Below are positions 1 through 64,000 of a stretch of 64,000 bases of DNA, piece by piece (positions within the stretch are counted from its first letter, which is position 1; the number at the start of each line of letters is the position of its first letter). A program made the position numbers and the translations under genes. Source of the stretch: the human T2T-CHM13v2.0 reference genome, Homo sapiens; NCBI RefSeq assembly GCF_009914755.1, contig NC_060938.1. The stretch is one strand, 5' to 3'. Under the pieces are notes generated by a model. That model was not told the origin of the DNA. It saw only the letters and a list, made by a program, of their open reading frames with translations, and did not search any database.

Positions 1-1285
<1,285 letters not shown>

Positions 1286-1417
1286 AAACATAACAATACT
1301 TTTCTTGAGAAATAAATCTGTAAAATGGCAAAAAAAAAAAATTCAGTCATATAGAAAGCATCAGCGATGTCTTTTTTCTATACAACTCGTAAATAGGAAG
1401 ATGTATGTGCTCTGATA

Positions 1418-1590
1418 GGAGCTCTTTATCTGGGGTCCAGGGACATCTGGGGACTTCAGGAGGTCCTGAAATACTGTAAAACTATATCAAAAAAATTATG
1501 TGTATGTGCATATTACTGTAGATATGGTCCATAACTTAAATTGCACACTCAACAAGGAATCCATGTCCCCCAAAAGTTCAAGAACCAGAA
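1418..1590. mobile_element. Degenerate hAT-Charlie-like non-autonomous DNA transposon
   Basis: Ends resemble Charlie/MER termini (TCTGGGGTCCA...; CCCCAAAAGTTCAAGAACCA). Confidence 0.45.
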
Positions 1591-3068
1591 CTCGATAGCA
1601 CGCAGTAATTGCTAAAAGAACTATTAGAGCTGGATGGAACTTCAGAGATTCTCTCATTCAAAATATCAGAAACATGAAGTATTCACTTGTGGATTAGGAA
1701 ATAGAGGTACAATCAATCATATTCATACTAAATATGTTCTCAGGCAAGAACATCAAAGTGTGGCAGCACATGGTTTGGTTAACATAAAGCTAATTTAAAG
1801 AAGAAATTCAAAATGGTAATGACTGATAGAGTGGTATTTCTAAAGAGGTGTGTAGAGTTTTCCCTTTTGAAAAGTTTTTTTACAGAAAATCTGAGGTTTT
1901 ATTTACTGTATGTGAGTTCCTGGTTAAAGGGAAGAGACAATGTGGCACTGTAGCCCTCAAATGCTCCTACTTCTTCTCTTTCCTGGTCTATAGTAACTCC
2001 AATAAATGAAATTCACAAGTCTATCCAAGGGCAAGGCAACATATGATTTTGTATATAAAGTTCACATTTTGCATTTAAATGGTGTGTTTACTTTTTTAGC
2101 CTTGTCAACTGGAAGTAATGGAGGACTTCAGATCCTGTAACTTGTTTTAAGATGAACATAACATAAAGTCTCATTATTTGGGATGCAAGTATTTTATATT
2201 TTGTGATCATTTGGACAAAGCCCAGATTGGCATTTATCTTCGTAGTCTCAAAAATGGGTTCGATAAATATATTTAGAGTAGAGAAACAAGATTGAGGAAG
2301 AATGCTTAACTTACCAGTCCCTGTTGCAAGCATTAATCTGTGTATCAAACACTAGTGGTTAATACGCTGTCTAGCAAAGACATTTATTCCTTGGACCAGG
2401 GCTAAACAAAACATTGTTAGCTAATTGCTTATGGAATTATACTTACTTTAAATAATTCAACCACATTTTTAAAAAGAAGCATTATTTAGCTAAAAATTCA
2501 CATAGCTATGCTGGGCTTTTGGGCTGACTGGTTTTATTATTAATCATCATAAAAATCAGATGATCACAGTCTCTTAGATGAACCCAAGAAATAATATACC
2601 AGAAACTATCTGACTACTCATTCTTGAATACAATATTCATAAAGCCACTTGCAGTAAAATTCTAACTTGTTCCCGCATTAAGTAAAAATGTTATCAATTT
2701 ATAAAACCTGATGTTTAAACAAGTGAATGATAGTGTTTTTAAAAAAGAGAAATTTAATTCCTTCCTTTTTTTTAATGCCTCCAATGTTTTAGTCTTTAAG
2801 ATTGAATGTTAGTCAATGTCTCCGAGTCAAAAGGACTGACAATTTCATCCCAATGTTGCTGTTTTCCCCTTTATTCTTTAGAAATGGGCTCAACCTCAGC
2901 TCAGTTGGAATGTCCACTAGGCTGATAAAGATCTCAATTCACCTATGTAGAAAAACATACATTTTATTCAGTTCCTTTTGTATTCCTTTATTTCCTAAAA
3001 TGCTTGATTCTTATATAGAATTCTTTCTTTATATCATTTCCTTGTCTACGTACATTTTTGGTACGTAC

Positions 3069-3647
3069 ATTTCAGGACCTCCTGAAGTCCCCAGATGTCC
3101 CTGGACCCCAGATAAAGAGCTCCTATCAGAGCACATACATCTTCCTATTTACGAGTTGTACAGAAAAAAGACATCGCTGATGCTTTCTATATGACTGAAT
3201 TTTTTTTTTTTTTTTGCCATTTTACAGATTTATTTCTCAAGAAAAGTATTGTTATGTTTCCTTTTTAAAATATACTTTAAGTTCTGGGGTACATGTGCAA
3301 AACATGCAGGTTTGTTACATAGCTATACATGTGCCATGGCAGTTTGCTGCACCCATCAACCCGTCATTTACATTACGTATTTCTCTAATGCTATCCCTCC
3401 CCTAGCCTCCCACACCTCAACAGGTCCCAGTGTGAGATGTTCCCCTCCCTGTGTCCATGTGTTCTCATTGTTAAACTCCCACTTATGAGTGAAAACATGA
3501 GGTGTTTGGTTTTCTGTTCTTGTGTTAGTTTGCTGAGAATGATGGTTTCCAGCTTCATCCATGTCCCTGCAAATGACATGAACTCATCCTTTTTTATGGC
3601 TGCTTAGTATTCCATGGTGTATATGTGCCACATTTTCTTTATCCAGC
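3069..3647 (-). repeat. Right arm of the inverted repeat: inverted copy of the L1 3' end plus its ~190-bp downstream flank
   Basis: Direct alignment; ORF pairs 966..1154(+)/3391..3579(-) and 983..1177(+)/3368..3562(-) give identical peptides. Confidence 0.97.
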
Positions 3648-4778
3648 TAAATAAATTGCTGAAATGTTAGCAAAGTCAAAGACACGAAACCTCTTAAACA
3701 CAATAATAAGAGTTTGGGCTCCAGATAAACTACCTGATATGTAAATAAGTCAAATCAAAGCAACTTTAAAAAAAATTTTCTCTTTTAGGGACTGAAAAAT
3801 TTCCCTAAAGTGATTTTCATTTCAAAACTGCCAATTGTATACGTAGAAATCATAATTAGGCAACAGGTCATTTCAGCTGTATCTCATGGATTTCCCCTGA
3901 GAATGAACAGTGATGATAACAGCACAAGAAGCATAAAAACAGTCACATGGAGAAGGGCAAGTGCCCAGGAAAACAGCATTTACCATCGGATACAGGTGAT
4001 TTTTGTTCAGAGACATGGTCGGAGCTAAGGGCACCACTCTTGCAGAACATTTCTTCATCTTTTGAAATTATTTGTCTTGTTCTCAGTGCTTCCTCTGACT
4101 TTGTTTTGAGTCTCCTGTTCTGTAGCACACACTCTGCTATGGCTAGTGTCTAGCTGCTGTTCTGAAAATGTTACTGAAAGCTACAAGGACTGGTTTACTG
4201 TCTCCCTGGGAAACCATTTGCCCCACATTCAAACAATGTTTGACCTCCACTAAAAATTTTTTTTAAAAAATCAATTGTTAGGCACAGTGGGAAACTATGA
4301 GAAATGAAAGGAGAAATAAACACTGTTTTCCACTTAAACTGCAGGAGAGTTGTTGGACTGAAGCATTGCCTTTCTAAAGAAATATATAAATGTAAATGTG
4401 ACTAAGGCACAGAATTTCCATGGTGCAACCAGAAGGAAGAACATACAATATCTTCCAGAAAAATATGGAGTTCAGTGCACAAATCACATAAGAAGACTGT
4501 GATGTCATGGTATACATTGATTTTGATGAAGGATGATTTAGTTGTGCCATATAGAAACTTCAAGATTAAAATGTGCCCATAAATAGAAAAGAAACTGTTT
4601 TCTCATGGAATGGTCACAGAAATTATCACTATATATGCATCAATTTATTCAAGATCAATACACATAGATCTGTATAGTTGCTAGATACATGGGCACATAA
4701 GACAGGAACACAGGAAGCAGGGACAGAGCTCAGGAACATGAATGAGAAATTACAACTGCATGACTGTAGACGAGAAGT

Positions 4779-7346
4779 GGGAGTGGAGGATCGGCAGCCG
4801 GAGATGCAGACAGTTTGCTGAGACTGCTAGTGCTCTAGGCTGAGACTCACACCACCACCATGTCCTGCTACCAGTATCGCTGAACACATCTCTCTTCTTC
4901 AGGAATGTGGCCGATGACACCAGGTATGAAGATTTACAGTGTGAACTTGGTCATTATGGTCCTATAGTTGATGTGTATGTTCCGCTTGATTTCTACATTC
5001 GCTGTCCAAGAGGATTTGCTTATATTCAATTTGAGGATGTTTGTGATGCTGAAGATGCTTACATAATTTGGACAGAAAGTGGATTTGTGGATGGCAGATT
5101 AAAATACAGTTTGCCTAGGGGGATCAGAAGACACTAAATCAGATGAAAGCCAAGGAAGGGAAGAATGTGTACAGTTCTTCATGCTATGATGATGATGACA
5201 GATACAGACATTCTAGAAGCCAAAGTTGTAAAAGAAGGAGATCAAGAAGGCTGTCTTCTGATTACAACTATAGAAGGTCGTATAGTCCTAGAAACAGTAG
5301 ACCGACTGGAAGACCACACATAGCAGAAGCCATTCCAAATATGATAGATTCAAACACTGAAATTAATCTTTTTCAAAATCTAAATCCAATTCAAGATCAC
5401 GGTCCAAGTCCCAGCCCAAGAGAGAAATGAAGGCTGAATCACATTCTAGGTCTGCATCTCACACCAAAACTAGAGGCACCTCAAAAATAGATTCCAAAAC
5501 ACATTATAAGTCTGGCTCAAGATATGAAAAGGAATTAGGGAAAAAAAGAACCACCTAGATCCAAATCTCAGTCAAAATCACAGTCTATGTTTAGGTCAAA
5601 ATCGGTATCAAGGTCTTGGACTAGTCCTATGCTCAGTGGCCATTGACAGTATAAACCATGATCATTTTTAGGCGTGTGTCATTCACTTATTCATAGTTTG
5701 GTTTACCTAAATTATCAGGAATACAGTGTTGCAATGATGATTAAAAAGACACTTGTTAGTTTTCCCTGTACCAGGCAATGATCATAATCAAAATGATATG
5801 CTGTTGAGAAGCCACTCTTAAGAGTCCAGTTTGTTTAATGTTATGAGCAGCCACCAATTTGTGGTGTCTCTGTATATTTTTGTAAAGATTCTCATTTTTA
5901 TGCTTGAAGTATTTGGTGAAAAGATGTGGTTGACCATAATTTGCAACATTCTTTTATTAAAAATAAACTTTCATATTTGTATTTGGTAGAACCGTTAACC
6001 TAGAAATGTAGCTTGTTAATAAGAATGACACAAAAATGAAGTCATAGCTACAGTACAACACTGACTGCTCAGACACATTTAGGTTCAGGGCAGGCCTTTA
6101 TGTCTTGTCAAGGTGTCTTGTCATGATAATTATTTATGATGAAGTGTGGATTCGTTTTTTTGTTAACCCCACTGTCTTAGGGAATTATGCCAACTGGGTT
6201 ACACAGTATTTTCAGGGAGACTGAGTTTTTGACTGAAACATGGAGGCTTCACTGCTTTTTTCTGGTTCCTATGAAGATTTGGAAAATAGAAAACATCACA
6301 AAAACTCACCTTAAAATGGCAAAAATAATTTTAAAGGGAAAATAATGTTCTTATATAGTTATTATAAAGTTTAAGGGGCATTGTTGATCATAATGTTGCT
6401 TAGTTTTCTTACAGCTGTTGGAAGCAAACTTTGTGTGTGCGTGCATAGTGTAAAAGAACTGAAATTTTGATGCTTACAGCACTTGGCCTGTGCATTTGTA
6501 TCAAAATTTGCCTGCCTCGTTATGAGGGAGGTTTGCTTTTCAGGCCTCAGTTTATTTAATATGAGGCAAGTTGAAAGACAACATTCATTCTAGGTGATTT
6601 TGTGGTACCAAGAAATTTAAAGTAATTTTGGAAAAAGGATTAGTCAGTTTTAAGCAAGAGTCAGATCTTCTGAGTTTTTGATTATCAGTGTAGTACCTGA
6701 CTAAAAATGAAGAAGTAATATCCTTAACCATTTATAATTTCTAGTATTTCTCTGAAAGATCGTTTTGGGGACAAAAGTGACTTGACATGTCCAATCTCAA
6801 ATCTTTATAAAAAGCCAAAAATTAAAAAAAGTCTCGGATTGCTTGCTTACAGATATAAGTAAGAATTATCACAAAGAAACGATTCCTTTTAGAGGATTAC
6901 TTTTTTCAATTTTGGTTTTAGTAATCTAGGCTTTGCCTACAAAGAACAAAACAATGGTTCTGAAATACTGTTTGTGGAATGTGTTTAAAGGATTGATTCT
7001 AGAACCTTTGTATATTTGATAGTATTTCTAACTTTCATTTCTTTACTGTTTGCAGTTAGTGTTCATGTTCTGCTATGCAGTCATTTATATGCAGGTTTAA
7101 TTTTTTTTTTTAGATTTTCCTGGACATATAGTTTAAACAACAAAAAGTCTATTTAAAACTGTAGCAGTAGTTTGCAGTTCTAGCAAAGAGGAAAGTTGTG
7201 GGGTTAAATTTTGCATTTTCTTTCTTATAGAAGCCTCTGAAATGGTATTTTTGAATGTCTGGATCAAAACAGGACCCAGCTTATTTTATGCTTGTGTAAA
7301 TCAAGCAAACATGTTATAATAAAAACAAAATGAAGGAAAAAAAAGA
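4779..7346 (+). pseudogene. Processed pseudogene of SRSF10 (long RS-domain isoform); disabled CDS 4860-5646 and ~1.7-kb 3'UTR
   Basis: ORF 4907 (ADDTRYEDL..YGPIVDVYVPLDFY..PRGFAYIQFEDV) is the SRSF10 RRM; ORF 5143 (MKAKEGKNVYSSS..YNYRRSYSPRNSRPTGRP) follows; CDS ends ...WTSP..SGH TGA at 5644-5646; no introns; several frameshifts; AATAAA 7318-7323, A-tail, TSD GTAGAYGAGRAGT at 4766-4778 and 7347-7359. Confidence 0.96.
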
Positions 7347-7430
7347 GTAGATGAGGAGTCACAGGGAGAGCTCACAGGAGGTAAAGAAAGACAGGCCTTC
7401 AAGGATCTCTGAAGAATAGAATACTAACTT

Positions 7431-8445
7431 CTTAAAAAATAGACTGTATTTCTTAGAGCAGTTTTAGGTTCATAGCAAAATTAAGAAGGTTCAGATATTT
7501 CCCATATAATTCCTGCCCCCACACATCCATAGCCTCCCCCATTATCAACATTCCCCACCACAGTGGCACATTGGTTACAACTGATGAACCTACATGAACA
7601 CTGCATTATCACCCAAAGTCCATAGTTTACATTAGGGTTCACTCTTGGTGTCATACCTTCTATGGGTTTTTTGTTTTTGTTTTTTTGACATGCCCAGGCT
7701 GGAGTGCAGTGGTGGGATCTTGGCTCACTGCAACGTCCAACTATGGGTTTTTGACAAATTTATAACGATATGTATCCACCATTGGAGTATCATACAGAGT
7801 ACTTTCACTTCCCTAAAAATCCTCTGTGCTTTGCCTCCCTCCCTATCCATCCCTCCCTCCCTTCAATCTATGACAACCACTCATCTTTTCACTGTCTCAA
7901 TAACTTTGCCTTTTCCAGAATGTCATATCATTGGACTCATGCAGTATATAGACTTCTCAGATTGGCTTTTTTCACTTAGTAATGTGCATTTAAGTTTCCT
8001 CTATGTCATTTCATAATCTGATAGCTCATTTAACACTCAATAATATTCCAATGTCCGCATGTACCACAGTTTATTTATCCATTTACCTACTAGAGGATAT
8101 CTCGATTGCATCTAAGTCTGGGCAATTACAAAGAAAGCTGCTCTAAATATTCATGTGCAGGATTTTTTGCAGACATAAGTTTTCAACTCCTTTGAATGAA
8201 CACCAAGGAGTGAGATTACTGGATTTTACAGTAAGAGTATATTTAGCTTTGTAGGAAACTGTCAAATTATCTTCCAAAGGTGCTATACCATTTTGCATTT
8301 CCACTACAATAATTAAGAATTCCTGTTGCTCCACATGCTCTCCAGCATTTGATGTTGTCAGTGTTCTGATTTTGGCCAATCTAATAGATAAGTAATGGTA
8401 TCTCATTGCTGTAATTGGTATTTCCCTGATGACAGGTGATGTGAA
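7431..8445 (-). mobile_element. L1MC1/2-like 3' end, 5'-truncated
   Basis: TTAGAGCAGTTTTAGGTTCATAGCAAAATT 3'UTR signature; ORF 8143..8406(-) MRYHYLSIRLAKI is ORF2 C-terminal; TSD AGAATACTAACTT at 7418 and 8446. Confidence 0.85.
7672..7740 (-). mobile_element. Very short 5'-truncated Alu (3' end of right arm)
   Basis: GCCCAGGCTGGAGTGCAGTGGTGGGATCTTGGCTCACTGCAAC after a T-tract; TSD CTATGGGTTTTT at 7660-7671 and 7741-7752. Confidence 0.9.
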
Positions 8446-8458
8446 AGAATACTAACTT

Positions 8459-8863
8459 TTAAAAAACTTTTTATTTTTAAATAATTTTAGACTCACATAA
8501 AAGTTGCACAACTTGTACAGACACTTCCCATGTACCCTTCACCCAGCATTTTACCACACACATAGATTTGTGTAACCACCACCATAGTAAGATATAGAAC
8601 AGTTTCATCACCCCCAAACTCTCTCACGCTTTCCCTTTTTAGTCTCCCTCCTCTATCCCAGCCCTTGGCAACTACCTGTCTATTCTCCATCACTATATGT
8701 CATTTTGAAACCATTATAGAAATTAAACCATGTAGTATATAACATTTTGAGGCTGGCTTTCTTCACTCAGCATAATGCCCTCAGATGTATACAAGTTGTG
8801 TGTATCAATTGTTATTTCTTTTTATTGCGGAGTGGTATTCCATAGTATGAATCTACCATGGAC
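8459..8863 (-). mobile_element. Old L1M (L1MC/MD/ME-like) 3' end
   Basis: AAATAATTTTAGACTCACATAAAAGTTGCA and CTGGCTTTCTTCACTCAGCATAATG motifs; flanked by TSD copies at 8446 and 8864. Confidence 0.8.
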
Positions 8864-9064
8864 AGAATGCTAACTTTAAAGGACTAAGAGCAGGAAAGGA
8901 GCCCACATATGAGAATGAGAAAGATGGAGCCAGAAAAGGGGATGTAGGAGAGTTAGAATCCAGAAGTAGAGGAAGGTAGTGCTTCAAGCAGAATGATATG
9001 CTCAGCTGTGTTAAAGCTGTAAAATGAGATAAGGACCAAGAATTTAGCAGCAACAACCACAACC

Positions 9065-10605
9065 AGCAATGTGCTGAGCACCCACCATGTGCTAGGAATG
9101 TGCTAGGCTCTGGGATAAAACGGGAAGCAAAGCCAGACATGTTCTTTCATGGCGTCTAAAGAGTCAGGTGAAACTGATCACCTATCTCATTAATAAAATG
9201 TAAGTTGTGATAAGTGCGGTTGAAGGCAAGGGAATGGTGCTATGAAGATGTATAACAGAAGGATGTGGCCTTATCTAGAGTACATTCTCTCCTTCCTTCC
9301 TTTATTCTTTCATTCACTGTACCAAATTTGGATGTCTACTATGTGCCAGCTCTGTGTTCAGTCATGTAAACACATTTGGGCAAGATTCTTATCTTCATGG
9401 TGCTTCAGAGTGTGGGAGTGACGTTTGAACTGAAAGATATGAATGACAAGAAGGAGTGAAGTGGGTGGAGTATGGCAGGTGGCAGCAGCACCATTCATTG
9501 GAAAAACAGAAAACTCCAGTGTGGCTGGAATGCAGTGAGTGAGCGAGGAATTCACAGGTGAGATAAACCTGTAAAGGCAGGCAGGGGCCAGATACTGCCT
9601 CAGGCCATGGGATGAGATTTGGATTTTTTTTCCCCTAAGTATAATTCAAAGCTATTGCATGGTTTTAAGCAAGAAAGTCTGCTGATTTTGTTTGTTGTTT
9701 AAAAAGATCACTGTGGTAACTGTGTGGAGAACGGACTAGGATGGAGGAGAGAGTTCAGGTGAAAGGTGATAGTGACTTCACCTAGAATGGTGAAGTGGAG
9801 ATGAAGACAAGTAGCTAGGGCTGAAACAATTTTGGAGACAGACCTAACAAGCCTTGGTGATGGATTATCCAATCCAAGTCAGGAAAGGGATAGAGGTAGA
9901 AGATGAGTGATCAAAAGTGTTAAGAAAACCCCCTTGGCCGGTTGCGGCTCATGCCTGTAACCCCAGGAGGCTGAGGCAGGAGGATCACTTGAGGCCAGGA
10001 GTTCAAGACAAACCTGGGCATCATAGTGAAACTCTGTACCTACCAAAAAGAAATTGGTAAGGTGTGATGGCATGCACCTATAGTCCTAGCTACTTGGGAA
10101 GCTGAGGCAGGAGGATTGCTTGAGCTCAGAAGTTTGAGGCTGCAGTGAGTTATGATCATGCCATTGCACTATAGCCTGGGTGACAAAGCAAGACTCTTAC
10201 TCAAAAAAAAAAAAAAAAAACCCAAATATCTGGCTTTTGCAACTGGGTGGATGTTGTCCTTTACTGAACAATGTAGGAGACAAACAACTGCGAGAGAGAG
10301 GAGTACTCACTGAAGTGCGGAGAGGGGTCGGAGGGAGACTAAGCGGCTGATTTCAGATGTGTTAAGTTTCAGAAATATATGACATCCAAGTGGGGATGTC
10401 AAAAAGGCCATTAGACTGTGCAGTCTGTTGCTCAGAAGATAACACTGGGCTAGAGAAATATGGGAATAGTCAGCTGAGAGATGTTTAATTGTCACAGGTT
10501 TGAGTGAGATCAGCTAACACACAGCACTACAGGAGGAACCAGCACTGAGCTCCAAGGCCACCAACATTTAGATTTGAGGTTGAGATGAAGCCAGTAAAGG
10601 AGACA
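9065..10605 (-). mobile_element. L2 fragments (two 3' ends plus body), interrupted by an AluJ
   Basis: TTCATTCA..CTACTATGTGCCAG; TTTAAAAAGATCACTGTGG..TGTGTGGAGAA; GACATCCAAGTGGGGATGTC. Confidence 0.8.
9936..10220 (+). mobile_element. AluJ
   Basis: Dimeric Alu with J-type GGAGGATCACTTGAGGCCAGGAG and GAGGCTGCAGTGAG, A-tail 10203-10220. Confidence 0.93.
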
Positions 10606-11665
10606 GATGCTTAATTAATAAGCATCTGCAAAACTAAAATTCAGGAAGGCCTCAAGAATGGCAGCTTAATATGTCAAACTTGAAATGCCATAAGAAATTA
10701 TTTTCCAGGAATTACAAATGTATTCTTGGAAGCTAATGAGCTGTTTTGATTTCTGAGAACAGATTTAAATAAGTTTGAGAAATTGCATCAAACAATTTAT
10801 GCCAGTGTATGTAATTACGCCAACACATATGGCACCTAAAAACCACTCACTACTTCAACAGCATGTGAAAATGTTAGCAAAGCAAGAGAAATGGAGCCTT
10901 AACTCATAACTTCCTGGCTACACCAGGTGAAAGTTAAAACAGCTTTTACTTCCATGTAGGGTCTTATTGTTGATTTGCTGGAGTAGGTTTTGTATGCTGT
11001 TAATAGGTGGCTTCAGGAAAATTATCCAGAGCTGCCACAGCAAACCAATGTTTGCTTCACAATCTCCAAATTAGACAATGGAGACATTAAGACAGCAGGA
11101 GAACCAGTAGGAGTTAGGCACAGTTTAATTCTCTGCAGAAACCCAACCAAGCTTAAACACTGGGCGCTGACTCCTCCAGGTGGAAATAGGAACAGCCCGA
11201 TGGGAACTGTTTTCAGTACGTTGGATTTGATTACTAAACATGTAGACCTTACTAACATGCTTTGAAAACTTATGTTCTACTCTATATTGCAGAGGTTGCA
11301 CTGAAAATACCATGCACGGTAGCTCTACTGCTTGTGGGGTTTATAACACATTTGCAGCACACTTGTAGACTGCTTTAACAGCCAATAAAGAATGCTCATA
11401 TACCCCACTCCATGTTATTCTTCCATTAATTAGTGAGGCAGTTACTATTATCTTTACTTAACAGGTGAGAAAAGCAAAGCTGAAAAAGCTTGATAAAAGC
11501 AATATGTCATATGAACAACAGCTTTCCAAATAGATATTCTAATGATTGCTTTATTCCAGAATTATGTATTAAACACTTGCTATGGGTCAGGGATTGTGCT
11601 AAAATTTGGAAATATAAAAATAAGTTAGATGACGATTTCTGCTTGCAGTCTACTGATATTTTTGG

Positions 11666-11791
11666 TGGGTTTACCAGATAAAATCCCATGCTCTCTGCCA
11701 GATAGACTTAGACTTAAAATTATTTGCTGTTCATTTGATTCAAATTTAACTGAGCATACTAGTTTTCTATTTGCAAAATCTGGCAACCCTA
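11666..11791. mobile_element. MER53-like hAT MITE, internally deleted
   Basis: GGGTTTACCAGATAAAAT...TTCAAATTTAACTGAGC...AAATCTGGCAACCCTA. Confidence 0.75.
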
Positions 11792-12034
11792 TACATTATT
11801 AGAGACTTTTTAATGAACCACCTAGGCCAACAGAGCCCTCTTTGTTATTTTTACATTATAAAAAGTGACTCCAAATGCTTTATTTTCCAGAAAAATTACA
11901 TCTGCCAACAAAATGCAAGCCACAGACTAGTGTTTATTAACCACAGCAGAACCAGTTACAAGGTTCTAGTCAAGGAGTGCTTCATCCCTGAATGAATCTT
12001 ACGTAAAAGTGGTTTTTAGTTTATACAAAGAAGC

Positions 12035-12165
12035 TTTGCATACGTTATGTCATTGGACCTCAGAGCAATTGATCTTAATTCCAATTTATAGATGAGGAAA
12101 CCAAGGCTTAGAGTGGCCAAGTGACTTTCTTGGGAGTGAAAAATAAATCCTGGGACTCTGAAACA
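12035..12165 (-). mobile_element. MIR
   Basis: TTTATAGATGAGGAAACCAAGGCTTAGAG core. Confidence 0.75.
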
Positions 12166-12727
12166 AGTCACCAAACCCATCAACCTGTAGAAAAAAGTGT
12201 CTCTTTTTCTATAGGATGCTGGATGCTGATGACAATAATAACAGCTGAAGTAGAATCTTACAATTGAACTCCTCCTCCTTCAGTTTTGCATTGTGGAGAA
12301 CAACACAATCAGTGTCTTGTCCCTCAGATCCTAAAGTCAGAAAGTGTCTCCTAACCCCATCTGTAAGAGACCTTTCTGGAGGAAGCTGTTGCCATGCTGA
12401 AGCGCCCAGCTCCCTGGCCCTGTGGTGGCGAAGGGAAGTGCTTCTCTCTGCAGTCTTACACGTTTTATAAAGAAACACATGCAAATGTCCAAATACATAA
12501 AATGGGATCCTCTCCGAGGATGGTTTAGCTAGGACTGCTGTACTAGAAGCAGGCTCAATCTTCCAGGCTAACTGAAGGAGGTACTAAAAGTTGCCTCTAA
12601 AAGGAATTACCACCATTGGACTGTACCATTTTACATATTCTAAATTACTGTTTTAATATAATGTAATACAAACATTATTACAAACAATTCCTGAGGAGAC
12701 TAGGGCATGAAGCTACCTGATTTCATA

Positions 12728-13604
12728 TGAGAACTGAAAATAAAATCCTAATCCCCTCAGCTGACTGAATGAACCCCTCTTGGCAAAAGGGACCCCAAAG
12801 AGACATTAAAAACTGAGTCTTGGCCATGATGGGATGGGAGGTCAGACACACTTCTTTAGACCCCGTCCCTTTTGCAGCTAGACACCACTGACCAGCATTA
12901 ATGTTAAAATAAAGATCATAAGACTGATGGAATGCACTCTTTGTGATAATAACAAATTATAAACGAGACCTACGGTCATACCAGGCAGGAGTTAAGCCAC
13001 CCTCCTCTACATAAGAATAAACTATGTCCTAACCACCACAAGGTTTCTCTTTCTCTAGCAGCTAAATAAGCCTTGGCCTCCAGGTAAGCGATATTGAAAC
13101 AATTGCAGCTCATCCACTAGCAGACTCTGAGTAACTGACACCCTTGTTCCACAAGCAATAGCTACAGCTTTGATTGGTTAGGACTGATTTCAGTAACTTT
13201 CTCCTGATAAGAGACCACTGACCACAGACTGGTTCTGGCTGGTTTACAGAGGCTGCACACTGAGTGCCTTTATGTCTCTGTGTCACCTTCTGGTGTATAG
13301 GGCCTAATTGTAATGCATTTAAAAGTCTCAGCCCCAGAGTGAACATGGGTTGTGTGTAACATGTATGTTTGTTCAGCACACGTGTTAGGGGCCCCTTCGT
13401 GAATATTCATAGCTCTTCTTGTAAGCTGTTGAATACATAAATTTAGCCAATCCACTGAGCATAAATCTCCTCTGCAACCCTTACTCCTTGGAAATGCCTG
13501 CTTCCAGTTTCAGCCAGAGGCTCACTTTCCAAACTGCAGGGTGAACCCTTTAAAGAAATAAAGTCTCCTTTCAAATTTATAATTGTGTGATTTTTCAGTC
13601 GACA
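12728..13604 (+). mobile_element. Solo ERV1 LTR, MER4 family (MER4B/D/E-like)
   Basis: TG...CA ends; AAAATAAAATCCTAA..GGCCATGATGGGA..CTGACCAGCATTAA; AATAAA near 13557. Confidence 0.85.
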
Positions 13605-13739
13605 TGTGTTTTATAGAACCAAATGGGACTAAAACAAGAATTAGCCCTTCTGATACAAGGAAGGCTACTACAGGAAAGGCAGGTGGGTGGCGGGAACAGA
13701 TGTTACTCTTATGTGTCCCAAACCCCTTCCTCTGGATGA

Positions 13740-14030
13740 CAGCCATGATTTTCCCACAAGGAACCACCTCTCTTCCACTCTAAATCTACATAGTTTAGGT
13801 CAGAGGTCCCCTATCAAGAGGTCCTCTTGAGAGAATGCAAGCCTAGAGTTAGGGTCATCTTTGCCACATACATGCAAAATGGAGAGAGACCAAGTGTTCA
13901 TTCTTTCAAGCCTTACCTGAAGTCAAACATCTCCTGGACTTTTCGGTGTCATAAACCCCAAAATTCTGCCTTTTGTTTATTTCTGTGCCCAATTTGACTT
14001 AGGAGTCTGTTACCTGTAAGTGAAGGCATT
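13740..14030 (+). mobile_element. Old MaLR LTR fragment (MLT1J/K/L-like)
   Basis: TCAAGCCTTACCTGAAGTC..CCTGGACTTTTC..TCTGTTACCTGTAA 3'-end pattern. Confidence 0.55.
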
Positions 14031-15554
14031 GGGTCCATTTTAATGGCCCTAAGCAAAAGAGGCTGATGAACTTTGACCTAATCAGCTAATATCACTGGTT
14101 TAGAAAACAATTTGAAAAATAATCTCATTAGCTAAGTTAGATTAAGTCAATTACACAGAGTCTGAGCTGACAAGAGATAAAGACAGATGACCCCAAATTA
14201 TTACACTGCCTGTTTCTTGCCCTAAATATATCCTGCCTCATTAATGACACAAGATATACCACTTCTCATCCTTCTTTTGTGAAACCATTTTCTCATCTTC
14301 TTATAACTACATGTATAAATTAAAAACACAGAAGATTCATTGAGAAGTCCCCATTTTCCCCACCCCTATGTTAATATAGTGTTTTCTGCTTGGGATCAGC
14401 TAAAGTCTATAAAATTTTGTGTTGGTTCATTATTATGTTCAGTTTGGGTTTACCAAAACACAAGAGCCATGGGCTCTGTATTCAACTGAAGGTCATATTT
14501 ATTTGTTTCATTAGTGCCAGATATAATTTTAAAATATCTCAGAGTGAAGCTCCCATAATTCCATATCAAAATAATTCCAGGATATTATTGCTTTCTTGGT
14601 GAGGGGCCCAGTACTTTATTAGGTGATGTGGCAGAGGACAAGGTATTCACCCCACTTTATCCCATAAATGACAATTGTCTAAGTCTACTAGTCTACTAGT
14701 GCATAGGACTACTAATCATGAGTCTACTAGTATATCTAACTACTACAATTTATGGAGCAAAACTTCTGCCTTAGGAAGTTGGGCCTTACTGATATTTGGA
14801 GTAATAAAGGGAAAACATGGGCTGATCTGTCCAGGATAACCATAAGAAACTCGTTTTAGCTCATGGTGCCCATCAACATCATGGTCATGTGTGGTCATTA
14901 TCTCAATTTTAGCTTCAAGAAACAAACTTTTCTTCAAAGCCAACAAAGACCTCCCCCTTTTTCTATATTAAAAATTTCTCCTCTCCTCTCAATATAATAT
15001 TTCCTTTGAATATCACAACTTATATCCTATAATAAATGACCTGGTCCCTAATCTAGAAAGGCAGGCACAAGAGGGAAGAGAGGGTTAAAGTTTCTCTCCA
15101 ATGGTCTCTGCTGGTTTCCTTATCTTCTGTAATGTGCTGTAAATGTTCCAGGAGGATCTGTGTGTTCCAACATCTTGACTTTATGGTATTTCCAACATAC
15201 TGGCAACCAAAATTCTGTAAATCCCCACTGAATAGAGGAAAGATAAAGAATCCATTTCTATCTATCTAATTCCTAATCACAAAAAGTACTGACAAAAAAG
15301 AGATAAAGAATTCCTTTAGACTTTAGAAAGGAAAAAGAAAATGTATAAAAACTTCAAGCCAAGAGAACACATGAGGCTTGAACCAATTGCAGACTTACAG
15401 CTGTTTTCTACCTCTTCAATTGTGACTCAAGAGTAACTCCCCTGTTTTATTTTGGTACAAGTCTCCTACACTGAACAAATTCCAGCAACACCTTTTTACA
15501 TGTGCCAAATAGTACTTCAAGAGCATTGAAAAGGATATTGTATTTGTTCCTTAT

Positions 15555-15660
15555 TCAATGAGGCATTATCTCCATTTTACGAATGAAAACATTGAGACTC
15601 AGGGAAGTTAAGTAAAATAACTGAGGTTATACAGCAAGTATAGTCACACAGAGCCCTGAT
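15555..15660 (-). mobile_element. MIR
   Basis: ATTATCTCCATTTTACGAATGAAAACATTGAGACTCAGGGAAGTTAAG. Confidence 0.7.
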
Positions 15661-16276
15661 ATATCATTTTGGATAGCATATTTCCATAAGTTTGGTTTAT
15701 ATAGATTATCTCTGTCAAAATAACACTTAGAAAAGATAATCACTTTTTATGTTCAGTCCTTAAAGAAAGCCACTTGAGATGAGAAAAGAATTAGCTTAAA
15801 TTTTACAAACAATATTAACATAAAAATAGAACTCATATAGATCTGATTGAAGGCAATTGATATAGCATGAACTTTATAAAATGATAGAAAATATAAGTTT
15901 ATATGAACTATAAATTAATCGATAAATAGTGGCTGACTCTGCACACCAATATAATGGTTTTCTGGTCTTTTTAACAATTCATTTTTCTTGCCAGAAAGCA
16001 TTACCACACGAAAGTGAAAATCAATACAATGTTATAAAGAAACAGTTGTTCTATAGACAAACACTAACTAGCCTTAGAGAGAAAGCAAATATAATCATTT
16101 ATAAAATGTAAGCCTTTTTCTATTCAATATCAAAAGCACCTATTGCATCCTAATTATTTACTCAGAGGAACGATGATCATAAACACGCTAACTTTAAAAT
16201 AGTGTATTTTTTAAATGAGCCTATGACAAACAACATTGTCTCTCAGTTTCACTGAAAATCTTACCAAAGCCAACTG

Positions 16277-16311
16277 AGACAGCCCCAGAATAAGACAGCC
16301 CCAGAATAAGA
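16277..16311. repeat. Perfect 16-bp tandem duplication (AGACAGCCCCAGAATA x2) beside a MIR fragment (~16320-16390, +)
   Basis: Direct reading. Confidence 0.9.
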
Positions 16312-18359
16312 TTGCCAGGTGAACCTAATTCTTCTGGGCCTCAGTTTCCTCATCTTTAAGATGAGAGAGTTAGACTGGATGACCCTAGTCAGCAAAACCC
16401 AATAAAACAGAAACACCCCCAAAAATAACAAGAGAGGAAATCTAGGTACACTTTCTAGCTGAAGATTTGAAATTAGCCTGCTAAAGTCATGACCTATTTT
16501 AAGAAAACTCAAGACTTAAACCTCCAAAACCACAAAATGGATAAACTGGGAAGTGATTCTACTAGAAAATGATTCATGCTGTAATGCTTTTAAATGACAA
16601 TGTTTCATAGTACCACTAAAACATGATTTAATTTAGAGTAAAAGGAAACAAAATTTATAAAAGTTTTAACACTATAGCTATTACATAGAACAGCTATTAC
16701 ACTGCAGCTATTACCTAGAATACTTTGTATTAATAGGCAATAATTTACCCTTGCACAGACCTATTTATGAAGATAAGCAACACTCACCTGTCTAGATTCA
16801 CTGATGAATAGCATAGTCTTAAGAGAGGTGGGTATAAGTAACTTCTAGGCTTACAAGTCTGTTTTCCTAAAAGCCATTATTTGGGATTTATTAAAGATTG
16901 AGTTACTTGGATGTACTATTGGGGATTGCACAATCAACTCTAATCTATAAACACAAATATCCATTGCATTAACACAAATACATACTCTTATTTCTAGAAA
17001 GTCTGCAAATCTGGATTGCTTGACCCTAGAGATTCATTAGAGTTTAATTGCCTTATTTTATTACTTTGTCCCACAGTTGCCCATTAATAAATAAAATAGC
17101 AATAAGGCCACGTGCTAAGGTGACATGGGGAGGTGATTTTTAACCTTATCTAGACAAACTCCTAATTAACCGTGGTTGCAATCACCATTTCTTTCTACGT
17201 TTAACTCTTTCCATTGTTGGTGAAGGTGTTTACATTGAAGACCGAGAGCTAGTGAGAAAAAAAAAATCACTCCTCTTTCAGGGCTGATTTTATATTAACA
17301 ACAAATTAACTTGTGCTTAGGTGATCATTTTGCTTTTCCACAACATTATAGTTATTGGAATATAAACGATTATCCTAGTAATGGCAAATACCATATTTTA
17401 TAAGATACAGATTTTTTCTTTTTTTTTCCAATTTACTTTTATTTTTGTGATGTTAAATCAGAAGTTTAACTTTCATCCCCTTCTGAGTTTATATTCAAAT
17501 GAAACAAAACTTCTTATCTAAAAACACAAAACATCTGGACAAAAGAACTGTTTACTTTTTTTGATGTTTTCAATGTTGATATTTTTTTCCAAGAAGTAGA
17601 GAAATATCTCTGGATGGTTGTCTAAAATGTATAATTTTTGTACAGATATGGTATATAGGGCAGTGTCATAGTTTTAATGTTGAAAAAGCATTCTTTTAAA
17701 TTATAGCAAATTATAAAGTATTTATATACATAATATGGCAATATCACTTCAGGAATTCAGATTTTTACCAACTAAAATAAGAAAAAAATGTCAATTTAAA
17801 TAAAACATTTAATTATTTAGGTGGTTTACCCTATCTCCCATTTATTTAGTCTGGTTGCTTTGGCATATCTTTAGATTGGATAAGATTTATTCTCTTCCTC
17901 TTCTTGTTATAGGACATCTACTCTAGCATTTTAGATATACATTCTTTAGCACATTGTTTGTGTAATGGTTTAGCAAAAATTATGGCTTTATCCATATTAA
18001 TATAAATCAGAATGATTAATCTAATTAGCCCAATCAAATATAAAAATGCAATCCTTAATTGGTTCTTATTGTAAATGACCCACAAACAAAAGTTTCAACC
18101 ACCTTCAGAAAAAAAAAATAAAACACTTAAGCAAGTATAGTAACACTTACTAGAGCACAGTAATTTGACAGCTAATGATTTGACCAATTGTATTAAGACT
18201 TGATATGACATTTTCATAGAAAACACTGTAGCCTGTTTAATTATTGAGTAATGCATACCAAGGACTCTTAACAATGAACATTTACTTTCCTGTGATAAAC
18301 TGACATTAAGTAAGAAATAGTGCAATGCTAAAATAAATTATCTTAAAATAAAATTCAGA

Positions 18360-18530
18360 TCAATAATAACAATAATACATAATAATGGCCCTGATTTATG
18401 AGTACTTACTATCTGTCAGTAGCTTCAGTTTTGCCTGCTGGAAATTATCACCCGATTTACAGGTAGCAAAACGGGCTTAAATAATTTAAATGAATCACTT
18501 AAGACCTACAGTAGGTAGCCTTTCTAATAT
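18360..18530 (-). mobile_element. MIR
   Basis: ATTATCACCCGATTTACAGGTAGCAAAACGGGC degenerate core. Confidence 0.55.
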
Positions 18531-18569
18531 TCTGTTCTGCTCCCACACATTACAACTCATCATTGGTCA

Positions 18570-22381
<3,812 letters not shown>

Positions 22382-23500
22382 AACAACCTTCAAAATAAAA
22401 ATTTGTTTTAGAGCTAATGGTGTCTTACAATCACTGTTAGCCATGTGGCCATTGTCTTGGAATGCTTGAACTGCACTGTAATTCCTGGTGGCATTACTGG
22501 ACAACTTCAACCCCTTAATGTTTCAGTCCATAAGCTCTTTATAAGGACTATCTGAGGAAGAAAGAGGAATCCTGGCCTTATCTGAAAAGCTTCCATTGAT
22601 ATTGAAAAATATTCTTCGCATGACCAAACTTTGGTTAGGCTCCTGAACCTTTTCCTAGACCCATCTGTGTTCTTCCTTATAAAATGCAGTTTTAGAAATA
22701 ACCCTGCTAAGTCACTTTAACCAGAATCCTCATCCTTCACACCTGATCACCCTCAATATGTAATCGGGTTCTTCATCCTCTACCATCCCCCAGGCGATGT
22801 CTGATCACCCCGGCCTGTCCTCAGCAAGAATCCTGTTAGTTCGGTTAGCCAGAATCCCCGCTACCCTGATCCTTCCTCTTATTAGTTTTCCAACCACAGA
22901 CCCTCTCTCTGCTCCTTGACTTAAAATTTCCACTTGCCCATGCTTTATTCAGAATTGAGCTGTTTCATGTGGAAGTCTCTTCCTTTATTGCTATGGTTCC
23001 CAAATGTCTTTTTAGTGTTTTCACTATTGTCTAGCTCTGATTTTACTGTGACAGTAACTTCTAGCACGATTTCTTTAAATGCTAGCATCAGATATTATAC
23101 CTCAGGTGTCAAAATCTTGGAAAAAATTCTGAAGGCAATCATAGAGCATTATTTGAAGAAATGATACATCATCATCATTCTTGATGGCACAGAGGATGTT
23201 ATAGCATGGAAAATATGGACCTCAAAAATGGAATTGATGAGTAATTTGTATGATTTGGGCATTTAACTGTTCATGTATTAACAACAGAGACAGTTAATCT
23301 AAAACAAAATAATTTTTAAAAAGAGATATAGCTACTAACACTGTATATTTAAAGAAGCCTAAAAGAGCAATTTCAAATAAACATAAAATAAAAATTCAAA
23401 ACAATATGAAAACAATATGTCATAGTTTATTGCCATTTTTTTCTTAGAGCTACATAACACATTCATGTGCCTTAAAATTTCAGTTTAGATGCCACATGCA
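22382..23500. mobile_element. TcMar-Tc2 (Kanga/MER104-like) DNA transposon remnant, interrupted by an LTR
   Basis: ATGGTGTCTTACAATCACTG near 22430 and TGTCATAGTTTATTGCCATTTTTTTCTTAG near 23420 match remembered Kanga/MER104 ends. Confidence 0.6.
22598..23053 (+). mobile_element. Solo ERV1 LTR, MER31-like
   Basis: TGACCAAACTTTGGTTAGGCTCCTGAACC..GATGTCTGATCACCCCGGCCTGTCCTCAGCAAGAATCCTGTTAG. Confidence 0.85.
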
Positions 23501-23767
23501 GTGAATTACTAGTGGCTGTTTCAAGAATAAGCTTGAGAGGCTTCTCTGCAAAACTATATTCCTCTCCCCTTTTCTTATTTTTTCAATTAAAACTATAAAT
23601 ATGGATGGTTTATGAACCTTTCTTAAAAAGGAGAAAGGAAACTGAGCTTTTAAGAAGTGTGTACAAAGCGTATTTGTTTCTTTCTGAAAAATAAAATCTA
23701 AGCTTTATGCAAGCTCTTCAGCAACACCCTGCATGATCTGATCTTTGTAGAATCACTCTCTCTCACA

Positions 23768-23892
23768 TTAGCTGTCAGATAAAATACAGGTAATATATTG
23801 CATAGACTTATACTAGAAATGATTTATTGCTTATCGAAACTCAAACTTAACTGCGTGCACTGTATTTCTATTTACTAAATCTGACAGACCTA
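23768..23892. mobile_element. MER53-like hAT MITE, internally deleted
   Basis: TGTCAGATAAAATACAGG..ACTTATACTA..TAAATCTGACAGACCTA. Confidence 0.75.
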
Positions 23893-23894
23893 CG

Positions 23895-24720
23895 ACTCAC
23901 TCACTCTGCTTCAGTTACCCTGGCCTCATCTCTGTCCTTCCTTCCTGTCTGCACACTTGCTGTTTGTTCACTTCTTTGTCTGCCTACCTATTTCTCATCA
24001 TCTTTCAAGTGGCACTTAAGATCACTCCTCAGAGATGCCTTCCTGATCCTTAACCTAAATCAGCTCCTCTGTTGAAACTTCTCACACCTTTTCCTTTCCT
24101 TCACATCACAGCTTGTGTCCCCATTTATAATTACTCCCTTTATTTGTGTGCTAATGTGCTTCACTTTTCTATTAGTTTCCTCTTGCGGCTGTAACAAATT
24201 ACCAAAACATAATGGCTTAAAACAACACAGATTTATTATATTGCAGTTTTGGTGGTAGAAGTCTAAAACTGATTGGCAGGGCTACATTCCTTCTGGAGGT
24301 TCCAGGGGAGAACACTTTCTTTGCTTTTTCCAGCTTCTAGAAGCTGCCTGCCTTCTTTGGCTCATGATCCCCTATCACCCCTGCTTTTGTCTTCACATCT
24401 CCATCTCTGACTCTGACCCTCCTGCCTGCTTCTTATAAAGGAAGCTTGTGATTACCTTGGGCACATGCAGATAATCTGGGATAATCTCTCCTCTTCAAGA
24501 TCCTTAATTTATTCACATCTGCAATGTTCTTTTTGCTATGTAAGGTAACACGTCCACAGGTTTAGGGGATTCCAATGTGGCATCTCTGAGGGGTCATTAT
24601 TCTGCCAACCACAGCATGTCACAGACTATGGAAATGGGCCATATCTATTTTTCTCCACTGTATTTCTAGTGGCTGGCATGTGATGGGCACTAGGTAATGT
24701 TGGCGAAATGAATGAATATA
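23895..24720 (+). mobile_element. L2 3' end interrupted by an MLT1 LTR
   Basis: CACTCCTCAGAGATGCCTTCCTGA; ends GAAATGAATGAA. Confidence 0.65.
24168..24613 (-). mobile_element. MaLR LTR, MLT1D-like
   Basis: GCTGTAACAAATTACCA..TGGCTTAAAACAACACAGATTTATT..ATTATTCTGCCAACCACA. Confidence 0.85.
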
Positions 24721-24939
24721 CCTTTTTTGTTGCCCTACTTAAAAGCAAATCACCAAATCCCCCAAAGAGAACTCATGACTCCATACTGAATCCAGAGATT
24801 TGATATTTCAAAAGTTTTTCTGGGGCAGGTGGGTGAGAAACACTACCTGTGCCCTGCAGCCTCAGATATGCACCCCATGTCTCAACGCCTTCCTTCATCT
24901 CCCTTTCCTTTCAGAAGCACTGGGTATATTGGACCTTTC

Positions 24940-26190
24940 CTTCAGTCTTTAAACACTCACCTCTCTTAGCTTTCAGGATACCATATCCTCCTGGAGTTCC
25001 TCCTACTTCCCCAACAGTTCCTTCTTAGTTTGCTTTTCTAACGTGACTTCTCCACCTTATCATTAATGTTGGAGCGCCCGAGGTCTGGTCCAGGGTCCCT
25101 TCTCTACTCTTCCTCATTCCTCTGAGAGATCTCATTCGGGCCTATGGATTTAATATTACCCATAGGCTGATCATTCCAAGTTGTCTCTAGCCTTGGCTTT
25201 CCCACAGCTCAAAATATCTCACATCCAGCTTTCTACTTGGTACCCTTACTGGAATGTTTAATATTATCCCAAACTTAAAAATGTTTCAAGCAGAAATTGT
25301 TATTTTCCTCCCTCCCAAATATTTCTCTCCTCAGACATTTACATCTCAACAAATAGCATCACCATCCAACCAGTTAGTATTCTTCTCCCACACCCCTGTC
25401 ATCTAATTCATTAGCAAGTTCTACTGATTCGCCCAAAACACACCTCAACTACGTCTACTTCTCACCATCTCTATGTCTGTCACCTAATTCATACCTCTGT
25501 CATGTCCAGCCCAGCCCACTACGATAATCTGCTAATGGGTCTCTGCCTCCAGACCCTCTTTTCACCTATACTTCACATAGTAGCCAGAGTGTGGTCTTTA
25601 AAAAATGGCAGTTAGATCATACCATTCTCCTGCTTAGATCCTTTCAACGGCCTTTGCTGCACTTAAATCCAGACTCTTTCCTTAGGCTTACAAAGTCCTC
25701 CGTGGTCCATCCCTGCCCACCCCTCCAGGTCAGCCTCATGGCCCTCCTTCTTTCACTCACTGGTTCTGTGTAGTGTTCTCAAAGTGGTCAAGTTTGTTCA
25801 TGTATCAAGGCCTTAGAATGTGCTGTTCCCTGTGCCTGGAACCCTTCCTCAGCTCCTGGCATGGCTGGGAACTTGTAATCCTTCAGGTCTCAGACCAAAT
25901 ACCACCTTCTAAGAGAGGCATTCCCCAAACACCCTATCTAAAGTAGCTAAGCCCTCAGTTATACTCCATAACATTACTCCATTTATTTCCTTTAATATTT
26001 AGGCTTATGTCACAATCCCAAACCATTTTCCTCATCAGTGTGTTCACTGGTATAGTGCCTCCCTCTCCCATTAGGATATAAACTCATGGAGACAGAGAGC
26101 TTGTCAGTCTTGTTCACTACTAGATTGGGACCTAACACACAGCTGGTGCACAAAACATGTCAGTTGACTGACTGATTAAATGAACAAATG
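24940..26190 (+). mobile_element. L2 (L2a-like) 3' portion
   Basis: CTCCTGGAGTTCCTCCTAC, GTAGCCAGAGTGTGGTCTTTAAAAA, TGCTGTTCCCTGTGCCTGGAA, tail TAAATGAACAAATG. Confidence 0.85.
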
Positions 26191-26874
26191 CTCTGACTGG
26201 ACTAAACGCCCAAAGCTTGCCAAATTTATCAACATCAGACATTTTTATTTTGGTAATGACCTACTGGAGTTTCCAGTGAGGTATTCTGACTACCAAGAAT
26301 TCTGAGAAGTGAGTCATCCTAGGGAGTGAAGTGGGTCGGTGGTGGGGGTAGACTGCCTCCAGCCCCATGAAGCCCAGCCAGTGCCCCCAGCTCTAGTGAT
26401 GTCTGATGTCATCCCCTTCCTTGGCAGTGCTGGGGACAGGTGAGGTACAGCAGCCGTCACAGATACCGAGAGTCCTCAGTTTCCAAAGAACCACCTCTGA
26501 GGAGTAACCCCATCACACAGGAAGCAAGAGGAACCAGGACTGGCCCTTTGAGCATGAGGAGAGCAGTGGCCCTCCTAGAGACAGGAACAGGGTGGAGCTG
26601 AGGTAGCACTTTCTAGACTGGTCATTCAAGCTCCATGGCTGCGGCTTGGGAAAATGTCTCTGTGAGTGAGTGTGTGTGTGTGAGCTGAGAGCTCTGTTTA
26701 CCTACAGTTCTGTAGTTCTGAGCTTCCAGGTCTAAGACGGCTGGAGGGAGCAGAGGGGCGTGAAATACTGAGTGAGAAAAGTTTATCCTCCTCTGTCCAA
26801 TGGGACCCTTACCAGAGGCAGAGCAGTGGGTGGGAGCCCACACAGGACTGCTCAATATGACTCCACAGCAGCAA

Positions 26875-26888
26875 CAGCCAGAGGGCAG
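26875..26888 (+). promoter_or_regulatory. Candidate CTCF motif
   Basis: CAGCCAGAGGGCAG differs from the CCRSYAGRKGGCR core at one position; lies in an apparently non-repetitive, GC-richer block; motif match only. Confidence 0.3.
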
Positions 26889-27416
26889 GGAAGCTTCAGT
26901 GGGTAAAGCCAGCCTCTTCAGCTTAAGGGGTAATAAAAAGGACTGACCCACTGGATCATGGAGGCATCCTAGGGTACCTGGAGGACCCCCAGGAAAGAAG
27001 CTCCAAGAGGAAAGACAGACATCCTGGCAACAGGCAGTCAGGAGTCTCAGCCTGTAACATGAATTTTAAATGGAATGTGATGTAACTTCATGTCTTAAGA
27101 AGTATGTCTAACTTCATACATAAGTATGGAAAAGACTAGAATTTTCAGAAGCTTTCTGCAAGCTCAATTCTGAACTCCACAGAGCTAGAATTTTAATGAC
27201 TATCAATAAACCAGAAACAAGAAATAAAAAGAAACCCCATGGACAGGCGTGCTAGCTTTCTGAGCTCTTTCTTGGCTCCTCCAGTTTCCCTAGCAATGTT
27301 TAAGCCGGGTACCTGCTCATGGTAACAAAAATCCAACCATCATGGGTCCTCATTTTGTCCCAGGAGGAATTAAAAAATCAATACTTTTTGGAGCAAATTT
27401 CTTCTCTCATTCAGAT

Positions 27417-27731
27417 CAGTGGTTCTGAATGAGGGATGATCAGTGTCTTCTGAACAAGGAGACACTGAGTCATGTTCAGAGATGCTTTTTGGTTGTCATA
27501 ACTGGGAGGTGGGTGCTGCTGGCATCTAGCACACAGAGGCCAGGGATGCTGCTAAACAGCCTACAGTGCAGAGGATAGTAACCCCCACACAAAGATCTAA
27601 CAGGATAGTAACCCCCACACAAAGATCTAACAGGATAGTAACCCCCACACAAAGATCTAACAGGATAGTAACCCCCACACAAAGAACTATCTTGCACAAA
27701 ATGTCAACAGTGCAGAGTGTGAAAAATCCTG
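27417..27731. mobile_element. MER20 (hAT-Charlie) containing a VNTR
   Basis: CAGTGGTTCT..TTTTTGGTTGTCATAACTGGG..CTGGCATCTAG..GAGGCCAGGGATGCTGCTAAACA..AAATGTCAACAGTGC. Confidence 0.92.
27572..27685. repeat. 30-bp minisatellite, 3.8 perfect copies (AGGATAGTAACCCCCACACAAAGATCTAAC)
   Basis: Units start at 27572, 27602, 27632 and 27662. Confidence 0.97.
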
Positions 27732-28732
27732 ACTTATGCTAAAATGTACACAAATCTCTTCTCTGATGAGGCTCTGGAAGTATAAGTGTGAGAGGAAGAG
27801 GGAGATGATTTGTGGATATTGAACCAAAGCTGATGGTTCATCTTGCAATCAATTCTAATCCAAAACAGTTTCACTAAGCAGTAATTTCTTCTTTTATTTA
27901 GTGCTGATGCTGTAGCATGGATGATTCTGTTTGGCTCTTTTCCATCAGGCATCTCTCTCCACTGAGTAATCTGCTTAGGTTACAAACAACCCCTTCAGAC
28001 TGCAGAAGCCTTTGCCTTCAATGTATTAAAAAACCTCAGGTACATATTCCCTTGGAAGTTCAATATCACAAAAGTCACAAGGCATTTACAAAGATTACTT
28101 TATAAGGTCTTTAATAGTTACTATTAAATAAATTATATGTTCAGTGTATTGGAGCTTCAGAGAAGAAATAACAGTAGGATCCCTGCCCTGAAGTGCTTGC
28201 AATATCCCACAAGGCCCAATAAAATGAGGCATGAAAGACGACTTCAGTGTACCAAGAACAGTCAAATCTCGCTGGGGAAACAACTGACAAGGGAGACTAT
28301 TTCAAAGAGAAGACCCAGGTAAAACCAAGGATATTTCCACTGCTAAAGAAGCAAGTGCCTGGGGAGTAATGGAGTCTGTGTTATCACTCACTTTACACCA
28401 GAGATTAATGTGGAGACAATCACTGGTTGGTGGGTCGGGGGAGCCCAGGGGCCACTACCCAAGCTGTTGACTCAGTGTCCAACCTTGTAGGAAGAGCAGT
28501 TCAGCTCTGGGTCTTTGACATACTTTCTATCACCACCACAAATTTAGATTTTAAAACAACTGTCAGAAACACAAAATTATTTAGCTTCCCAGTCAAGCAT
28601 GGTTATAGTCCTGAAAATGTTGATCTGAAGTAAGATATGCCAGGGAGCAGGTGGTGTTTGCTGCCAATGTGCAGAAGAGAGATCCTGCAGAGGTGGCCGC
28701 CTTATCAGGGCTGGAGTCTTTCTTACTTAGCA

Positions 28733-29818
28733 TGTTAGTTTGCTAGGGCTGCTGTAACAAAGCACCATAAACGGAGTGACTTAAAACAACAGAAATGTAT
28801 TGCCTCACACTTCCAGAGGCCAGAAGCCCAAGATCAAGGTATTGATACAGTTGGTTCCTTCTGAGGGCTGTGAGGAAGAATCTATTCCATGCTGCTCCCC
28901 TAGCTTCTGGTGGTTTGTTGGCAATCCTTGATTGCAGAAGCATCACCCCCACCCCTGCCTTCATCTTCACATGGTGCTCTACTTGTGTGCATGCCTGTTT
29001 CCAAATTTTCCCTTTATAACGACACCAGTCATATTGCATTAGGTACCCATTCTACTCATCCAGTATGGCTTCGTTTTATTTATTTTCATAGTTCAAGTAT
29101 TTCATTTCAATAGTTTTTGAGGAACAGGTGGTTTTGGCTTACATGAATTAGTTCTTTAGTGGCGATTTCTGGGGTTTTTGTGCACCCATCACCCAAGCAG
29201 TATACACTGTATCCAATACATAATCCATTGTATCATTCTTATGCCTTTGCGTCCTCATAGCTTAGCTCTGACTTATAAGTGAGAATATGCGATATTTGGT
29301 TTTCCACCCCTGAGTTACTTCACTTAGAATAATGGCCTTCAACTCCATCCAGGTTGCTGCAAAAGACATTATTTCACTCTTTTTTATGGCTGAGTAGTAT
29401 TCCATAGTGTATATATACCACATTTTCTTTATCCACTCGTTGGTTGACGGACATTTAGGCTGGTTCCATATTTTTGCAATTGTGAATTGTGCTGCTGTAA
29501 ACATGCATGTGCAAGTGTCTTTTTTAATAAAATTACTTATTTTCCTCTGGGTAGATACCCATAGTGGGATTGCTGGATCAAATTGTAGTTCTACTTTTAG
29601 TTCTTTAAGGAACCTTCATACAGTTTTCCATAATGGTTGTACTAGTTTACATTCTCACCAGCAATGTAGCATAGTTCTTTTCACCACATCCATGAGCATG
29701 GCCTTATTTTAACTAATTACACTTGCAACAACCTAGTTTCCAAGTATGGTTGCATTTTGAGGTACTAGAAGTTAGGACTTCAACATGAACATTGGGGGAC
29801 ATAATTCAAACCATTATA
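28733..29818 (-). mobile_element. MaLR LTR, MLT1C-like, split by an L1
   Basis: TTAGTTTGCTAGGGCTGCTGTAACAAAG..TTCCTTCTGAGGGCTGTGAGG; resumes at ~29695 (TGAGGTACTAGAAGTTAGGACTTCAACAT). Confidence 0.88.
29075..29694 (-). mobile_element. L1PB1-like 3' end
   Basis: ORF 29262..29504(-) is ORF2 C-terminus; TTTCAATAGTTTTTGAGGAACAGGTGG 3'UTR; degenerate TSD at 29062-29078 and 29695-29711. Confidence 0.9.
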
Positions 29819-31254
29819 GGAAGCTGGTAAAGAAGGGGTTGCTTCTGGGTGTCCAGCACCCTAGCTTATTTAAAGGTATGCTGACGAAGCCCGCATGCCT
29901 CCAATCAGAGGATATTTTAAGGTGTATCATAGCTTTTGATTCTGTACTCCAGGGTGGCGTGACTCCTCAGAGCTTCCCTTGAACCATTCTGGAAATATCT
30001 CCACCGTCTCAGAATCACCCTGTCAATTGAGTGTGTTCTTTACTGTATATCTGAAGGGTTGAGCTGGTGCTGAACCACCACTCTACTTAGAACTGAGAGC
30101 CATCTCATATTGTGGGTCTGTTTATTCTTTTCACCCTACTCAGTCCTTCCTTTTTTAAAAAAAAATACAAAGTGAAAAATAAATAAATTATAAATAATCT
30201 TTTTCTAGAAGTTCATGCCATTCACCAAGTGATTGAATGCTCTGTTTGGGGAGGTGGGAGGCACTGCGCTGAGTGCTGGGGAGAACAAGATAGTGTCTGT
30301 TCCCATCAAGCTTACTGTGCACAGACTGAGAAAAATACAGAGCAACAAGACATCAGGATGTTTATACCCACGTGGTCTAGGGTACCTAAGTTCGGGCTTC
30401 CCTGTCCTCAGCGCTGTGGAGTCTTATCCCATCACTCCCAGAATTGTGCAACACAGCAATGAGGGGAGGACAGTTAGAGCTGCAGCAGGGGGTGTGTGGT
30501 GTCACTCTAGGGGATGCCATTCACAAATGGTGCTCTATAAAGCTTGTGCCTGTACCACCCAGCACTGCAGCTCCATGCTTACCGTCCTGTCCCCTTCTAG
30601 GCCTCATAGTGCCACCTCACCCAGAGCTGTTTCTGCCAAGGCTCGCACCTCAGGCACCCAAGACCCTTTCTTAGTTCTCATTGTCATCACCTATAGACAC
30701 ACACTACTCCAGCAGTTCTCACTTCGGACTCAAGTGTCATGACTCACAACCAATTACCAACAGTGTCATTTCTCATTTATCACTCCTAATAAAGTGCCAA
30801 AATTTACAAATGACCATTTTCCTAGGTTAGCATGGTTATCCCTTTAGCATCTCTCCTCCCACTCATCTATATCCTGATATGTGTGATCGTCTAATCTCAT
30901 AATCCATGAGATGCATTCCTGAGGAGTACAGGAAGAGACATTGCTCTCTGCTGCTGCCAGGATCACAAGGCTGATCCTGTCACCCTCCTGGGCAAGTTTT
31001 GGGAACTTGCCCTTCCCTCCAGAGCAAATGCTGCACATCCCAGCACAGACTGCCCTCGGCTCTGCTCCATCTCTTCCCTACCTGCCCTGCCAGCCCCATC
31101 TTCTACTACTCCCCTTCCTATCTTGCGTATTAACCACATGAGGCTACTGGTTTCGTGTGTGTGTGTACATATCTACCAAAAGTGGGAGATGAAGGGCAAA
31201 ACACACACTTGGAAACTGGCTCCTATGAGAAAGGAGCCAGAAGCCCCCCCACAC

Positions 31255-31311
31255 CCCCCACACACACTCACACATATATGCTTGAGGACACACACACACA
31301 TGTCCTTAGAG

Positions 31312-31347
<36 letters not shown>

Positions 31348-31378
31348 GATACACATGATATATATACACACGTATATG
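31255..31378. repeat. Compound (CA)n/(TA)n microsatellite region
   Basis: (TA)n(CA)n core at ~31312-31347. Confidence 0.9.
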
Positions 31379-31494
31379 TGCTCAGAGGACATTAAAACCC
31401 TAAATTAGTTACCTTAGATTATTTGCATGTAAAAATCCTGATGGCTTGTTACTATAGGAACTCAGAGTTCTACCAGAAATCTCCTCAGATTTTA

Positions 31495-31660
31495 GGTAGC
31501 ATGGCAGTTAAGGATAGAAGTTCTTTAGCTAAAGGATGTAGGTTCAAATCCCAGCTCCACCTCTCACTAGCTATGTGCTCAGCATCCCCTCTGTAAAGTG
31601 GGGATAACAGGACGTACCTCAACACCTAACAGCAACTGGCCCATATCAAGTATACCTATA
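31495..31660 (+). mobile_element. MIR
   Basis: GGTTCAAATCCCAGCTCCAC..CTGTAAAGTGGGGATAACAG. Confidence 0.75.
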
Positions 31661-32769
31661 TAATACACATATATTTATATTTAAACTTTCTATGTCTGTG
31701 CCTCTATTATTACTATCCTTTCTGCTTAGCATCCCTTGCCCCAGTGACATGTGCCAAATTCTAGTCAATTCCCCCAACAAGAATTTTTCCTCCCCTATCT
31801 GTGCTTCTGTGATATTCTGAGTGTAAATAATTTAACACAATTGTCACCATCATGACTATATCCATTTGTACATTACGTCTTTGTTATTAGATAGCATGGA
31901 CTGTAAGGAATATAAATATCTGTTTCCTCCAAGCACTGAGCATAGGCACTTACACGTGGCAGGTCTTTAATCAAGGTTCAGTTTAGATGAGACACCAAAG
32001 CTGTCAATGAGTCAGAAAACACAAGTTCAGGCATCACCTGGATCTTTTTGACTCAAACGCCTTTTGTTTGCTTTCCTTGTCTTTCCCTGTGTCCAGGTCT
32101 TTCTCACAGGAGCCAGCTTTCAAGTGTATGTTTTACCCTCTATCCTTCCCATTTTGGGAGATGGAAGAGGAAAGGGCATAAGACTCCCACTATGGTTTTT
32201 TAGTCCTTTTTTTTCTGGGCTTTAATCTTGTTTAGGATGCTGTCTGTGCTAGAATGTGTTGAACATAACTTTCCAGCACTGATGCTGATACATCAATTTA
32301 AGCTTTACATTGGAACTGAGAGCCATCTCATGCTATGGGTCTATTTATTCTTTTCATGAACTTCCTATGTCAGCCCAGCACATGGCCATTAGTAATATTT
32401 TTTATTTCTGGCATGACATAATTTACCCTACCACCTCACAGTAAACGTTGCTAGAAAGACTGTCACAATACCATGCATGCATCATTTCCCCCAAAATCTA
32501 GGATCCTGTGCCGGCCCTTGCTTTTCTCCACTGTGCCACAAATTGCATCGCACGTGAGATTCTGTGCAGCTGTAGAAAGTTTATACTATGAGGTGAGGCA
32601 GATGGTTATTTTCTACACAGACTGCAGCCCCAACTCAGAAATCAGGCCCTGACTATGGTTTACTTAGCACAGTAATACTGGTGGATGACTCATTATTCTG
32701 GGGTTTCTAAACATTTGAGGTTCCTAAGCATTCTAAAATAATTAGATAAAGAAACCTCGGATTGGGAAG

Positions 32770-33005
32770 GTGCCTAAAGAGAAAGATTTTAGTTCTGTGT
32801 TTGTCACTAGTTTACCACTGATATTATAGTGGTATAAAGTTGGTAAGTTACTGTGTCACTTTGAGGAAGTTATTTAACCTCTCTGAGTCTCATTTATTGT
32901 GCCTATTCACAGAATAATTTTGAGAATCAAACGAGAATGTGCATAAAACATGTCAACAGTGTGCCTGACACATAGTCAACACCCAATAAGTAGCTATGAT
33001 GATTA
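32770..33005 (+). mobile_element. MIR
   Basis: GAAGTTATTTAACCTCTCTGAGTCTCA..GTGCCTGACACATAG. Confidence 0.7.
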
Positions 33006-34464
33006 TGACTATGGAAACTCAGTCAATTGCTTTTCTCCCTGGTGATTTCATTTTTATTCTTCCAAATAGAGAGCATAGTTATGATTTAGTGTCATCTGAT
33101 ATGAGTGTTTGGTAACTTAACATCCATTAAATATGCTCAGAGTCTCAGATGAAAGACTCTATAAACAGAACATTGATACTATTTTTCAGAGAAGCAGTTA
33201 GCTATGATATAATATGAAATATTTTTCATAATACTTTATTAATAAAACTGATGCCAAATATGTAAGCTTTCTAAATGTTCCAATCCATTATTTTAAGTGC
33301 TTCCTTATCAAATGGAAATATCTGTGTTGAAACAACTTTTATTCAGTGCTTGTCACAGTGACAGTGGTTTTTGTCAGGTCTACAATAAATTTCTTTCCAG
33401 GTCTGCATATATTTGAGATGTTCAACAATTAATTAGAGAATGAAGAAGTTCCTTTAGTGAAAATGAAACAGCAGACATAAAAGAGGAGCTATTAATCTGT
33501 CAGGTTCCAAGGGACTTTCTGACCACTCTTTGTTTTTAAATATAACAGCACATCATGGATTTCCAATTCAAACACCAATTCCTAAACTGAGATCCAGTTT
33601 AAAACCAGATATGGCTCTCGTTGCCAAGGTTCTTTGGAGAAATGCTGAAAATCATGACTCAGTAGGCAATGCTCTACAGATATATGGATGTCACCTGTCT
33701 AAATCACTCCAGCCCCAAATGCAAAGAAGGAAGGCCAACAAATCCTAAAACGGTATCTAGCACAAAATGGAAAATATATATTTCTAGTGAAGGAATAGAC
33801 TCACTACACCCCTTGTTCCCACATTTGAACAATTTAGGATTATAGATTTAGAAATAGAACCTTCGAGTAGGAAGAAGTCAGCAAGACCCAGAGAGAAAGA
33901 AGAGGAGATAAAGAGAGGGTCCCACAGTCACCCTTAGGAAAGAAAGAAAATAAGGTTGGCTGGGCTCTCAGATATCATTGTCTAGGGAAGCCAAGACACT
34001 ATCCCTAGTGGATCTTAAATCAGAAGAATTCAGAAAGATTCCTTCAGTTTTCTACTTTCTCAGGCGTGGGACTATTCCCCTGTTTAATTACCAAGGAAAC
34101 TCAAAATGAGGAAGAAAGGTATGCCTGGTTTCCAGGACAGCAAAGACTGGAGGCTGCTCATTCTCTAGTTGGTCACATGTGAAAAGGAATCCCAAGGGAC
34201 AGAGGAGGTGGTGACAGTCATTAAAGAAAGGAAAGCAGGCTGAGTCCCTGGAGTCTGCAGCAAGGGAAAAAAGAACACATGCAGATAGCTTAGATCAGGG
34301 AAGTGGCCCTGAGGTCTCAGCAGTCAGAGTTTTTAAGTTCCTACAATGAACTAGTTCCTACATCTGTGCCACCCAGAGACCTGAAAGGGAGCAGTCAGAA
34401 TTAAATAGGAATAGAAATTAAATAGAAAGCAGCCAGTAACTGTACCAGTAACTGGTACACAGAG

Positions 34465-34620
34465 GAATAGTTACTATTAGCATTCCCACTTTATAGATGA
34501 GGAAACCAAGGCATAGAGGGTAAAGTATCTTGTCCAAGGTCACATAGATGGTAAATAACAGAGTTAGGATTTAATCCTAGATGATGTGGTCCCAGAGCCC
34601 ATGTTTTTAATTACTACCTT
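34465..34620 (-). mobile_element. MIR
   Basis: CCCACTTTATAGATGAGGAAACCAAGGCATAGAG..TCCAAGGTCACA. Confidence 0.8.
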
Positions 34621-35396
34621 AATTCTTCCTCTGTAAAGGATATATAGCTGAGGGTTGTACTTCAGCTTTCACCATCATTATTTACATAATTTTTAAAAAT
34701 GACGTGAGGACAAATCACAGTTAGTGTCTTAGCTTAATAAACTTTACCTCCTCAAAATAACAGTAAAATGTTTTGGCAATATAATCATTTTTAAAGATTA
34801 CTTTTATGACAGAGCAGATCTGGTGTAAAAATTAAAAGGTAGCTACAAGAAGCCTGCCAAAGAAGCACGAAGTTATGAGCTAGTTAGTTGGAAGCACAGT
34901 TTTGCAAATTAGTACCCACCAATTCAATCCCAAATCAACAAGAGACAGGTCCACAAGAAATGTGAGGAGCTGTGGGTCTCTGTTCAGTTATACTAACATG
35001 CAAATGCTTGGAAGATATGTGTTGGTTTGACTTGCATATCTATTTGTGAGTGGTTACCAAATATGCTTGAGCATCCTAGAAAAATGAGACTCCACGAGAG
35101 GAAACAGGCATGGTTTAAAAATAGCAGATGAAATGTGATTTGCAAAGTGTTTTTGGCTGGTGAACATTTGCAGAAATGCATGTTTATGCACATAGAACTG
35201 ACCCACAATATTGCAGAGTATACAAATAAAACAACAAAACATAGTATCTGGAATAGATTCAACAGTATCACAATTAGCAAAAAAGCTTTGGCTCTTGACA
35301 GGCTTCTGCTGGATCTACACTTAGAGTTCACAGCTGTTCTGACATCTGCTTCCATCATGCTTCCTCAAATAATCCATCAGCAGCTACGTGGTATAC

Positions 35397-35916
35397 TGTG
35401 ATCACTAGCCACCAAGATGGCCCCCATAATCTCTGTGTCCTGGTGTTCATGCCCTTGTGTGGTCACATGGGGACCACACAAGGGCATGAACACCAGGACA
35501 CAGAGGAGGAGACCACGTGAGATGGTCTGCATGATCAATAAAATACAGCAGAAATGATGGCATGGCACTTTTGAGATTAGCTTATAAAAGACACTGTCTT
35601 TGTTGCTCAAGCTCTTTATCAGAGCACTGCTCTGGGGGAAGCCAGCTGTCATATTGTGAGCATTCTGAGAAAAGGCCCACACGGCAAGAAACTGAAGCCT
35701 CTCACCAACATGAGTGGGTCTGAAAGCAGATCCTCCAGTCTAGTCAAGCCTTCAAACATTTTGACTGCAACCTCATAAGAGACCTGGGGCGAGAAACCCT
35801 CAGTGAAGCTTACTCCCAAATTCCTGACTCTCAGAAACTGTAAAATCGTAAATATTTGTTGTTGTAAGCTACATATTTTGGGATCATTTGTTAAGCAGTA
35901 GTAGAAAACTAATGCA
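35397..35916 (+). mobile_element. MaLR LTR, MLT1F-like
   Basis: AAGATGGCCCCCA..GCTCTGGGGGAAGCCAGCTGTCAT..TTGACTGCAACCTCATAAGAGAC..AACTAATGCA. Confidence 0.88.
35431..35505. repeat. Perfect hairpin: 34-bp arms, 7-nt loop
   Basis: CTCTGTGTCCTGGTGTTCATGCCCTTGTGTGGTC (35431-35464) and its exact reverse complement (35472-35505). Confidence 0.97.
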
Positions 35917-36658
35917 TTCACTTGGCTGATGACACTTGCCTGTTTGGATTGTTCCATTTCTTCGGCACTGTAGGTGAACTTAGACAATAGTTTCACACAA
36001 AATTAAATTAGGCAGACCAATCCTGTGACCATGCGAATCGAGTTACGAATATTGGAGTAACCCTTTCAGGCCTTTCTTTTTACAGACTCAAATTTACAGA
36101 GTCAAATGACTTATCCATGGTAACGCAATCAGTGTCATAATCCTTGCCCTTTCAGTCACCTCCAAATCAATCAAGAGTTGTGGGGCACACAACTAATCAT
36201 TGGTATTACAGCCCGGGGACAGCATTGAACAGGAACCCAGAGGAGCCCTTTTATTGCTAAGGGTCTCATTACTGTTTGTGAGGCACTGCTCCTGTGTCTT
36301 CCTCATGCCTGATGGATCATGCTCTCAAGCTTTAGAGTTCTCAGCACATATTTATCTGAATATTTTTCCAGCTCAACCTAGAGAAGTCAACATTATTGAC
36401 TTTAGGTTCTACTTCCATCTTTTATAAACCTTCTAATTTGGTCTTGGCAATGCAATGATTGCAAGCCAATAAGTACCTGTAGCAGTAATAAATCAGTAAG
36501 AAGCAATCCAACCCTACTGATAATAGAGATAAGTTTCCTAAAGGACTTGAGTCATAATATCAAGCTTGTAGCTACTGTGAGTGAAGAAATATGAAGGCTA
36601 CAGATCCAGAGACGAATGTGCTCTTCATGATGGGGTCATAAGGGTCCCAAATTCTAGA

Positions 36659-36830
36659 GCTATGATTCTCAAACTTCAGCAAGCATCAGAATCCCCAGAG
36701 GGTTTGTTAGAACAATTTGCTTGGCCCCACTTCCAAAGTTTTTGATTCAGGATATCTGAAGTGGGCTCTAATAATATGCACTTCTAACAAGTTCCCACGT
36801 AATAATGACCACACACTGCGAACCACTCCT
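36659..36830. mobile_element. MER5A-like (hAT-Charlie)
   Basis: TTCTCAAACTTCAGCAAGCATCAGAATCCCC..TTCTAACAAGTTCCCA..GACCACACACTGCGAACCACT. Confidence 0.85.
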
Positions 36831-37245
36831 CTGAGGTTTAGATTTAAGGTCACAAGCTCAAGGGTGTCCAACAGCCAGACCATAACATAAAGAACTGAGT
36901 GTAGCATTAGGGAATGGTGAGACCTGTGGTGATCTGCAAAATGTGTCCATGATTTAAAACCCATTCAAAACAAAAACACTATTTTAAACATAGTGAAGTA
37001 AGGCAGATGTCAGAGACTGTGTTTCCAGATTTTGCTGCCACCATTCACTCTAACAACTCCAAATGCATTCTTTGAAAACATGTAGAAATCTCGTGATCAG
37101 AGTTCTATAACTTGGATTCAACCTCTTTTCCCTCTCATTCCTTTTTTAGAGAAGTTATACATTACTAATTATTATGGAATGTATTTCCTAGTGCCCATTG
37201 GAAACAAGCTGAAATTGCCACCTGGAAAATGCTGTGATTAGAGCA

Positions 37246-37667
37246 TGCCGTGATTTGAATATAGTTGGTCCCAGCAAAACTTATATTGAGGTTTGGTCAC
37301 AGTATGGCAATATTGAGAGTTGGACATTTAAGAAATGGGGTCTTTAAGAGGTGAGTAGGTCTTTAAGATGAATTCATGCCTTTCTCGAGAGACTGAGTTC
37401 ATTCTCATGGGACCAGGTTAGTTCTTGTTAGAGCAGGTTGTTATAAGCCTAGCCCCTCATGCTTGCCCTTTTTACATGCCAACTTCCCTTTGGCTTCTTT
37501 GTCATGTTATGATGCAACACAAGGCTGTCACTAGAAGTGGATCAGAGACAGCTGCCAGATCTTTAACTTCCCAGCCTCCAGAACCATGAGCCAAAATAAA
37601 CCTCTACCATTTATAAATTATCCAGTCTCAGATATTCTGTTATAGCAATAGAAAATGGACTAAAACA
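37246..37667 (+). mobile_element. MaLR LTR, MST family
   Basis: CTTCCCAGCCTCCAGAACCATGAGCCAAAATAAACC..TTCTGTTATAGCAATAGAAAATGGACTAAAACA. Confidence 0.85.
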
Positions 37668-37689
37668 TAGCCTCTACTAAGAGTTTGCA

Positions 37690-38134
37690 AGGTGTGCTGG
37701 ATATTCCCCATTTTCCCCTTTACACTCATTCTCCATCCTTTTCCACCTGTTATTCCACTAAAGGCTGATCTCTGAACACCGAATGAACTGTACTTATTTG
37801 CTGGTTGGGATTGGCCATTGTAGGGCACTGAAAGGAGACTGGAGGCAAAAGAGAGGTCACTCCCCTGGACTATGGTTGACAGTGGTTGTGTTCTACTAAA
37901 GCCACAACTCCCAATGGGTGTTCCTCTACTGGGAATGATCACTGCTTTTTCCTGTAAATCACTTTTTCCCTGATTGCTTCATGTCTAAGAGTGGGAATTA
38001 CTCCCTGCTTCACCATTTCTTGTTGGTTTGCCTTAGCCCTGACCAAATCTTTATAACTGGTACCTTCATTACACTCCATTCAATTGCCCCTTTGAGTGTG
38101 TCATGTATTCCCTACCAGGACTCTACCTGATTCA
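37690..38134 (+). mobile_element. ERVL LTR, LTR33-like
   Basis: 3' end CCCCTTTGAGTGTGTCATGTATTCCCTACCAGGACTCTACCTGATTCA. Confidence 0.6.
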
Positions 38135-39238
38135 GTTTTACCGTATAGATGTAGAATATATCTTGTTAGTAACGAAGTTACATAACTCAATTTAGCTGCA
38201 TCAAAAACATATAGTAGAACAGTGGTCATTTGTTATTTGCTAAAACTAAATTCTAACTGTTGTCTAATTACAGAATTAACATATTTTCCAAGTGCCAATC
38301 AGCATTTCAATTCTAGAGCCCAAGTTCAGATTGTTCAGGAGAGGGCCAGACAAGCACAGCACTGACCTTACCTAGAATTATCCTACTGCCAAAGCCTCAT
38401 AATTGTTTGGTATTGTTACCAAGGGACTCTCTGCTCAGCAGCCTCTGGAAGCACCAGTGGGAGCCACCAAACAAGAGATTTGTCTTTATAGCACAGAGAC
38501 CACAGAGCCAGCATGAAGTTGCACACATCTGATACCTCGACACAATTGCTCATATTTCTCCAGTTAGTCGGTAACACGTTTTGGACAAGCATCAACCCTT
38601 TAGTTCCATGGAGTTCTAGCAATGGAAAGAGCCACAGGTAACTAAAATCAGAACTTCACAATCCCCACAAATTGGTCTGCTGGTGAAATCAGGCTGCTGG
38701 GCCCTTGTTAGGAGTGACAGGTCAGTATCACTTTTTAGTCCATGCCAAGAAAATACAAACCATCCTGGGCCACCAGGCAAAGCCATAAGAAAGAGATTGT
38801 AAATTGGCAGTTCACAGGTGCTACACAATCTGCAGGCATGTTTCAGTTAGCCCAAATCCTGTTTTTATTTTTTTGAATTGGTGGCCAACATTCAACATTT
38901 GGGAAATTTCAAATAAAAAGTTGGATGTTCAGTTTTCATTGAAAAAAAAAATTCCTCATAGCAGTAGGGCACTGTACATAGAGGAGAATATTAATAAACT
39001 CTAATGGAAATATTAATATCTTTAAACTAATAGGACAATGAGGACAATTCAGTGTTGCCTACCACCTACAGGGACATTTACTAACCTGCTGATGGCCATG
39101 CAGTTACCAGAGACAGATGTGCAGAGAACACACATCTAGGTCAGTCTGATGTTCAGCAACTACATTACTTGTCACTTCAAAATTGCTCAAGAATGACTGT
39201 GCCCAAACTATTATCTTCTCTTTTACCATGGAAGACAC

Positions 39239-39291
39239 TCATTTAACAGGTAGCATTGTTATTTGTTACCATAATGCTACCTGTTAAATGA
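39239..39291. repeat. Perfect hairpin: 19-bp arms, 15-nt loop
   Basis: TCATTTAACAGGTAGCATT (39239-39257) / AATGCTACCTGTTAAATGA (39273-39291). Confidence 0.95.
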
Positions 39292-39339
39292 ATGGGACAC
39301 TGGGACACTGAGGGTAGAACACTGGGCAGTCCAGTTCTA

Positions 39340-39649
39340 TTTATTTATTTATTTAATTTTATTTTTGAGACAGAGTCTCGCTCCGTCATCCAGGCTGAAG
39401 TACATTGGCACGATCTCGGCTCACTGCAACCTCCGCCTTCCACGTTCAAGTGATTTTCCTGCCTCACCCTCCCAAGTAGCTAGGACTACAGGCACACACC
39501 ACAATGCCCGGCTAATTTTTTGGCATTTTTAGTAGAGAAGGAGTCTCACCATGTTGGCTAAGCTGGTCTCGAACTCCTGACCTTAGGTAATCCACTTGCC
39601 TCGGCCTCCCAAAGTGCTGGGATTACAGGCGTAAGCCACTGTGTCCGGC
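39340..39649 (-). mobile_element. AluS (Sx-like), full length
   Basis: Dimeric Alu with (TTTA)n tail; TSD CAGTCCAGTTCTA on both sides. Confidence 0.96.
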
Positions 39650-40257
39650 AGTCCAGTTCTAAACTGCGGATTACACAGGACGCAATGAACATCATGCTTC
39701 CGTCCATGAGTGGCAATAAATGTATCAACTACTGGGAGTTGCTTCCATGAAAATCAGGCTTTCTGTCCTCCAGGCCTGTCCCAATGATCTGAAAATACAA
39801 ATCTACTAAGCCACAGTGAAAGATAAACCCTTAGGTTTGAAAACAGAGCCTAACCAAGCAATGAGAGTAAAAAGTGACTTTGGCTTCTTGAGCTTTCCAA
39901 GAAGGCAGGTGGGCAGGAGCCATGTGCTCCCCATTTCTGGGTGGGCTGTTTTAACAACATGCTTCCACTTCAGAGTGGGGCTGAACCATTCTAGGGACCC
40001 TCTTCCATCTTCTCCTTTCCTTCCCTTTGTCATCCACTCCTCATATTTTCAAACATCAACCGCCCTCCCGCCCACCACCACCCCGCACACACACACCTTA
40101 AAGACTGGGAACAAGCTGAGGTTTATAGAGAAATAGACACCTGTCAGAGTGAAAAATATTATATTTCTTAACTCAGGTGTTCAGACAGCTTACCCAGACT
40201 CCGCCCATCCTCCCTGAGGCCTGGGTGACATGCACCACAACCCCAAATTTTAAATAA

Positions 40258-40490
40258 CAATAATAATAGCTATTACTTATTGTGCTAGGCATCTCATTAT
40301 GGGCCAGATATTTGTATTTCACTTTAAACATCTTCCTTTACTACTCTTCACAATCCTATGAGGCAAGCACGAGTACTGTCTCAATTTTAAGGATGAGGCA
40401 ACTAAAGTTCAGGGATGATAAATAACTTGTTCAAGGTCACCCAGACAGGAAGTGGCAGAGGCAGTATTCAAGATTGATTTCGCTAATCAC
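40258..40490 (-). mobile_element. MIR
   Basis: CACAATCCTATGAGG..GGATGAGGCAACTAAAG..AACTTGTTCAAGGTCAC. Confidence 0.8.
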
Positions 40491-40538
40491 AGAACTGAAG
40501 TGACTGAATATACTAAATGTATTTCTTCAAAGATTGTC

Positions 40539-41072
40539 TACCCTTCAACCCAGCAATCCCATTACTGGGTATATACCCAAAGGAATATAAATCATTCTAT
40601 CATAAAGACACATGCAGATATATGTTCATTGCAGCACATTCACAATAGCAAAGACCTGGAATCGATCTAAATGTCCACCAATGATAGACTGGCTAAAGAA
40701 CATGTGGGACATATACATCATGGAATACTGTGCAGCCATAAACAAGAATGAGATCATGTCTTTTGCATGGACACGGATGGAGCTGGCGGCCATTCTCCTT
40801 AGCGAATTAGCACAGGAACAGAAAACCAACTACCACATGTTCTCACTTAGAAGTGGGAGCTAAATGATGACAACACATGGACACATAGAGGGGGAACAAC
40901 ACACATTTTGGTCTATTGGAAGGTGGGAGGAGGGAGAGGATCAGAAAAAATCACTAATAGGTACCAGGCTCAGTGATGATGAAATAATCTGTACAACAGA
41001 CCCCTGTGACACAAGTTGACCTATTTAACAAACCAGCAGCGTACCCCTGAACTGAAAATAAAAGTTAAAAAT
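40539..41072 (+). mobile_element. L1PA13-16-like 3' end
   Basis: ORF 40612..40863 is ORF2 C-terminus; TSD AAAG(A/C)TTGTC at 40529 and 41073. Confidence 0.9.
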
Positions 41073-41319
41073 AAAGCTTGTCATAGGAAAGTCCTTTGTT
41101 GTGTGTACAGACAGAAACTAAGGCACCAACAGGGTAAACAATTTCCTCAGCATCACAGAATCTGTACGCATGTGTGAATAGAGAGACCCAGAACTTGAAT
41201 TTAGGTATTCCTAAGGTTCCAAATAATCAAATACTATCCAGTTTTATTTTCCTCATTGAGCACAATTTCATGTAGACTTCACTGTAGGTACAACTATAAA
41301 TCAATGACCTTTAGGTTTC

Positions 41320-41612
41320 CAGGACCTAACAGCCTCCAGCCAGCAAAAAGCCAGGGCTTTCAGTCCTATAGCCACAAGGAAATGAGTCCTGCCAACAACC
41401 TGAATGAGTTGGGAAAAGAGTTCTTCCCCAGATGAGGTGAGGATACTGCTTAATTAACAGCTTCATTGCAGTCTTGGGAAACTCTGAACAGAGGACTCAG
41501 TTAAGCTATACCACAACTCCTGACCTGCAGAAACAGTGAGATAATAAATGTATGTTTTTTTAAGCCACTAGGTTTGTGATAATTTGTTACATGGCAATAG
41601 AAAACTGATACA
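41320..41612 (+). mobile_element. MaLR LTR 3' part (MLT1E-like)
   Basis: CAGTCCTATAGCCACAAGGAAATGAGTCCTGCCAACAACCTGAATGAG..GCAATAGAAAACTGATACA. Confidence 0.8.
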
Positions 41613-42262
41613 TAATAAAACAAGCATGATGGCCAAAAAAAAGGAACTTCTTTTTTTTTTTTTCAACTGACTGTAGTTACTCAGAAAAGCAAGAGGCAGG
41701 CAAGAAAGCTATCAGGGCAGTTTCAAAAGGCTTTATTTGATTTAGTAAGCATTGTGGGGACCTAGTAGGCATGTGAAAATTAGCTCAGTGGAGCCTGGGC
41801 TTGCTAGACAATACAATACCTACAACAGTCTTTGCCCCCAGGGAGACGGAGACTACAAACAAGAAACTACAAAGCAGAAAGTTCTAGAAAGGCCAAATGC
41901 ACGGAGTTCTCTGGGGCTACAATTTGAGCTATGAATTATTCTGTGGGAGGAAGCGTGGGCAAAGGCATCAGGTACATGTGACTTTTGAGTTAGGCCTTCC
42001 GGGAAGAGAAGGTACCTCCTAGGCAGACAGAGGAGAGAAGAGCAGATTAAAGAAAGCATTAAAATCACCACTACTATACTCACTCACAGATGCATATGCG
42101 CTCCTGTGTTTGTGTAAATACCTGCAAGCATGGGGGAGGGAGGGAAGGGGAGGGAGGGAAGGAGAAGGAGAGAGACATGTTCTGCTGGGTCACACTGCAT
42201 ATACTGCCAAACGTTTTTAAAGGGAGTGTCAAAATTGAGAGCACCTTACAAAATATTTTACT

Positions 42263-45664
<3,402 letters not shown>

Positions 45665-45812
45665 AACATTTTACTGTTACAGTGGTGAAGGAAACAGGCC
45701 TAGTTGTGCATTTCCTTGGTGAAGAACAAGCAGATCCAGGGATACCTATTCTATTAATTCATACTGAATGTTTTCTAATCCCAGAAAGACTAGGATGCCA
45801 CAGAAGCTATAG

Positions 45813-46132
<320 letters not shown>

Positions 46133-46199
46133 TGACCTTCTGAGGTTTGCCCTTAGGCACTGGAACTGCCTCACCCATGCACAGAATGAGAAGCGGTGG

Positions 46200-46665
46200 G
46201 GAGCTGGGGCAGCTAAGGGAGTGCTGGCATCACCCCTCCCTTAACCTCAGAGTGCACAGGTCTCAGGTCCAAAAGAGACCTCTTCCTTTCCACTTGAGGA
46301 GAGGGGAGGACTTTGTCTTTCATCTAGGATACCGCCTCAGCTCCAGCAGGATAGGGTACTGACCAGAGTTGTGAGGCCCCTGTTTCAGGCCTTAGCTCCC
46401 AGAAAACATTTTTAGACACACCATGGGCCAGAAGGGAACCCACTGACTTGAAGGGAAGACCCAGTCCTGGCAGCATTTATTATCTGCTAACTGAAGAGCC
46501 CTTGGGCCCCAAATAACCAGCAGCAATACCCAGGCACTATATCAAGGGCCTTGGGTGGGATTCTGATATTTGCTGACTTCAAGTGAGACTCAGTACATAA
46601 CCAGCGGTGGTGGCTATGGGGTGAAACTCCTTCTGCTTGAAAAAAGCAGAGGGAAAAGTAAACGG
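46200..46665 (+). mobile_element. Internal fragment of an older L1 5'UTR (L1M1/L1MA-like)
   Basis: GGAGTGCTGGCATCACCCCTCCC..GGGCCAGAAGGGAACCCACTG..CTAACTGAAGAGCCCTTGGGCC..AGCAGAGGGAAAAGTAAA. Confidence 0.75.
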
Positions 46666-48244
46666 AAATGCTTGGGAATTTACTTACCAACTCCTGCATC
46701 CCAGTGCCCCCAGCTAGTAGCCAGTGATATGATGGATGAGCACGGAAGTACAAATGTCCAGCTTCTTCTCCATGAAGCAGGTCAAGCCCATTATAGTTGA
46801 CACTCTATTAATTCTCCCCATGAAATCAGGCTAAGTGTGAGACATTACTTGAAACCACATTTTTTTCTTGGTTTCTTCCCCTTTCCAGTCTGGCTTCCTG
46901 TGCTCCTAAAAGCATTTTCTCAATAATTCTCTTAAACTTGATTCCTTACTTCTGGATTTTTCTAGGAAAACCTAACTTAAGAGAAAAGAGAAATAAAAAC
47001 ATCTCATGGCTTCAGACATGTGGAGTTTGGCTGCATTTTATAACTCAATGATTTACTTTACCCATAGAACATATCAAGAACATTTTCTGAGGTGGACCGA
47101 GTCACCTCATGATCACTCGCAGAGGCCACACACTTCTTTCTAAATATTCCACTACCTGTTTTCCTGTCACCCCTTGTATCACCTTGCAGCTGTGCCAGAC
47201 TCAGCCGGTCACTGTGGACAAAGATCCTGCAAACATCCCACTTTGCCCTAGACACGGGGCACTATAACCCAGCATTGACACCCAGATTTAAAAGTGAAAA
47301 ATCAAGAATTATAACAACTGATCTCAACAAGAGCTATATTAGGAACAGTGATCTCAATTATCTAATCCAAACTTTGTGCCATGATGACATACATCTTTCT
47401 AATGGTTTATTATGAAGGAAAAATTCAGGTCCCTGGCACTTTTTCCTACTAAGCCCACAAAGATATGCTATTGGCCCCTGTGAAGCATGTTACATCAGGT
47501 CAGTATTAATACTACCGCTATATGATTATAAAATAACTGTCCTAAAAAGTGAAAGCTCTTTCTAGTATTATATATATTGCATTCATTTGTACTTCAAATC
47601 TACTTAAGAGAACTTGCTATATGCTTTTCAGAATTAGAAACCAAAGAGAAAAAAATTCATGAATAATGTATATTCTTATTTTTATTCTTATCCAGCATAA
47701 GAAAGACCTAGAAGGTAAATTTTATTTTATTTTTTTTTTCACTTAGAATAACATAGTTGAGTTAGGACAGGAAAGTGAGCCACTGGCAAAGTCTGAATCC
47801 TTTCATGTGAAACAGAGTAGGTTTTTTGTTTTTTTATTTGTTTGTTTTTTGTTTTTTTGCACAGTGTCTTCTCCCACCAAGTAGTTTTCACAATTTCACT
47901 GTGCTAATTTAACATTTTATTCAATAAAAAAATAAAATTTGCCATAATTAGTCCTCTTAGAAAAGGTAGCAAAGGGCTTCAAATCTGAGCCAGCAATTTA
48001 TTGCATGAATCTTGTAAGTTGTATAAAGATGATGAACCATGAATTTGAATTACTAAATTATATGAAGATTATGAATCATATTTCAATAGGCCACTTTTTT
48101 ATGTAAGACAAACCAATTAAGAAGCATGAACAACACAACTAAAAAGCATTCAAGGATTATGGTGGTAACTGAATAAAATGAGAGTAAGGCTCCATAGTGA
48201 CGGTACTGATGTCAAGCAAGAGTATTGAAGAGTGTAGTAGTGTC

Positions 48245-48450
48245 AGGGTTAGCAGCATGGTTATCACCACAGTTCTGGAAAGCAGTAAGTTGCATGTTTG
48301 ATTCCCAACTCCAGCACTGTGGAGCTGTGTGCCTTTGAGAAAGTTACTTCACCCCTGTGGGTATAATTTCCCAGATCTGTAAAATGGGGCTCATAATACC
48401 CTTCATAGGGTCCAGGTATGGATTAAAGGTGATATGCATATGTAATAAGA
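48245..48450 (+). mobile_element. MIR
   Basis: GCTGTGTGCCTTTG..ATCTGTAAAATGGGGCTCATAATACC. Confidence 0.75.
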
Positions 48451-48987
48451 TGGAGAAATATTTATTCACCAGCACTCCAGAAAATTTGAAGAAGATAGAA
48501 ACTGCCTCATCAGGGCAGCCTATCCCTATTCCACCCTCATTTCTAAGAGGAGCAGTTGAAAGGCTGAACAATACTTCTCAAAGAAATGCCTACTGTGGCA
48601 GGGTCAAGAGGGATGAATGCAGGTTTGGTGGGGGTGGGAGGAGGTGTTAGAAACATTTTTTGAGGAAAACATATGAGATTATCTTTGTGAATTGGAGGTA
48701 ACAAAAAATTTATTGGAGAGGTCACAGTGAACAATAACCATAAACAAAAAATTGATAATTAGATTTCACCAAAATTAAGAACTTCTGCTCATTATTGTAT
48801 ACCACTAGCAAAATTAATAAGACTACTAATCTAACAAAGCACTGTTATCAAGGATTTAACAAAGAATACAGTAAACAACCCTCAAAAATGGGCAAAAATT
48901 TGAATAAACACTTTATAAAATAAGACATACAAATGACCAGTTATCATACAAATATATTCAGTGTCATTAAGTAATTAGAGAGATACA

Positions 48988-49073
48988 TTTTTTTACTTTT
49001 ATCTTAAGTTCAGGGGTACATGTGCAGGTTTATTATACAGGTAAAACTTATGTCATGGGGGTTTATTGTGCAG
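48988..49073 (-). mobile_element. ~85-bp L1PA13-16-like terminal 3' fragment
   Basis: TTAAGTTCAGGGGTACATGTGCAGGTTT; TSD ATTAGAGARATRCA at 48974 and 49074. Confidence 0.85.
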
Positions 49074-49557
49074 ATTAGAGAAATGCAAATTAAAACCACA
49101 ATAAGATACCACTACAATACCCACCAGAATGGCTAAAATAAAAAATATGGGCAACATCAAATATTGGCAAAGTTATAGAGCAATTAGACATCTCATACAT
49201 ATTGGTAGGAATATAAAATAACACAATCCTTTGGGAAAAGGTTTGTCAGTTTTAAAAATAACACTGAACATAGGCCTAACCTGTGACCTACCAATTCTAC
49301 TTCATGATGTCTACTTTTACCCTAAAATAAAAACATATATTCACAAAAAGACGTGTACAAGAATTTTCACAGCAGCTTTATTTATAACAGCCAGAAACTG
49401 GGCATTGCCCAGGCATCCATCACCAGGAGAATACAGAAGTAAACTGGTACAATGGAACATTGCTCAGCAATAAAAAGAAAAGAATTACTAGTGAATGCAA
49501 CAATGTGGGTGGATCTCAGAAACATGCTGCAAGAAAGCAGCTACAGCACACACTATA

Positions 49558-49987
49558 TGTTGAGAACTGTGAGAGGTCTGAGATTTTACCCTACTTTCAA
49601 GCTAAACAGTTAGTCTGCCACCTTTTTATGGATGTTGGTAAAAGACATAAGACTCCTGGGTCAGAGAAAAAATGACTTTATTACTCACAGCTGTACCAGT
49701 AGCCAGAGTATCAGCATTTTCTTGAGCTGATTTCCCAAGCCCAGTTCCTACAGAGTGACATGAAGAGGGCCAAGTGATACCTGCACAGGCAGTGAAGAGG
49801 ATCCCTAAGCTTAGTGAACCTGCATCTTCTATAGTACTCTTTGCTCCTGAGGGAGATACTATCTCTGTATTCCAAAACCGCTAGCTAATCAACATTTTTG
49901 AAAAGAGTCTGGAACAAAGGCTGTAAGTGTCTGTGCTAGCAAGATGTGGAGAAATGTGAGCAATCCATGGAGAACTGTATCCCAACA
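49558..49987 (-). mobile_element. Solo ERV LTR (ERVL-type, possibly LTR47-like)
   Basis: TGTTG...CAACA termini, 5-bp TSD CTATA/CTGTA; TTTATT (AATAAA on -) at ~49677. Confidence 0.75.
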
Positions 49988-50348
49988 CTGTATAATTCCA
50001 CTTACATAAAATTCTAGAGGCAGCGAATTCATTTATGGTAGAAAACAACCAGAACAGTGCTTTCCTCTGGTGGTGGTTAGAGGAGGTAGTGGTGGTAGGG
50101 AACTTTCTGATAGGGCTTTCAGTTATATAGATGTATACATTTGTCAAAACTCAGTGAAAGTACACTTAAAATATGTGCATTTCATTTTAAGTAAATTTTA
50201 TATCACACCAAAGACTAAACAAATATTGAACTCCGGGAAATGATATGCATGCTGAGGTAGTTAGAGGGGAAGCATAGCCTACTATCCGCAATTTACTTTG
50301 AAAGCACCAAAAGTAAGCTGGATTAGTGGATTGAAAAAGGGATGAGCA

Positions 50349-52374
50349 TTTTTTTGGATGAGTCCTTAGGGTTTTCCAGGTATATGATAATATCACTGGC
50401 AAACGGCAACAATTTGACTTCCTCTTTTCCAATTTAGATGCCCTTTATTTCTTTCTCTCGTCTGATTGCTCTAACCAGGACTTCCAGTACTATGTTGACT
50501 ATAAGTGGTGAAAGTGGGCATCCTTGTCTTGTTCCAGTTCTCAGGGGCAATGCTTTCAGCTTTTCTCCATTCAGTATGATGTTGGCTGTGGGTTTGTCAT
50601 ATATTGCTTTTATTACTTTGAGGTAAGTCCCTTCTATGACTGTTTTGTTGAGGGTTTTTATCATAAAGCAATGCTGGATTTTAGCAAATGTTTTATCTGC
50701 ACCTATTGAGATGATCATATGGTTTTTGTTTTTAATTCTGTTTATGTCATATGTCACATTTATTGACTTGTGTATAAAGACTTAAATCAAGACCTGAAAC
50801 CATAAAAATTCTAGAAGATAGCATCAGAAAAACTCTTCTAGACATTGGCTTAGGCAAAGAATTCATGACTAAGACCCCAAAAGCAAATGCAACAACAACA
50901 AAAAATAAATAAATGGGACCCAATTAAACTAAAACGCTCAGCAAAGGAAATAATCAGCAGAGTAAATAGACAACCCACAGAGTGGAAGAAAATATTCACA
51001 AACTATGCATCTGACAAAGGACTACTATGCAGAATCTACAAGGAACTCAAATCAGCAAGAGAAAAACAAGTAATCCCATCGAAAAGCAGGCAAAGGTTGA
51101 TTCCATGTCTTTGCTATTGTGAATAGTGCTGCAATGAACACATACGTGAATAAGAAAATATGGTACATATACACCATGGAATACTATGCAGCCATAAAAA
51201 GGAACTAGATCATGTCCTTTGCAGCAACATGGATAGATCTGGAAGCCATTAACCTCAGCAAACTAACACAGGAACGGAAAACCAAACACCACATGTTCTC
51301 ACTTATAAATGGGAGCTGAACAATGAGAACACATGGACGCAGGGGCAACACACACTGGGGCCTGTCATGGGGATGGGGGAAGAGAGAGCACCAGGATAAA
51401 AGCTATGCCTGCAGGGCTTAATACCTAGGTGATGGGTTGACATGTGCAGCAAACCATCATGGCACATATTTACCTATGTAACAAACTTGCACATCCTGCA
51501 CATGTATCCTGGAACTTAAAATTAATTTTTTTAAAAAGTAGGCAAAGGATATGAATAGACAATTCTCAAAAGAAGATATAAAAACAGCCAACAAACATAT
51601 AAAAATACTCTATATCACTAATTATCAGGGAAATTCAAATTAAAACCACAATGAGATACCACCTTACTCTGGCAAGAATGGCCATAATTAAAAAGTCAAA
51701 AAACAATGGCTGTTGGCATGGATGTGGTGAAAAGAGAACACTTTTACACTGCTGGTGGGAATGTAAACTAGTACAACCAATGTGGAAAACAGTGTGGAGA
51801 TTCCTTAAAGAACTAAAAACAGGACAACCATTCAATCCAGCAATCCCACTACTGGGACCTACCCAGAGGAAAATAAGTCATTATATGAAAAAGACACTTG
51901 CACACACATGTTTATAGCAGTACAACTCGCAATTGCAAAAATATGAAACCAGCCTAAATGCCCATCAACCAATGAGTGGATAAAGAAAATGTGGTATATA
52001 CACACTATGGAATACTACTTAGCCATAAAAAGGAGCAAAATATCTTTTGCAGCAACGTGGGTGGAGCTGGAGGCCATTATTCTAAGTGAAGTAGCTCAGG
52101 AATGGAAAACCAAATACCATATGTTCTCACTTATAAGTAGGAGCTAAGCTATGAGGATGCAAAGGAATAAGAATGATATAATGGCCTTTGGGGACTTGAG
52201 GGAAATGTTGGGAATGGGGAAAGAGATAAAAGACTACATATTAGGTACAGGGTAAACTACTTGGGTGATGGGTGCACCAAAACCTCAGAAATGACCACTA
52301 AAGACCTTATCCATGTAACCAAAAACCTTCTTTACCCCCAAAACTATTGAAAAAAAAATAAAAATTAATTATTT
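50349..52374 (+). mobile_element. L1PB-like insertion with 5' inversion (inverted ~50349-50774, sense ~50775-52374)
   Basis: ORF 50434..50757(-) RT segment, then sense ORF2 C-terminus and 3'UTR; TSD AAAAAGGGATRARCA at 50334 and 52375. Confidence 0.92.
51097..51533 (+). mobile_element. L1PA 3' end with 5' inversion, nested in the L1PB
   Basis: Antisense ~51095-51148, sense ~51149-51533; TSD AAAAGYAGGCAAAGG at 51082 and 51534. Confidence 0.9.
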
Positions 52375-52912
52375 AAAAAGGGATAAACAGATGGGTAGCT
52401 ATGCATAAAGCAAGTATCGTAATGTGTTAATGATAGACTCTAGATGGTGTGTATATAGGTATTCTATTTAAAGTTAACTTGCTGTTTGAGTGTTTTTATG
52501 ACTACGATGTTGAAGAAATAAATGAAAGTCTATAAGGATAAGACAAAGACATAGATGAACATGAAAAGGCAGTCTTTGAAAAACCATAAAAGAAAACAAA
52601 TGAGATGACTAATGATTTTTTAAACTTGCCTATAGGCAAAATGCTCCCCTTCACACATACATATATGCATAAAATGAAAGGGTAAATGATACACTGTGGA
52701 AAATAAGTACAATATATCTGATAGTTCAACTACTAAGAGTTCTCAGAAATAAAAAAAAAATTATTAATACCAGTTGAAAAATGGGCAAGGGTCATGAACA
52801 GGCAATTCACAAAAAAAGAATATAAAAATTAATAATCTGTTACAAACAAAAGAGGCAGCATCACTAGTAATCAAACAGATGCAAACTAAAATATAAATAA
52901 GATGACATTTGC

Positions 52913-55900
52913 CTTGCTAGGTTGGGGAAATTATCCAGGATCCATATTCAAATTCAGGAAATACAGAGAATATCACAAAGATACTCCTTGAGAAGAGCAA
53001 CCCCAAGACAAATAATCATCAGATTCGCCAAGGTTGAAATGAAGGAAAAAATGTTAAGGGCAGCAAGAGAGAATGGTTGGGGTACCCACAAAGGGAAGCC
53101 TATCAGACAAACAGCAGATTTATCTGCAGAAACCCTACAAGCCAGAAGAGAGTGGAGGGCTAATATTAAACATTTTTAAAGAAAAGAATTGTCAACCCAG
53201 AATTTCATATCCAGCCAAACTAAGCTTCATAAGTGGAGAAATAAAATCCTTTACAGACAAGGAAATGCTGAGAGATTTTGTCACCACCAGGCCTGCCTCA
53301 CAAGGGCTCCTGAAGGAGGCACTAAACATGGAAAGGAACAACTGTGCAAGCCACTGCAAAAACATGCCAATTGTAAAGATCATCGATCCTATGAAGAAAA
53401 TGCATTAACTAACAAGCAAAATAACCAGCTAGCATCATAATGGGAGGATCAAATTAACACATAACAATATTACCCTTAAATGTAAATGGGCTAAATGCCC
53501 CAATTAAAAGACACAGACCCACAAATTGGATGAAGAGTCAACACCCACTACTGTGCTGTATTCAGGAGACCCATCGCAAGTGCAAAGATACACACAGGCT
53601 CAAAATAAAGGGATGGAGGAATATTTACCAAGCAAATGGAAAGAAAAAAAAAAAGAAAGCAGGGTTTGCAATCCTAGTCTCTGATAAAACAGACTTTAAA
53701 CCAACAAAGATCAAAAGAATCAAAGAAGGGCATTACGTAATGGTAAATGGATCAATGCAACAAGAAGAGCTAACTCTCCTAAATATATATGCACCCAATA
53801 CAGGAGCACCCAGATTCATAAAGCAAGTTCTTATGGACCTTCAAAGAGACTTAGACTCCCACACAGTAATAGTGGGAGACTTTAACACCCCACTGTCAAT
53901 ATTAGACAGATCAATGAGACAGAAAATTAACAAGAATATCCAGGACTTGAACTCAGCTCTGAACCAAGTGGAACCTAATAGACATCTACAGAACTCTCCA
54001 TCCCAAATCAACAGAATATACATTCTTCTCAGCACATCACACTTATTCTAAAATTGACCACATAATTGGAAGTAAAACACTCCTCTGCAAATGCAAAAGA
54101 ATGAAAATCATAACAAAGAGTCTCTCAGACCACACTGCAATCAAATTAGAACTCAGGATTAAGAAACTCACTCAAAACCGCACAACTACACGGAAACCGA
54201 ACAACCTGCTCCTGAATGACTACTGGGTAAATAATGAAATGAAGGCAGAAATAAATAAGTTCTTTGAAACCAATGAGAACAAAGACACAGTGTACCAGAA
54301 TCTCTGTGACACATTTAAAGCAGTTTATAGAGGGAAATGTACAGCACTAAATGCCCACAGGAGAAAGGAGGAAATATCTAAAATTGACACCCTAATACCA
54401 CAATTAAAAGAACTAGAGAAGCAGGAGCAAACAAATTTAAAAGCTAGCAGAAGACAAGAAATAACTAAGATTAGAGCAGAACTGAAGGAGAGAGCGACAC
54501 AAAAGACCCTTCAAAAAATCAATGAATCCAGGAGCTGGTTTTTTCAAAAGATTAACAAAATAGTAGACCAGTAGCCAGACTAATAAAGAAGAAAAGAGAG
54601 AAGAATCAAATAGATGCAATAAAAAATGATAAAGGGGATATCTCCACTGATCCCACAGAAATACAAACTACCATCAGAGAATACTATAAACACCTCTATG
54701 CAAATAAACTAGAAAATCTAGAAGAAATGGATAAATTCCTAGACACATACACCCTCCCAAGACCAAACCAAGAAGAAGTCGAATCCCTGAATCGACCAAT
54801 AACGAGTTCTGAAATTGAGGCAGCAATTAATAGCCTACCAACCAAAAAAAGCCCAGGACCAGACAGATTCATAGCCAAATACTACCAGAGGCACAAAGAG
54901 GAGCTGGTACCATTCCTTCTGAAACTATTCCAAACAAAGAAAAGGAGGGAATCCTCCCTAACTCATTTTATGAGGCTAGCATCATCCTGATACCAAAACC
55001 TGGCAGAGACCCAACAAAAAAAGGAAATTTCAGGCCAATATACCTGATGAACATTGACACAAAAATTCTTAATAAAATACTGGCAAACCGAATCCAGCAG
55101 CACATCAAAAAGCTTATCCACCACGATCAAGTCAGCGTCATCCGTGGGATGCAAGTCTGGTTCTACATTAGCAAATCAATAAACATAACCCATCACATAA
55201 ACAGAATCAATGACAAAAACCACATGATTATCTCAACAGATGTAGAAAAGGCTTTTGACAAAATTCAACAGCCCTTCATGCTAAAAACTTTCAATAAACT
55301 AAGCGTTGATGGAATGTGTCTCAAAATAATAAAGGCTATTGATGACAAATCCACAACCAATATCATACTGAATCGGCAAAAGCTGGAAGCATTCCCTTTG
55401 AAAACCGGCACAACACAAGGATGCCCTCTCTCACCACTCCTATTCAACATATTGGAAGTTCTGGCCACAGCAATTAGGCAAGAGAAAGAAATAAAGGGTA
55501 TTCGAAAAGGGAAAGAGGAAGTCAAATTGTCTGTTTGCAGATGACATGATTGTATATTTAGAAAACCCCACGGCCTCAGCCCCAAATCTCCTTAAGCTGA
55601 TAAGCAACTTCAGCAAATTCTCAGGATACAAAATCCATGTGCAAAAATCACAAACATTCCTATACTCCAATAATAGACAAACAGAGAGCCAAATCTTGAG
55701 TGACTTCCCATTCACAATTGCTACAAAGAGAATAAAATACCTAGGAATTCAACTTATAAGGGATGTGAAGGACCTCTTCAAGGAGAACTACAAACCACTG
55801 CTCAAGTAAATAAGAGAGGACACAAACAAATGGAAAAACATTCCATGCTCACAGATAGGAAGAATAAATATCATCAAAATGGCCATACTGCCCAAAGTGA

Positions 55901-57597
55901 TTTATAAATTCAATGTTCTTCCCATCAAGCTACCATTGACTTTCTGCGAAGAATTGGAAAAAAACTACCTTTAAATTTGATGTGGAATCAAAAAAGAGCC
56001 CATATAAGCCAAGACAATCCTAAGCAAAAAGAACAAACCTGGAAGCCATCACGCTACTGACTTCAAACTATTCTATAAGGTTACAGTAACCAAAACAGCA
56101 TGGTCCTGGTACCAAAACAGATATATAGACCAATGCAACAGAACAGAGGCCTCAGAAGTAACACCACACATCTACCACCACCTGATCTTTGACAAACCTG
56201 ATGAAAACAAGCAATGGGGAAAGGATTCCCTATTTAATAAATGGTGTTGGGAAAACAGGCTAGCCATATGCAGAAAGCTGAAACTGGATCCCTTCCTTAC
56301 ACCTTATACGTAAATTAACTCTAGATGGATTAAAGACTTAAAGGTAAGTCCTAAACCCATAAAAACCCTAGAAGAAAACCTAGGCCATGACATTCAGGAC
56401 ATTGGCAAATAACCTTATATAAAATGATACAAAATTTAACAAAAATTAACTCAAGTTGGATTACAGACTTAGACATAAGACCTAAAACCATAAAAACTCT
56501 AGAAGAAAACCTAGGGCATACCATTCAGGACACTGGCATGGGCAAAGACTTCATGACTAAAACACCAAAAGCAATGGCAACAAAAGCCAAAATTGACAAA
56601 TGGGATCTGATTAAACTAAAGAGTTTCTGTAGGACAAAAGTATCATCACAGTGAACAGGAACCTACAGAATGGGAGAAAATTTTTGCAATCTATCCTTCT
56701 GACAAAGGGCTAATATCCAGAATCTACAAAGGACTTAAACAGATTTACAAGAAAAAAACAACCCCATCAAAAAGTGGGCAAAGGATATGAACAGACACTT
56801 CTCAAAAGAAGACATTTATGTGGCCAATAAACATAGGAAAAAAAGCTCATCATCACTGGACATTAGAGAAATGCAAATCAAAACCACAATAAGATACCAT
56901 CTCACGCCAGTTAGAATGGCAATCACTAAAAAGTTAGGAAACAACAGATGCTGGTGAGGATATGGAGAAATAGGAACACTTTTACACTGTTGGTTAGAGT
57001 GTAAATTAGTTCAGTCATTGTGGAAGACAGTGTGGCGATTCCTCAAGGATCTAGAACTAGAAATAGCATTTGACCCAGCAATCCCGTTACTGGGTATATA
57101 CCCAAAGGAGTATAAATCATTCTACTATAAAGACACATGAACACGTATGTTTATTGTGGCACTGTTCACAATAGCAAAGACTTGGAACCAAGCCAAATGC
57201 CCATCAATGATAGACTGGATAAAGAAAATGTGGCACATATACACCATGGAATACTATGTAGCCATAAAAAAGATGAGTTCATGTCCTTTGCAGGGACATG
57301 GATGATGCTGGAATCTGTCATTCTCAGGAAACTAACGCAAGAATAGAAAACCAAACACTGCATGTTCTCACTCATAATTGGGAACTGAACAATGAGAATA
57401 TATGGACACAGGGAGCGGAACATCACACACCTGTCATGGGGTAGGGGGCTAGGGGAGGGATAGCATTAGGAGAAATACATAATGTAGATGACGGATTGAT
57501 GGGTGCAACAAACTACCATGGCACATGTACACCTATGCAATAAACATGCACGTTCTGCACATGTACTCCAGAACTTAAAGTATAATGAAAAAAAAAA
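52913..57597 (+). mobile_element. L1PA7/8-like element from mid-ORF1 to polyA, with a 29-bp 5' inversion and an internal 96-bp duplication
   Basis: ORF1 pieces 52922..53408; EN 53530..54051; RT 55047..55544; TSD AAGATG(A/C)CATTTGC at 52899 and 57598. Confidence 0.97.
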
Positions 57598-57689
57598 AAG
57601 ATGCCATTTGCGGTTTTTGCTACTTACTTGGCAAAGAAATTTTAAATTATAATACCCAGTGTTGGTGTGGATATGAAGCTGATTTAACT

Positions 57690-57820
57690 GGCCAGACTGT
57701 ATGAGTCTGAATCCTAGTTCCTCCACTTAACAAGCTGACTGACCTTGGGCAAGGCACTTAATCTCACTGTGTCTCAATGTCCTCATTTATAATACTGGAA
57801 AAATAATAATATCTATTAAA
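57690..57820 (+). mobile_element. MIR
   Basis: TGACCTTGGGCAAGGCACTTAATCTCACTGTGTCTCAATGTCCTCATTTAT. Confidence 0.8.
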
Positions 57821-59264
57821 TTAATGCACTCCATTTCAACAGTGTTTTAGTTACAGATAATAGGGCAACAGTCCAAACACTTCATTCCACTCCCTACCAA
57901 AAAATCACAGTATGTAGATTATTGGGCAGGTAAGAGCGGAGTATTAACAAGGTCTTAATCATGAACTCAATCATGGTGGGAGGGACTCTGTTCTACGGAA
58001 AAAAATTAATCTCAAGTATTTTTAGATAAACATATAGCTAACTTGTCATACAAAGATTACCTGGTTGTCTGCAAACACATAGCTAATTCATTTTCTGAGT
58101 AGTCTAAATGTAAAACTAGTGCATTATTTTATCCCCAGAAGTAAAACATTTACTATAGCGAGCAGAAAGGAATGTACATCTTATAGATACTTTCACAAAG
58201 TCATTTGAATTTTTATTTACTTTTTTCCTTTAATAAACAAGATAGAACAAAAATAAAATTATTTCAGCAAAAGGTTTTTCTACCACTGGACAAGTTAAGA
58301 AAAATGCAATGAAAGAAAGAGAAGACACTTTAAAAGCTGGGTTAAGTTTTAAATTTAGCAACATCTAAGAGCCAGAGCAATCCTGGAACCATTTTAGGAT
58401 CGCCTTTTCCCCTTCAATCATAGCAGCTCTGGAATCGTCATTGCCTGCTTCTACAGGCTTTTTCTTCCTACTTGTCTAAGGGCTGGGTATATACCAGGTT
58501 GCAGAACTTGAGCATCAACTCCCAGTTGAAATCACAGACATCTCCTCCCTTTCCTGCAAATGCCTGGACATTTTTAAAGTACTGCTTTCAAGTGCCCTTT
58601 CCCCTTTACTACTATTTTGTGACAAATTTCCTGTCACTTTTGACTTTTAAAATTGGTCTACTCCAGTTAAAAAACGTCAGCCTAAATACTTGATTCAGCC
58701 TATGACTCCCTCCCTGGTCATAGACTAGACTAGGGGCTCACAGGACTTCCAGTAGGAAAGGGGCTATGGGCTGCCTCTGATCTCTCTTCTATCCACCCAA
58801 GCCCAACTCCTCTGGGGTTGGGGTGGGAGCTGAACAGAAGGGCAGAATGTTCCTACATAGGAGTGGCCATCTGATGGTGGGAGTTGTCTCTCATCTCTTT
58901 TCTGGTTCACTTTGGTACCAGGTGATGCTGGTGGGAGGCTTGCATGGCTTTCTTGGTGTGGGGTTCATTTGCCTTCTAGGTCCCTTCATCAGTGAGCAAG
59001 CCTCTCCAGCCGCAGGGCACTCATGCCTCTCTATAACTCATCCCCTCCATTATTCTCTGCCTTCTAGGGGAGCCATGAGAATCACAGCTTCTCCCTTTCA
59101 TACCCTCCCAGTGCCTTGGAGAGCTGAATGGGGTAGGGGATGATATTGCCACCTTCTTCCCAACATCCCACGCCGCTGCTGGCACAGGCTGTTCCTCGGG
59201 CCTCTCTAGACCACAAATGAGCACCAGTCTCTATGTTTGCAGCCCCCACCCTAGGCCTCTGGCG

Positions 59265-59602
59265 CAGCAGTCCCCACACTTTTTGGCACCGGGGACTGTT
59301 TTTTCCAAGGACAATGGGGTGAAGGGATGGCTTCAGGATAAAACTTCCACCTCAGATCACCAGGCATTAGATTCTCATAAGGAGCATGCAACCTAGATCC
59401 CTCACATGTGCAGTTCACAATAGGGTTCGAGCTCCTATGAGAATCTAATGCCGCCACTCATCTGAGAGGAGGCAGAGCTCAGGTGGTAATGCTCACTTGC
59501 CTGCTGCTCACCTCCTGCTGTGTAGCTGGGTTCCTAACAGGCCACAGAACAGTACCAGTGTGCAGCCAGGAGGTTGGGGAGCCTGGGGGTTTGGAACCTC
59601 TG
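59265..59602. mobile_element. MER1B (hAT-Charlie)
   Basis: CAGCAGTCCCCACACTTTTTGGCACCGGGGACTG..CATTAGATTCTCATAAGGAGC..CTCCTATGAGAATCTAATG. Confidence 0.92.
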
Positions 59603-61794
59603 CCCTAGTGGCTCCTGAAGAGCTCTTCCTGGCCTCCCTCCTGACAGAAACATTAAAATGCATCTGTGGGTTGAGTAAAGCACCATATGCCAGTCTTCTC
59701 TTCTAGAAGGCAGGCACCCTCAATATTGAAGAGTGATTTTCCAGGCATCCCCTCATCTCACTTGGTTCTGATGAAAACAATGTTCCTTTTGTCCTCTCTC
59801 TCAGGAGTTTCCCCAGAGGGATAGCGTTGGTAGGTAGATTGTGTAGCTCCTTAGTTAGCTGCCTGGGAGGGTTTAGCTCCAGTCATGGGCAGCTTACAGG
59901 ATAATTAGCCCTTTTTGTTTTGAGCTATGGGTCTTAAGTGTATATCAGAATACTGGGAAAAGTCTCATTTTATATTATATGTGATGTGTATATTTCTTCC
60001 AGAAATTTGGATAAAAGAGTATATAAATATAAATAAATCTATATTTTTTATCAATGCCAGAAGAAGCAGATATTCAAAATGTTATGGGAGAAGTGGGTTA
60101 TATCTTTAGTGCAGATAAGGGTAAGCAGTATTATTATTAACTCTGTGAATCAGACCTTTAGGCCTCCCACTTCTGGTGGCATCAATTGTGAGATTTGCAC
60201 TAACCAGCAGATAAAAAAGTCAAGGTCATGTAGGAAATCAATCAGGTAAGGCCTTAGAGAAAGGGTAGAGTACTTGACTTCACCATCAGATGGTAGACTC
60301 CAAATTTATTTAGGTTACTTTGAGGGAATTTGAAGAAGAGAACAGAAAATGAGGTAATTAAGGAGGGCCCTAATCCCTTTGGTTAGAAATGAACAATTAC
60401 AGTAAATCTTTGGCTTCAGGCATCATTGGTAATGACAGGTGATATTCCCCAAGAGGCACAATTATTACCTTTTTTCAGTTAATAAACCTCCTTTCATTTT
60501 TCCTATTCTATTTTATTTGGATTGAATCTTTCAGAGCAATGATGTGCTTCTTTACAGTCCTAAACAGAGTCTACTGATCACATCACACTCTCCTTAATTG
60601 TTCAAGGGTAATTATTACAAATCCTAGTTGGTGTTCAAGAATTTAATACAGAGACACACTCAAAAGTAATTTGACATGAGTAGGCTCTTTGCCCCAGAGA
60701 CTAAACAACCCTCAAATTGACTGTCTTTTGTATTTATTTGTTTGTTAGAGACTTTTCAAAATTTTACTTATGAGCAGTCGAGGGACTCTTCTCACTGCTG
60801 CATACTGCCCACCAGAAGTCTTTATCATCTGGTGTTCCTGGTCTTTGGGCTTGGAAACCAGATAACCATGTTCATTTGAACTACATGAAAACCAATAGTA
60901 AATAAGTTATGAGAGTAGGTCTGAGCAGATCTCCAAGAAACAAAGTACATGATCTTCAACACATGTGACATTGGGATTTGCTGCTCAAGGACCTTTTGTG
61001 GTTATGTCTTGGTTCTTGGCTGTGTTTGAGATGGGCGAGATTACCAGAAACCTGAGTTCCAAATACATAATGTTTAACCATAGTTTCTAAGTAGAAAGTA
61101 AAGCATTATGGAGGAGGCGTTGATTCTCATATTACTGGGTCATTATTTCAATAAAAATCTATTAAGAGATGAAAATAGTTGGTGCTTCTTTGAAAATGCC
61201 TTAATGTTACCAAGGAGTCAGTTACTCACTTACCTGGCCCATATTTTGAAATTAATTCCTAAAGCTATTTATACTACTCAAGCTGTCCCCAGAGCCTCTC
61301 TTTAAAGGATGCTATTTCCAGCATGAGCTCAGTCGTTCAGGGCAGTATCCTGGGGTTTTCAGTTCAAAAAATCAAATTAGTGCAGCTGGGCCGATTACCA
61401 AAAGCCATTAGAAGACTTTGGTTCCCTTTTTAACAGCTCCCTCCTCTCCTGCACTCCTCCTGCCTTGGAAGCTCAGATGTTCAGCATGAGAGCCTTTTTT
61501 TCTGAATTGCTTTTGGCACAGACTGCAGGCGGGCAAGCATGCAGTTAGAAGATTGTCCAAAATCACAGTTATATGACAACATTGATCTTGGCTCCAAAAG
61601 TCAAATGGAGAATTCCATTTCGGCACAAGACCTTTTCTTCTAACCCATGTCAAGGATACTCATTTATTTTTCAAGGCTTTTGATAACCTCATATCAATGT
61701 TAAAATGTGGATCCCAACATAATTTTTAAAGGATTGTGAAAGTCTTTATTAATTATATTTTTAGATTTCTTAAGAATTATTTTCTTTCTAGGTT

Positions 61795-62181
61795 TGTTAT
61801 GACTGAATTATGTCTCCCCCACCCCAAATTTATATGTTGAAGTCCTAACTCTCAGAACCTCAGAATGTGATAGTATTTAGAGATAAGGTCTTTATAGGAA
61901 TAATTAGGTGAAAATGAGATCATTAAGATGGCCCTTAATTCAATATAACTGGTGTCCTTATAAGAAAAAGAGATTAGGACAGACACAGAGAAAAGACTAA
62001 GTGAAGACACAGTGAGAAGGTTGCCATCTACAAGCCTAGGAGAGAGGCCTCAGATGGAACCAACTTGCTGACACCTTGATCTTGGACTTTCAGCCTCCAG
62101 AACTGTGAGAAAATAAATTTCCTTCATTTAAGCTCCCCAGTCTGTGATACTTTGTAATGGCAGCCCTAGAAGACTAAGGCA
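61795..62181 (+). mobile_element. MaLR solo LTR, MLT1B-like
   Basis: TGTTATGACTGAATTATGTCTCC..CAGCCTCCAGAACTGTGAGAAAATAAATTTC; perfect 5-bp TSD AGGTT at 61790 and 62182. Confidence 0.92.
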
Positions 62182-63109
62182 AGGTTTCACTGGCTGAAAA
62201 TCCACATTATAAACCAAAGAGGTACAAGAAAACTCATAACCATATACAGGAACAATGGTACCATGGGACGTATTGAATTAAATTTGGAGAGCATCTTTTT
62301 GCTCTGTAACTAGACCTGTTTATATATCTGCTATGTGTATAATTTGGAGCCACCTATGACTGGTCTCCAATAAATAGCTGCTATTTGAACACTGGTATTC
62401 TTTGTCCTATTCCAAACAGGAAACATCTTTCTCACTCTTAACATTTTTCTCATCTTTTAGAGCAAATGAGCTCTTTTGAATTCCAAGCTCCGTGTCCTTA
62501 GTGAGTCCTCCACAGTCTGTGCATCAGCAGAGCTAACACTTTCCCTCTCTAATATCAGCTAATTAGCCTCTCTGCCTGCCACCTCCTGTGCCCTTTATTC
62601 TTCTATCAAAAGGAGAGACCCTCCTGCAAGACATACACAGAGGCAGGTGCTGCTTTTCAATCCCTTGTGGTTTACCTCCTTTACTGGCCTTACCTTAGTC
62701 TACCAGGAACTAATGAGCTATTAGTGATAGATTCCTTTATTTGCAAAAAGAAAAACATTCATCAATGTCCTAAAATGTAATTTCTGAAGAATATAAACCA
62801 GAGAACTCTAATTTGAGAAAAAAATGTTTTCAACGTATATGAAGACTGAAGCAGCTGCGCATTCAGGTTAAAATTGTGGTACTGGAAGATGAATTGTCAC
62901 ACTGCAAGATTGTAGAATCATCAATATGGACTTGCTTCCAGAGAGGGATAGTTCTCAATTCCAGTGCACACTAGACTCTCCTGAGGAATGTTTAGAGAAT
63001 TCTGATAGATATCATTTATAAAGAGCCTGAATTAATTAGTGTGGAGTAAAGCCCATTCCTTGGTATTTCAAAAATTGACCAGGAATTAAAAGGATGGGTT
63101 ACTAATGAG

Positions 63110-63192
63110 GAAAAGAGAGAAAGAAAGCAAAAAAGAGAGAGACAGAGGTCATGAGAGAGACAGACAGAGACTGAGAGATAGAGGAAAAAAAA
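63110..63192. repeat. GA-rich low-complexity tract
   Basis: GAGAGAGACAGA-type repeats. Confidence 0.8.
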
Positions 63193-64000
63193 AGGTATTG
63201 GTTAATTTTTTGTTCCTGACTACTACGTACAGACATGTGGGACCTAATGTTTCCTTTGCAAGTAAAATTTGGGATAAATTAGGTTTGATTGCAGCTAAGA
63301 GCATATTAAGACCTTGGAAAAACAACTCAAATTGTTGCATGGCAGAATGGATGTTATCTTTAACTATGGCATCACCATAAGACAGCTTTATAAATTACAG
63401 GGTACGATGGATTATTTTGATGAGATTATGGGTTCTTTATATTGCTTACTCAGACAGGGATAATAACAGAATACAACCACATATGTTTATAGTTTCTGTT
63501 GGAAAAGACCTTCAAGATGATCTGGATGAAATGAACAATGATCGCATCTCCACGGTATGTTTTCTTTATAATGAAGTTGGTACCATCTCTTAATCTGAGC
63601 AACCATATTTAGACATCAAGGTGAGAACAATTCTATCTAGATGTAACCAGTGGTCTACTATCTAACTGCAGTCAAGCTTTCCCTGCTATTCTTCCTACTG
63701 GCTCATACTCATTTGTTGATCTTGTGTTCCTTAAGTGACAAATGCTTGAAAATTCAAGCAGAATTGTGCATTATTACAAAGGGCTCCTCATTATTTACCA
63801 TTGTAAATTAATTTCTGTCATTTACAATTCTAATAGGCAATTAACCTGGTTAAAACAGTGCTGTGGCAGTATGATGGTTAGTACTAGAGAAAATAACCAT
63901 GCTTGGGGAAGTTGCCTAAGATGATGTCAAAGTTACTGTGTACCTATTATTTGTTAGGCAACTGCAATAAGAAATCTCTTTATAAAGATATTAAATAAAA

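What the first reader, a model, noticed from the sequence alone, without database searches (positions are those of the whole stretch)
35431..35520. Perfect 34-bp-stem, pre-miRNA-sized hairpin created inside an MLT1F LTR
Seen: a 75-nt hairpin with no mismatches in an otherwise highly diverged LTR. The left arm is LTR sequence; the right arm is its inverted copy, replacing the pyrimidine-rich LTR continuation I recall. A further partial copy (GGAGACCAC) follows. Inference: a recent snap-back template switch, a mechanism proposed for de novo miRNA hairpins. It could be a Drosha/Dicer substrate on either strand, or a cruciform.
Basis: partly seen in the sequence, partly recalled or inferred. Interest (0 to 1): 0.75.

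Follow-up and report, generated by a model that had tools for sequence, protein, structure and literature searches.

The report
Template-switch hairpin in an old LTR
A perfect 75-base hairpin sits in an old repeat inside an intron of the human gene SLC35F4; it likely arose when DNA copying jumped between strands several times, is likely one of thousands of such hairpins in our genome, and probably does nothing.

Summary
The hairpin is real: arms 35431-35464 and 35472-35505, 34 bp, no mismatch, 7-nt loop, z about -10. It lies in a ~520-bp multi-copy LTR-like element (35397-35916; MLT1F label recalled, not testable here). It is specific to this copy: 28 of 50 other copies alignable on both sides have at most 4-8 bp of inverted repeat and a median 21.5 nt where this copy has 58, so it is a net insertion of ~36 nt, not a plain replacement. 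The loop and the 11 nt after the right arm resemble family sequence on the opposite strand. That favours a compound, mainly inter-strand template switch copying two fragments, as published for hsa-mir-561, over one snap-back. Age is undated; perfect arms suggest under ~4% lineage divergence. No miRNA is annotated and no Rfam family reaches its cut-off; on the transcribed strand the loop is short and basal UG, well-placed CNNC and mismatched GHG are absent. About 6,000 such hairpins are published for human genic regions, 0.9% annotated as miRNAs. Verdict: new member of a known kind, likely neutral.

The parts
35397..35916 (+). Solo LTR-like dispersed repeat (MaLR, MLT1F group by recall), TG...CA ends, antisense to SLC35F4
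   Evidence: Matches on most chromosomes; pairwise coverage by 50 copies rises at ~35397-35407 and falls at ~35913-35920; flanking 5-mers 35392-35396 and 35917-35921 agree at 3 of 5
35431..35464 (+). Left arm; original, family-collinear sequence and the template of the right arm
   Evidence: Aligns forward to other copies; no CpG
35465..35471 (.). 7-nt loop; with 35463-35464 it is complementary to 35513-35520, so likely an inverted copy of downstream family sequence
   Evidence: 35463-35470 vs reverse complement of 35513-35520: 7 of 8, the difference is a transition at a CpG; shuffle frequency 0.0016
35472..35505 (-). Right arm; exact inverted copy of 35431-35464, absent from other copies
35506..35516 (-). 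Second inverted fragment: reverse complement of the arm end (6 of 6) plus a 7-nt stretch that matches the family's pyrimidine tract only on the minus strand
   Evidence: 65% identity on the minus strand vs 4% on the plus strand over 11 copies; modal register at the arm end in 12 of 28 copies
35513..35522 (+). Return to forward family sequence through a 4-nt overlap (CCAC), followed by a shortened stretch
   Evidence: CCAC forward in 11 of 19 copies, reversed in 0 of 19; 6 nt to 35523 here vs 10-14 in the 11 copies
35523..35916 (+). Collinear remainder of the LTR

Best explanation
This is a perfect 34-bp inverted repeat found only in this copy of an old LTR-like repeat, likely made by a compound template-switch mutation during DNA replication or repair and likely without function. 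Inferred course: synthesis ran forward to the end of the left arm, jumped to the opposite strand a short way ahead, copied backwards through the loop and the whole left arm (35465-35505), re-primed on the same opposite strand to copy a second short fragment (35506-35516), and returned to the normal template through a 4-nt overlap; about 36 nt were gained. A 4-nt gap and one CpG transition in the loop would be a slip or later mutations. The arms are likely still identical because the event is young relative to the LTR (under ~4% lineage divergence) or was re-homogenised. The hairpin would be transcribed as part of an SLC35F4 intron (minus strand, mainly cerebellum) and most likely decays with it.
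For: Shown: perfect repeat; absent from 28 of 28 two-anchor copies (max 4-8 bp) and length 58 vs median 21.5 nt; a 10+10-nt arm pattern occurs once in 3.1 Gb, here, against 2 control hits; right arm 34/34 to this left arm vs 18-29/34 to 50 other copies; loop and 35506-35516 match downstream family sequence in inverted orientation (both matches together in 2.5e-5 of shuffles). Literature: inverted repeat with inverted spacer is a common inter-strand event type, 23% of human-chimp events (PMC5453318, passages); hsa-mir-561 arose as an ape insertion from three switches copying two fragments from the opposite strand (PMC10710096 SI legend); 6,054 miRNA-sized hairpins from such events, 57 annotated. 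No Rfam family at cut-off in the window; the supplied RefSeq table lists no miRNA.
Against: No orthologue was available, so the pre-event state is judged only from paralogues ~74% identical; 22 of 50 copies lacked both anchors, several of the 28 look mis-anchored (range -1 to 38 nt), and the orientation test rests on 11 copies selected for carrying CCAC. The diagnostic fragments are short (7-11 nt) and were noticed before being tested. The loop differs from its presumed template and 4 nt are unexplained, so serial events (snap-back, then loop inversion as in mir-4713) fit too. Neutrality is a prior, not a measurement: the stem length is near the Microprocessor optimum and the host intron is transcribed.
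Confidence: 0.65

Rival explanations
1. Serial simple events: an intra-strand snap-back made the hairpin, and later switches inverted the loop and the neighbouring 7 nt.
For: Hairpin creation followed by loop inversion is documented for hsa-mir-4713 and mmu-mir-3086 (PMC10710096, main text). The CpG difference and 4-nt gap in the loop suggest more than one step. Short pairing (3-7 nt) between the arm region and the downstream stretch pre-exists in other copies.
Against: Needs at least three separate events within 60 nt; a lone snap-back predicts a forward loop and does not explain 35506-35516.
Confidence: 0.17
2. Templated insertion during break repair (polymerase-theta-type end joining with repeated priming on 1-4-nt microhomologies) rather than at a replication fork. 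Same sequence outcome, different enzyme; from my own knowledge, no paper read.
For: Net insertion, two locally templated fragments, short overlaps at junctions, ~7 nt lost downstream.
Against: A 40-nt templated run is long for that pathway (recalled); the sequence cannot separate the two.
Confidence: 0.12
3. A young intronic miRNA or proto-miRNA: Drosha cuts the hairpin from the SLC35F4 intron (or from an LTR-sense transcript) and yields ~22-nt RNAs.
For: 34-bp stem, near the ~35-bp optimum (PMC6298569, passages); intronic, and 81 of 99 intragenic switch-born miRNAs are sense-intronic; SLC35F4 ~10 TPM in cerebellum (PMC12786601, passages); plus strand has CNNC 17-19 nt after the predicted cut and mostly open flanks.
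Against: Loop 7 nt, below the >=10 nt that favours processing (PMC10576077, passages); on the transcribed minus strand no basal UG in three registers, CNNC only at 21-23, flanks pair further, no mismatch for a GHG motif; not annotated; best Rfam score 54.6 vs cut-off 95; prior 0.9%.
Confidence: 0.04
4. Assembly artefact or a variant private to this cell line.
For: Only one human assembly was searchable; zero arm mismatches set no lower age bound.
Against: The compound structure with microhomologies and a CpG-type difference looks biological; fold-back artefacts do not create a second fragment in family register.
Confidence: 0.02

Closest known systems
Short-range template-switch mutations, four-point model (Loytynoja & Goldman 2017, PMC5453318; Walker et al. 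2021, PMC7954356), type 3-1-2-4 / 1-3-4-2
   Same: Perfect inverted repeat with an inverted spacer, copied from adjacent sequence, little prior similarity needed.
   Different: A second inverted fragment needs at least a third switch, outside the two-switch model; it lies in a repeat, which Walker et al. filtered out.
hsa-mir-561 locus (Monttinen et al. 2023, PMC10710096, SI Fig. S3 legend)
   Same: Net insertion explained by three switches copying two fragments from the opposite strand, producing a hairpin.
   Different: mir-561 is an annotated miRNA dated with orthologues; this locus has neither expression evidence nor a date.
The 6,054 miRNA-sized switch-born hairpins in human genic regions (PMC10710096)
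   Same: Intronic, stem 30-55, central loop; arm length like the 20-63 nt events in the rows of Dataset S1 that I saw.
   Different: Whether this locus is among them could not be checked; the list is not in the three supplements held as text.
mir-3910 (Rfam RF03578)
   Same: Best Rfam hit (54.6 bits); near-palindromic hairpin; 17 of 21 nt shared with the left arm.
   Different: Below cut-off 95; its locus shows no similarity to this LTR beyond shuffles (26-33 vs shuffled max 33; control copy 277). Not a relative.

Membership tests
Template-switch mutation | Inserted segment is the reverse complement of nearby sequence, >=15 nt | tested here: met
   34 of 34
Template-switch mutation | Repeat absent from the parental state | tested here: met
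   By proxy only: 28 of 28 two-anchor paralogues have <=8 bp; pattern unique in the genome
Template-switch mutation | Switch alignment beats forward alignment against an orthologous ancestor | not testable with these tools
   No primate genomes held
Simple two-switch (four-point) event | One inverted fragment explains all new sequence | tested here: not met
   35506-35516 is a second inverted fragment
Intra-strand snap-back | Template lies wholly upstream of the first switch; loop in forward orientation | tested here: not met
   Loop complementary to 35513-35520 (7 of 8); criterion from PMC7954356. A later loop inversion is not excluded
Canonical pri-miRNA | Stem of about 35 bp | tested here: met
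   34 bp; on the minus strand further flank pairing extends it
Canonical pri-miRNA | Apical loop of 10 nt or more | tested here: not met
   7 nt
Canonical pri-miRNA | Basal UG and mismatched GHG | tested here: not met
   No UG at -14/-13 in three registers on either strand; stem has no mismatch; positions recalled, motifs
Canonical pri-miRNA | Downstream CNNC at about 16-18 nt (distance recalled) | tested here: inconclusive
   Plus strand 17-19 nt, minus (host-sense) strand 21-23 nt
Canonical pri-miRNA | Precise ~22-nt reads from the arms, Drosha/Dicer dependence | not testable with these tools
   No small-RNA data
Known miRNA family (Rfam) | Score at the gathering cut-off | tested here: not met
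   0 matches in the window; best 54.6 of 95
MaLR LTR, MLT1F group | Dispersed multi-copy element of LTR size with TG...CA ends | tested here: met
MaLR LTR, MLT1F group | 5-bp target-site duplication (recalled feature) | tested here: inconclusive
   3 of 5 match
MaLR LTR, MLT1F group | Best match to the MLT1F/F1/F2 library entry | not testable with these tools
   No Dfam or Repbase library; label recalled. PMC5753468 (passage) only confirms MLT1F is a MaLR LTR name

The most novel reading that the evidence does not exclude
An unannotated, ape- or human-specific (perhaps still polymorphic) cerebellar proto-miRNA born in one three-switch mutation inside an LTR, whose arms are complementary to the many MLT1F-type copies in other transcripts and so came with a ready-made target set.
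Probability: 0.04. Interest if true: 0.55.

Novelty: new member of a known kind. Interest (0 to 1): 0.2.

Why it matters
As it stands it is a clean teaching case: paralogous repeat copies show the anatomy of a multi-switch event of a type that published scans miss twice over (more than two switches; repeat-masked template). That hints that catalogues undercount hairpin-forming switches in repeats, but the mechanism and its link to miRNA birth are already published. It would matter more if reads showed processing or if the hairpin were polymorphic in people, giving a before/after test of miRNA birth.

Tried and rejected
Family feature or inserted MITE: rejected. Recurrent hot spot at this LTR position: one exact 10+10-nt pattern found only this locus; diverged cases would be missed. 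Kinship with mir-3910: rejected. Known RNA family: none at cut-off. Published catalogues: Walker 2021 S2 Data (4,016 rows) has one chr14 entry between 57.5 and 58.09 Mb, 57,548,304, about 110 kb from my GRCh38 estimate of ~57.66 Mb (estimate from recalled gene coordinates); uninformative because repeat-masked templates were filtered, and S1 Data was too large to read. Monttinen 2023: no hit for chr14, SLC35F4, MLT1 or MLT1F in 3 text supplements or for 575-579 as coordinate starts in Dataset S1; Dataset S2 unreadable. Loytynoja 2022 (PMC9435742): 11 of 22 supplements searched, no matching place. Paper searches 'SLC35F4 intron miRNA' (3 listings, none relevant by abstract) and 'MLT1F miRNA hairpin' (0) found no description of this hairpin. 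A larger genomic background sample was not obtained; the rate rests on 220,698 bases enriched for LTR copies. The bacterial promoter/terminator scan is not relevant to a human locus and was at shuffle level. Cruciform role: possible in principle (PMC7999016, passages; DNA hairpin -44.9 kcal/mol) but the characterised unstable human palindromes there are 200 bp or longer and AT-rich; no evidence here.

Full report
Observation. The stretch 35431-35505 is a perfect inverted repeat of 34 bp with a 7-nt loop. Folded with flanks it gives -86.6 kcal/mol on the plus strand and -95.8 on the minus strand, z -10.4 and -10.9, with 0 of 200 shuffles as stable. In 220,698 bases (the window plus 50 loci, a sample enriched for LTR copies) 13 perfect repeats with arms of 14 or more and loops up to 30 were found: this one, a 19-bp one at 39239-39291, and 11 TA/CA arrays in one locus. 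It is far beyond chance.

Setting. The supplied annotation places the window inside an intron of SLC35F4 (minus strand) with no miRNA or functional element. Genome searches show a dispersed repeat (44, 9 and 41 matches, lower bounds). Pairwise alignments to 50 other copies (59 loci minus 5 self and 4 duplicates) put its ends near 35397 and 35916, with TG and CA termini, flanking 5-mers agreeing at 3 of 5, and median identity 74%. This fits a solo MaLR LTR in the plus orientation. The MLT1F label agrees with my recall but could not be tested; PMC5753468 (one passage) only lists the name under MaLR.

The repeat is specific to this copy. Of the 50 copies, 28 could be anchored on both sides. Their longest perfect inverted repeat in this region is 4-8 bp, and they carry a median of 21.5 nt (range -1 to 38, some mis-anchored or of sister subfamilies) where this copy has 58. 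The net gain is about 36 nt. The right arm matches this left arm at 34 of 34 and the best place in each other locus at 18-29 of 34, so it was copied locally after the copies diverged. A 10+10-nt arm pattern with a 3-33-nt gap occurs once in 3.1 Gb, here, with 2 hits for the reversed control.

Anatomy of the 58 nt. Other copies are pyrimidine-rich after the arm end (73% in the first 10 nt; 30% here). Three short relations stand out. First, 35463-35470 is complementary to 35513-35520 at 7 of 8, differing by a transition at a CpG. Second, 35511-35516 is complementary to the arm end at 6 of 6. Shuffles of 35506-35522 give these in 0.16% and 0.18% of cases and both in 0.0025%; the tests were chosen after inspection. 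Third, in the 11 of 19 normal-length copies that carry CCAC (0 of 19 carry it reversed), the 7 nt before it match 35506-35512 at 65% read on the minus strand and 4% on the plus strand. So the loop and the fragment after the right arm are inverted versions of family sequence from downstream of the left arm, and forward sequence resumes at 35513 through a 4-nt overlap, about 7 nt shorter than in other copies.

Mechanism (inferred). An intra-strand snap-back can only copy what has already been made (PMC7954356, passages). An inverted repeat with an inverted spacer is the inter-strand type 3-1-2-4, 23% of human-chimp events (PMC5453318, passages). Here a second inverted fragment needs at least one more switch. 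The closest precedent is hsa-mir-561, an ape insertion explained by three switches copying two fragments from the opposite strand (PMC10710096, SI legend). I put a single compound event, functionally neutral, at 0.65; serial events starting with a snap-back, as with loop inversion in mir-4713, at 0.17; break-repair templated insertion at 0.12 (own knowledge). Template copying of some kind is thus about 0.95. Against my reading: no orthologue, short diagnostic fragments, 4 unexplained nt.

Age. With 68 sites and no difference, the 95% bound is 4.4% per-lineage divergence; the chance of no difference is 0.67 at 0.6% and 0.13 at 3%. By recalled rates that means roughly the last 40 million years, unless the arms were re-homogenised. 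There is no lower bound; the CpG difference in the loop hints that it is not brand new. The great-ape catalogue has no entry near my estimated GRCh38 position (estimate from recalled coordinates), but it excluded repeat-masked templates.

Function. Both strands give the same arms. The transcribed strand is minus; SLC35F4 is about 10 TPM in cerebellum and low elsewhere (PMC12786601, passages). Features that mark pri-miRNAs are a ~35-bp stem, mismatched GHG, basal UG, apical UGUG and CNNC (PMC6298569, passages), and loops of 10 nt or more help (PMC10576077, passages). On the minus strand the stem length fits but the loop is 7 nt, there is no basal UG in three registers, CNNC falls at 21-23 nt, and the flanks pair on; the plus strand has CNNC at 17-19 nt and open flanks but no annotated transcript. 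Rfam gives only shape matches (best mir-3910, 54.6 of 95) and nothing at cut-off; the mir-3910 locus is unrelated. The published prior is 57 annotated miRNAs among 6,054 suitable hairpins (PMC10710096, parts 1-4 of 6 of the main text read). I give a miRNA role 0.04. A cruciform or lagging-strand hairpin is physically possible (PMC7999016, passages; PMC5737083, passages, reports raised loop mutability for shorter repeats) but nothing points to an effect.

Print status. Searches and supplement look-ups found no description of this locus. Unseen files may bear on this: Walker S1 Data, Monttinen Dataset S2 and the genome-wide hairpin list, and 11 of 22 supplements of PMC9435742 (of which I saw supplements only).

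Verdict. Observation confirmed; interpretation partly supported, with the mechanism revised from one snap-back to a likely compound inter-strand event. New member of a known kind; interest 0.2.

Noticed in passing
window 39236-39294: A second non-simple inverted repeat 3.7 kb away: 22-nt arms, 95% complementary (19 bp perfect), single-copy in the genome. Probably another, older template-switch hairpin; shows such hairpins are not rare.
   Followed up: partly
window 59363-59452: 17-bp perfect inverted repeat with 56-nt spacer inside a high-copy repeat ~91% identical to other copies (2,694 candidates); a family feature (MER1-type DNA transposon by recall).
   Followed up: partly
L061 (G000:C9:103802441-103802522): mir-3910 shares 17 of 21 nt with the left arm but lies outside this LTR family; taken as chance.
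   Followed up: yes
L062 (G000:C23:112570212-112570301): Another long hairpin scoring 57 bits on the mir-3910 model, below cut-off.
   Followed up: no
window 35510-35528: A small 6-bp stem with 7-nt loop directly after the main hairpin, a by-product of the second inverted fragment.
   Followed up: partly
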